From Leucoraja ocellata (taxonomy: Eukaryota), in the NCBI GenBank assembly GCA_036785375.1, contig JAWMAR010000034.1, forward strand, positions 372,001 through 436,000: a stretch of 64,000 nucleotides of DNA, read 5' to 3'. Below, one piece after another: positions 1 through 64,000 of this stretch. A model generated the notes under the pieces. The model made no database searches, had not been told where the DNA came from, and saw nothing but the letters and a program-made list of their open reading frames with translations. Every line of letters begins with the position of its first letter. Position 1 is the first letter of the stretch. Both the position numbers and the translations under genes were made by a program.

Positions 1-326
1 GAGAGTGCCCAGTGCCGACCAGTTGCCATTGCAGTGCACATGCGCAGGGCGGCCGACAATGTGCTGGCCGTGGTTGTGCGCATGTGCAGGGGGGAGGACG
101 TGCAGGCTGCAGCAATGCGCATGTGCAAGGCAGCCTGCCGTGCCGGCGGATGAGGAGCCCGGCGGCCCAGACACGGATAGCGGGGGGAGATGGGGAGAGA
201 GAGATATATAGAGAGGGGGGCGCCGCCCACAGTTGAACGGTAGGTGTCCTGCCTTGGCCGGAGGCCCCCCTGGACCTCGAGGCCCTAAGCTTAAGCTTGT
301 CTAGCTTATAGGTAAATCCGGCCCTG
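1..326. mobile_element. End of a GC-rich non-autonomous hAT-like DNA element (truncated by window edge)
   Basis: Terminates in ...GTAAATCCGGCCCTG (reverse complement of a CAGGGCCGGATT-type TIR); internal TGCGCATGTGCA motifs. Confidence 0.6.
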
Positions 327-344
327 CTGATGACCATTTAAGAT

Positions 345-482
345 CGTAAGGAATAATAGAATGAGGCCATTCGGGCCCATCAAGTCTACTCCACCAATCA
401 ATCACGACTGATCTTTCTCTCCCTCCTAACCCCATTCTCCTGCCTTCTCTCCATAACCTCTGATACTTGTACTAATCAAGAA
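345..482 (-). mobile_element. CR1 LINE 3' tail fragment
   Basis: Reverse complement of the 3' end seen on + at 5280-5430 (ggagaaggcaggagaatgggg...gatgggccgaatggcct). Confidence 0.75.
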
Positions 483-906
483 TTCCCTTTGACTCCAGGG
501 AAGCACCTGTACATACAACTGCAGAGGATTGCAATGGCATTTAATAAGACAAGATACAGATGAACAGGATGACCTTTGAAACATCACTTGCTTTTGGTTT
601 ATTTGAAGCCATAATTATATCCACACCTCTCTATACAAGCAGCTCACATTTTCTCTCACCCTTTGAAAATCACAATTTTTTTTACAGAGAATGTCAGGAA
701 ATCTAGAAAGAAAAGATTAGAGTCATTTCCAAACTGTATGATGATCCACAGATGGAAGCATATCAAACATGCAAATCTCTCCCATAAAACACCTAGAAAA
801 GCAATCTAAATAACATTCTCATAAATAAGTGCCTGTGATTCACAAGTCACACTCATAAACAGCTGTGTATTGATTCAGGTATCTGTTCCTTGCGACATTT
901 TGGTAC

Positions 907-1004
907 CTTGTGTTGAATCACTGCTGTTCGATATCCTTGCTGTGGCTTTGCTTGATCCACCTTGCTGGATTGTGCTCAGATTCTCCTCATCCTCTTGCTC
1001 ACTC
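907..1004 (-). CDS. ARHGEF12: Post-PH exon (SEQEDEENLSTIQQGGSSKATARISNSSDSTQ)
   Basis: atgtag|G AGT GAG...CAA G|gtacca; phase matches the upstream exon; read-through would stop at TGA 875-877. Confidence 0.72.
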
Positions 1005-4000
1005 CTACATTAAATATTCAATCATTACATTAGTTTGGGGGGCAGGGGAGAAACATACACACATGCACACGCACAGACAGCCAGTATTATTCTTGAACGA
1101 GGTAGCATGGTATCAGCACATGTGGGTTAGTAAAACAGCTTTGTTTCCATGACACCTCAAATGTAAATGAATATCTTCGGGGCATCAAACATTATGAATT
1201 GCTACGAGCAAATCTTGTCATGAAGGAAGACAAAATCGTGCTCAGATATGTGTTTTCAAAAGGGGTACAAAGGATAAGGAGGGAAAGAACTGCAGATGCT
1301 GGTTTCAATCGAAGGTAGACACAAAATGCTGCAGTAACTCAGCGGGACAGGCAGCATCTCTGGAGAGAAGGAATGGGTGACATTTCAGGTCGAGACCCTT
1401 TTTCAGACTGATGAACGATGATTAAGAGGGAACTGATCAGTACCAAAAATGGCAGGAAGTGGGCACAAATTTGTCACAAGAAGCCAGAATTGAAAATAAC
1501 ACAAGGAAAAAATCTGGAGACGACCTGACCCCTCAAGTCTGTCCCTCTATGCAATATGATTATAGCTTTAACTCCTCTTCTGTGGAGGAGTTAAGGCTAT
1601 ATGGGGACTGATGATGAGCAGAATATATCCAGGTTGGGCCTCATCAACATTCTATAACAATACTTCCCTATTTCTAAACACGTCATAAAGGCCAAATACC
1701 ATTTGTCTTTCTAACTATTAGTTGTACCAGTCTGTTACATTTTACGATTTATGCACAAGACCATTGAGATGTGGCAGGGAAATAATTGAAGCATCTTGGG
1801 GATGGTACCTGCGTTTGAAAAAGCATAAACCTATTTCGGAAAATTAGCATGGCTTTGTATGGGGGAGAATGTCTCATAAATTTGACAAAGATAATGGATG
1901 GTATCTACAGTACATGTACTTTAGCAAAGCTTCAGACAAGGTCCTCCAAGATATGTTGGTCCAGTGGATTAAGTCAAATAGGATGCACAGTGGGTTGGTA
2001 AAGGATAAGGTCACACACGCCTGCCTCCTTTGATCCAGTCGAAATAGTGCAAGCCAATTCAATCTCTCCTTATAACTTAAACCCTCCATTCCAGGCAACA
2101 TTCATGTGAAGCTGTTCTGCACCTTCTCTAGCTTTCCTATAGTGTGGTGACCAGAACTACACACAAAACCGCAAGCATAGCCTACTCACTAATTTGTACA
2201 ACTAGAACATGATATCCCACTCCTATGCTTTGGCTGATGAGGACAAGCATACTATATGCCTTCTTCACCACTTTCAGGGAACTGTACACTTGTACCCCAA
2301 GGTTTTGCTGTTCAATAACGTTCCGCAGGGACCTGCCATTCACTCCGAGCCCTGGCAGGTATAACTTGCTAAAATGCATCACTTTACATTGGTTTGTGTT
2401 AAATTCCATCTGCCATTCCCTTGTTCCCAGTTGATCTTGATGCTGCTGAAACCTTAGACGATCTACATTCTCCACAATTACACCAATTTTGATGTCATCT
2501 GTAAACATATTGCAATCTTCAAATGCAAACAGTAAAATGGCAGGACCCTTAGGAGCATTGATGTATGGAGGAATCTGGAGTCCAACTTCCTGAAAGTGGC
2601 AGTGCAATAGGATAGTGGTACAAAACTCATATGGCAGGAAAAATGTCAGGAGGTTACCTTGCGGTGGCATAAAACTTTGGTTAGGTCATACTTGTGAGTA
2701 TTGTGTACAGTTCTGGTCCCCACACCATAGAAAGGACACGGAGGCTTGAGAGAAGGTGCAAGACAGATTCGCCAGGCTGTTGTTTAGATTCAACTGTATT
2801 AACTAGAAGGAGAGGTTGGACAAACTTGGATTGTTTTTGCTGGAGCAGGGTATGAGGGGATGAGATAGAAGTATATCAAGTATAAAAGGCAGGGACTGCC
2901 TACACTAGGAAAGAGACACTTGCTATCTACCTTATATAAGCCTCATAATGTTGTGTACCTCTATCATTTCATCTCTTAGCCTCCTACACTCGAAGCTCTG
3001 TGGATAACTCAAGCCATCCATCCAGCAAAATCCTGGTAAATCATTACTGCACACTCTCCTACTTAATCACATCCTTCCTAGACTGTGGTGATCAGAGCCA
3101 CACACAATATTCCAAGTGTGGCCTAACTGACGTGTGTGCAACATGACATCCTACAGTGACAAACATCAAATATGTTGCATAGTGTTGCAAAGTCCATATA
3201 TCCTCAACACAATGTGTTCTCCCAAAGATTTCTGGTAGAGGAGAGTTATGGGTCCATATGAGATTTCTCAGTGTGGAAACAGTTACAGCAAAAGGGAATC
3301 ATCAGCATTCTTTCTTGACAAGCACCAATTAGTGTAAATTCACAAAATGTATCCAGCTGTTCCCTGTTACACCGTTAGGCCAAAGGATGAAGCCCAACAC
3401 TCGAATGAAAATACTCTGCTGACCTTTTTATCCTCCCCCCACCCTAATATTAACAAAGCCGCTTAAAAATAGCTCCGATTATTGAGAAGCTTCATCACCA
3501 CATGGATCAAGACAGTTACAGATCTGCTTTTCATCTGCAAAATATTTATGGACTGCAATGGTGGAGAACTCCATATTTTAAATTATATTTGATTAATTAA
3601 CATTCAGTAACATGACACAATGCAGGTGAAATACTTACTCAGTGGCAGGCGGCTCAGGGGCCACATGATGGCTTGGTGCTTTTATCGATCCTGATGTCTG
3701 TGTGATTAAATACTGCCATCTGTAAATGTAACAGGGAAAGATCAGTGAGAAATGGCTTTCAAAACCCAACCAGACTCAGCCTTAAATTACTAATTTTAAA
3801 GGCACAGGAAGAGACTATTCTGCTATAATTGTTCCCATCTCCTGTCCATTTTAATGTTTTTTCCAACGTTAAAATACTTATGTTAATTGGGGCTGGCAAG
3901 TCAGTCCAAAAGTCTCTAACAATGATAACACAGAACATGGAACAGTACAACACGGGAACAAGACCAACAGCTAACAATGGTACACAAAAAAGCTGGAGAA

Positions 4001-7000
4001 ACTCAGCGGGTGCAGCAGCATCTATGGAGCGAAGGAAATAGGCAACGTTTCGGGCCGAAAGCCTTCTTTAAAAAGGTTTTGGCCCGAAACGTTGCCTATT
4101 TCCTTCGCTCCATAGATGCTGCTGCACCCGCTGAGTTTCTCCAGCTTTTTTGTGTACCTTCGATTTTCCAGCATCTGCAGTTCCTTCTTAAACACAACAG
4201 CTAACAATGTTTGTGCCTGTCATTTGTAACAAACTACACATATGCATGTATGTGGTCTATATCCATCAATTCCCTGTCTATTCAGGTGTCTGTCTAAATA
4301 CCTCTTAAAATAGTTTCAACTTGTAATGCATCAATTCAAATATGATTTGTGGACAGCATTAAGTTTAGATTTTAGCAAAACCGGTCAAGAGACTGCAAAA
4401 GCACTTCAACTCCCCCTCCCATTCTGAATCCGACCTTTCTCTCCTCCATTGCCAGAGTGAGGCCCACCGTAAATTGGAGGAGCAGCACCTCATATTTTGC
4501 TTGGGTAGATTACAACCCAGTGGCATGAACATTGACTTTTCCAATGTTAGATTGTCCCTGCTTTCTCCTTTCCCCTCCCCTTCCCAGCTCTCCCACAGCC
4601 CACTTTGTCTCCACCTCTTCCTTTCTTCTTCCCGCCCCCCCCCCCCACCCCGACATCAGTCTGAAGAAGGGTCTCAACCTGAAACGTCGCCCATTTCCTT
4701 CGCTCCATAGATGCTGCCTCACCCGCTGAGTTTCTCCGGCATTTTTGTCTACTCTCAAAACATACTGTCTACTTATTTAAAAGTTAAAGCCCTGTCCCAT
4801 GGTACGAGTTCATTCCAAGAGCTCTCCCGAGTTTAAAAAAAAATCAAACTCGTGGTAAGCACGGAGAATGAACGTAGCGGGTACGTCGGAGCTCGGCTCA
4901 TAGCGCTAACGGTAGGTACTCAGGAAGACTCGTTAATGGCAGGTAAGCTCGGAAAGACGAGTGGCCATTACCGTAAATCTCCGAGTTCGAATCAATTCAT
5001 GCGAGTACAGGCCCAGCGATGTCAATTATATGACTGGGCCTGTACTCACATGAATTTAGAAGGATGATGGGGGACCTCATCGAGACTTACTGAATTGTGA
5101 AATCTGTGAAGATGTTTCCACCAGTAGCAGAGTCTAGGACCAGAGGTCATAGCCTCAGAATTAAAGGACGTTCCTTAAAGCAGATCAAGAATTTTTTTAG
5201 TCAGGGGGTGGTGAATCTGTGGAATTCTTTACCACAGATGGCTGTGGAGGCCAAGGTAATTAATATTTTTTAAGGCAGAGATAGATTGATTCTAGATTAG
5301 TATGGGTGTCAGAGGTTATGGGTAGAAGGCAGGAGAATGGGGATAGAAGGGAGAGATAATCAGTCATGCTTGAATGGCGGCAGACTTGATGGGCCGAATG
5401 GCCTGATTCTGCTCCTATCACATGACCATATGAATCCTGAAGTTACTGCTATTGAGATATGTATACAATTATGGATACGCCCCACAAATCCAGATTCTGC
5501 ACTTTCATTGCAAATTCCTCCCTATTTGCCCGGTCATCAAATCTGTTACTAAAAAATAAAATTTATTCCCACAATCTCAGGTTTCCAACTTTATTACATG
5601 GACCTACGTTTTCCGTTCAGACACTGTCTGGGCCACCAACTCGTAGATCTGTGCACCATCAGCTGACATTGAGATGACGAAGAAAGCTTTGTTATCTGAA
5701 AATGGCAAAACTTGATCATTAGTGAACAAACTGGAGTTCTCTGGAGTTCCACGGTTCACTATGGGTTTCGGCCCGAAACGTTGCCCATTTCCTTCGCTCC
5801 ATAGATGCTGCTGCACCCGCCGAGTTTCTCCAGCACTTTTGTCTACCTTCACTATATCTATTTCCTAGCAGCAAAAATCTGAACCGTACATTCCTATGCC
5901 CTAACACTTTCAGCTGCTTATGCCTGCTCAGCATTCAATTTATCAAGGCTGATCCATATGCAAATTAGATCTATCTACCCGCCTCCATTATCTTATATAC
6001 CAGCAGTTAACCAACTTTCTGGCAATTTCAAACCCCCAGGCCTAGTAGTTGTTCAAGGGATAGAAATCTAGATTTCTATTAGCATTTGTATCAAGTGGTT
6101 GCTCACATCAGCAGAGCAGATCTGGTTGCCCTTTGTTGTGGGCACCAACTACTGCTGTGAGTTGCTCCCCACAACCCAAAAAAGGAAACAATTTCTGTTT
6201 ACCAGATCAAATCCTTTAACCGTAAACCCCATAAACAGATTAGGCTTTAATCTTCAACACTTACAAGAATACCAGTGTAGTCTCACAATCAGACTGAGAA
6301 TAGGCGTTCCATGGTCACATCTGGATGACAGCATGCAGCCAAGATATCACACCACTCGGCCAGTGCTGAATGACTAACATCCACAAAGATACTGCACTCT
6401 CAGATGCATTGCTTCTGGCTACCCTTTTCATCTCCTCATCCTTGACTTGTAATTTTTAAATTTCTTTCCACCCAGTACCAGCTGATTGCTATTCTGGAAG
6501 CAACTAACCTGTTGCAACTTCTCGCACAAGCACAGCAGAGAGTTTGATGATGGGGCTGAAGGTGTGTTTGGTATCAGCATTGGCAGCAAGATTCTTACTG
6601 TGACACTTCAACACCAACCGTTCATCCTGCTTCTGAGATAGAACCAAGATGTCTTCCAACAGAAGTGTGTAGAGATCTATGTAGATAGGAAAGGGCAGGT
6701 AGAGTAAGTATCCATAACGTAATGCACATTGAGAACTACTGGACTGCTTTATGTGAATTATAAAATTATAGGAAAATGCAAAGATTCTCAGGAAGCTAAT
6801 TTCCATGAGTAAAGGTTAGATTCCATGCTGAAACAGCTTCCCAGCATTTAAAGGCAAACTGGTAAATCTAGTTCAACGTCCAAGTTCACCTTAGAAAATG
6901 GACAGTGTCCAGGACCACTGTTTAATGACATTGCAAACCATGAAACACAATTCACAAACCAATACCAAGGGAATGTTTGTGGAAAAATCAGTTTCTTTCT

Positions 7001-10000
7001 GATGCTATGGTCAGTAGAGTGATTCAACGCAGGCCAAGAGCTTTGTAAAATGTCCAGGATCACATCTTAAAGGTGAACTCTGAACAGAGCTTGGTGTAAG
7101 CCCTGCCAACATTTTCCTAACAACTTATAGCTCCAGTGAGCACTGAACACAGCATCTGAGGCCGTTTACCCGTTCACATTGATCAACTTACCATTCTCAT
7201 AAAAAATCATTAAAAAAGGCACCTCTGTACTGTGGAGAGGTTGTATAGGAAGGAACTGCAGATGCTGGTTTACACCAAAGATAGACACAAAATGCTGGAG
7301 TAACTCAGCGGGAGAGGCAGCATCTCAAGTGAGAGGGAATAGGTGATGTTTCGGGTAGAGTCAAAGAAGAGCCTCAACCCGAAACGTCACCCCATTCCAT
7401 CTCTCCAGAGATGCTGCCTGTCTCGCTGACTTACTCCAGCATTTTGTGTCTGTGGAAGGGTTGCCTTTCTGCAAAAAATGTTTGCAGTGATTTTCCAACA
7501 TCTGTTGCTTACTTTGCATTTTGTGTTTAGTTACAGTATTTTTCTTCCTCAACACAAGTTCTGGAAGTGCAATGTGAATTCCCATGACCCAAACTGCAAT
7601 AAGGTGTAGGTGCACTCTATGGGTATGTGGTTAAAGCTCCAACTCCTACAACATCAATGACCAAATACAAGAAAATAAAGAACCAATATCACTAGTACTA
7701 GACAGCCAGGATTCCCTGCACTGTAGAGAGCATCCAGTTGTCAGATATTTGTACTACTGCAAAAATAAGAACCAATACCATGAATCGCAGGCAATAATCA
7801 CATTTATAAATAGCTTAGATACAAACTGCTGCATCAACACATGAGAGAATAAGTAATCCTACTGGCTGATACACAAGAAAGACTCACCCATTACAAATAT
7901 CCAAAGGACTGAAATTCATAAAAGAATAATCCAAACACTAAATTCCATTTAAAAATACAAGAACTAGAACTGATAAGTATGTACCCAACATACAAGATCC
8001 TGAGCTGTAACCACCCTTCTCCGAAACAAGAACCCTATACATTATAACAGAGACACGACTCCTTTTCTGTAAATACTGGACAGATGGAACCTTGCACTGA
8101 ACTACCATAGATAATGAAAAAAAGTAAATACAGAGATAAGATCCAGCAACGTAAATACTCTAAACATAATCCTGTATAGTAAGCATCTAAGTCAGAAACT
8201 TCCACTACCAATTGATGGAGCAGGAACATTCATAAATACCTGAAACCACAAACATCCCAAAGAGATATTTGTCCGACAGAAGTAATGCAGTATTCTAGTT
8301 TACAACATGGCAGCAATAAAGGTAATAAGAATCATTTTTCACTTGACATCTGAATACTTTCCAAAATATATTCTGGTGTCTGGGGTGTAGTGATCAGGAA
8401 ACAATGTCCAATACAAACTTCCAGCAGTATACGGATGAGAGGTTCCTGCCTATTTTTCAAATGATTTCAATCTTCAAAAACTGCACTTGCCACCATGTTC
8501 TGAGGGAGCTCTTTACTCACCGATTGTCTTATCTTTATTCACCCGCCAAGTCAGAGGCCCTTCATGAATCATGATCCGTTTTGTAAGGTCCAGACTCTTA
8601 AATTGGGAGATACAGAAAAAACAAATTGTGCTAAATGCAAAAATGGGTCTCTGCAATGTTTTATTAATCATTTCTCATCTGAACTTTAATAATGCCGGCC
8701 TTTTCATATTTTTCCCATTAAATAACTCACCCGGAACTCCTCAATCAGTGGATAATCTGACTGCTTCAGGCCAGACAGGTCCAGGCGGCGCTGATAATCT
8801 TCCAACCGCTGACATAAGGAAAGAACCCATTAACTTTCACAAGAAAATACTGGGCAAATCACAGAACAGAAAGCATCTTGACTAGCTGATGTCCCCAACT
8901 CTTACCCTTGATGTTTCAATGATAGCCTTTGGCTCGTTGATAAGCGTGAAGCTTTATGAAGCTCACTATACCACACCATTTCCCTTTGGCTCTGGAACCA
9001 ATTGTCTAACTCAGTAACCCCGCTGTCAATGCATACTGTTTCTGGCGTGTCCAAATAATACAGTCATAAAACAGGTGGAGGTCGGAAGGTAGAGAATGTG
9101 ATTTGAAATAAATTAACGGAGGCAAACTAGCTTCAAAAAATTTTTTGATTTTTGTATGAGGAAATACTGTTCACTGTCTTGAACATAACAAGCCTTGGTT
9201 ATTTTTCTTTCCAATCCCTTAACCTGTCTGAGTGAATGTTGATGCCAGTCAATGAAAACCAAGGGCTGATACTGATGCAAAGTCATAGCAAATAGTGGCA
9301 ATGAATAGGGAAGAAGCAGCTGGACTCATCTGACATCAGTGCACTATTTGTGCCTTTCATAAAATCCATTTGCAACCAAAAAATATACTTTAAATAATAT
9401 ATGGGATTGATATCGAGAACTTTTCATATATATTGTACAAGAGTAAAGAAAGGGATGTACATACTGTGCAAACGTTCAAACACAAAATCTACCATGTTTT
9501 AAAGGCAAGGATCAATGCCGAGTCTTCCCCACTCAAACCAACGTATCTGTGTGGCATGGTAGGGGTTCATGCATAGAGTCCTCACCTCAAACACTCACCT
9601 GCTTATTTTCAGCTTCCTTTACAGCCTGGTTCACAAAGTTCAGGATCTGACGGCAGCATTCCGCTGCCTGTTTTACCTTTTTCTTCTCATCGTGCTGTTC
9701 TGGATCTAAGAATAAGACCAATTGTCACTTTAAATAAATTTGTTTTATCTCTCTCCAGAGAAAACCGTACAAACTTCATGAAAACACTTGTAAAATGAAA
9801 TATTAAGCCTGTTTTTGGCATTATGGTTTATTTATGTGCAATTATTGGAGGATCTTTTATCAAACACAGCAGAACTAGAAGAGCTTCTTTAGTTTAGAGA
9901 TACAGCGCGGAAACAGACCCTTCAGCCCATCGAGTCCGCACCGACCAGCGATGCTCGCACATTAACCTTAGCCTACACACACTAGGGACAATTTACACTT

Positions 10001-13000
10001 ATACCAAGCCAATAAACTTACTAACCGGTACGTCTTTGGAATTGGGGAGGATACCGAAGATCTTGGAGAAAACCCACGTGATCACAGGGAGAATGTATAA
10101 TACTTCGTACAGGCAAGCGCCCATTAGTAGTGCTTCCCATATATGTCATCCTCTAATGCTCACAGCATATACACTGCGAAGCACGAGGAACGTGATGAAA
10201 CACAATTACATAGCTATCGTCCAGAGTCCTCCCACTGCCATCTCCTGTGTTCACATGTGTAACCTGGTGGTTCTATTTTAATTATCCCTTGGGTTCTCTA
10301 TGCAGCTGACTCTAGACTGGACATACCTGTATTTTTAGCGATGTTCTCCAGGAGTAGTGGGTATTTGGTCAGGCGCTGCATTTCAGTTGGGATGATGTCT
10401 TTAAGTTGCAGCCTCCGGCATTGTGGATTACTCTGTGCCTCCTGCAAAATATCACCGTGTAACTAAGATAATCCACTTAATGCAGCACATCTGCTTCTCC
10501 AACCATGTGAAACATCACCAATGCCTTCTGCACTAGTCTCCAATTCCATCTACATTTGGAATTGCTTCATATTGCTTGAAAATTACATTCATGAGCGTAA
10601 ATAACACCCAGAATAGATCTCCCCATCTGTCTGTGCACATTCACTGTGCAGTTTATGCTCTTGTATAGATCAGACTTTCTGTCCAGAAGCATTTGCAAGG
10701 AGCTTCAGCAACCATGCACCATGATAACACCTCTCACCCCCAATGGAATGCCTGTTGGACATAGGGCAATAAGAGATGTGGAGAAAACAGGTGAAATGAA
10801 GAGGGGGGGGAAGACGATGGGACAGCATAAAGCAAGCTGTATGCTGCTGCTAACCCATAGTGTACTTAGTGGCATTGCAGCTAGTGATGCTGCCTCATAG
10901 CTCCAGAGGCTGGGGTTGATTGTGATCTTGGGTGCTGTGTGGTCTCACTGTGGATATAGAGCAGATATCCAGTTTCCTTTTTCATCTCAAAGTAGTGGTG
11001 GTAAATGCGCTGGCTTCTATAAATTTTCCATTTATCTATGTGAAGGGATAAAGAATGAAAGGGGAGGAGATAACAATACAAGAGAGAAGAGTTACCGGAA
11101 TGTAGCAAGATATGGAGACGGTAAATGGACCAGTGGAAGTATCTGCTGGGAATTGAGAATCAAGATGAATCTAATGTGCTGATGCCACTTGTTGCACCCA
11201 AGTATGCTCCAAGATGTTAGAAGCTTCCTTTAAAATTCACCTAACCCAGATGATGATTCCTGCTCTATGTGCATTTGAAGGATACTTTACTTTCAAGGGA
11301 AGGAACCATGTGGGTTAGGTGCATTTTATGCACATTTGCACTCCCATGATGTAACTCATTAACAACTTTCTTGGTTATTCATGTACAAGTTTAAAGCATG
11401 CAATAGCTTGGAGGCAATTCAAGATTTGGGAGAGTTATCTCACCTGAATGATTGCCTGGAATTTTGACTCTTTCTTCTGCTTTGACTTGATTAGTTCCAA
11501 AGCGAAGGGTTGATTGCTGCAGAACGTGGCTGCAGCCCGTTTAAACCTATCCTCTTCAGAACCGCTGAACTGAGAAATTAAATAAGAATTACTCAGACAG
11601 GAGAACGTGCAAGGAACACACACTACGTCTAGTCACTGGACAGGAGAGAGAATTCTGATCAATGCCATACTGTACAAGAGCTTCAAAGAGTACAAAAATA
11701 AATTTTCCATAAGATAGAAGTATCATCACATCAATTTCATTGGAATTCTGGTGTTGGTATTAATGCATTATTGTCAAGAGATACCATGAAAACCTGTTTC
11801 TATGCTGTACAGTCAAATCATACTACACGAGTACAATCAAGTCATACACAAATATAAGAGGTAGTGTAAAGAGAAACACACCAGAGTGAAGGTTAGAGTG
11901 CTACAGCATCATAGCAAGACAGCTACAAAGTACAGACAAAAAAGATTGTGTGATCACCACAATGAGGTAGGTTGTGAGATTTAGACTACACTTATCTTTT
12001 GAGAGGACCCTTCAATAGTGATGGACTGGGTTACATCTAATTCTCTACATCTTGGGGTCTTGGTCAGAGCCGTCACCAAATCAAGCTGTGACGCATCCCA
12101 ATAGGATACTTTCTACGGGGCATCTGTAGAAGTTGGCAAGATGCCAAACTTTCTTAGTCGTCTGAGATGGAAGAGGGGCTGCTTTGCTTTCTTGGTTGTA
12201 ACTTCAATGTAGTTGGACCAGGACAAATTGTTGGTGACATTTATACCTAGGAACTTGATGGAAATGACAAGGAAGGCACCGAGTGATCATCATGTGCTCC
12301 AGCCCTAGTCTTTCACACACCACTGCGGTGCATTCAGAGTCGGAGATCTTGGTGCACAATAATGTAGGAAAAGGAATCAATGTCCATGGCAGGATGCTGT
12401 AATATTTGGCATCCTGTCGATTGTAGCTGCTGAAGCTACATTGAATCTGTTGAGTGGATGCCAGGTTCAACAGCAAAATTATCTAAATACTTTGCTCTGG
12501 ATGGTACCTCTGTGCTTGTCTATGGGAGTGTGTTTCATTACAGTTCTGATTTAAGCTGTACCAGCTGCTCTACTGTGTCTCCCTTGAAACCCATGTTCTT
12601 AATATCTTGTCACATGAAGGTCTTTTTAATCCCAGTTACCTCAACAAATCTAATTTTAATGAATGTGCATTAATTTCCAGGAGTAATGCTGCAGGATGTT
12701 TGCCTATACTATCAGCCTTTGCACAGGGGAAAGTTCTATTCATCACTGTTCATATACAATTTATTCATGGACACTCACCCAGCTCAACAAGTCCTCGCCG
12801 ATCTGATCAACCACAAAGTTATCATTTCTTTTCCAGACTTTCCTCATCTGCTCATTTAATGAAACTGGAAATAAAAAGAAAATCTGACTTTAGAATCATT
12901 TATTTCATTATCACTCCATATTAAATAGCTCCAGGGCTGTAAATCGTGGAATCATAATGCAGTCCAACAGAGGGGATTCCATTCAGACCATTGTTCCAAT

Positions 13001-16000
13001 GTAATCATGCTCTTTGCAAGAGCTACCTAGTTTCATTCTTCCTGGCTATTTCCTTTTCAAATATAATTTTTTTTCAGTTCTTCTTTTAAAAGGTATTATT
13101 AAATCAGTCTCCACCAGCATTTCAGGCAGTGCATTTCAGATCATAAATGCTCTGTATAAAATAAATTCTCCTCTTCTCCTCATATTTTGGGGAAATTGCC
13201 ATAAATCCGTCTCCACTGATTATTGACTTTCCATCTCTTGAGCTTCTCCTTAGTTTAATAAACCTGTTTAGACCGTTTCAAGGAAAATGTCACATTAATC
13301 TTCTCTGCGATAAGGAGATCAATTCTAGATTTTCCATTATTCACTGCAAAGTTCACATCCTTATCTTTGACTATCATCAGCAATAATGCTTTCCATTGCC
13401 CAGAGATGCGTTTCTTTGTCTCAGTTACTACTGTGCACTCTCATAATATTTGGGCTCCTGCCCAACCACTTGTAGCTGCAGGGCCTCACACAGATTAGAC
13501 TAGGCTCTTACTGAAACCCAAAAATGTTTTCATTACCAATAACTACAACAGTTGTTGAGAGAACCTGAACAATGTTGGCCTGGTCAACATTCACTTCAAC
13601 CTTTAATTGTCCTGTGATGTGAGAGACACGCTGGAGCAATTTAGAGGACATTTAAAAGGATGGCTCTGGAGATGCATTTGACCAAACTAGATAACAATGG
13701 CAGATTTCCAACTGTGGAAGACATTATTAAATCTGGAAGCTTCAGAACATTATTATTAAGTTTGGCTTTTTAATTTCATATTCGCGTGATTATAACTGTC
13801 TTGTTGGAAAAGCCCATCTTAATAGTCCAGAGCTTTGAATAGTCATCTGGTAAGTTAAATATCAGAGCCATCTGTACCAGCAATCCCCCCGACATTCACA
13901 GCTTTGTCAACATTTACCATGAAGCTGCAGGATTTCATCGAGGTTGGAGAATATGTTTTTCACATCAGTTATGGGTATGCTGCTATCTCTCATCTTCTGG
14001 TAAAAGATCACATCTAGAACCTTCAGCATTCGGATGTGAGCACGCTCCGTGTGGAAAAGTTCTGCACAAGATAATCAGAGAACAAGACACACAAATCTAT
14101 AACTAATGAGAAACACTGCAGATTAGAGTCAGTGCTCATGGTAAACTCCCACATATGGATTTGCCAAATCTGAACTAAAAATGAACAAATCACTTGCCAA
14201 AAGTCAATAGTCGTGATGCCTCCTGGTGCGAAGGCCATAATCCTCTGCATTGTCTCCATGTGTGGCTGACCTTAATAGGCCCCTAGATTTGCTGACATCT
14301 CAACAGCAGTCCCACCACCTCATCCCCCACTTCACATCCTCACTGAGATTGCTCAGAACTTTTCATTCTTCCCAGGATCCTCAAGATATTCCCCATTTTC
14401 CCTGGGATCCTCCAGACACTTCCTATTGTTCCATGTATTTCCTGTCATTTAGCAATCTCAAATGCATCTAACATTCCACTGAATCCACTTCCATACACAT
14501 CCCACCAATCCCTGGCATTGTCTCGCTCTCCAAAAGCCCTACCAATACTGCTTGTCCCCAAACCAGACGGTCCTCCCTATCCTTAATGATCCCAACCCGT
14601 CACTAACTCTTGCCTTACCGTTAATAACTTCCTGCCTCTTGATCTCGTGCGGTTTCAAGCCAGACAGGACATCCCGGCTAACCAGCTGCTGCCAATTGGC
14701 TGGGTCCTGCTCCACATCCGACAAGTGCATTTGATCGTCCTCCGTCTGGCTCAGGGAGTGAGTCTGAGAACCAGCCTCGGTCCATGCTCCATACCCATGC
14801 CCATCCCCTCTAGGAAACAAGATCATAAATATTACTGCAAGTTGAGGACCAGAGAATACAATAACAGTACATACAGAACCGCACCAGTCCCACCATCTCA
14901 TCCCCAGAATCCACATCTTCACTGAGATTGCCCAGAAGATCGCAGGGCCAGGAGAATAAACAAATGGGACTAATTCAAAAGAACCACCACAAGCATATTG
15001 GGCAGAATGGCTTCCAATTCATTTTATGATGTACAGGAGAAACTATTTGGCCCAAAATACTTGCAGTGTCAGCAGAGAGAGATCAAATACCCCACCCATT
15101 GTTTCTGCAACTTGACAGAAAGAACTTGGGAAATTGATTGGCTACCAATTTACAATACTGCATTTACAATACTGGTAGCAATATCACAGGAGAAATCCTA
15201 ATTAAAACAATGCACATTGTGCAAATGAGGATTATGTTCTTTCTTTGGAACTAATCCCTAGAGTGCTGGTGGGAATTAAGTTGTTGTTTCACCGTTTCAT
15301 AGTTGTAGCCATCTGTACCTCAATGTTATGCAGTGACAGATCAGTACGTACCAGTGCTGTATTTTGGTGATATATTCATAGACTAATGTCCAACGGTATT
15401 GCTTCTCAGTGAAACCCTGGTACCCAGTACAATAGTAACTCACTGTTATGGTGCCAGATTTGCACTAGAATAGTTATTCACCAGCACAGCGTATGCAGTG
15501 ACAGATCAGCAACTACCATTACTATATCTGCATCAATAATGACACATTAGTTACCTAGTATTACAAAAAGGCCAGTACCCACCAGTTCTGTATCTTTGCT
15601 TTGTGTAGTTTATAGACTGTGACCAAGCCCTTGTCCTCAACAGTATTCAAACCAGTTGAAAGGAGAATGCGAGAAAAGTAAATATCTGAAGAGGGGCTAG
15701 CTAGATTCACCATTTCTCTACAGCTGCAGACATTATATTAGTAGATCCACGTTCACAAACACATCTTTACATAGCCCATTCTTAGCAAAACCCAGATTTA
15801 TTGGGAACTCACCGGCGACCTGGTTTAGGAGTACACGGGGGTGTAGAAATCTCGAGACTTCTGAAAGACAACAGAAGATTAGACAGCAGGAACACAAATA
15901 CCATAATGCAATTACCCGCAACCTTCGACACTTAACGCAAAGCGATCAGCAGACAACTACACTCTCCGACTGAACTCATCTCCTCTAAACACAACGAGAA

Positions 16001-19000
16001 GTGGTTCCCGGTGAGATATACAAGCCATCAGATCCTTCAAGTCCTGATCCAGTTGATCAGATGTGCTTCGCTCTGCAGCTGCTTTGCTAAATTGATCACA
16101 GAAAATTACTCACTTCTCTGACTCTCGGTCCTCCTCCATCACCTGATCGAGGGTGGATAGCTCGAAGGCTGACTTTGGTGTAGAAGTGCTGGAATCCCCA
16201 ATGAATAAGTTGTCTGCTAACATCTTCAATGTCGCAGGTGTTGCAGGAGCAGAATCTGAGAAGGATAGAGGCAATTAGAGAGAAAGAATCATGTATACAT
16301 CCGAGAACATTCTGCTGCTATTCCCCCATCATTTCTCACACTCATTTTTTAATGTTGACATGCTCCGTTTCAATCACACCCGTGAAAGGAGAGAAACAGT
16401 GATGCAGAGCAAGAGAGCCAAATGAGAAAGGGAGAGGGAGAGGTGTGGACTGGGGTAGAGTAGGGGGTGAGCAAAGCCCAAATTGGTTAATAGGACAGGA
16501 AAGGGCAGTGGGAGGGTAACGTGACAAAAACTGGAAAAGAGAGTGGAGGGGAAATGAGAGAGGGTGAGAAAAGGAGGGAGAATGAGTAGTATGGAGCAGA
16601 GAGAGGGAAGATGATCGATAAAAGCAGAGACAACAACTTATGACAATAGTCATCACATACAAATTATTTTGTGTTGGGTGCTGGATACAATTCATTGCAC
16701 TGCATTTCCCGGGTACCTGTTTCGCTCTCTGAGATCCCATCATGAACAACGTTGGCCGACGCTGGACCTGATGAGCCGGTCACCGCTGACTGATCGCTTC
16801 CCTCGCTGAAGAATGGAATAGATTTTGACCTCTCGCTGTGGTCAGAGTGAGAAGCAGATCGGCTATATGGTCCCATTTGCCTCTGATGCAGTAACTTGGC
16901 CTTTTCAACTAAACAAAGATGTCACAGATCAGTCTCCTGATGCTTTGATCCTACATTTAATAAAGAATAGCCAAATAGCGCACTGCACGTCCAAGTCCCA
17001 CTTACTCGCGTTGCGATCCTGTTTGCTTGTGCGCCGGATGGGGTCCAGGATGCTCTGGAAACGTTTCCTTTTCTCATCATCTTTCACAGTCTCCTTTTCT
17101 TTCTTTACACTTGGCTGTTGGTAGTGCAATGATTAAAGGCAGAATAAGACCACAGGTAGAATTACGCCCCAACTGATAACACCAGAAGTGGACAACTAAT
17201 CAGCACATCGGCTAAACTGCCAATTAAGTCTGCAGCATTCACAATTCTTACTGCTCTCAAAAGCCCGGAGAGAACATCTTTACTCACCATCCCAAACTGA
17301 AACCAATTAAAAATGCCAGCTCTTCTCCTCCATGAAAACCTGATAGTCTACATCACAAAACACCCACCCCAACGTTAAATTTCTCATCAATTTAGAACTG
17401 AACGGATCTCACTTTTCCATTCTTATTACTAACTTCGGTATCACAGCACTGCAACCAATTTGATTCACTCCAGGGAATATCGAGAAATAGCTGGATCCAG
17501 CACTAGCCATGGTCCCAACAATATCCTGGTTGTATACTCTAGAATTAATAGCACCTCTATCCAAATCAGGCACGTGCCTTCAGGGTAGGGAAGGTAGGCA
17601 CTGCCTACCCTGACTAAAATTATAAAATGATAATTATTAAATATAAATAGTAAAGGCACGGGAGAATTATGCATACCTAAGAGATCGATCTCTGAGGCAG
17701 GCATAATTATCCGTGCCTTTCATCCTACAGCAGTACGTGTAATACAGGAAAGTGGGTGCAGCCCACGTGCCCTAGTCGCTGCTTCAATCCGTCAATTTCA
17801 AACAGAGCTGAAGGCAGCTGAAATTCTGCCTTTGCAGCGTGACTGTGTACTGAGTATGCGCAGCGCAAGTGGGAAGCGGACAGCGCCGCTGTGGGGGGGG
17901 GGGGTTGCGGGAGGGCAGGAGCATTGAGAAGGAGGGGGTCGGAGATCATGCCAGAGCAACCAGCTCAAGAGCAGGTCAGCGGGCGATGGATAACAGGACA
18001 GCGGGCGGTGGAGCTTACTCCATGTGTCAGTGCAAGTAACCTCAATTGGTCCCTTGTTCGCGCTGACACAGGAGTTTCCACTGCCCGCTGTCCTGTTATC
18101 CATAGCTCCGCTCTATGATCTTTGCTCTTGAGCTGGTCCCCTCACTGTTCAAAAGGAGAGCACTGCCAGAGGCGAGCGGGCCGGCAGAAGGCGCTGAGGT
18201 CCGGCGGCCGCTCACAGCCACCCGAGCTACCTCCCTCCCCGGCCACAATGCTGTGGCTCAGCGCCCGGAGAGCCGCGGCAGCAGTGAGTGAGTCGCTGGC
18301 ATGATCCCCGACTCCCTCCTTCTCAACGCTCCTGCCCTCCCCGCAACTTTACCCCTGGCTAGACTCACTACACGCTCTGAAAGGAACTCTCCCCCCAATT
18401 GGTTCCTTGAACTAGTATTGTCATTCAATAAGATCGCAACTGATTTAACTTGTCCTGGTGCACTCCCGTTTTTCCCCACCATCTCTTCACCTGCCATCAC
18501 GCTCCACCCATTCAATAATTCAGAATGAAGGAGATTTGGAAGCCTTGGGCAAATTGAATTGTTACTTTCTTTATTTTTATTCTTTATTTTTACGGAGAGG
18601 AGAACAATCTGCACATGCGCGGTTTAAGAATTTTTAAAAGCCGACTGACTGCCTACCCCGAGTAATTACTCACGGCATGTGCCTGATCCAAATGCTATAG
18701 ACACATACCTTCTTCTTTGGGAAGAATGCAACTCGTAACCTGCGATCTCTGTCCAGGTTCCTCGAATCCTTCACTTTCACGCCAAGCTGCTTCATATAGA
18801 TGAGAATCACATCCGCAACCGAATTACTGCCACAGAAAGAGAGAGTGGGAATGCAACTCAAATTTCACTGTACCTTAGTTGGTTAAGTGACAATAAATAC
18901 AAACTTGAACTTGAAGAGTCTACTGTTTGCCAGGAAAAATATCACTGCTCAAAGAGGAAGGACAGACATTTTTGAGCGCCAGGAAAAGGGCTGTTTATTA

Positions 19001-22000
19001 GCTAACATTGGGTGAAGATGACTTGTTTCACTAAGAAAAGCAGGTATTCAAACGTGAATGAAAGGCTTAACGTAAATCAATGAGTTTAGCTGAAAAATAC
19101 CGTTTTCAGTGATTGCAATATGCAACGAAGAACAGGAATATTGAAAATATAGATGGGTACATTAAACACGTCATTTGGCCCGTTATGCAGTTGAGGTGAA
19201 GTTAAGCAGCTAATTGTCAAACTTACCTTTTTTCTTCTTCAGACGGGGACAAAGTCGCTCTAAAACCAAAAAACAAAAATAGTGAGTAATTTGACAACAT
19301 GAACAAACAAGGAAAGTCCAGCAGGTTCAATCATTCAACTATAACTAAGAATGACAAGTCCCAGTTTGATGAACAAATTACTCCTAAACAGCTTGAGACC
19401 TGTGTGGGAAGTGTAGGCTAAGTAGTGGTGAGCCAGAAGACATAAAATAATTGGGAAGGAGTACAGGAACACAAATGAAAACCACTCAGAAGAGAGACAA
19501 GGTGTATAAGTACAAGTTGAAGTCATGTTGCATCTCTACAAGACTTTGGTCCGGCTGCATTTGGAGTATTGCGTGCCGTTCTGGTCAGCCCATTACAGCA
19601 AGAGGAGGGGGCGCAGAGAAGGTTTACCAAAATACTTCCTGTATTAGTGGGTTTAAATTACAAGGAGAATATGGATAAACTTGGATCATTTTCTCTGGAA
19701 TGGCAGAGGTTGAGGGGAGACTTGATAGAAGTATATAAAATTATGAGAGGCATAGATAGGTTAGATAGTCAAAACCTTTTTCCCCCTAGGGTGGAAATGA
19801 GCAACACTAGAGAGCAGAGTTATAAGGGGAGAAGGAGAAAGTTTAAAGGAATTGTGCAGGGCAAGTTTTAGATTTGATTGTGGAGTTCAAGAGCCTTTTA
19901 GATAGGCACAAGGAAGTGCAAGGGATATGGATCATGTACAGGCAGATTAAATCAGTTTAACCTGGCATCATGTTCAGTGCAAACATTGTAGGCCAAAGGA
20001 CACTCTTTCCTGTGCACAACTATTTTCTGTTCTAATGTAGGGCAAAGATTAATAGGAGGGTTCAGTGACAGGGCTGAGGCAAGTTTGGACATGGCGGGGA
20101 ATATTCACACGCATATATGTGCAAGTTACAAGGGATTATGATAAAGCGACAATAATAGACGTGGTTTAAAGGAGGGGCTTCATAATCCTCGGCACAACAT
20201 ATTCAGGAGAAATTGTGAAAGAGAGAAGATGATGGTAGATGTGGGAATGGGCCTATTGCATGCAAGACGGTAAAGAGCTGTAAGGAAATGTGACAAAAAT
20301 TAGGATTTTGGATCTGTGTTGTAAAGGGAGGGCAAAAATCTCAGCATGACATGGGAATCATAATGTCAGTTGAGGGAGTGCAACTGAAAAGTAATAAAAC
20401 AAATAGCAGGAGTAAATAACAGGTTGTAACACAGAAAAACCTCAAGGATCTGAGTGTTCCATATCAGGTTCGGAAAACTGTAGTGCAAAGACTGCAAGTA
20501 CATTGATCACGATTTTCCAAAACATTCCAAACATTTTGAATTCGACAATTGTAATTGTAATACTGTTCTTTAAGGCTGGTGGAAGTAAAATCTAGAACTC
20601 AATAGAACGAAATTAACACATCATTAATCCAGATAGAGACTGGATAATTGAATGAGTCGGAGCTGATCACAGTATGGATTTGGAGGTCATCAAATATCTA
20701 AGTTGAATGAATCTTGTCCTGAGGCCAACAACGCATCCACATCCAGCTGCCTTCCCAGAGCCCTTGCTTGCAACCAGACAATCTGAAACTTAAGGCCTGC
20801 AACAATAATCCCTTGAGGGCTGGATTTTAAACCGATACTTACAGGACCTCGTCGATCTTCTGTAACAGTTGCTCTGCACACACCCGCTCCTTCTGTTCTG
20901 CTGCCACGCGATCTCGCATTCGCTCTGCATCTAACTTAGCCAATTCATTCTCTCCGATTGTCATTCCCATATTCCGTTTTTGTCTGTTGGAGTACAAATA
21001 TAGATTACATTTAATCCTCTCAGACACAGCTTTGAACCAGCCAACTCCATTATGAAATCTCAAAGCAAATGGCTAAACAGACGAGTGATTGTATTGTCAT
21101 TGGTCAAATAGATAACATATTTACAATTAGTCAGACTCTTACCATGGTTCTGGTACATAACATGGAGTGCAAAGGTCTGGAATGCAAATCACAAATGAAC
21201 AATACATAAAACTGAAAAGAGTGCAGCACAGGAGCAGGCCCTTCAGCCACACTGTCTGTGCCGAACATGATGCCAAGTTAAATTCATCTCTTCTGCCTAC
21301 ATATGATCCATGTCCCTCCATTCCTTGCATGTCCATGTGCCTGTTTAAAATCCTCTTAAATGCCACTATTATATGTACTTCCACCACCATCCCAGGCAGC
21401 ATATTCTAGGCATTTACCATGGATGGCACAGCAGCACAGCTGGCAGAGCTGTTACCTCAGTGCCAGAGACCCAGGTTTGATCCTGACCTCAGGTACTGTC
21501 TGTGTGAAGTTTGCAATTTCCCCCTGTAACTGTGGTTTATTCCAGGCGTTTTCTGGTTTCCTCCCACATCCCAAAGACATGGAGGTTTGTAAGTTAACTG
21601 GCCGCTGTAAAATCGCCCCTAGTGTGCAGAGAGAGGATGAGAAAGTGGAATAAGATAGAACTAGTGTGATCGGGAGATCGATGATCAGTGTGGACTTGAT
21701 GGGCCAAATGGGCCGGTTTCCAGACTGCATCACTAAACTAAACGCCACTGCCATTTCTCAGCTCATATCTGTAACTGAACTATTCCCACCGTATCCTTTG
21801 GTAGCCTTCTTCATTGTCTGCAACCACCAATTTTGTCGTCTTCAAACTTACGAACCAACCCACCTACAATTATGTCCATGTACATTACCAGAGGTTCCAG
21901 CACAGATCGCTGCAGAACACCACTGGTCATAGGCCTCCAGCCAGAATAACACCCATCCTCCACCACCCTCTGTCTTTAGAGGGTGTAGTAAATCCAAACC

Positions 22001-25000
22001 ACCAAGTGGATCCCATGCATTTTAATCCTCTGGATCAGACTACCACGAGGGACTTGATCAAATGCCTTAGTAAGAGCCATACAGATAACATCCACTGACC
22101 TACTCTCAACAATCACCTTAGTCACCTCCTCCAAAAAACAGAATCGCATTGGGGAATGCAGGAAGAGGGAATCAGACAAGGGACAAGGAAGCAAAACTGT
22201 ACCCAAACATTCTCGACAAAACCGCAGGAACCATTAAAGTATATGAAATGGATGGAATGGTAGGGACAGGTAGTAGAACTCTGTATCTCTGGCAAACATA
22301 AAAATGAGGCAGGAAACATGGCTATATATATCTCTATATATCTACTGCAAAACTGCAAGAAACCTTAAGGATGTATTTCCAATCTTCCAAGGAAAAGATT
22401 AGTTAAGATAAATGTGGGTCCCTTGAAGACAGAAACAGGTGAATTTATTATGGGGAACAAGGAAATGACAGACGAGTTGAACAGGTACTTTGGTTCTGTC
22501 TTTACTAAGGTAGACACAAACAATCTCCCAGATATACTAGGGGACAGAGGATCAAAGGTGATGAAGGAACTGAAGGAAATTCACATTAATCAGGAAATGG
22601 TGTTGGGTAGACTGATGGGATTGAAGGCTGATAAACCCCCAGGGCCTGATGGTCTGCATTCCAGGGTACTCAAGGAGGTGGACACATTGGTGATCATTTT
22701 CCAATGTTCCATAGATTCTGGATCAGTTACTGTGGATTGGAAAGTAGCTAATGTAAAGAAAGGAGGGACAGAGAAAGCAGGGAATTATAGACCAGTTAGC
22801 CTGACATTGGTGGTGGGGAAGATGCTGAAGTCAATTATTAAAGAAGTAATAACGGTGCATTGGGATAGCAGTAAACGGATTGGTCCAGGTCAGCATGGAT
22901 TTATGAAGGGGAAATCCTACTTGACTAATCTTCTGGAATTTGAGGATGTGACAAGTAAAATGGATGAAGGAGAACCAGTGGATGCAGTGTATCTGGACTT
23001 TCAGAAAGCCTTTGATAGGGTTCCACACAGATTAGTGAGCAAAATTAGAGCACATGATATTGGGGGTAAGGTATTGACATGGATAGAAAATTGGTTGGCA
23101 GGGAGTAGGAATTAACAGCTCCCTTTCAGAATGGCAGGTGGTGACTAGTGGGGTGCCGCAAGGCTTGGTGCAGGGAACGCAGCTGTTTACAATATATATT
23201 AATGATTTAGATGCATGCTTACTTTCAATGACTGATGAACAAGGAGCCCCAGATCTCGTACTTCCCCTTTTCCCCAACTTGACACCATTCAGATAATAAT
23301 CTGCCTTCCCGTTTTTGCCACCAAAGTGGATAACCTCACATTTATCCACATTAAACTGCATCTGCCATGTAACTGCCCACTCACTCAACCTGTCTAAGTC
23401 ACCCTGCATCCTCATAGCATCCGCCTCATAGTTCACACTGCCACCCAGCTTTGTGTCATCTGCAAATTTTGAATCCCTTCATCTAAATCATTGATGAATA
23501 TTGTAAATAGCTGCAGTCCCAGCATCGAGCCTTGCGGCACCCAACCAGTCACTCGTGTATGATTAGATTGCAATCATCCATGGTATGATCGGCCTGTACA
23601 GCACGCAAATCCAAATTATTCTACTGTATCTCGGTATACCACGTGACAATAATAAACCAATACCAATGCCAGGGGACTGGGAAAGAGAGGAATGCGTTGA
23701 TGGTGGCTCATCTCTTCCCTTGGACACGTCAGTTCTATTACATTGCATGGATTTGTTGCTTGGGACTTGCTCTGGTAGTTCATGATGGCAGTGACTCTGT
23801 GCTTACCTGAAATCTTCCAGATGTGTCTGAACATCAGGCAGGACAATGTCCTGCATCCCCTGCACACAACTACGTTGCATTTCCTCAGACTGATCTCCTT
23901 TTCTACGTTCTGAAACAATTGAACAGAGAGAACAATTACGCTGATACATTTGCCACTTATTCAACGAATGAGAGACCACATTTTGGTCATGAACACCACA
24001 TCACGAAACAAATTGGAGCATTTACCTCTGGTTAGCAGCTCTGTACAGAAGCAGTAGAAATGTCCTCCTTGCAGGTGAGCTTGTCTCTGGCTTACACTCC
24101 TCCACATTGAAATATGAAAACCAGTTATGGTTTAATGCCACCAAGACTGGTGGTGGAGCACAAACGTGCTGGAGGTTGGAGCAGAGGCACTCGCACATAC
24201 CCCTCAACTTTACACCAGATGAGCAGTTTATTTTTAAAATCTTATTGTTTCAAGCACTTTTTTATTATTTTTGTAATTATTTAAGACCGAATTTCTTTCA
24301 AATGTGCTTGATTACCAGAACAATTAAAAACAATTTAGTGATCTTTTTGACACTAGTAAATGTCAAAAGGATTTAAGGCATTTGACAGGTCTCAGAGTTC
24401 ACCACCAAGGCTAGTCACCCCTTCATGATTCTAGAGTATAAAGGATCAACGTGACTTGTTAAGTGAATGTGGGCGAGTGCGATAGGAAGCAAATTCTAAG
24501 AACAGATGGATGTAGGATCAGCTCGGAATAATATGTATCAATATTAAACATAATCAGAGCAGGCAATTGCAGAGCAAATATTTCAATTCACTCAATAGTT
24601 AAAAAGAGAACACTAAACTGTTATTGAGACACCAGGGGTTCAACATTTTTAACGGTATTGGAGGTGTTGGCACAAAATAAGTCCTAAATTGCAAACTGAT
24701 TTATCCAGTGTCGATTGATCTCAGTGATACAATCTGTTGACCACCTGTGTATAGGTTGGGCCGAAGGGTCTGTTTTCATGCTGTATAGCTCTATGACCCT
24801 AATGGCAAAAGGGCTTGCGATCACTATGATGTACGCAGACTGTTCAGATCCAAGGAGTTGTTTTTATTCGATTTCAGGAAGCATCGATTACAGGTAATGT
24901 CAGCACGATAGAAAATAATATAATCACATGCATTCTTCAAGATTCAGATTAGACCATGTTCTCTCGAGTATTGGAAGCAACAGGCCCGTGAGGTGCTGCT

Positions 25001-28000
25001 GAAGATAATTTGGCAAGTTGCAACAGAGCAACCTTTACGTAGAACTGACGCTACGTGGCACTGGATACCAAAGAGCGAGCAACAGTCCAAACCGTTTCGG
25101 AGTTGGAGACACCTGGATTGTTATTTTGTGTGTTATTAAGCGGCATTGTCATTCTTCCTATATCAAGCCATTTAGTCAAAGTAGTGAATGCACCTGGGTC
25201 TCATGAAAAATATAGGTTTGGAAACATATTGGCTTTGGGGACTTACCTAGTTCTGTGCTGATCCATTCTGGTACGTGAACTTTGAGATTCTGGGAGAAAA
25301 TGCAGAACGAAAATGCAATGAATAAACCAATAGGTAAATGCAAAGTGGCATAAACACCATAATGCAAGCAACATTGAAGCTTTAATCATTAATTGCTACA
25401 AACACACATTATTTTGCATCCACAGTAGTGAACAGCAGAACAAGGCAGTATCCACTGTTCGTGGTTTCATAGATGTTATGTTCAACAACTTGAATGTTAT
25501 TGCTATGGTGTTATTGAATATATATATATATCAAAGATTGATCTATAGATACTATAAACCATACTAGGACATAAGCATTCAAGTTGTTCCAGATAGCACA
25601 TAATCCTTGTGCCAAAAGTCTGGACAATTCCAAGATACAGAAAGTGTCACAGCACTATTGCACTGTACGACTCACCGAGCCCTTCTCAAGGAAAAGGTGG
25701 CAAAACTCGAGAAAAATCCGTCGATGATCCTTGGAGTTTGTGTGATGGTAGAGATCGGCGTAGAGGTAACAGAGCTGAGTAGAAAAGAATAAACCACTAA
25801 CTATTAAAAAGCAATTACCAGTAAAACCGATCTCTTGTCCAAAAACTAAACAGCCCTTTTCATCACTGGCAGTTCTAATACAAAAAAGTGACCCTTCCCA
25901 AACGTCAAGACCACACCTATACACAAACCCCAGCACCAATCTTCACCATCTGTCCACACCCTTATAGCTGACACTACAACTTTTGCTCTCAAGCAAAAAA
26001 AAAACTGCTGGAGGAGCTTAGCGGGTCAGGCAGCATCTGCAGAGGGAATGGTCAGGCTGATGGAACAAAGCTGGAAAAGAAAGGTGGGGGTGAGAAAGGG
26101 AATAAGGTGAAAAGGAGACAAAAGAATGTCAAATATGATATGCAGTTGAAGAGGGATATGGGTGGAAAGGAAAGGGGGAGGCGAAAGAAGAAATATCAGA
26201 CTTTGGAATTGGAGATAAGCATACATTCGCAAGATTGAGCATAGACTGGGCAACTGTTTTGCTGAACTCTTGCACTGTCTACGAAGGCTGCTGGAGCTCC
26301 CAGTTGCTAACTCCCCTTCTCATACTGATCTTCCTGTCCCGGACTTCATCCGTAGCCAGAGTGGGGCCACACGCAAACCGGAGCAACAGCATTACATTTT
26401 CTCCTGGGTAGCTTACAACTTAATGGTACGAACATTGAATTCTCCAAGTACAAGTAATACTCCACCTACTGCCCCTCTCTTTCCCCTGCCCCGACCCATC
26501 ATTTTATCCTTCAGCCTCTTTAAAGGCACATACATTTCTCCCTTCCTTATACACCCACGACTGAGAAGCCAAATACAAATGCAACTCAGTTTATAAATTT
26601 GCAGATACCACTGTACTGGGTCGGATATCAAATAATGACGAGATGGGGTACAGGAAGGAGATTGAGAACCTCGAAACCTGGTGCCAGTCAACAAACTTTG
26701 CCTCAATGCCAGCAAGACAAAGGAGACTATGATCGACATCAGGAAGCAAAGCAGTACACATACCCAGGTATACATTGAAAGTGCCGAAGTGGAGATGATC
26801 AAAAGCTTCAAGATCCTCGGAGTAAACATCCCCAGCGACTTGTCCTGGACCAGCCATATCAAAGCAATGGTCAAGAAAGCACACTACGCCTCTACTCCCT
26901 TAGAAGACTTAGGACGTTTGTCATGTTCCCGATATCCCTCACCAAGTTCTACAGATGCTCCGTAGAAAGTATTTTATCAGGATGCATCATAGCACGGTTT
27001 TGGAGCAGCTCGACCAAGACCACATGAAATTGAAGAGAATTGTGGACATAGCCCAGACCGTCATGCAAACCAGCCTCCCTTCCATCAACTCCATCGACAC
27101 TGCCTCGGCAAGACTACCTACATAATCAATGTTGAGTCTCACGCCAGGCGCTCTCTCTTCTCCCATCACACAAGAGATACAGAAGTGTGAAAATACATAA
27201 CTCCAGATGCAGGGAGTCGGAGAACGACTTCGAGAACTCCAAGCCACAGGAGCGTCGATCGTCACGACGCGGGAGTTTCGATCGCCCCGGCCGCAGGAGA
27301 ATAAAGGAAAAAGATTGGACTTTATTGCTTTCCATCACAGTGGAGAACCTGCTGTGGTGGATGTTTATGTTAACCTTTTATGTAGTTGTGTGTCTTATTG
27401 CTTTTTTAGTATGGCTGTATGGTCATTTGAATTTCACTGTACCTTAATTGTTACATGTGACAAAAAACTGACCTTGAAACCTTGACGGACAGTTTCTTCC
27501 CAGCTGTTATCAGGCAACTGAACCAACTAGAGAGTGGTCCTGACCTACCGACTACCTCTTTGGTAACCCTCACACTATCTTTAATCGGAGATTACTGGGC
27601 TTAATCTTGCCTGTTCATTCCCTCCACACGTGCTGCTTATCCTGCTGAGTTACTCCAGCGGTATGTATTTTTGCTCGGGGTTCTATCACCTGCAGACACG
27701 TGTCTGAACTTTACCTCTCACCTTAGTTCATGATCCTTACCAATGGAGCTGCCTCAAACTGAGACACGACATGATGTAAAAATGCAACCAAATGTGCCGG
27801 CCGGGATTTCACCAGGTCAATAGTTTGGAAACAGCTGCACTGGACATCAGTCTGTAAAGTGAGCAGACAGCAATTACAATCTAGGTAGTTTCACACTACC
27901 TCTGGTCAAATTAACTTCAGCAATGGACACTTACCTGCTCAGCTTCGGTATCAAAATCATCATCCTCCGCTCCAATTATCGGCACTGCAACTCGTGGTGG

Positions 28001-31000
28001 GCTGAGCCCGGAGGACGGCGAATCCTTCAGGTAGAGAAAGAAGAAGAAAAGCTTATTACAAAAACTATAGTCAAATATTTGACATTGACACCAGCTTCTG
28101 CACTAGCTTACCTCCCTCATTTTATCCTTTAGCCTCTATCTATGTTTACTTGCTCAGTAAAGGCTATGGGCCTGAGACATGTTCGAGCTATCCTCCACTG
28201 TTGCCCTGGCTGATGTAGGATCATTATTTGCTACTAGGTTGGGACTCATCCTTCAATCAATGAAGGACCAGTCTCACCCTGGTCACTCCCTCTACTCCTC
28301 TCCCCCATCAGGCAAGTGATACAAAAGTTGGAAAACGCATACCTCCAGATTCAGGAAAAGTTTCTTCCCAACTGTTATCAGACAACTGAACCATCCTCTC
28401 CAACTAAATCCCGTTCCCAAACTACCATCTATCTCATTGGAGACCTTCAATCTTTAATTGGACTTTATCGGACTTCCATGTTATATATTTGCACTAAATG
28501 GTGTATTCTCTATCTGTGCACAGTGCACAGTTTGATTGTATTCATGCATGCTAAACTAAACTCTCTCACCCTCCACCCTAGTCACGCTCCTATTTATGGT
28601 TCCAATCCCACCCATGAGTTCCATGCCCAAAAACATTTAGTTTCTTTGACTGGATATAGCAAGCACTCAAAAACTTTTCACTGTACCTTGGTACATGTGA
28701 CAATAACTAAACACAATGTAACTGCTTCATGGCAGCCCACTCTATTGTAGAATCCTTCAGATCATGTAACAAAATGTTGAGTACTTCAAGGAACTCACTG
28801 AAAATGGACGTTTGGAACAATTGCATTTGCAGCTCAATTATAAATATGAATATTCGTGGAATTCAAAAATAATTGTTTACAACAATTGACAAAAAGGACA
28901 GAAAGAATTGACAGCTTCCTGGAGGAGCAGTTAAAGTAGTGCCTGATGGTCAGAAATAAACCATACCCAGTCCTGGTTCTCATCGACGTCCATACTCTCA
29001 CAGAAACTGCTGGCATCTTTTGGGGAGATCTTGGGGCTACTGTTGAGGGAGTCTCGGTGAAAGTGGCCATCACATGGGGGAGACGGGCTACTTATTATAG
29101 ACTGCAAAAAGAAAAACAATGCAAACTCGATTAAATTCTCAACCTTTTACAGCCTCGACATGCCTCAATGGGCTTCACCTAATTTTTGACGTGCAATTGT
29201 GGTTCATGCATCTGTAGAATCGTTGGATTGTTCAGGCTGAGGCAGCTGCCATGCAGAATGTCATAACCTAGGAAATAAGGCACCCCCATTTGCTTTCAGC
29301 AGGAACCTATGCATATCATCGTGATAATGCCAATGCCAATACCTATGCATAACATCGTGATGATGCCACGGAATCAAGGAATATGGGGGGAAAAGCAGGA
29401 ATGGGGTACTGATTTTGGATGATCAGCCAAACGTCGCCCATTCCTTCTCTCCAGAGATGCTGCCTCACCCGCTGAGTTACTCCAGCATTTTGTGTCTACC
29501 TATGGTTGATCTATCTTTCCCTCTCAACACCATTCTCCTGCCTTCTCCCCATTACTCATGACACCCATACTAATCAAGAACTTATCAATCTTCATCTTAA
29601 AAATATCCATTGACGGCCTCCACAGCCTTCTTCACAGTCCCACCACAAGGAAGAGTTGTGCATGAGGACACATTTGGAATCCAGGGTCAGGACACATTTG
29701 GACACAAGGGGAGATCAGCAAGTACGCAAATGCTCACCACTCCCTGGAACTTTGGGGCCAACAAATAACCTCCCACTATCATGAATCAGAAGAACGCATT
29801 GGTTGAAATATGGGTATCTCAAAATTTAAATGAAATGTAGGACCTTTGAGGACAACAATTCTTTTCAGGGGCATTTAGTTTTGAAGTGTAGTCTTTATGT
29901 CGTAGAAAATAGGAGTCAATTTGCACGTAGCAATCTCCTACAATTCAACCAGGTGATAACAACCAAGTGTCTGTTTTTAAAATTGTCATTAACTGAGCCA
30001 TTTGTCAGGTCCCAATTCTTATTGCTACAGGATCCTCTACATCCACCTGACACCACAGATGTGATCTTCATTTAACAGCTCATCTGAAACAAGGCACCTT
30101 TGCCATATTAACATTCGCTCAGCACCACGTAAATATTCAGCCAAGATCTTGAAGCTCTGGTTGCCGGCGCGGAGATTGAGAACACCATAACGATTTCATC
30201 AACTAAACCACAAGTAGCAAAGGATCAGAGACACTACTCAGGGAAAAATTAACATCAACATTTACTCTATTGAATTGTAACTCAGTAAAATATTGCTAAA
30301 ATCCAAAATCATAAAATTGTTTGGTGCTTGGCTTTATAATTTGTATTTAAACAATTTTAATATTTGTAATTGTGTGTAATTTTGTTATGTTAAGAAACAG
30401 GAGGATTTGAGTGATTGCAGAACTACACAAGTTGCACGCTTCAACCACTGTCAATCATGCAAAATGCAAGATTATAGAAAAATATAAATCTCATATAAAG
30501 TCATACAACAAGGAAACAGGCCCTTCAGCTCAGCTTTCCTATCCATGCCTTCTAACTGTTGTTACAGTTTCTGTCTCAACTACCTCCTCCTGCAGCTCAT
30601 TCCATACACTACTCACCAAACTGTGTGAATAGGTTGCCCTTAAGATTCCTATTAAATCTTTCTCCTCTCACCTTAAACCTATGTCCTCTGGTTCTCGATT
30701 TCCCTACCCTGGATAAAATATTATGCGTCTACCTTATCTGTTCCCCTTCATGATCTTACACACCTCTATAAGATCTCTCATCCTCCTACGCTCCAAGGAA
30801 TAGAGTCCTAGCCTGCCAACCTCTCTCTATAGCCCAGGCACTCAAGTCCTGGCAACACCCACATAAATCCTCTCAACATTCTTTCCAACGTAACATCTTT
30901 ACTAACATGCTGACCAAAACTAAGCACAATACTCCAATTGAGGCCTCACCAGTGCCTTGTAGAAATGTAGCATAAGATTCCAACTTCTAAATACCCTGCC

Positions 31001-34000
31001 TGAAGAAGCCCCATGTGCCAAAAGCCTTCCTGACCACCTTATCTACCCGTAATGACACTTTCAAGGAACTAAGTACCGGCACTCCTAGATCTCTCTACAC
31101 TATAACACGGTTCCCAGAACTTTACTCTTTACCGTAAAGGTCCTGCCCCAAAATGCAGCATTTATATGCACTGCTCACCTCTGCACGGCTGAATGAAATG
31201 CGACTTCTATCGGACCCTGTATTCTCACTCGGTGATTGAAGGTCATGCTCCCAGTCCCCTGCATCTGATGAGTGAACAAGAATCAGTCAGAAGACAGAAA
31301 ACAGCAAATATGCAATTGTACTTGAACAAAGGTGACACCTAGCAATTCAATGTTCTCTAGCTACCTGGAGAATGCAGTCGATATATCGTCTGCTTAACTG
31401 AGCCAGAAAGCGGTACAAAACTCAAAATAATTCAGCAGCAGAATCTGCAGCAACCAGGCAGAACCTGGTGCCACCAACACTCCGAGAAATGCTTAGCAGG
31501 AGTGCTGTCAAACAAGATTTGACCCGAGGCTAAAGACAAAAATGTTGGGCTGTCTGTCTTCTGACAGATAAACACATCAGCCATCTTAATATTCAGTTGC
31601 AGGATGTTTTATAATCCAAGATTGAATTTTGGATTAACGGTTTGCTAAATTAGGGACTCGGATAAGAATATCACAGATCATGAGGCGATGTAAGCATTAA
31701 AAGAGTTGATATGCTTATTCCAGAACAATTCAAGATGGATTATTTAGTGTGATGTTTGAAAGGACGTCACAAAGAACTAATCTGAAACTATCATGATATG
31801 AATTCTAAGAATTTAGAAGGTAATGTGCCAAAATCAAGCAAATGGGACTAGCCCAGAAAGCCAACATGGTCAGCATAGATAAATTGGGTCGAAGGGCCTT
31901 TTTTCATGGTACATAAGCTCAATGACTGGAAAAAGCAGCATCAACCAGTTATTCACAGGTTCCACATCAATGCCAGTGGCTTTCTCTCACTTGATTTGGA
32001 AAGGAAATTAGATAAGGATTTGAGATAGATTAATTTGCTGGGCTTTGAGGAAAGAGCTGGGGAATGGGACAGAAGTATTGCTGATGAGCAGAAATATATT
32101 CTGTAACAATGCCATAATTTACCTTTAGATCTAATGCATTGTATTGCCAAAGCAAGTTACTAAGACAGTGGTAGGTAAATGACTAGGCAAAAGACCGATT
32201 TACAACAAAAAAAAAAAAAATGTTTATAAAATGTTTAATGGATCATTTGATGTGGGAGATAATTTTAGAACAAGAGACCAACAAATGTTTTGAAAATGAA
32301 TTAAAGAACAAAGAGATTATTAAAGGATACAAGGACTGAGCAAATTAGTGAGATTAGATGGATTTGATGAGCAGGGTTACTTCTCTACTTCTTATGCAAC
32401 TAGAAATTACTAAACGTCCCATTCCAAATACCCTGCAATAAAAACAAGTCTACTATATACAAAAAAAAAGGGTAAAATAGGGACACTTGGATGTTTGAAA
32501 AGATGGAAGGAATGGAGGAGAGGGAGGGTACAAAAAGGGGGTGGATTGGATTGGGAGGTTCCCAAGGGGGAAGCTATTGTGTACAGGAGGACAATGTTGA
32601 GAAAGGAAATGGATGTGTGCAAAAGTGCGCCAATAAAAAAGTATGCTTAAATAAACTAAAGAAATTAAGTAGCTGACAGAGAAATCTCATTACTGATGTT
32701 ACTCAGGATTCCTAATGGTTGTTACGAATAAGGAAAATAAATAACGGTTTTCAACGCTCCACATTTTACTGCAATAAACCTGACAAATTGAGGTGTTGCA
32801 TGAAACACTGAGAGAACATGTCTGCCAGATCAAAAATAACCTCCTTCAAAAGAAAACTATCATTTTGCTTCTGTAATGAGAATCTCTCTCCCCAGTATCT
32901 CACCCTGGTGAGACCATGCGCGTTGTTCTCAGCCTGCAATCCATTATAACCACTAGAAGACATCTCAGTTCCCAGGGATCCATATACATCCACAAATCCC
33001 AATTAGGGATTTAGATTAGTAAGTGAAGATTTTAGGTAAAGATTGGACTGTTTAAAGAGTCACTCATCAATAAGGCATGAAGAAACAATTTAGTCCTCAC
33101 CTTCAGTCAGTCTTTCAACAATAGATAGTGTTTCCGAGTGTCGACCTGCACTTGAGCCATCCTGAAGGAAAAAATAATAATTAGAATAAATTACTTTAAA
33201 AACATTTAGAACAGGGATTGTAGGTGGAGGATGGTGGGAAGGTAACATCAAGGCAGAGACACAGCTTCTTCTTCCACCATACAGATAACTAAAAGATTGG
33301 ATTAGCTACATTACAGCAAATTAACCCAGGTTTATTTAGAAAACACCTACCCAGAGTACGAATTAGCCATACAACAATAAGCATCTTCTTAAGGCAAAGC
33401 ATGGATTGTGACATAAGTAGTAATAAGCTCACAAAGGTTTCTTGCCCCAGAGGATGGACAAGGGGTTGTTAACAAGTTCTTACTTTAGACAAAGACGCCT
33501 CACCTGTAAGGAACCTGTAGCTTTGCTAAGTTGTTCCTGGAGTTGCTGGATGTGCTTCTCCACCTCCTGTTGATCTCGAAGCACCTGTGGCGATGGATTC
33601 TTTGTGTATTTCTCCTTAAGTTGCTGTTTTTTAAAAAAAAGCACCACAAATTATCAACCCTGGTCTTGAAATTGAGTTAACATTAGTGTTGGGCCAAAAC
33701 AGTCCCAGTGGAAGGCAATAGATTCTTCTGTGTCTTAGTTGTATCACCTAGGATTATATGGTGCACTGCCCAAAACTTTTTGTGTAAACATTGGTGAAGA
33801 GATCCCATCAGTTCCAGCAAATCGCTATCAAATCGCCAAACTGTGAGTAGCTGGCGATAAACAGACAACTCACACAGAGATGACAATGACACTGAGCCTG
33901 CAAATGCAAAGGGACTGTGTGAAGGATGTTTTATTCAATAAATAATCCATTATGTATCTGGCATAGCGACATTTGTGGTCAATATTAAAACCTGCACGTG

Positions 34001-37000
34001 TCAGGCACACGACCAGAATGACCTGTGATCAGAATCATCAGTTCAGCAGGTGAATGTCAAATTTCATAGGTTTGCAAGATTTCATGGGATAGACGATTTC
34101 CATTTTTATCTGCTTTTCTGTTAAACAAGTTGTGGCTTGAACGATCCGACATACCTCCAGCTGCCGTAACTCTGTGCCCAGCATGTTCCTCAGAATTTCA
34201 ACCTTCTGGTTGTGCACAATGTTATCTTCCTGTGTAAGGAATAGGAGAGAGTCAGACTCCATTCTGGTCACTCACTTCTTCAAAGAACTCGGTGCAAGTC
34301 TCCAGTTTATATTAAATGGACAGAGAGAGGGTAGACAAGTGACAGAGAGAGGGTAGACAGTTTTTCTTTTGGGGGGTGGCGGGGAAAGAAGCAGGTAGGG
34401 GCTCATTGTGAAAAGGCAATTGAAAAGATACTTGGAGCGAGAGAGAGATGCACTCATTGGTAGAGAGAGGGAGCTAAAGCTTGACATTTGCTTGTCTGGC
34501 TCTTTTGAGCAACACAAAGTTCAAGACTATTTAGACTGCAACAATTTATTTATGTTCCCTTTAGGAAAAGAATACTTTCCCGTTTACTGGTAGAATGTGA
34601 TGGTACGGGCTCCTGTCAACACCACTCAATGAGAATTTAATTTTGCAAACTATCACTGCTTAAGTGATGAAATGCTATTTCCACCACTAGAGGGAAAGAA
34701 AACACCATTCATGCTTTTTATTGCCAGGCAGCCAGACTTGCCAACGTTGATCAAGAGACAGGCGAAGAGGATTGTGGGTTTGATGATCACATGTTAGTTT
34801 ACAATAACTTCTGTCGAGAGTAGTGTTCCATTCACACAAAGGTGCTTGGAATTCTGCCACTCAAAGAACAAGCAGATCTGACAATACAGCACAAATCCTG
34901 TAGGAAGCGAGTGGCAGACAGATACTAGAGGGAGCCAATAACAGTTAACTCTGAGAAAAAGTAATATCTGAGCCACTGGAAATCAGCTATGCATGGAATT
35001 AGAATAAAGTTTTGCATACTCACCGCCACAGGCATGGGGCTTGTGATCCGCTCAGGACAACTGCTGCTTGAAGAATGGTGGGAGAAAGTTGGATTTGGGG
35101 CCATTTGACTTTGTTGACCGGGGAAAAAGAAACCGCCAGCATCTCCATCGACAGAAGTCAATGGTATCTGGGGAGAGCCAGGAGGACGGCCCAGGACCGT
35201 GAGAGCCACGTACGACCCAGCTGGTAATAGAAAGCAAAACACAGTCTACACATCTCTTGCAATAGGCCCAAACCAAAACAGATTTAGGTTCAGTCAGTCT
35301 GAGCTGCTCGACAATTCAGCAGCCAATATTTAGTTTTAGTTTTAGAGATGCAGCGTGGAAATGGGCCCTTCAGCCCTCCCAGTCCGTGCCGACCATCGAT
35401 CACCCTTACATTAGTTCTACCCTACACACAAGAGACAATTCACAGAAGCCAATTAACCTTCAAACCTGCATGTCTGGAATGTGGGAGGAAACTGGAGCAT
35501 CCGGAGAAAGCCCACGCGGTCACAGTGAGAATGTACAAACTTCGTACAGGCAGTACTCAGTCAGGATCAAACCAGTGTGTCTGATGATGTGGGGCAGCAA
35601 CTCTACTGCTGTGCCACGGTGCCCTTCCTAATTCTGGGAGTATAGGAGTTGTTTTGTATTTATGCGACTCTTTAGGCAATCGCCTCAATGGGTAAAAATA
35701 CAAATTAACGAGTCATTATTTAAAGATCATTTGGGTGGGGATCTATGCTCCGCATATTGCAAGCTTCTTACATTACAATAGTGATTACACTTCAAATATA
35801 CTTCAATGGAAGTAATAGCTTTCAGATATTCTGAATTCTGTAGGATGTTGTAGAATACAAGTGTTTCTTTCTGATCGACAATGAAAGGCAACGCTCATCA
35901 ATTGCTCAATGAACAACGGGCAAAGCTAATCTTAATGAAACACGCCCACTGCCTTATCGCAAAGTCACCCGACATTTTAACTACTAATTCTGCAGCTGCT
36001 TCAGTGAGGAACTTGTGACAAAGTGACTGTGGTCTTAACTACTTCCCTAATGCGGAACCAAGATTACACCGAGGCACAGAGCTCTGGTGCAGACCACACA
36101 TGTCAGCTGTAACTTCTGGAAATCTGCAACCACCGGCAGTAACCTTAAAACCCTACATGGACAGCAAACTGCAGATCACTTTGCTTCTAGGTTTATGCTG
36201 AAGGTATGTCATCAGGACCTAAGTTATACAGACACTGTGGATTTTGCACTTCATTGGCAAACATAATTCAGAATTGAACACTTCTGACCGCAATCATTCA
36301 GTTCAAATATTCTCCGGGGCATGAAATAGCAATCTGGCAAAGCATGGCAGGGAGGGAACAGGTCTAAGAGTGGCAATCTATTGGAATGGGGAGGGCACAC
36401 AGTACACTGCACAGTCCGATGGGGCAATATTTTATTAGTAACCGTGACATACTTTAGATGAATCATTAAATCTGTATGTCTGGAAAGTAAAACATTAGAG
36501 TCTGTGGCATAATTCGGTTTTCTCTTTCACCACAACTAAGGCCCACTCTATCTAGAAACTGTCAAGCTGGAAAATGTGTCACCACTCAACGATGATGGAA
36601 TTTTAAAGGTGTATAGTACGAGCCTCACATTTCTGTATACAATGCCCTCCATAATGTTTGGGACAAAGATCCATCATTCATTTATTTGTCTCTGGACTCC
36701 ACAATTTGAGATTTGTAATAGGAATAAAATGACATGTGGATAAAGTGCACATTGTCAGATTTTATTAAAGGGTATTTTTTATACATTTTCACCATGTAGA
36801 AATTACAGCTGTATTTATAGATAGTTCCCCCCCTCCCCCCCCCCCCCCATTTCATGGCACCATAATGTTTGGGGCACATGGCTTCACGGCTGTTTGTAAT
36901 AGCTCAGGTGTGTTTAAATGCCTCCTTAATGCAGGTAAAAGAGAGCTCTCAGCAGCTAGTCTTTCCTCCAGTCTTTCCATCACCTTTGGAAACTTTTATT

Positions 37001-40000
37001 GCTGTTTATCAACATGAGGACCAAAGTTGTGCCAATGAAAGTCAAAAGAAGCCATTATGAGACTGAGAAACATGAAATTTTAGAGACGACTTTTCAAAAG
37101 TTAATGCTTCACTTACATTTAATTAACCGAACCACCTCCACATGGTTTGAATGAGTGACCAGCGTCCCATTAACCTGCAGACAAAACATCACCATTGACA
37201 TACTTCATATTTCTAACATAGGAAATGGGCACACAGCCCAATGCTAGCTCTCGGAGTTAGAGACCATCAATTGAATTCCCCCCGATTGTTACCCCTCAAC
37301 CAGTTCCTTTTCACATCAACTCCTCATACGCATTCTGATCAGGTCCTCCGCACCTCCGAGTCTTCTGCCAAGCACTGATATTTCCGCTACCCAATTAACC
37401 TATACATCAGCGTGTCATTGGGACGTGGGAGGAAGTTGGGCCAGCAGAGGGAAACAGACAGTCATGGGAAATCGTGTAAGTTCACACAGGCATCATGAAG
37501 GTCAGGATCAAATCCATGTCGCTGGAACTACAAGGCAGCAGTGCTGATCTGCATCAAATCTGCAGCATGGTGATACAATTCAACATTTAACTAAACGTCT
37601 TTAGACCTTAATAAATATCTGTGAAAGGTTACCAGAATTAAAAGGAATTACATACATGTAGAATTTTAAACCGACTGCTGTTCGCAGATTTAAAAAATGT
37701 TAATAAGACAATTATCCTCGTGATCAAAATCCTATAGGAAGGCCATCAGAAATAATCCCACCTCATAGCAAGGGAGGGTTCTAGAAGGCTAAAGTTATGA
37801 ATGTGTGATGGTTAAAAATTCCCCACACATATATCCGTAAATTTATTTTATATATCAGATCTCTCTTAAACCCGTGACGTTCCAGAAAAGACAATCCATG
37901 TTTGTCTGACCTCTCCTTATAGCTGATACCCTCAAATCAGTATTCTGGTGAACCACTTCTTCCACCCTTGTCTTCCTGTAATGAGCAACCAAAACTGCAC
38001 ACAATATTCAAATTGCAGCCTAACCAAAGTCCTATCAAGCAGCAACATGATTTCCTGCATCTTTTTGGATCTACAATCAAGAAGAACACCGATAACCTCA
38101 ATAATTTATTATGGAGAAACAGCAGGGATGTACAAAGGAGACACATGGCCCTATAAACGCCTCAATTTTCTGATGCTGTTATGGACAAGACAGTTGGTTG
38201 AAATTACTGAAATAATTCACTTGGACTTTTGACAAACATCTGAAGTTTCACATGAAAGTTTTCTATTACACCAAAGATTTACAGATATAATTTATCAGGT
38301 TATACAAAGTGTTAAACATTGGTTGAAATAATGCGAGTGAAAAGCACAAGTACACAAGGTGTGGAATGATATAAATAGATATGATTACGTAATTCCACAC
38401 CTTATGGTCTTGTACTTTTCAGTCACATTTTTCAACCAACTTTTTAACACTTTGAATAACCTGCTAAATGCAAGACGCATAGTTATATTTGTCTCTTGGA
38501 CATTACAGTGACTGTAACAAGCATTTAGATGTCAAATGACAAACTCTTCTGCCTCTGCAGAGCAGTTCTCACCTGGATACACTGCTCACTCACGCCCATA
38601 TGGGAAGGGCCATCAGTAAACAACAAACCACAAATACAGTTCCTGGGAATCATCAACTTTAATAATGGTGAATATCAATTCCCATTCACACATCATGCTC
38701 AATCAGAAGAATTCTCCTTGCATATGACTGGCACCAGTGAATGCTGTACCTCACCTTAATGATTCTGTCGCCCTGCTGCACACCTGCACGCACAGCTGCT
38801 CCATCTGCAAAACAAACATGTGGAAAGTTGGAGCTTAAAATGGAACCAGTGAAGACATTCTGACTCCTGTTTCATGTTAAGCTAAAATATTTCACTGAAA
38901 TTTCCACATGCAATTTAACAGAATAGGACCATGAAAGCTACACTAGATTAATCGGGAAAAAAAAAACATCACCAGACATTAAAGAGCAGAGTAAGTTTAT
39001 AAAATTACCCTCTTTGACAGACTGGACAAACACTGGGTTATCTCCACTGACCGTCAGGCCAAACCCATTTTCATCTCTCTGGATTATGACACAGCGCTGA
39101 ACTAGACCTGGTCACAAAGAAAAGGAATAGAAATCAGTCAGTCAATGAGTAATTTACCAAAATGCGAGACAAAGGAAGCCAGGAACTGCCAAGACCCACC
39201 TCACTACCCCCAATTCTTGGGATGGGAAGGGCATCTAATCACACCTTTTGGACAGCAGAGTGGGTATACAAGAAAATATATGGATGTGAGGGGAAAAAAC
39301 AGGGTCTTTTTTTGTTTTTGTTTTATTGCATATTATAAAAACACATTTAATGACAAATCGGCATTTAATTTACACCGTAATATCACGATTTTGATTGGGG
39401 GAAAATTAATTATAAAATATAATTAGAGTGATCAGTTTGGCACTGCATGTTGCACACTGCTGCTTATTGACCGTCCTTGGGCTTCCAACTTTTTAAACTA
39501 AGGCATTTAAGTCTTAGAACAGAGGAACCTACTCAAAAATAATACTGCCGATGTTACAAATTTGAAATAGAAATTGCTCAAAATAATAATGAAACATCAA
39601 CTGCATTTCTCTCTCCATAGATGCTCCTGGTATACTGAACACATGCACCATTTTCTGCCTTATTTCAAAGAACTTGTTTTAATCAATTTCCACTCATGTT
39701 AAGATATGACGAACTACTCAACCCGCGGAACAACTACAGAGAGATGTCTAGAAAAATCAAAACATAAATTTTCAATGGAATAGATATTGGAAGAAAGGAA
39801 AGCAACATAAAATGTTTATCCCATGGAGATGATCTACTGTAAGAATCAACATGTAACAAAGCACCCCAAACATTTAAGAGGCCACAAATTCACATTGGAA
39901 AGGTGAGAGAAGCACAGCTAGATTTATGATTGGAACAGCATGGGCACGTGATTCAGGTGAGAGACTTGACATAGGAGCACCGATGGGATGATCTGACACC

Positions 40001-43000
40001 GTGGGTAGAAAGGCAAGGCCATGCTGTAGCACAAGCACAAGTTTTTCTGAGCCAGGAGCGTTTGGCCAGGTTTAAACAAGAAGAAAGGGTTACAAACAGT
40101 AACTGGTTTTGATCAACCAGGAAAGGACTTAAAAAAAATAAAGCACAATATAAATAGAACCAGGATTAGGCCCTATAGCTTATCAAGCGTGCTCTGCTAC
40201 CAATAAACAGCCACAAGAACTCCACATCCCAACACATACAAGACTTGTTCATGTTATGAAATGCCACCAAGTACACTTGACGTTTTCCCCTTGGAGTCCA
40301 GTGATTTGACATTGTAAACATGTTTGGAGACTGAACTTAATGTCCCAAAAGCAAGTCTGGCCAAAAAATATACTACATCTGGAACACAGAGGTTCTGTGG
40401 GCTCAGCAAGGGAGATGGGTGATTGAAACACATCCTCTATTCCAACCCACTGTAAGATAGCAAAGCAGCTTCGCACACAACAAGCACATAGAATCAGTCA
40501 GTGGCACCAAGCAAGCTGACAGCCAGCAAAGCAGACTAGTTAGTGCACAGATTAACAGGACTCACATTTATGGTCATTGCAATTGAACCTGGGCTTCTTT
40601 TGTTTAGACGAGCTCTCTGCATAACAGCAGAAAAAGAGAAGGGTGGGGAGAGGGTGGGGTGGGGGCAAGGAGATGTATGGAAACATGTAGATTCACTACT
40701 CATAGAAAATGGTATATAAATACACACACATATCAACACAAAATTGGAAAATTTTGTACAGACTCAATATATACAAGAGGAACTATGACACAAATTAGGT
40801 TAATGTGTAACGTGATGGGTTAAGAAATGGAATTAATTGTTTTGACAAAAAGCTGGTAGCATAATTAACACATTGATGTAACACAGGAGACCATCCCCCC
40901 CCCCCCCCCCCCCCCCCCAATGGTACCAACATACCATGCAGTTATGTTCCGATATGATTTAGTCACATCAAATGGGCCAGCTCAATACTAATTCCCCGAG
41001 TTATACAACAGTTTTCTGGATAAATTAGCTATGGAATGCAGATTTGTGAACTCACAAGAATGTCATGACTGCACAAAGCAGGAGTAGACAGTCAATTGCA
41101 AGCACCGAGCAAACCATTCAGAAAGGCAGCCAGATCAATACGAGTGGTGGGAACCCGGGACCTACCGCATAGCTCTTGTCCATCAGAAGACTCCATTGGT
41201 ATTCCAGCAATTCAAACTACATTTGGGAAATGATGACTTTATCTTGCTTTTCAAAACCCGACATCTCAGATTGTGAAGTCAACATTAACTATTTGATATT
41301 TTTGGTCAACAGCCTGAACCAAGATGGAACAGTTTACTGAGCAAATGCGCTCAGCCATTCTTCTCTAAATGACATGGAGAAAAAGCCTTCTCCATTTCTC
41401 CTTCCCTTATCATTTCTCTTTCTACCATATCATTTCCAGCCTGTCTGCCTCAGTAAAGCTTTTTAGGCCAAGTTAACTTTTGGCCTGAAAAGAAAATTCT
41501 AACTTTCCTCTGAATCCCATCCCCACTATCATTGACCCTTGGAATACTAGATGCTGTTTGCATCCAGAGCCCCAGAAATGTAAGTGCACTTCACATAAGT
41601 CAGTCAGTCTGAGACTGCTTCTATAACAAATTTTGTAACAGCCTGCAGGTGCAGAGAAAACCCAAGGGAAGTGGCCTAATAGATACATCCACATTCCACC
41701 CTAGCTCAGAACTATTCCCTCCAGCAGTGAAACACCAAACATTGCCAGCACTCTGACCCGTTTGTTGAAAAATAATGATCCATCCAGGAGGGTCTGCAAG
41801 CTACCTAACCAGTTTATTCACTAAGCATTAAAGCAGTGTGGTAGAATGTATTCGTCAACTCGCTCACTCTCCTGTTGATCAAAAAAGTGCCTGAATCTAC
41901 TGTGGATGAGCATTAAGGTAATGTAAACCATGACTTATCAGTAAGAAGGCAGCAAATGAAAGAGTCCAATGTGTACATAGACACAAAAAGCTGGAGTAAC
42001 TCAGCAGGACAGGCAGCATCTCTGGAGAGAAGGAATGGGTGACGCTTTGGGTCGAGACCCTTCTTCTTGACCTGAAACTTCACCCATTCCTTCTATCCAG
42101 GGATACTGCCTGTCCTGCTGAGCTACTTCAGGTGTTTGTGTATCTTTGGTTTAAACCAGCATCTGCAGTTCCTTTCTACACAGTCTAATGTTTGTGACCA
42201 AAGTCTAACCATTTGAAGCCTGGAACTGAAAACGGCTCAAAGACTCTACAAATGTATTACCTGTTGGGTCAAATTCATACAGAGATGATTTTTCCAAGTT
42301 TTTTTTGTCATACTTTTTATCAGGCGACAGGTCCTTGTTCAGTATGCTTCCTTGCCTGTAATAAAGAACAGTTCACATTTTGACAATCCAACCGCAGCAC
42401 AGATATACAACATACCTAGTACTTATTCAGCTTTACATAACCTGCACCCCTTGTTCCAGCTTTTGTTCTGAGGCATATCACACATTCTTCCTGTGTACTG
42501 GGGAATCACCCACATTCAAACTGACACCAACATCCCTCTCTTATCTTTGCAACAAACTGAGACAGCTGCCAGGGAGTGGCTCAGAAACGACACAGAGTGC
42601 AAGCAACAAAGGTTGTAACCAATGTCTTTCATTTTGCCAGTATAGAGGATACATTTGAAGACATAAGATTGCAGAAGCTAGAATCTAAAACAAAAGAAAA
42701 AACAGGGTGCTGGACAAATTCAGCAAGTCAAGCAGCCCTTTGGAGACAAAACATGAAAGCTGACATTTTGGTCAGAACTGGGAGGGGAGAAGAGAAATTA
42801 CCAATGTATAGCAGTACAGGTGGGTGGGGGTGGATAGAGGATGGTAGGCGATAGGTGGAAACAGATGGGATGGGGGGGGGGGGGGGGAGGTGGGCAGTTG
42901 AAGGGTGGATGGAACTATACGGAGGGTGAAGAGGGGGAGGGAAGAGATGAACAAAAGTGAAAAGAAAGCTAGGTGGACAGGTGAAAGTTCATGTTCTAGG

Positions 43001-46000
43001 ATTAGAATCAGGCCATTCAGTCCATCAAGTCTATTTAGCCCCTGACACCCATATTAATCAGAATCTGTCAAACCCCACTTTAAAAATATCCATCGACTTG
43101 ACCTCCCCAGCCTTCTGTGGCAATGAATGCCACAGATTCACCAATCTCTTTAGTCCGAGATTTCTCCTAATTTCCTTTCTAAAGGCACATCATTTTATTC
43201 TGAGGCTATGGCCTCTAGTCCTAGACTCACTTTATAGTGGAAACATCCTCTCCAAATCCACTCTATCCAGGCCTTTCACTATTCGGTAAGTTTCAATGAG
43301 GTCCCCCCTCACTGGGGCTGTGAGTTAAATGAAGTAGAAAAATGAAATATTCATAGCATTGGGCTGCAGGTTACCCAAGCAGGTTACCCAAGCAGAATAA
43401 AGGAGACACAGTATATAGAGCTTGGACGTCTATGCTAAGGATGAGAGGCTTGGGACCAGGGAATTGGAACGGTAGAGGCCCTGAGCGATGTCACCGATGC
43501 AAATGCAAAGGGACTGCACAAGGAAAGACAGAATAGAGTCCAGGTATGAAAAAAAATGGGTTAATTGGAGCTAGAGCAGGCAGAACAATGTGTCTACCAG
43601 AACCGTCCTGTTTATGGATCTTGGGTGAGAGATTGAAACAGTGCAGGGTTGGGGCACTTTAAAGGCTGAAGGTTGTGGAAGGGTGATCTCCTGATGTGAT
43701 GAAATCATTGTCCAGGAGACAATGGCCTGTGTTTATTATCGGGGTGATGGCCCAGTGAAGGCACAAGATGGTGACAGAAATTTGGAGCCTAACCTCCGTA
43801 ACATGGAGGTCAGTCACTAGACTACCACAGCACCTCCCTTTTCAGTGGGTTTGATGGCAAAGTCAAAATTGGTCTGATGTGATTGGTGTGCTGCATGTTC
43901 ATAGGCTGATCGGCAGAAGGAGACTAGCTGATATGACAAGTCATGGTTGACAATGTTTTTGTCAAATTTAATGTTTGGGGTTTGGAATATGCTGCTTGAA
44001 AGGTTAGCGGCTATGGTTTCAGAACCTTCAAAAGGTAATAAATTTACATGCAAAAGAGGGAAAAAAATTAAGTATATGAGGAAAGAAGAGGATTACAAAT
44101 CTTCAAAAAGAGTCAACATAAACTCCGTGGGCCATGACGTCTCAAGCAGTGTACTATTCTAAGATTCCTTAATTGAAAGAAATGTTTTTGGACGAACAGC
44201 AGGACAAATCAGAACAGATGAGGGGGGTGGGGGAAAAAGGGTTGAGAAATTAGTAGTGAAAATGCAAGGCCTTTGAAATAGAAGATAGATACAAAAAGCT
44301 GGAGTAACTCAGCGGGACAGGCATCAATCATCTCTGGAGAGAAGGAATGGGTGATGTTTCGGGTCGAGATCCTTCTTCAGACTGGGTGTTTAGCCTTCAG
44401 CCTTTAAAATAACTGTGCTCATTGGCATCAGGAAGAGGATTGCAAGGTTTGGAGACTGATATAAGAAGGTGGTTCCATTTTTTGGCAATATGCTGTGCTG
44501 CTGGAATTACTGGGCTGGAACCAAGCCTTAATGGAAAGATGAAGGAGAGACCAATAAATGTATGCCTGTGGAAAGATGACCTGGTGGAAAAATAACATCT
44601 CTATAATCATAAAAAAGGGGTCGAAAGATCAGATCAGCTTTGGAACAAGTTGGAAAATTTCCAGGCATCAGTATGTTCAAAATGTCAGTAACATAATATC
44701 TATGTTGCAGTCGACATTTCAGAGTCATGGTTAGATTAAGTGTTAAATCTTCCTGGCTATACAATGTTTTAGAGACGACAAAGAGTTGGAGAAGGGAGAG
44801 CAACAATATTAATAGAAGACAATTTTGCAGTAGGGATTTCAGTAAAGGCAACAAGGCAGTGAAAACAACATGGTTCGAATTAAGGAATGGCACAGGATGG
44901 AAGGCTCTGATGACAGATGTTTACAGACCTGATAGTGATTTGTAGGCGAGACGTACAAATACCAAGATCAGGGAAGAATGCAACAAAACCATTGGTTATA
45001 TTATATTTTTATATTTTTCATAGACAGAGATGAAAGACAACCCAACAGTGGCAATGGATTTCCAGAGAGCATTAGAAGCTGTTTTCTAAAAATATGTTTT
45101 AGAATTGACATGGAAAGAGAAACACTAACCAAATTGTATAATGAATCTGAAGCCTGAATTAGTCAATAATTTGATAAGTGAACATTTTAGAAATACATAA
45201 AATATGATTAAACAATACTGGATTTTGAGGGAGAGGAGGAGACTTTAATAAGAAAACCCAAAATAGTGGGGGGTTTTTAGAGTATAAAGCTAATTTTTAC
45301 CCACAATATGTAGCGACTACACTTGCCTATTGAAGCAACAAGATAAACCAATGAAAAAAATGACTATCAAGTTAGACCAAGTTACCAAGTTGTGTGAACT
45401 ACCAAGTTCACACAAACCGCTAAATTGAGATTCAACAGACTGGGAGAACTATAAAGAACAAAGAACATGAGAAATTGTTGCAATCGTGGCCAATCATTCT
45501 CCGTGAACCTTCTCTGCCATTCAATACAATAATGAATAACCATTCTCCAATCCAATCCACATAAATCCCATGTTCAAAAATATACTGATCTCAGCTGTGA
45601 ATATACTCAATTGAACACTGTCATTTGGAGTGAAGCAAACCAAAGACTGTGAAGAAATCAGTCCATGTGTCGGCGATGCAAAACAGCATTTCATACGCAC
45701 ACTGAAGTAGTTTTAGATTTTGTGCATTTCAACATATAGGGGGTCACATCATTCTCTCATCTCCCCATGTTGTCTAAACACTACGCAAATTTTTTGGTAT
45801 GGAGCCCAAAATTGTTCAAATATAAGCCCACCAAAGCCTTAAATAATAACAAAAAATCTAATATTACAACTAACTTCAAATGACGACTTCCCCAATTGCT
45901 GATTGTTCTGTGTTGATTTAATGAGATCTTGTTTCACAGGAAAACAAATTCTGCTGCAAACTAGTACAAATCTCTCTCCTTTAAAAATTGTTTTGCTTTT

Positions 46001-49000
46001 CCATTTGTTCCACTGCATTATACGCCAGCATTTATTCTTGTCCACACACTTAACCTTATTTGCTTGTCTTGGTAAACATTTTGCTTCCCCTGCCCAAATT
46101 ATTCATTTGCCCTCTTTTGTACCATCAGAAAACATGAATGCATGACAAAATCCCCTTGTTTAAAATCAATGAAAAAGATTAGGAATAGCTGAGCCTGAAG
46201 CATTGATCTAGGCAGCACCTCACCAGTTAATCCTTCTAACTTGAGAATGGTCAATTTATTGCTACTTTATTTTGTCCATTGCTAATCCTCAATCATTGCT
46301 AACAAACTAATTTCATCCCAATTCCTATGCAGAAGCCTCTTATGTGACTCACATCTTATCAAAAACCCTGTGAAAGCTCAAATGCATCATTTTGTCCTCA
46401 ACTATCCCATTAGTTTCATTGCCAACAAACAGTTTCCCCCCCCCACAAAACCCCGTTAATAAGTCCACAAATTATTTTATGATATATCCTGTATCCAGTT
46501 ATGGAGGGAAAAACTAAGTTAGTATTTATGAATGGGGGATAAATGAGATGGGGGCTCTGCCAGAGCCCAGCATGTGAATGCAGAGCAGAACAACAGACAG
46601 CCAACCATGTCATCTCTAGGTGCCCGCTCCGCCACCCACCAAATGGAGCTCAGGGCCTGGCATACATTGACGCAGAGACGACAACCTGGCTGCTCAACAT
46701 CCGGCGAGATCTAACTATTCCTTTAGTTTATTTAATGTTTCATTCGCAAGAAGAAATGGATAAAGAAATAATAGTCATGAAAGAAAAAAAACCTAAAAAT
46801 AACTGGTTAGATTTTTATGTATATTAAGAAAGGAAGTAGAATTGTGAAAGAGGCCCTTTTAAAAACTGGTGAGAATATAATGTACAATAAAGAAAAAAAA
46901 TACTTAAGGAAAGAGTGTCGGTTTTCAAAAATAGAAACTTTATTGGTTTTTGTTTTAGTGGACATATTTACATTGACTCTGCAGTTTTGAGTGCCACCGT
47001 TCACCTATCCCAGGACATTTGGATGAACTTTACTCACTCAGGACATCGAATTTGTCCAACGAGTCTCTGCCGAGTTGATAAGCGCTCAGTTGAATAAAAT
47101 TTCAGTTTTCAGTTGGATAAACGGTCCCAGACAATGAGAAGAACAAGATAGCGTAGACACAAGCAATCTTCCCTCTCTACTCCCATCCTGATGCTAGGTT
47201 TCGTCCTAAAACAGGCAATTCTCTCTACCCTCCCCCCCCCTCTCCACTGATGCTGTTCAACCCACTAAGTTCCTCCAGCAGATTGCTTGTTGCTCCAGGA
47301 CAGGATAATATCATTTGAATTGATTTAATATAATTAACTTGTTTTTGTGTTCTAAACATTCAGTATTTTTAAATTAATTCTTTGAATGTTTGCAGACTTC
47401 ACAAAAAAAACATTAAAGAACAGTTCTGACTGTGGGTGAACCCAAGGGCGGGTCTCACACTGTCAAAACAATTAATGGAGCAGAGCAAGTCAGTTATTCT
47501 GAGACTCAACCAGACTTGCCAGAAGAATGCTTCAGGGTCCCATTGCTAGAATGCAGCAGCACTAAAGGCACGTTTGGGTGACTCACCAGTCCACTGAAGA
47601 TCCCCCCACAACATATGAATTTAGCATGAGTAACACAAATCTTCAGATGATTGCTTCTCCACCAGGGTGTAAAGACAAGACAGAAAATCACTTATGCCTC
47701 TGTCACAATTTTTCAAAGCTCACAACGATTCAAGACCTTAGTTTAAGCTTTGTTAAACGGCAGATGTCATGTCGTCTAGGGATCTGTTCCAGGGTTTCAA
47801 GCTTTTGAGCACATATTACGGTGTTGAATTAATTATTAAATGGCTGAGGCTACAAGCTCTGGAGCGTATTTAAGGAGTATAGAGAGAAAGGGCAAGATTG
47901 AAAGGGACAGATATAAAAGCATGTAAATCTACAGCAAGTAAAGTTAATTGAAGGGAATTTTGAGCCTATGAACCTTGGATTTGGGAAAGGTAATTTGGAA
48001 TATAGTTCAAATAGTGAGAAATCGGGATCAAGGACAATGGAGAGACAGAGACATTTTGGGATTTGTATGCATGAATGCAAAAAACATCAAAAAGGAAATA
48101 AAATATAAATTGTATCTCAATCTTCACGAATTCAAAGGAGAATTTAAACTAAATTGTTGATAGTTTCAAATAAATGCCCTTCTGAAGCAGTGCATGCAAT
48201 TCTGGGCAATACATCTTAGAACAGAAATACCACAACAAAACAGGTTTAATACAAATTCACTATAATACTAACGGGTTGCATAAACATTTCTTGTATTCCA
48301 TTTTGAGTAGAGAAGATTAAGGATGATTTTATTCAGGTTTATTAATTGTTTGAAGGATAGAGCAAGATGGACAAAAATAATCTTTCTTGGGGAGGAATCC
48401 AAGTACATGGTGACAGAATGCTCTGAAGCGATGCTCAGAAACTCTTTTTCCCCATAAATGATAGTGAGAAATCTAAAATTCCCTTCCCTAAAGGGCTGTG
48501 ATTGCAGTGAATCAACAGACACTTTTAAGATCAAATTTGATAGACTTTTATTCAACAGGAGTCTCAAGAGCTCAGGGGTAAGATGAGGAAAGCAAGTTAA
48601 GCTTCAGACCAGCTACAGTTCAAGTAAATGTTGGAAGTGTCAAGAGGATGAATGGTTTCCTGCTGACCCCATGATCTTTTATATTCCTGACAACCTTCAT
48701 TGCTCTTGTACTTCGATTTTTATTCTATTTGTGCAGTTTCAGATGCCTTACAAACCACATCAAATGCAAGACCACCAGCAGAACTGGTCAGATGGCTTCA
48801 CTTCCCGCGCATAACTATTCTCATCCATGCAGATTTGTTATGACAAATGTATAAAATGATATAGTGGCTCAATGTTGTCAAAACCTTTAAAGTTTGAATA
48901 TCTGTGTCATATTGTTACAAATAAATATTTATTTAAAGATCTCCTATTTCTCCAATATCTCTTTGTAAAGATAATTTCAGAACTCGGGGATCTTCTCTTT

Positions 49001-50235
49001 TGCACCTTTTACATTCAAAACTGGACATTGCCAAATCAATAATTAGTGTGGATTTCACGTTTTATTTTATTGTAATTCATAAGAAGTCGGCTTCAGTGCC
49101 AAGGCAAGCACTTAGCCATAATCCCTACATGCCCAGAACGATACTGGTGAACTCCTACAATCTCCATAATGAAAGCGCTTCTACAGTACTGCAAGTGGCG
49201 ATTTCCAGGGCTTTAATTAAACAACGAAGGAGGAAAAGCAAAACGTTTCCACATCAGAGCAGAGCAGGATTTGGGGACAAACTCACAGGTAGTGTTGCTG
49301 ACATGTGCCCATGCTCCTTCATTCTAGCTAGTAGAGGTTGTGGGTTGGGCAAACAACATTGAAAAGCTTTTGTGAATTACTGCAGAACACCTTGTACATG
49401 GCACAATGACAGAAGGATCGAGCACTGAAGGAGATAGGTACATTGCCATCAAGTAGGCGGTTTTGTCCCCAAATAACATCAACATTTGGAGTCTGCATGG
49501 GCTGTACTCATCTAGACACTTACTAAAATGAATTTGAAATCCATGTTTATTAACACCAGGCTACATCAACTGTTCTTACTACTTCCAATTTATGTAACTG
49601 AAACAGCAAATCTCTACTTAGACCAAAAATCTTTTGCACTTCTCACCTCATCATGAAGCTCTCCAAGTCACAGGCCAATCTGGATATATATCAGCATTCC
49701 TTCATCATCCCCAAGTCACAATCTTAAAGTCCATATCTAACAGCACTGGGCGAAGATACCTTCAACACATGGAGCACAGCAGTTCAAGAGAAAGGCCAAC
49801 TATCGCCACCTCAATGATAACTAATCCCAACCTTCTCTAATACCCACATCGACAATTGACTTAAAGTACAAAAGCCTGACCAGGAACATTTGAAACGGGA
49901 ATGTCTTTGTGAACCGTGTTTGTCGGATATTAATATATCCGGAATATTAGACAAGCTAATTTCTAAATTTTCCATTATCCTTACTTGTGCTGCAAGTTCC
50001 ATATTTTCCAGTTATCTTATAAACCCAATTCCATTTTATTTTGTCTTCTAACAGGGCAAACACACAGCAGGTAAGAGATGTCAGGAAAATGGACAGGGAT
50101 GGGGATCTTAGAGCATTCCACTCATACGTACAAGTTGCTAAGCCTTCTAATTGCTGCTTGGACAGTCAGAGATGGCCAATCACTTTCACCCATTGTGTCG
50201 AGAGTTCTTACCTGGGAAGTCTTCTGATGGGAAAC
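907..50235 (-). CDS. ARHGEF12: RH-RhoGEF gene (PDZ-RH-DH-PH), ARHGEF12/LARG-like; 36 internal coding exons; 5' and 3' ends outside the window
   Basis: Spliced exons translate in one frame (about 1210 aa) with PDZ (LVQRCVIIQRDENGFGLTVSGDNPVFVQSVKE), RH (KSRPAHLVAFLHHVVSQFE), DH (CRRLQLKDIIPTEMQRLTKYPLLL) and PH (GAQIYELVAQTVSERK) motifs. Exon order and N-terminal micro-exons match recalled human LARG. Could be an ARHGEF12-like ohnolog rather than the true ortholog. Confidence 0.88.
1287..1410 (-). mobile_element. Penelope-derived short repeat (pLTR-like)
   Basis: gaactgcagatgctgg...actcagcgggacaggcagcatctctggag...ttcagact; many copies in the window. Confidence 0.75.
1770..3150. mobile_element. 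Cluster of degenerate CR1 LINE RT fragments in both orientations
   Basis: ORF remnants MLPGMEGLSYKERL, DDIKIGVIV, EWQMEFNTNQCKVMHF, plus a QHGF-like segment and a DF-x-KAFDKV-like segment. Confidence 0.8.
3639..3719 (-). CDS. ARHGEF12: PH end exon (WQYLITQTSGSIKAPSHHVAPEPPAT)
   Basis: ttacag|...|gtaagt; supplies the conserved Trp of the PH C-terminal helix; phase 2-2. Confidence 0.92.
3980..4194. mobile_element. Head-to-head palindromic PLE terminal-repeat insertion with 15-bp TSD
   Basis: 78-bp perfect inverted repeat (3979-4056 / 4081-4158); caacagctaacaatg at 3965-3979 and 4195-4209. Confidence 0.88.
4385..4752 (+). mobile_element. Penelope-like element 3' end (GIY-YIG C-terminal remnant plus terminal repeat with hammerhead-like core)
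   Basis: ORF 4474..4710 begins (L)EEQHLIFCLGRLQPSGMNIDF, typical of the PLE endonuclease end; CTGAAGA...GAAACGTC at 4661-4688. Confidence 0.82.
4788..4995. mobile_element. Truncated MITE related to the element at 63201-63792
   Basis: Starts ttaaAGCCCTGTCCCA, similar to the TIR at 63201; CpG-rich interior; no right TIR found. Confidence 0.55.
5055..5430 (+). mobile_element. CR1 LINE 3' end
   Basis: RGDLIE-like segment, tctaggaccagaggtcatagcctcagaatt, 3' tail gatgggccgaatggcct. Confidence 0.8.
5608..5695 (-). CDS. ARHGEF12: PH exon (DNKAFFVISMSADGAQIYELVAQTVSERKT)
   Basis: Within ORF 5604..5852; tttcag|...|gtaggt. Confidence 0.97.
5764..5849 (+). mobile_element. PLE terminal-repeat fragment
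   Basis: gggtttcggcccgaaacgttgccc...cagcacttttgtctacc. Confidence 0.75.
6509..6676 (-). CDS. ARHGEF12: PH exon (DLYTLLLEDILVLSQKQDERLVLKCHSK...VLVREVAT)
   Basis: Within ORF 6504..6806; acatag|...|gttagt. Confidence 0.97.
7247..7451. mobile_element. Head-to-head palindromic PLE terminal-repeat element
   Basis: gacacaaaatgctggagtaactcagcg... followed by its reverse complement ...ttactccagcattttgtgtc. Confidence 0.8.
8521..8596 (-). CDS. ARHGEF12: PH exon (SLDLTKRIMIHEGPLTWRVNKDKTI)
   Basis: tttaag|...|gtgagt; HEGPL motif. Confidence 0.96.
8731..8808 (-). CDS. ARHGEF12: DH-PH linker exon (RLEDYQRRLDLSGLKQSDYPLIEEFR)
   Basis: tgtcag|...|gtgagt. Confidence 0.96.
9599..9699 (-). CDS. ARHGEF12: DH C-terminal exon (EQHDEKKKVKQAAECCRQILNFVNQAVKEAENKQ)
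   Basis: atccag|...|gtgagt; an alternative in-frame acceptor would extend the exon to 9705. Confidence 0.93.
9889..10115 (-). mobile_element. tRNA-derived HE1/V-SINE-like SINE (5'-truncated)
   Basis: tttagtttagagatacagcgcggaaacag tail and gagaaaacccacgtgatcacagggagaatgta core on the reverse strand. Confidence 0.75.
10327..10441 (-). CDS. ARHGEF12: DH exon (EAQSNPQCRRLQLKDIIPTEMQRLTKYPLLLENIAKNT)
   Basis: DH CR3 motif QRLTKYPLLL. Confidence 0.97.
11444..11569 (-). CDS. ARHGEF12: DH exon (FSGSEEDRFKRAAATFCSNQPFALELIKSKQKKESKFQAIIQ)
   Basis: Within ORF 11435..11623; AAATFCSNQPFALE as in LARG. Confidence 0.96.
11745..12270 (-). mobile_element. Degenerate Rex1/Babar-like LINE 3' fragment
   Basis: Reverse-strand similarity to the + copy at 26575-27610 (caccaa...cctggtcc, ctacagatgc..cgtagaaagtat). 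Confidence 0.55.
12779..12864 (-). CDS. ARHGEF12: DH exon (SLNEQMRKVWKRNDNFVVDQIGEDLLSW)
   Basis: ttccag|...|gtgagt; similar to LARG DQIGEDLLTW. Confidence 0.95.
13918..14061 (-). CDS. ARHGEF12: DH exon (ELFHTERAHIRMLKVLDVIFYQKM...IFSNLDEILQLH)
   Basis: DH CR1 motif ELxxTExxH; AG/GT boundaries. Confidence 0.96.
14619..14809 (-). CDS. ARHGEF12: Pre-DH and DH start exon (...DPANWQQLVSRDVLSGLKPHEIKRQEVIN)
   Basis: Within ORF 14539..14922; tcctag|...|gtaagg. Confidence 0.96.
15813..15860 (-). CDS. ARHGEF12: 48-nt linker exon (SLEISTPPCTPKPGR)
   Basis: tttcag|...|gtgagt; phase 2-2; similar to LARG GTPKPFR. Confidence 0.82.
16114..16255 (-). CDS. ARHGEF12: Linker exon (DSAPATPA...LDQVMEEDRESE)
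   Basis: tctcag|...|gtgagt; similar to LARG LDQVQEEE. Confidence 0.88.
16717..16908 (-). CDS. ARHGEF12: Linker exon (IEKAKLLHQRQMGPYSRS...GISESET)
   Basis: gtttag|...|gtaccc; phase 1-1; open frame (ORF 16664..16876). Confidence 0.82.
17006..17114 (-). CDS. ARHGEF12: Linker exon (PSVKKEKETVKDDEKRKRFQSILDPIRRTSKQDRNA)
   Basis: Within ORF 16929..17129; similar to LARG FPSILGPPRRPS. Confidence 0.92.
17567..18685. mobile_element. Non-autonomous hAT DNA transposon (1119 bp) with 8-bp TSD and internal palindromes
   Basis: TIRs CAGGCACGTGCC / GGCATGTGCCTG (1 mismatch); TSD atccaaat at 17559-17566 and 18686-18693; subterminal TGCCTACCC motifs at both ends. Confidence 0.88.
18709..18826 (-). CDS. 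ARHGEF12: End of RH domain exon (NSVADVILIYMKQLGVKVKDSRNL...FFPKKK)
   Basis: Within ORF 18670..18861; YMKxLGVKVK motif. Confidence 0.95.
19227..19259 (-). CDS. ARHGEF12: 33-nt RH exon (ATLSPSEEEK)
   Basis: ttttag|...|gtaagt; phase 2-2; position equivalent to LARG MTAQAVEEDK. Confidence 0.85.
19470..20030 (+). mobile_element. CR1 LINE 3' part
   Basis: ORF 19569..19871 contains QRRFTKILP...FSLEWQRLRGDLIEVYKIMRG. Confidence 0.85.
20843..20983 (-). CDS. ARHGEF12: RH domain exon (QKRNMGMTIGENELAKLDAER...KIDEVL)
   Basis: Within ORF 20839..21063; caacag|...|gtaagt. Confidence 0.95.
21200..21420 (-). mobile_element. CR1 LINE 3' end
   Basis: ORF 21139..21402 LPGMVVEV...FKRILNRHM. Confidence 0.75.
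21421..21742 (+). mobile_element. Full-length tRNA-derived HE1/V-SINE-like SINE
   Basis: tRNA-like head (ggcacagc...ggtttgatcctg B box), central ggtttcctcccacat, tail ctaaactaaac. Confidence 0.82.
21770..22135 (-). mobile_element. CR1 LINE RT fragment
   Basis: ORF 21976..22206 FLEEVTK...VDVICMALTKAFDQVP. Confidence 0.72.
22395..23212 (+). mobile_element. CR1 LINE ORF2 (tether plus RT) fragment
   Basis: ORF 22414..23115 with PGPDGLH, NYRPVSLT, QHGFMKGKS, VYLDFQKAFDRVPH; frameshifted, continues to GVPQG...YINDLD. Confidence 0.92.
23245..23552 (-). mobile_element. Inverted CR1 RT fragment
   Basis: ORF 23032..23436 MQGDLDRLSEWAVTWQMQFNVDKCEVIHFG; also GVPQGS...INDLD. Confidence 0.88.
23807..23909 (-). 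CDS. ARHGEF12: RH domain exon (ERRKGDQSEEMQRSCVQGMQDIVLPDVQTHLEDFR)
   Basis: tttcag|...|gtaagc; conserved HLEDFR. Confidence 0.94.
25247..25289 (-). CDS. ARHGEF12: RH domain exon (NLKVHVPEWISTEL)
   Basis: tcccag|...|gtaagt; phase 0-1. Confidence 0.92.
25676..25774 (-). CDS. ARHGEF12: RH domain exon (LCYLYADLYHHTNSKDHRRIFLEFCHLFLEKGS)
   Basis: Within ORF 25655..25939; AG/GT boundaries. Confidence 0.95.
26002..26460. mobile_element. Degenerate PLE fragments (inverted terminal repeat plus GIY-YIG remnant)
   Basis: tgctggaggagcttagcgggtcaggcagcatc; ORF 26270..26596 contains SQSGATRKPEQQHYIF. Confidence 0.6.
26575..27610 (+). mobile_element. Rex1/Babar-like LINE 3' part (RT), interrupted at about 27212-27485
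   Basis: KFAD-TT segment; LNASKTKETMIDIRK...SFKILGVNIPSDLSWTSHI (ORF 26681..26965). Confidence 0.85.
27212..27485 (+). mobile_element. Nested retroposed element with CpG-rich body and Rex-type tail
   Basis: Splits host cagatgcagg|gacagtttcttccc; ends tttcactgtaccttaattgttacatgtgacaa...(accttga)2. Confidence 0.65.
27741..27851 (-). CDS. ARHGEF12: RH domain exon (TDVQCSCFQTIDLVKSRPAHLVAFLHHVVSQFEAAPL)
   Basis: ttacag|...|gtaagg; phase 0-0. Confidence 0.96.
27935..28024 (-). CDS. ARHGEF12: Pre-RH exon with acidic motif (VPIIGAEDDDFDTEAEQ)
   Basis: The IIGAEDDDF motif is characteristic of the N-terminal extension of RH-RhoGEF rgRGS domains. Confidence 0.95.
28290..28712 (+). mobile_element. 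Rex1/Babar-like LINE 3' end
   Basis: cagattcaggaaaagtttcttcccaactgttatcag...ttttcactgtaccttggtacatgtgacaataa. Confidence 0.7.
28967..29101 (-). CDS. ARHGEF12: Linker exon (SIISSPSPPCDG...SSPKISPKD...ENQDW)
   Basis: Within ORF 28931..29119; ttgcag|...|gtatgg; phase 0-0. Confidence 0.85.
29365..29630. mobile_element. CR1 tail fragments (both orientations) with an inserted PLE repeat at about 29428-29500
   Basis: aaggaatatgggggg..aagcaggaatgggg; aaacgtcgcccattcc...cattttgtgtctacc; reverse CR1 tail. Confidence 0.65.
30495..31150 (-). mobile_element. CR1 LINE 3' part
   Basis: ORF 30559..30753 LPLRFLLNLSPLTLNLCPLVLD is the typical antisense reading of a CR1 3' end. Confidence 0.78.
31179..31264 (-). 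CDS. ARHGEF12: Linker exon (DAGDWEHDLQSPSENTGSDRSRISFSRAE)
   Basis: catcag|...|gtgagc; phase 1-0, which is needed to keep frame between its neighbours. Confidence 0.78.
33101..33161 (-). CDS. ARHGEF12: Linker exon (DGSSAGRHSETLSIVERLTE)
   Basis: Strong polypyrimidine tract ccttcag|...|gtgagg; phase 0-1. Confidence 0.85.
33504..33623 (-). CDS. ARHGEF12: Coiled-coil exon (QLKEKYTKNP...KHIQQLQEQLSKATGSLQ)
   Basis: aaacag|...|gtgagg; similar to LARG KHIPQLQEQLSKATGSAQ. Confidence 0.93.
34155..34229 (-). CDS. ARHGEF12: Coiled-coil exon (EDNIVHNQKVEILRNMLGTELRQLE)
   Basis: Within ORF 34038..34271; similar to LARG VHNQKVEILRKML. Confidence 0.93.
35024..35220 (-). CDS. ARHGEF12: End of PDZ plus linker exon (SGSYVALTVLGRPPGSPQIP...ERITSPMPVA)
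   Basis: Within ORF 34925..35242; taccag|...|gtgagt. Confidence 0.95.
35330..35625 (-). mobile_element. HE1/V-SINE-like SINE
   Basis: tttagttttagttttagagat tail; ggaatgtgggaggaaactggagca; reverse tRNA head. Confidence 0.8.
36640..37072 (+). mobile_element. Tc1-like DNA transposon left end (IR/DR type) with transposase start
   Basis: TA|CAATGCCCTCCATAATGTTTGGG; internal direct repeat ccataatgtttggg (36649, 36861); ATG at 37014 gives MRTKVVPMKVK then a frameshift. Confidence 0.8.
37117..37174 (-). CDS. ARHGEF12: PDZ domain exon 3 (VNGTLVTHSNHVEVVRLIK)
   Basis: ctgcag|...|gtaagt; phase 0-1. Confidence 0.96.
37378..37545 (-). mobile_element. Degenerate V-SINE-like fragment
   Basis: caattaaccta...gggacgtgggaggaag...ggtcaggatcaaatcc. 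Confidence 0.6.
38291..38469. repeat. Imperfect palindrome of about 180 bp (old MITE-like hairpin)
   Basis: caggttatacaaagtgttaaa...aaggtgtggaat / attccacacctt...tttaacactttgaataacctg. Confidence 0.75.
38755..38804 (-). CDS. ARHGEF12: PDZ domain exon 2 (DGAAVRAGVQQGDRIIK)
   Basis: ttgcag|...|gtgagg; phase 1-0. Confidence 0.96.
39009..39107 (-). CDS. ARHGEF12: PDZ domain exon 1 (LVQRCVIIQRDENGFGLTVSGDNPVFVQSVKE)
   Basis: AG/GT boundaries; near-identical to the LARG PDZ N-terminal half. Confidence 0.96.
40566..40616 (-). CDS. ARHGEF12: ARHGEF12-like exon (ESSSKQKKPRFNCNDHK)
   Basis: Polypyrimidine tract plus atgcag|...|gtgagt; phase 1-1; similar to LARG DSSSKK. Confidence 0.8.
40895..40918. 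repeat. Poly-C run (about 24 nt)
   Basis: Direct reading. Confidence 0.9.
41979..42181. mobile_element. Head-to-head palindromic PLE terminal-repeat element
   Basis: agacacaaaaagctggagtaactcagc...gacccttcttc followed by an inverted copy ending cagcatctgcagttcct. Confidence 0.78.
42261..42355 (-). CDS. ARHGEF12: ARHGEF12-like exon (QGSILNKDLSPDKKYDKKNLEKSSLYEFDPT)
   Basis: ttacag|...|gtaata; phase 2-1; similar to LARG HGSILNRESPTDKK...DFDPT. Confidence 0.9.
42660..43895 (-). mobile_element. Degenerate Penelope-like element (RT remnant plus 3' end), interrupted by CR1 at about 42990-43312
   Basis: ORF 43817..44053 ends IKPTEKGGAVVV (PLE RT motif IKPADKGGAVVV); reversed terminal-repeat-like segment at 42700-42775. 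Confidence 0.68.
42990..43312 (-). mobile_element. CR1 LINE 3' end
   Basis: ORF 42957..43289 FILRLWPLVLDS...GNILSKSTLSRPF is an antisense CR1 reading. Confidence 0.78.
44285..44384 (-). mobile_element. PLE terminal repeat
   Basis: atacaaaaagctggagtaactcagcggg...ttcgggtcgagatccttcttcagact. Confidence 0.75.
46544..46756 (+). mobile_element. Non-LTR retrotransposon 3' end with CCHC zinc knuckle (Ingi/Vingi- or I-group-like)
   Basis: ORF 46543..46827 WGLCQSPACECRAEQQTANHVISRCP...WL; short (GAA)n tail; possible ggataaa TSD. Confidence 0.6.
48255..48670 (+). mobile_element. Old CR1/L2-like LINE 3' fragment
   Basis: gagtagagaagattaaggatgattt...tttaagatcaaatttgatagactttt; highly decayed. Confidence 0.5.
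50212..50235 (-). CDS. ARHGEF12: ARHGEF12-like 24-nt micro-exon (FPIRRLPR)
   Basis: ttccag|G TTT CCC ATC AGA AGA CTT CCC AG|gtaaga; phase 2-2; resembles LARG FPLKKPIR. Confidence 0.8.
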
Positions 50236-50599
50236 CTGGAATTGAAGAGAGCAGCTCAAGTTAGTCTTAAGAGGGCTCAGTGTGTTCCTACAGAAATCCA
50301 ACCACTATAATTTATTTAAATCCATTCACTCAATATTTCAAGCCTATAGTAAATACAGAAGACTATTCAACATATTTTGTATGTGCCTCTTGTTATAAAG
50401 AAATTATTCAATTAATTCCACTCCATGTAGACCAGGCAACTTTTCTTCCGAGTAGTAATCCAATACCCTTTCAAATTATTAGCGAATTTGCTTTACCAGT
50501 TATTGCGTCAGAACGATCTGCATCGCAAAATAATTTTGCAATAGAAGTCATTCAGATTCCTTGGCCAAACAATTTCTTATTTGGACACGTATGTCATTC

Positions 50600-50908
50600 A
50601 GCTTATAGGGTCCATGCAAGGTCCCAACTATGCAGTCCTATCAGCCCATTCTCCTCTCCTTATTTCACTTTCGCCCTGCATCTCATCAGCCACCAACTTC
50701 CCCTTAATTATTTTGCCACTTAGCAACTTATAGTTGCCAGTTAACATACCAGCATGTCTTTGGAATGTGGGAGGGATACAAGCACCAGGAGGAAACTATG
50801 TATTTACAAGAACATGCAAACTCCACGTAGATAGCACACAATTTCAGGATCAAACGAGTTATTTAAGCTGTGAGCCGACAGCACTAATTGCTGCAGCACT
50901 ATGCCACC
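50600..50908 (-). mobile_element. Degenerate V-SINE-like SINE
   Basis: tttggaatgtgggaggg...aacatgcaaactccac...gcagcactatgcc. Confidence 0.62.
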
Positions 50909-53679
50909 CTTAAATACATCTCTTTGGTTACTGGTACCCCTCACACTGGAATCAATCTTTATTTTTCAAATTGCACTCTGATCAATCTTTATTTAACAAA
51001 ATGCATTACGAGTTTCAACTCTTTACCTTCTCCGCTTTAAGAAGAACAACCGTTTTATCCAGTTATCTCTCTACATAATTGAAGTCTACTAGGCATGGTT
51101 CAACAAATCATTTTAGTGTGACGACCAGAACTGCTACAATACCCTAAATTCATCTCTCAAATTTTATACAGCTGCAGCATAACTTCAAGTTCTAAATTCA
51201 ATGTCCTGACTTGCCTCCACACTGCATTCAACCTGCGGCAAGCTTTCATCAGCTTGGTTATCAATCTATCTAGACCACTTCCACCACCCCATAGGAAAAT
51301 GCTCCAAAGACCCACCACCGATGAGAGAAAAGAGTTTAGTCTCATCTGTTTTGTACGTGTTGACACTGCGTTGTATAAAATGCTGACCACTAGTTCTAGA
51401 GTTTCCCAAAAGGGGAAACAACCTTAACACATCTGCACTGCCAAAACCTCTTCGCAACTTGTGTTTTCTCACTGAATCTTTGAAGCTCCAACAGATAAAA
51501 TTCCAACCTGAAGAAGATACAAAAAGGAAATACAGGATCCCAAGGGGTCTAGACGCGTAAAATAACCAACCTACTTCAGGAATTTGTCCATTAAACCCGA
51601 GCCGAACTGCTTCCAACAATTATCATCCTTCTTTCCATTAGGACAATATTTCTGTACCCTGTACTCTAAAAATGGCCTTACCAATGCCCCTACATTTGCA
51701 TTAATTTTCTCTACACCATGTAGAGTAGTTATTTCTACTTACAGGAATATACAGAAATGGAGAGTATATATAATATGTTATTGGTAACTGCAATAGTGAA
51801 TTCAACAGAAACATTATTACCAGACAGTGGTTAGAAGCTGACACTTCCAATCAGATGAGTAATTGTGGCAAATGGCACCGATGTATTTAATAAGTGCAAC
51901 AAATGAAAAAAGATACATCAGGCGAATGAGATAAAATTGTACATGGGCAAACTCATCTGAAGTATAAATGATGTTGACCTAAATAGTTAGTTTCCTGTGG
52001 AAAAACAATGTAATACTCGACAATATAACACTACGACTGCAAAATTTGAGAGCAGGTTGGGATTGCAATCACTTGGTGATTGTCATCCAAGGACAGTCAG
52101 TGCCTATAGAATCACATCCCAGTGACAGTTAATGTCAATAGGATTTAATGTCGGAAGGTCAGCATGAGAAGTAACAAGAAAAAGGCAATTCACTCTCCTC
52201 ACATCTGTCCTAACCCCAAAATACCCTGCTCGAGGGAGCTCGGATATACAGTCGTTGTTTCTGTGCCTCGAGTATAATATAAAATTGCACTGATTACAAG
52301 TTACTGCATTAATTTGAAAGAAAATAATTACTGAAGCCAGTCTTGGAAGATGGAAAAGTACCACATAGTCAAGAGTGTGGGATATAATATGTACAATTAA
52401 TCTCAGTGTCACAGCAAAATCAATTACCGGAGGCACTGCAATTATAAGCTCAACATAAATAGAGGCGGTGAACACAGCACTGATAAATGGAAATAAATAT
52501 CTGAACTTTTTTCAGAAATAAAAAGGAGAGCATTAGGTAAATGTGTTAGGGAATGAAAGTCAAAACATTTACTGGCAGTGCAGGCAGCTGAATTCAGCAG
52601 ATAGTTAGGACGGAAAAGAATCTGCAAAGGCGTGATAAATGTGGCCCCACCCTCAGGCTGCACAGCTCAGCCCTGCAGTCCAAAATCCGTCACAAATAAA
52701 CCAAGGGCTAGCTGGAGCTTTTTAATTTGTGTTGCAGGTTTATAATTTTTCTGAAAATTTATTTTTCTTTGATCACTCACAAAAAAAATGGGTTAAAATA
52801 TCTGGAATAGAGTATCTGAAAAATGACCATTGTTGGAAAATTATCCTGAAATTTCAAAGAAGCAACATTCAGTTACAAAATCCCTGGTAAAATCTAGCAC
52901 AAAAGTTTAACAAAATATTGTTGAACGGCAATATGATTTTTATCACCCTATTCCTATAGATACAGCAACCTTTTCAAAAACAAAATAAGCTAGGCTATAA
53001 CTCACTGTGACGGCATAAAACTGCTTAAGAGGCAGGATAAACAAGTCACTAATATTTGCACCAATTGGCATTCAGCTGGAAAGAGGGGAGAAATAGGCCA
53101 AGCGTTTGATAAACAGTTCTGTTAATTAAATCATCCCTTGCAGAATGATTGAAAAACATCAACATTAAGTGAAGTCCACAGACATTTCTTGGCTGCATTA
53201 GAGTATAAACGGCTGGACCTGCACTGTTTACCTGAGCATCAATCAGACCAAGTGATTCCCATCCTAACTTATCCCTTGACTGGATCAGAGTGAGGTGACA
53301 CCAAGCCAGAGGCTCTTCGTGGTGCAGATTCAGAGCAGGTTAAAGAGAGTCACGGCAGCCTGCTCCCTACCCTCATTCTAAGCCTTTAGCGTGCCAATAA
53401 TGATGAATTCAGTGCTGATCTCGCACACACACCTCACTGAGCAATCTCACACATCTTCTCCAGTCAAGTCTTAAAAGGGCAATGTCTTGTCAAGACTCTT
53501 AAGTCCCAACATGCTTTACAAAAAGGCATCCACTGTCACTTCCATTCCATCAGCTTCATGCAATAAATCATGATAAAGTCCATAAGCACCAATAAAGTAA
53601 AAATTGAAAGCAAAATTCTTCAGTGGACATGAAAATACTAAAAGCATCAATTGTTTCAAGGAGCAATTGCGATAGGGAA

Positions 53680-54528
53680 AAAGGGTTCCTGCCCCCTAGT
53701 CCTTACCTTTCACCACATCAGCCATCACATAATTCATGACATTTACGCCACCTCCAACGGGATCCCGCCACTAATCACATCTTTCCATCGCCACCCCATT
53801 CCGCCTTCCAGGGACCGTTCTCTCCACAACTCCCTGGTTAACTCATCAGTTCCCACCCGAACCACCCCCTCCCCAGGTTCCTTCTCCTGCAAAACCGGTC
53901 CCTATACTTCCTCCCTTGACTGTCCAGGGACCCTGACCGTCCTTTCAGGTTAGGCAGAGGTTCACTTGCACGTCCTCCAACCTCATCTACTGTATCCGTT
54001 GTTCAAGATGTGGACTCTTACACATCGGCGAGACCAAACATAGACTGGGCAATCATTTCAGCTGAATACCTTGGCGCAGCCCGCCAGAACCTACCTGATC
54101 TCCCGGTTGCTAAGCACTCATTTCCCTTCCCACCACACTGACCTTTCTGCCCTAGGAGTCCTCCATTGCCAGAGTGAGGCCAAATGCAAATTAGAGGAAC
54201 AGCATCTCATACATTGGGCAGTTTACAACCCAGGGGTATGAATATTGATTTCTCTAACTTCAAGTAACCCCTGCATTCCCTCTCTCCCCATCCAAGTCAC
54301 ACCAGCTTTTCGTTCTCACCTAGCAAACAGTTTCCTTTATCATTGTTACTTTTTTGTATATCTTTCATTCATTTGTTGTATATCTCTCTCTCTACATCAT
54401 CGTCTGTATCTCTCGTTTTCCTTTCCTGTGACTTTCAGTCTGAAGAAAGGTCTCAACCCGAAACGTTACCCATTCCTTCCCTCCAGAAATGCTGCCTGTC
54501 CCACTGAGTTACTCCAGCATTTTGTGTC
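53680..54528 (+). mobile_element. Penelope-like element 3' part (GIY-YIG remnant plus terminal repeat)
   Basis: Frameshifted RFTCTSSNLIYCIRCSRCGLLHIGETK (GIY-YIG), KLEEQHLI...QPRGMN, then CTGAAGA...GAAACGTT at 54440. Confidence 0.88.
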
Positions 54529-56569
54529 TTCGGTTCATGGTTCAGTTCAGTTTATGCATTTTCCATTTCAGTGATAGTTGGTGAAACACTTGATGCAGAA
54601 TTAACCAGGATTCTACTGTTACTTGGGGAGAGCAGGGAGTGCAACAGCAGGATCTGAGAAAAAGCAAATATGGAGGAAATTTATAGACCATGCGAGAAGA
54701 AATAAAATGAGAAAAATGGAAGAGATGAGAGAGCAAACTTAGCTACTTTGATAAGTTGCAGAAAGTGCAAACAACTAAGTGAGGGCATCACAGTGTTACC
54801 GATGCAAATAAGAAACTTGAAAATGTTCTTTAGCCACTTGTCTGCTAGCAATCAATCATCATTCTCTGTCTTTATTCCATAACCCTCATTGCAAAATGGC
54901 TGGTTCTGTAGAAAAATACTTCAGTGGACATGAAAATACCAGTAGCGCCCGCAGTGTAACCTCAGTTTTCCTCTCCACAGATGCTACCTGGCATGTCGAG
55001 TGCCTCCAGCATTTATTCTAGTAGTCTTTTGTCCACTAGCTTGAGGCCGCCTCTATACATAAATTCCCAAATCACTCGCTCTTCGACAGGTTCTTATTTT
55101 TGGATTAGAAGAGAACAAAACGAGACAAATAGTCCAAAAAAAATGGATAGTCATGAAAAACAAAGGAAAGCAGGTAATAGGAAGAGATGGAAGATAAATG
55201 AAACAAATTACCAAAGATTATAAAACTAAATGCAAAATTAAAAAATGCATATTTCAGAATAGTGAAAATCATTCAATTTTTATTTTATGAGATGTCGTCT
55301 AGTGTGGTTTCTTCCCCCACTCCTCCCATTGCAGCCCCACCTTGTCTGGAATATTCTATCTCTTGCGTCTTGAAAATACATGTAATTACTCTGCCTTTCT
55401 ACCAAATCTTACTCCAGGCAACTCTCACATTAAAATTGTTAGAAGTGAATCATTTATTATAAACCACACTGCCATAATCAACATACACCATGTTGAAGTA
55501 AAGGCTATTTTGTGTTACTGGAAAAGATAATTACATTTGCTCATCAAGAAAAGGATTCAAATCTCGATGCTCCTGCAAATCAAAGGAAGTGGAATAACAT
55601 GGAACGAGTGATCAACAATTGGCATGGACCCAATTAGCCGAAGGGTCTGTTTCTTCAATGGTATGAATTAGTAACTCTGTTAGAAATGGCAGTTCATGGG
55701 GTAATGATACAGTGGGGTGGTGGGAGTGGGCTAAATGAAGAAGCAAAAGCATGTAATGCAAAGCCCCCTCACAGGTCACATCCAATTTTTCAAGAGCGGC
55801 AAACTGCAATTTATCCCATTACTCCAAAGGGCTTATCAACCGTTCCCAAATGCAGTGACTTGTAGAACTTGTTACCAGTCTCCACAACAAACTTTCAAGA
55901 GGCAAGAACGTTTAATTATCATACGTGCCAAAGCAGGATAACATTCTTAAGGTTTGCTGGACATTCAACCACCAGAAAGTACCAAATCACAGGAACAAAC
56001 AAACCATCCCACCTCTGTCGTTGTGATTTATTTTACCTTGTTCACAAATACTCTCCACATCAACTGCATGGACTAAACCTGGAGAAATCTATTTGAAACT
56101 CAGAATATCCTGAGATTTAAAATTTAGTTAACCAAGCAAAATTTGAATAAAGAAGCAAAATTAGCTGTGCTAGTCATAAAACTGTCAGATTATATGAAGA
56201 CGCAGTGCTTCTGCTTTCCTTACTCAGTAAGAATTATCCGTGAATGCGATCCGCACTAATGCGGTTCATTCACCTGTCTTTTCAAAAGGGCCTAACAGTT
56301 GTTTAAGAAGGAACTGCAGATGCTGGAAAATCGTGTATCAAGTCACAACAAGAATAAAACAGGTAACCTACTGGCCATTGCACCTTAATTCTCAAATACG
56401 ATAAAAGCACTCGCAGCACAGGCAACATCGAAAACCTCTCTCCACCAACAACGAATAACATGCCAAGACTGCAGAAACAGGCCCATGGCCTCAATAACCT
56501 GCTGCAGGATACAGGGAAAGAGACAGGACGATTTGTTTCCCTTATTTGAGGAAAAGTAGAGTTGAGTTT

Positions 56570-57029
56570 ATCATAGAACAGTACACAACACAGGAACAGC
56601 CATTTGTCCCATGATATCTATGCCAACCATGATGCCAAGTTAAACTAAACTTGCCACATCTGCCTGCACATGATCCATATCCCTGCCCCCTCTGCATGCT
56701 CATGTGCCTGACTGAACATCACTGAAATATATTAGATCTCCCCTCAGCTTCCAACACTCCACAGAAAACAATCCCTGTGTGTCCAACTTCTCCTTTCAGT
56801 AATATTAGTCATTAGTTTATTGTCACATGTGCTGAGGTATAGTGAAAAGCATTTGTTGCGTGTTCAGCAGTCAGCGGAAAGATAATACATTAAATGAAAA
56901 TGCATCAATACATTATTCGCTAATCAAGGCAACATCCTTGTGAATCTCTTCTGCACCCTCTCAAGCCTCCACATCCTTCTTGTAATGGGGCAACCAATCT
57001 GGCCAAACCAAACTTTTATACAGCTACGA
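56570..57029 (-). mobile_element. CR1 LINE 3' part (continues at about 58528-58600 after nested insertions)
   Basis: Reverse CR1 tail; gtgaatctcttctgcaccctctc...cttttatacagc then resumes cttcctgattcttaaactcaat. Confidence 0.72.
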
Positions 57030-58328
57030 TAAGCGAGTTCGTTATTCCGACTAGGCATGCCCAGGTAACTTGTCATAAACATTGTTGGTAGCTGAGCAGC
57101 TAAACCTTCGTTTCATCCGTATTTTCCAGCTTTGATTCTTTTAGGTAAGAAAAATACTGCTTTCAAACTATGAATTAGTTGTATTCATTGTTCCTTTGTA
57201 CAAAGCTACAATGATTTTGTCATTTTTATTATTTTATGCTTCAGTGAGTGAGCGAGATCACGCTGCAGCGTGGGGTCGAGGTTCGGCCTGGGTCTCCGGC
57301 GCTGTTGAGTTGCTGCTGGGCCGTCCCCATCCCCTCCCGGGTGTCCCGTCCCTGTCCAGGTGCGGCCGGAGGTGTCCAGGGTGGCCCTTGGCTGGCGGGG
57401 GCTGGCTCCAGCTGGGCTCTGCTCTGACTCCCTGGGGCCCTGTTTCCTGGAGGGCCATGGACCATCGGCTGCGCCTCTCTCCTTGTCCAGTGGCTGTCAG
57501 TTAACCCCCTCGGTGCCGGCGAAAGCCGAGCACCAGTCATCAATGGGAATACACACAAAATGCTGGGGTAACTCAGCGGGACAGGCAGCATCTTCGGAGA
57601 AAAAGAATAGGTGACGTTTCGATCGAGACACTTCTCCGGAGATGTTGCCTGACCCGCTGAGTTACTGCAGCATTTTGTGTGTATCCCCGTTGATGAATGA
57701 ATGGTGCTCGGCATTCGCTGGCACTGAGGGTGTTAACCGACAGCCACTGGACAAGGCGAGAGGTGCAGCTGAAGGTCCCCGCCCCGTCGGGGAACGGGTT
57801 CCTCTGGAGTTGGAGCCGAGCCGAGCTGGAGTTGGCGAATCTTCTCCACGCTGGCTGCAAGGCTGGGGTCGCCACTGCTCCGGGCCAGTATCCTGTCAGT
57901 CCAGGGTCACCTCGGACACCTCCGGCCGCCCCGACAGGGATGGGACACTCGGGAGGGGAAGGAGACCGCTCACAAATCTGCGTCCTGGGGTTGTGCAGGA
58001 GAGGGGTGCGTGGTTTGCCCCTGTATAATAACCCTGTATAACCCAGGAGGGCAGCCAGAGTGAGAATGGAACTCATGCACCCAGGCTGAGGGGGACCGAA
58101 CTGTGATTCATTAGATTGTCACTGCTGAGATTTCTGCATGGACCAGTGGACAAGGGAGAAATAGTGTCGCTCACTCCAGTAGCAATTCAACAGCGCTTGC
58201 AGTGCCGTTCAATCCTGACTACGGATGAAACGCAGGTCTGTACACACACAGCAGCTCAGCTGCAACAAATGTGTTTCTCGAGTGACCTATGATCTGAGCA
58301 TGCGCAGTCGGAAGACCAAACTCGCTTA
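57030..58328. mobile_element. Unclassified non-autonomous foldback DNA element (1299 bp), about 100-bp TIRs, 5-bp TSD TACGA
   Basis: TIRs 57030-57121 / 58220-58328 (start TAAGCGAGTT; 29 of the first 35 nt match); tacga at 57025-57029 and 58329-58333; internal inverted repeat of about 630 bp. Confidence 0.8.
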
Positions 58329-58333
58329 TACGA

Positions 58334-58515
58334 GCCCTCGAGCTGTCTCCTCCCCTCCCCCAGCCCTCGGGCTCCTCCTCCCCTTTTTTTCTCTTCCTTC
58401 TCCCTGCCACCCCCTATCAGTCTGAAGAAGGGTTTCGGCCCGAAACGTCACCCATTTCCTTCGCTCCATAGATGCTGCTGCACCCGCTGAGTTTCTCCAG
58501 CATTTTTGTGTACCT
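58334..58515 (+). mobile_element. PLE terminal-repeat insertion with 12-bp TSD
   Basis: tcgcttatacga at 58322-58333 and 58516-58527; intact CTGAAGA-A-GGGT(TTCG)GCCC-GAAACGTC. Confidence 0.85.
58419..58453 (+). ncRNA. Putative minimal type I hammerhead ribozyme motif (PLE-associated)
   Basis: CUGAAGA core, extra A, helix II GGGU/GCCC closed by UUCG, GAAA, palindromic ACGU minimal helix III, GUC site; helix I only about 2 bp. Confidence 0.55.
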
Positions 58516-58751
58516 TCGCTTATACGACTTCCTGATTCTTAAACTCAATACCCCGACCAATATATGGCAAGCATGCTATGTGTTTTTTAATGACACTATC
58601 TAGAGATTGTGGCCAAAGGGCCAGCTCCTGTGAGATACCATTTTATGTCTATGATAATATGTACGTAATCATACCTGCCAGTGATGCTAATCTTCAATCA
58701 ATTCTAATCACCACACAATCTAAAGTGAGGCTAAACACAATACAGCAGGGC

Positions 58752-58900
58752 TCTAAAGATGTTCAGGTTTGTAGGTTAATTGGCTTGATATAATTGTAAA
58801 TAGTCCCTAGTGCGTACGATAGCGTTAGTGTGCGCAGATCACTGGCTGATGTGGACTTGGTGGGCTGAGGGGTCGATTTCTGCGCTGCATCTCAAACTAA
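58752..58900 (+). mobile_element. V-SINE-like 3' fragment
   Basis: caggtttgtaggttaattggctt...gtggacttggtgggctgagggg...ctcaaactaaa. Confidence 0.68.
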
Positions 58901-59774
58901 AGACTTTGGATACCAATAGCACACTGAAGTGTTGAAGGCGTACTCCAGAACTTGTCCACAGCCAAGCTGTTCCACTAAAACTACAATGCTAGCATCTATT
59001 TGACAGTGACAAACAGTACAGTTTTGTCCTTTCCACTGAAGGCAGGATATATTTAAATGAATCAATTACTGCCCCTGATAGTTTACTATCAATCATCAAT
59101 AATGACAGTATCCATTTACTCACAAATAACCCAGCTTGGGATTGCATCAGAATCATTCAGCTCTGGGGCTCATTACAATTTATGTCTAAGTGTGGAAGAG
59201 AGTTGAATTATATAGATGAGCAGAGAATAGCTGACTTTGATATCATTGCAGTATTAAACACACTGCTGTGCAACAGCCCGAGTAAAATTGAAGTTAGAGT
59301 AGGAAAACTTAGAACAAAATGGTTGTTTCCTGGAGATTAATCATCTTGGCCTCAAGTGCATTGCTGTACCATACCCAATCAGTGCTAATTATTGATCAGT
59401 TTTCAGTTCTAACCTTAGATATTCTAGCAACAACAACTGGGGTAACATTTGAATCTGGCTTAATAAGGCAATGGGCAGAAACAATCTAACCAGGTTCTCT
59501 TGGTACTTCACATCATGAACATTGTCAAATCCCAACCTTCAACAGTTGAAAGTCACAATTATAAGTGGCCCAGACTCAAATGCTGTGCCTATCAAAATAA
59601 TTCCATGGATAAATACTCTGGCATCTTCTATTATACAGCCTAGCTCGCCTATTGACTCCTCAAATCCTAACAATCCACTACATAATACATTCAGGAATAT
59701 CATTTACTGTAGCTATAACACTTGAGAAGCTCGACATCCAAAGGACAATGTATGATCAACACCTGCCTCGTAGG

Positions 59775-60112
59775 CCCCCCCCTTGGTCATGACTGACAAT
59801 GGGTGATGCATCCTAGTTGTTGGCTGCTTGCTCCAAACCTCAGTTAGAGCAGTGTCACTTGTGGCTGAAGAGACCAATGCAGGAGTGACAGTCTGTCGCA
59901 AAGGTCACATTTGTGTGTGGTCTCTGGTTAGTTGAAGTTGCTGCGCTCCTTTCTGCGTGCCCGCTTGTCTGCCGCTGCGTTCAACAGTTTCTCTTCCCCC
60001 GTTTTGCGATGTTGGTTCAGGGTAACTCTCCACCTCATGCGGTCAGCTGCAAGGTTCTCCCAGGACTCCATATCAATGTCGCACGCCTTCATATCTCTCT
60101 TGCAGACATCCT
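59775..60112 (-). mobile_element. RTE (BovB-like) LINE 3' end
   Basis: Reverse translation DVCKRDMKACDIDMESWENLAADRMRWR...ADKRARRKE, followed by a Cys/His-rich CHSCIGLFSH segment. Confidence 0.8.
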
Positions 60113-61327
60113 GCCTACCATCTTAAATATTCACCCTCGTCTACACCAGAACACTAGGTACAATCACGTCAGCCATTTGCAAAGATTTCTATGGGAGATA
60201 CCCAAAATCTGCAAATCTACCACCGAGATGAACAGCAACCACATGGGATCATCACCAATTGCATGTCTATCTCCAGGTATATCACGATGATGCCTTGGAA
60301 ATGTGCATTAATTGGTCAAAATAGTAGAACGATGGTAATCTATTCAATACTTGATTGCAGCAGCTCGACAGCAATTTGTCATCCCAATTTGACTGTCTCT
60401 TAACTTGCTCAATCACTCCTTCACTTCAATAATATAGGGATCAATCAATGAGTCCCAGATAATTGTAGCTCAAAGAAATCGAAGGGCTGTGCGAGAGAAA
60501 GTGAAGAAAGATAGTATTTCAGTGCTTAGATACAAGAGAACGAGAGGATGATCGGGGTCAGTGAGCAGGGAAGATTGGGAAGTAACTGAATGGATGGTTT
60601 GACATTAGTAACAAAACTTCTCTGATTTCCCAGTTGTTATTACAGACAAGGTGGAAGGAGCAAGGGAGCAATGGAGAAGGAGCAGTGAAGAAGCTGTGGG
60701 ATAATCTGTCAAGTTACTGTCCATCTTGCTTATGCAGTCTATAATCTTCTACTAATTAAAATCCTTCTGCTCAAATACATGCTTCCTCATTGTTCAACAG
60801 TTAATTGTATCAACCAACAAACAGCCTGAAACTTAGTTTAATAGTTTATTTAATAAAAAAGACAGAATGTCTCGAAGAGGCAGACATAGATACAGAAAAG
60901 GCAAGAAAAACGAGAAGAGATAAATACAGGCCGCTATGTTTATAATGTGATATTGAAAACAATTGTTCACATATTTATAAGTTGCTATGATATGGGAAAA
61001 TACAGGCAGGTTCTTGGTTAAGAAAAAAAGCTAATCATTGCTTCCCTGCCACTGAACAAAACATTTGGAAACCTCTTTCCAAATTCAGTAACTATAATTA
61101 CCCACCCCAGCAAACCCCTCCCACTCACAATGCATGTCCACTAACCTCTCTACCTCTCTCCCTAATACACACAAATAAACTGGCACAACATAAAATCACA
61201 GTTCTGTCCCCAAGGTTATTAGATAAACAATCACAAATGAACACGCTCTCTCAAGAAATGCGGATGAAGGAATTGACATCTGTCCAGATTTTAAATAAGT
61301 TTCCCGCAAAACCTGACTGAGAGTCAA

Positions 61328-61457
61328 TGTGTAGGAGGGAACGGCAGATGCTGGTTTAGACTGAGGATAGACACAAAATTCTGGAGTAACTCAGCGGGAC
61401 AGGCAGCATCTCTGGATAGAATGAATGGGTGATATTTCTGGTCGAGACCCTTCTTCA
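61328..61457 (-). mobile_element. PLE terminal repeat
   Basis: gaacggcagatgctggtttag...ggagtaactcagcgggacaggcagcatc...gacccttcttca. Confidence 0.75.
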
Positions 61458-61599
61458 ATGCTTAGTTTACTGACTGTTTTGCAAAGCACCTGCACTATTT
61501 TCCATAGGGATAACTGGGCTTCCTGTTGCCCACCAGGTAACACTACATCCCAATCACACTTCAATTTATCTGTGATCTCCTGTACTGTTATAACAAAGC

Positions 61600-61793
61600 C
61601 TAAACCAAAGCTAATTAACCTACGCACTCTTACGTCTTTTTGAGATGCGGGAGAAAACCGGAGCATCCGGAGAAAATCCACACGGTCACAGGGAGAACGA
61701 GCAAACTTCATTCCGACAACCCAAGTTAAAGATCGAACCCAGGTCTCTGGAGCTGCAAGGCAGCTGTTCCACCAGCTTCGCCACTGTGCCGCC
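61600..61793 (-). mobile_element. V-SINE-like 5' part
   Basis: aaaccggagcatccggagaaaatccacacggtcacagggagaacg...gatcgaacccagg...gccactgtgccgcc. Confidence 0.78.
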
Positions 61794-62427
61794 CTTGCAT
61801 CAGCTTTAAGGAGGCTTACAAGCTATAATATTAACCAATGGATCAACAAGAGAACTATTCTCAGTATAGGCAAATGTCAAACAGGGCTCTGCCAATGCAC
61901 GAACACTTTCTCAATCTGCTTACTGCAATGCCTTGTCTGACCTCCAAATTTCCAGCGGGTATGAAGTTAATCATCAGAACTAATAAGAAGATATTCACAA
62001 ACAAACAAAGCAATGGTAGACAATGCAGTAAAGAGCTCGTACATATTCTAATGCTGTGTGTTCTGAACCCTACTGCTGCTAATCTGAAAATGTGGTTCCT
62101 CATCATTAGCTCCAAAGTGAATAGAAATGGTTATTATTGTCCAAAAATATTTGGATCAACAACTTCTATTGTTGCTAATATATAGGACCCAATTCGATTG
62201 ATACATCTTTACTATTCTCATCCAACTCTCTTTATTGCTGGACCCCATATTAATATTGTACTCATTAAAATAGCACCACTGCAATGCGAAAGTTATACCT
62301 TTCTTAACATTATAATCCTACTTGCACTTGTGTCAATCATTGGCAAATATTTGTTCCCGATGTTAGCACTAAAGAAGAGTTCAGAAACTGCTTTGCATAG
62401 TAGAAGTAGCAGAACTATAACACAAGG

Positions 62428-62572
62428 ATAGACACAAAAAGCTGGAGTAACTCAGCGGGACAGGCAGCATATCTGGAAAGAAGGAAATGGATGACGTTTT
62501 GGGTCGAGGCCCTTCTTCAGACTGAGAGCCTGGGGAGGGGGAAACTAGGGATATGGAAGGGCAAGGTGTGAA
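62428..62572 (-). mobile_element. PLE terminal repeat
   Basis: gacacaaaaagctggagtaactcagcggg...gggtcgaggcccttcttcagactga. Confidence 0.75.
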
Positions 62573-63200
62573 AAGGCACACAATCTGAAAATTTAATCAG
62601 GAGTGGAAAACACAAGGAAGTCAATCAGGGAGGGGATTAACCAACAAATCTCTATGCTATTATTCCTTTGGTGACAAGCCCAGCAAGGAGCAGAGATACG
62701 AAAAAATAGGTGCTAGCTTCAGCAAAGGCAGATCCATCCTGTGGAAAACAGTACTGTGGTTAGCAACGGTCCAATTGGCAGGGTACAAAATAAACCTACA
62801 GAGAAAGAGATAGATCGGTGCTTAAATACAGCATCTGAAGCGGCTCTAATTAAAATGGACCAAAAACATGTACCAATTTTCAGGCAGACAGAAACACAGA
62901 CAGCCAACAAGGTCTGCTTTTGCTAGGAGGGTAATCTCAACTCTAATATCCAGTCTGTAACCCTGCATTGCAGCAATATCACGCCCAAATGAAAACCATT
63001 CATTTAACTAGGCAGCGACCTTCACAGCCTCACTGCACCACTTCACAACCTCGTGGATTCATCAAATCACAGGGATTGCATCCTTGGTTACAATTGGTAA
63101 ATAACACACTGCAAATGTAAACTAAAATAAGAATGGACCAAAATGTGCACACATTAACCCCCATTCACTGACATGGTGGCATTCACTTTTTGCTTCTTAA

Positions 63201-63792
63201 GGGCCTGTCCCACTTAGGCGATTTTTTAGGCGACTGCCTGTGACGAGGCTGCCCCCACACGGTCGCCGGGGTGCCGCCTGTATGGTCGTGAGTAGTCTCC
63301 TAAGTCGTCCAAAGAGTCGTATCGTTTTTCTGGTCGCCGCTGGATTTTGAAATGTTCAAAACTTTTCAGCGTCAGTCGGCGACCGTGGGCTTATCGTAGC
63401 TTGTCTACTCCTGACATAAGTGCTGACGTTGGGTGTCGCCAGGATGACGCAGGTTGTCACCAGGTTACGTAGGTTGTTGCCGGTGCTGACCGGTGAATTC
63501 CATTGGCGACTACCTACGTCAGCAGGTACCGCCGACTGAATTGTCTTAAGTTGTCGCCGACAGGGCCGTAGCTTGTCGCGGGTGGATGTAGGTTGTCGTA
63601 GGTAGACGTCCTAATGGGTCATTAATAGTCGGTAGCTTGCCGCAGCTTGACGTCGACTAGCTGGTAGGTTATTGTAGACATTGTCGTAGATATTGTTGGA
63701 GGGGGGGGGGGGGGGGTCCAGTCCCCATTTTTTCGGTGACCTGCTACGACTATGACAGTCGCCAAAAAAAATCACCTCAGTGGGACAGGCCC
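63201..63792. mobile_element. MITE (592 bp) with GGGCCTGTCCCACT TIRs flanked by TTAA (Harbinger- or Kolobok-like; unresolved)
   Basis: ttaa|GGGCCTGTCCCACTTAGGCGATTTTTT ... AAAAAAATCACCTCAGTGGGACAGGCCC|ttaa; interior rich in GTCGCC/GTAGGT motifs. Confidence 0.85.
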
Positions 63793-64000
63793 TTAATTCT
63801 AACAAATCTGCTTCTGTAGCAACAATTTGCAACAACTCGGGGCCTACAAATCCAGTCCTCCCCATAGAATCTCAAAATATTTATACTCTCTAAAGTAAAC
63901 AAGGGCACCAGAATAATGCAGGGCTCTCTTTTTTGGCAGACCAGCCTGTATTCTTGCACAACAACAATATCAGAACGGACCCGCAAGTTTTTCTCACCTC

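Follow-up and report, generated by a model that had tools for sequence, protein, structure and literature searches.

A putative minimal type I hammerhead carried by the terminal repeat of a probable autonomous Neptune-type Penelope-like element of the skate Leucoraja ocellata, and a clustered ribozyme-less cassette among its copies

The window analysed in this study, a stretch of 64,000 nt from the genome of L. ocellata, carries at 58334..58515 a 182 bp insertion of a Penelope-like element (PLE) on the + strand, bounded by a 12 bp target-site duplication (TSD), of which the left copy (58322..58333) is identical to the right copy (58516..58527). The insertion is 5'-truncated, has neither an ORF nor a tail, and matches the terminal repeat (pLTR) of an ORF-bearing copy at 95 %. 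With offsets counted from hammerhead residue C3 (window 58422 = 0), it spans −88 to +93. It opens with the pyrimidine-rich 3' UTR of the element, which lies between the ORF stop and the hammerhead (58334..58416), is common to ORF-bearing copies and varies between subfamilies. The next five bases, −5 to −1 (58417..58421), were identified by hazard analysis as the hot spot for 5' boundaries in the pLTR family, and the final two of them form the 5' strand of helix I. The whole minimal hammerhead occupies 58419-58453, inside the pLTR; its catalytic box C3–A9 is followed by an extra A between positions 9 and 10.1 (58422..58429), then by a helix II of 4 bp with a UUCG loop and a G10.1–C11.1 pair (58430..58441), which in isolation is predicted to be out-competed. 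The GAAA box, a palindromic ACGU that could form helix III only as a dimer, and C17 follow (58442..58449), with a predicted cut after 58449, and helix I is completed by its 3' strand of 2 bp (58450..58451). The remaining pLTR (58452..58515) extends to +93, the first of two 3' end points used by the family. All of these features are on the + strand.

The same succession of CUGAAGA, an extra A, helix II, GAAA, CGU and a variable base starts on the + strand at 58422, 4661 and 54440. An earlier note on this DNA, made from the sequence alone, had described three near-intact copies; the core is present at all three positions, but those at 4661 and 54440 have decayed, the former showing a G–U at the first pair of helix II and the latter an A–C at that pair and a terminal triplet GUU. 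Both belong to older copies on the + strand in which a GIY-YIG remnant precedes the repeat, as had been observed: 4393..4752 comprises a GIY-YIG remnant, 3' UTR and hammerhead, and 53681..54535 a linker/GIY-YIG remnant, 3' UTR and hammerhead. The family is indeed the most repeated short sequence in the window, where 19 copies were counted. Four head-to-head fold-back insertions were also seen (3979-4194, 7249-7449, 41981-42174 and 57550-57683); the first belongs to the young subfamily and has both cores broken, and the last is enclosed by a larger G+C-rich inverted repeat (57317-57972). Rfam miRNA hits at 3979-4194 were rejected as spurious, their source being the fold-back insertion, and a long hairpin at 17904-18137 with weak miRNA-model hits lies outside the PLE family. 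A covariance-model search, which the earlier note had proposed as a check, returned 16 Rfam hits in the window at E≤10, with no hammerhead family among them.

Minimal type I hammerheads were described in the pLTRs of metazoan PLEs by Cervera and De la Pena in 2014 (PMC4209133). By the features listed there, the sequence supports assignment of the focal motif to this class: CUGANGA and GAAA boxes enclose helix II, an NUH triplet follows, and the extra base between 9 and 10.1, the G10.1–C11.1 pair and the palindromic helix III positions (15.1/15.2-16.1/16.2) are all present. This bears out the suggestion of a PLE-type minimal hammerhead with an extra base after A9, and C17, the predicted cut, is located at 58449, at the end of the GUC after which cleavage had been expected. 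The published PLE hammerheads likewise lie in both pLTRs and are mostly dispersed single copies from truncated elements, and helix I is 2 bp here and in D. virilis, compared with 4-5 bp in Schistosoma (PMC4209133). The focal motif is thus a further member of an already known class, to which it adds one more host. One searched supplement file of PMC4209133 contained no shark or skate terms, and a preprint (10.64898/2026.07.22.740005), in which one chondrichthyan genome is covered, may list related arrays. Our literature search for chondrichthyan hammerheads found no paper. Chondrichthyan motifs may already be listed by Lunse et al. 2017.

Genome-wide, the 20-base core pattern had 96,210 exact matches and the reversed control pattern had 0, so the core is not a product of chance. 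This figure of ~96,000 exact cores compares with the 2,000-9,000 given in PMC4209133. A search of viral contigs for the core gave 0 matches. Copies were further sampled with nothing but their 3' flank as the probe, in 120 stretches of 10 kb that were drawn from fixed positions along large contigs; 433 were found, which extrapolates to ~1.2 million in the genome, and the 423 with full context were analysed. Their 3' ends were bimodal, with 198 at +85..99, 163 at +117..129, 14 between and 48 shorter, and the two end points ~35 nt apart are the PLE tail. Head-to-head pairs numbered 81 among the 423.

The carrier was examined in loci with long open frames. Two of the 20 such loci, L036 and L039, are intact partial tandems: a core flanks the ORF on either side, the two cores being 3.9 kb apart, and the upstream copy is 98.9 % (L036) and 97.0 % (L039) identical to the 3' end. 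The open frame of L036 is 1202 aa long and includes RT motifs, a CX2-5CXXC linker and a GIY-YIG domain; relative to L039, this locus has a small deletion just after the ATG. In full elements 117 nt separate the ORF stop from the core, and the next ATG comes 164 nt beyond the core. A total of 93 scored RT-EN matches reached ≥90 % identity. The Pfam scores for RT and GIY-YIG in the ORF were under the curated cut-offs, and relatives 40-55 % identical carry both domains; a PDB sequence search with the ORF gave 0 hits. The CX2-5CXXC linker, at residue 1069 of P0002, points to the Neptune or Nematis clade (PMC8557442), a label that rests on the linker motif and not on a tree. EN+ PLEs of the Neptune/Nematis type (PMC8557442, PMC3846280) share with the skate element the RT, the Zn-finger-like linker and the C-terminal GIY-YIG, as well as partial tandems, an inverted 5'-truncated copy, an optional tail of 30-40 bp and a TSD, all of which were present here. 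The skate element differs from them in its long low-complexity N-terminal part (~1,200 aa in total) and in the sharp 5' boundary of its family at the hammerhead edge. The N-terminal extension (L036:3806-5200) is Pro/Ser-rich and reaches ~300-400 aa beyond most of 120 listed relatives. The youngest subfamily (L036:3629-3760) has gained a palindrome over helix II and the GAAA box that is predicted to mask the core. We therefore regard it as probable that the motif is a hammerhead of the minimal type I class, carried by the terminal repeat of a Neptune-type PLE that is autonomous, and that the focal copy is a 5'-truncated insertion whose template was likely uncut RNA; by itself this copy is predicted to be inactive.

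The start points of the copies bear on the template. Moving 5', the hazard of ending per nucleotide was 0.004-0.023 from +42 to +1 and 0.006-0.010 at the cut site, and reached up to 0.21 between 0 and −6, a value to be read as an upper estimate because some 'unique-flank' copies retain 10-25 nt of upstream element. Among the 219 copies reaching C3, 103 had unshared flanks, 51 were inverted and 65 had common upstream sequence, which was true 3' UTR in 50 of the 65; a TSD of ≥9 bp was found in 22 of the 103 unshared-flank copies, 7 of those ending at −7..−2. In short direct dimers (n=677) the second unit mostly starts at −5..−1 among the first 100 listed, and 10 of the first 100 very short dimers listed (n=327) join at the cut site, by hand count no excess over neighbouring positions. 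Since copies begin just before the motif rather than where the RNA would be cut, their templates were likely uncut RNA, with a 5' end that we infer at about −5..−2. The RT of the element would start inside this RNA at about +93 or +128 and run off its 5' end, which likely sits at an initiator-like site just before the core; we take the bases at 58417..58421 (−5 to −1) to fit the initiator consensus. Internal starts and 5' run-off would together account for the million stumps and the fold-back junctions, and also for a helix I of 2 bp. A motif resembling an initiator has been noted in a pLTR before (PMC3846280), and the anole Poseidon element PAc (PMC11167929) is similar in having two internal RT start points that define the tail and in using uncut RNA as template, with no RNA-seq ends at the cut site. 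The ORF of PAc starts inside the hammerhead, whereas the ATG of the skate element is 164 nt downstream.

RNA reads from four runs, covering poly(A) and single-cell libraries, showed no pile-up of starts or ends anywhere on the element, and their depth was dominated by embedded short copies. Two RNA joints back to −1/−3 were considered as splices and rejected; they have no GT donor and are read as microhomology junctions. The single-cell reads lay mostly on one element strand (L036:3300-4300), for which internal priming on A-rich stretches could account. Family-wide, the bases around the 5' boundary (window 58417-58425) form an interrupted palindrome; 634 perfect fold-backs, evenly spread, have this palindrome at their centre, and it is likely an inversion hot spot.

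With regard to function, helix I is 2 bp in 24 of the 34 copies that keep upstream element sequence, and its third pair is an A–C mismatch in 31 of the 34. A check of helix I and II for two-sided covariation, also proposed in the earlier note, found none in this genome; the changes in helix I were one-sided only and did not exceed shuffles, 301 of 2000 of which reached the observed value. Between subfamilies, the changes at paired positions were U–A to U–G at two places. The variation in helix II on which the note relied does keep pairing, but it is a one-sided change (U–A to U–G) and not a compensatory one. Conservation of the core above the flanking repeat, a further point raised in the note, was non-significant over six subfamily consensuses (1/11 variable core columns versus 19/63 in the 3' flank, p=0.27), the sole variable core column being a CpG in one cluster of 11. 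The 3' UTR adjoining the core upstream differs widely between subfamilies, to the point of being unalignable, while the core is unchanged. A lower mismatch in the core than in the flank of dispersed copies (0.049 vs 0.070) was rejected as a sign of selection, because alignment through the core had been a condition for picking the copies, and because the flank value is inflated by hidden subfamilies. The folding models used here, which ignore tertiary contacts and protein help, assigned helix II a probability of 0 in the focal copy, where competing hairpins are predicted, of ≤0.01 in four of the six consensuses, and of 0.21 and 0.55 in two older consensuses. They placed the double-hammerhead dimer fold 20.8-21.7 kcal/mol above the best fold, compared with 12.6-17.9 for five invertebrate-type comparators. 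The evidence for hammerhead activity in this genome is weak, and these predictions suggest that the focal hammerhead is probably inert at its site.

The same 20-nt core was found in at least 123 metagenome loci, whose flanks have no similarity to the skate family and in which a GIY-YIG end lies within 250 bp in 30 of the 123 listed. Across the 84 distinct cases among the listed matches, helix I covaries, with a mean of 3.45 bp versus 1.56 in shuffles, of which 0/2000 reached the observed value. Because an identical core covaries at helix I in these loci, the hammerhead architecture is real. The metagenome copies (L121-L243) end in GUU in 43/127 and in GUA in 8/127. Many PLE families in host DNA of these metagenome contigs carry the identical core. 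In the skate, selection on the core would have acted in master elements and not on the dispersed copies, and any cleavage would need a dimer and likely the protein of the element, by analogy with the protein-assisted hammerhead cleavage described for the anole PLE (PMC11167929).

Other readings of the repeat and its boundary were weighed against this evidence. The sharp 5' edge could be a 3' splice site of the kind known from D. virilis Penelope, with splicing supplying a longer helix I; in all subfamilies the core does follow a pyrimidine tract that ends in AG (at −3/−2), and the D. virilis intron ends at helix I (PMC4209133). However, the 103 boundary copies have unshared flanks and so no common first exon, positions −5 to −3 are enriched in boundary copies although they would be intronic, and none of the 15 joints listed of 109 is a GT..AG skip. 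This reading fits the data worse than run-off at a transcript 5' end, and we consider it very unlikely. It is a good deal more plausible, if short of an even chance, that the ribozyme is vestigial even in master elements and that the core persists because of some overlapping function, for instance as an internal promoter or as a site where protein binds, a view compatible with most of the explanation preferred here. Consistent with it are the 2-bp helix I in every subfamily, the very low helix II probabilities predicted for most consensuses, the GUU triplet and U–G first pair of the youngest family, the spread of a derivative without the catalytic core, and in vitro hammerhead mutants that showed no loss of insertion (PMC11167929). 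Set against these, every between-subfamily change at paired sites retains pairing, the core stayed constant beside a 3' UTR that became unalignable, GUU is frequent in the comparators (29/84 listed distinct cases), and the active D. virilis Penelope also has a 2-bp helix I (PMC4209133). The earlier note had suggested a hammerhead-bearing, retrozyme-like non-autonomous derivative of the PLE; on this model it would cut itself, circularise and be mobilised by the PLE. The merits of the model are the core, intact in 100 of the 219 sampled copies that reach C3, the existence of the 677 short direct dimers and of 44-bp pure-hammerhead arrays, and a preprint that derives vertebrate retrozymes from pLTRs (10.64898/2026.07.22.740005), an origin shared by metazoan non-LTR retrozymes (PMC7229834). 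Retrozymes have canonical hammerheads, units of 150-450 bp and circles (PMC7229834; 10.64898/2026.07.22.740005), whereas the skate bulk family is dispersed; in it we found neither tandem arrays of 150-450-bp units, nor a canonical hammerhead with a 6-bp helix I, nor boundaries set by the cut site, which instead correspond to RT start points and the −5..−1 site. Tandems are rare (head-to-tail pairs spaced by 117-147 bp number 579, and the 423 copies include 33 same-strand neighbours that lie within 400 bp), all 6 subfamily clusters include members with the element 3' UTR (2-22 each), and the predicted energy gap of the double-hammerhead fold exceeds that of the comparators. A retrozyme origin for the short repeat is therefore most improbable; the bulk family is not a retrozyme, and its source is an autonomous element with long open frames, whose pLTR it represents. 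A true non-autonomous derivative appears to exist elsewhere in the genome, with a shared centre that has lost the catalytic CUGA box.

This ribozyme-less cassette, clustered in megabase domains, is new here; our literature searches, of limited coverage, found no description of such a cassette for PLEs. Its fold-back centre has 1,878 copies genome-wide and joins arms that start at +8 and +5, so that neither arm keeps the CUGA box. It is absent from the 64-kb window. The domain pattern rests on the first 100 matches listed per search, with domains of 2-4 Mb: 40 of the 100 fell in contig C1 at 20.1-22.5 Mb, 0 in C2-C4, 47 in C5 at 14.3-18.2 Mb and 10 in C6 at 17.1-19.5 Mb, and on the four largest contigs (C1-C4) 40/40 of these matches lay within 2.4 of 95.6 Mb. 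In comparison, the control centre of 634 copies was evenly spread, with 19 on C1-C4 vs 17.6 expected. A junction marker for the C1 variant had 44 of its 75 matches in C1 at 20.1-22.0 Mb. The centre was seen in 9/38 pLTR loci in the domains vs 0/449, a contrast inflated by the choice of stretches inside domains. Loci were examined on C1 (L378-L400) and C5 (L401-L403). Segmental duplication was rejected as the main cause of the clustering, as 17 of 20 C1 cassette loci have unshared outer flanks; three pairs share flanks, and 14 loci carry the junction marker, with the loop oriented one way in 8 and the other way in 6. Between C1 loci, the 210-bp inner part has a mean identity of 94 % and the flanking 66-bp units 98.5 %. 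In at least 10 composites an old decayed pLTR copy supplies the outer ends, with its start, 3' UTR or tail, and the cassette enters this copy in register within +20..+85 without a fresh duplication. No RNA-editing scar was detected: of the 114 changes counted across 46 centres, 2 were A>G and 0 were T>C.

The variants of the cassette are domain-specific and include 66-bp arrays and 44-bp pure-hammerhead arrays. The latter, found when searching tandems, repeat a unit of hammerhead only (−3..+40) up to ~11 times, and most share the single +8/+5 fold-back centre. One of their junctions has 136 copies, with 99 of the first 100 listed in G000:C33 at 6.1-9.8 Mb and, by a stricter pattern, 9/12 on C33. 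The array loci there (6.1-10.9 Mb; L345-L362, L371 and L373) lie inside fold-back insertions. The arrays represent separate insertions, with their own 11-17-bp duplication in 8/12 tested and differing tail variants. They agree with the rule of the preprint of two or more successive units bearing a hammerhead, but are shorter than its 51-bp minimum and are housed in fold-back insertions (10.64898/2026.07.22.740005).

The simplest reading of the cassette is likely homology-directed copying into nearby resident pLTR copies, for which the mechanism may be passive conversion, the re-integration of circles after their excision, or action of the PLE endonuclease and RT. Distance-limited spread is known from non-allelic gene conversion between dispersed repeats and from DNA transposons that hop locally, and the cassette resembles these in its range and in its entry through homology. 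It differs in that resident copies at many sites gained a whole palindromic cassette of 100-300 bp, whose variants are domain-specific. That ordinary, unbiased gene conversion or local duplication acted among a million similar repeats, in the absence of drive and of any part played by a PLE protein, comes not far below an even chance: the entry points are in shared sequence, the composites lack fresh TSDs, the editing scar is absent and three pairs of C1 loci share flanks. This is countered by the unshared outer flanks of the other loci (17/20), by the amplification of the same centre in several separate domains, by the unclustered control centre, and by the nature of the gain, which is an insertion of non-homologous sequence and not a swap of point variants. 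The clustering may also be an assembly error, although locus-specific decay speaks against this. We tentatively propose, as a reading somewhat more doubtful than it is probable, that the cassette is a local homing element, copied into resident pLTRs within a few Mb, in register and in either orientation, possibly via PLE endonuclease cuts and a template of nascent RNA or nearby DNA. Such a homing cassette would be a parasite of the retrotransposon's dead copies, spreading by proximity and carrying passengers such as the 44-bp arrays.

In summary, the stump edges of this family form a record of where the template RNA started, at the ribozyme edge and not at the cut site, which predicts a transcription start and lends in vivo support to the in vitro result that PLEs, when copying, start internally on uncut RNA. 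For a cleavage assay, the 44-bp arrays offer natural dimer substrates. The expectation for retrotransposon copies is that they scatter and afterwards decay independently; if the reading of the cassette is true, its entry into neighbouring dead copies would represent a directional, proximity-limited transfer of sequence among repeats. If a PLE protein drives the cassette, this would point to nuclear action on nascent RNA and to a route by which the still unexplained retention of introns in PLEs might arise.
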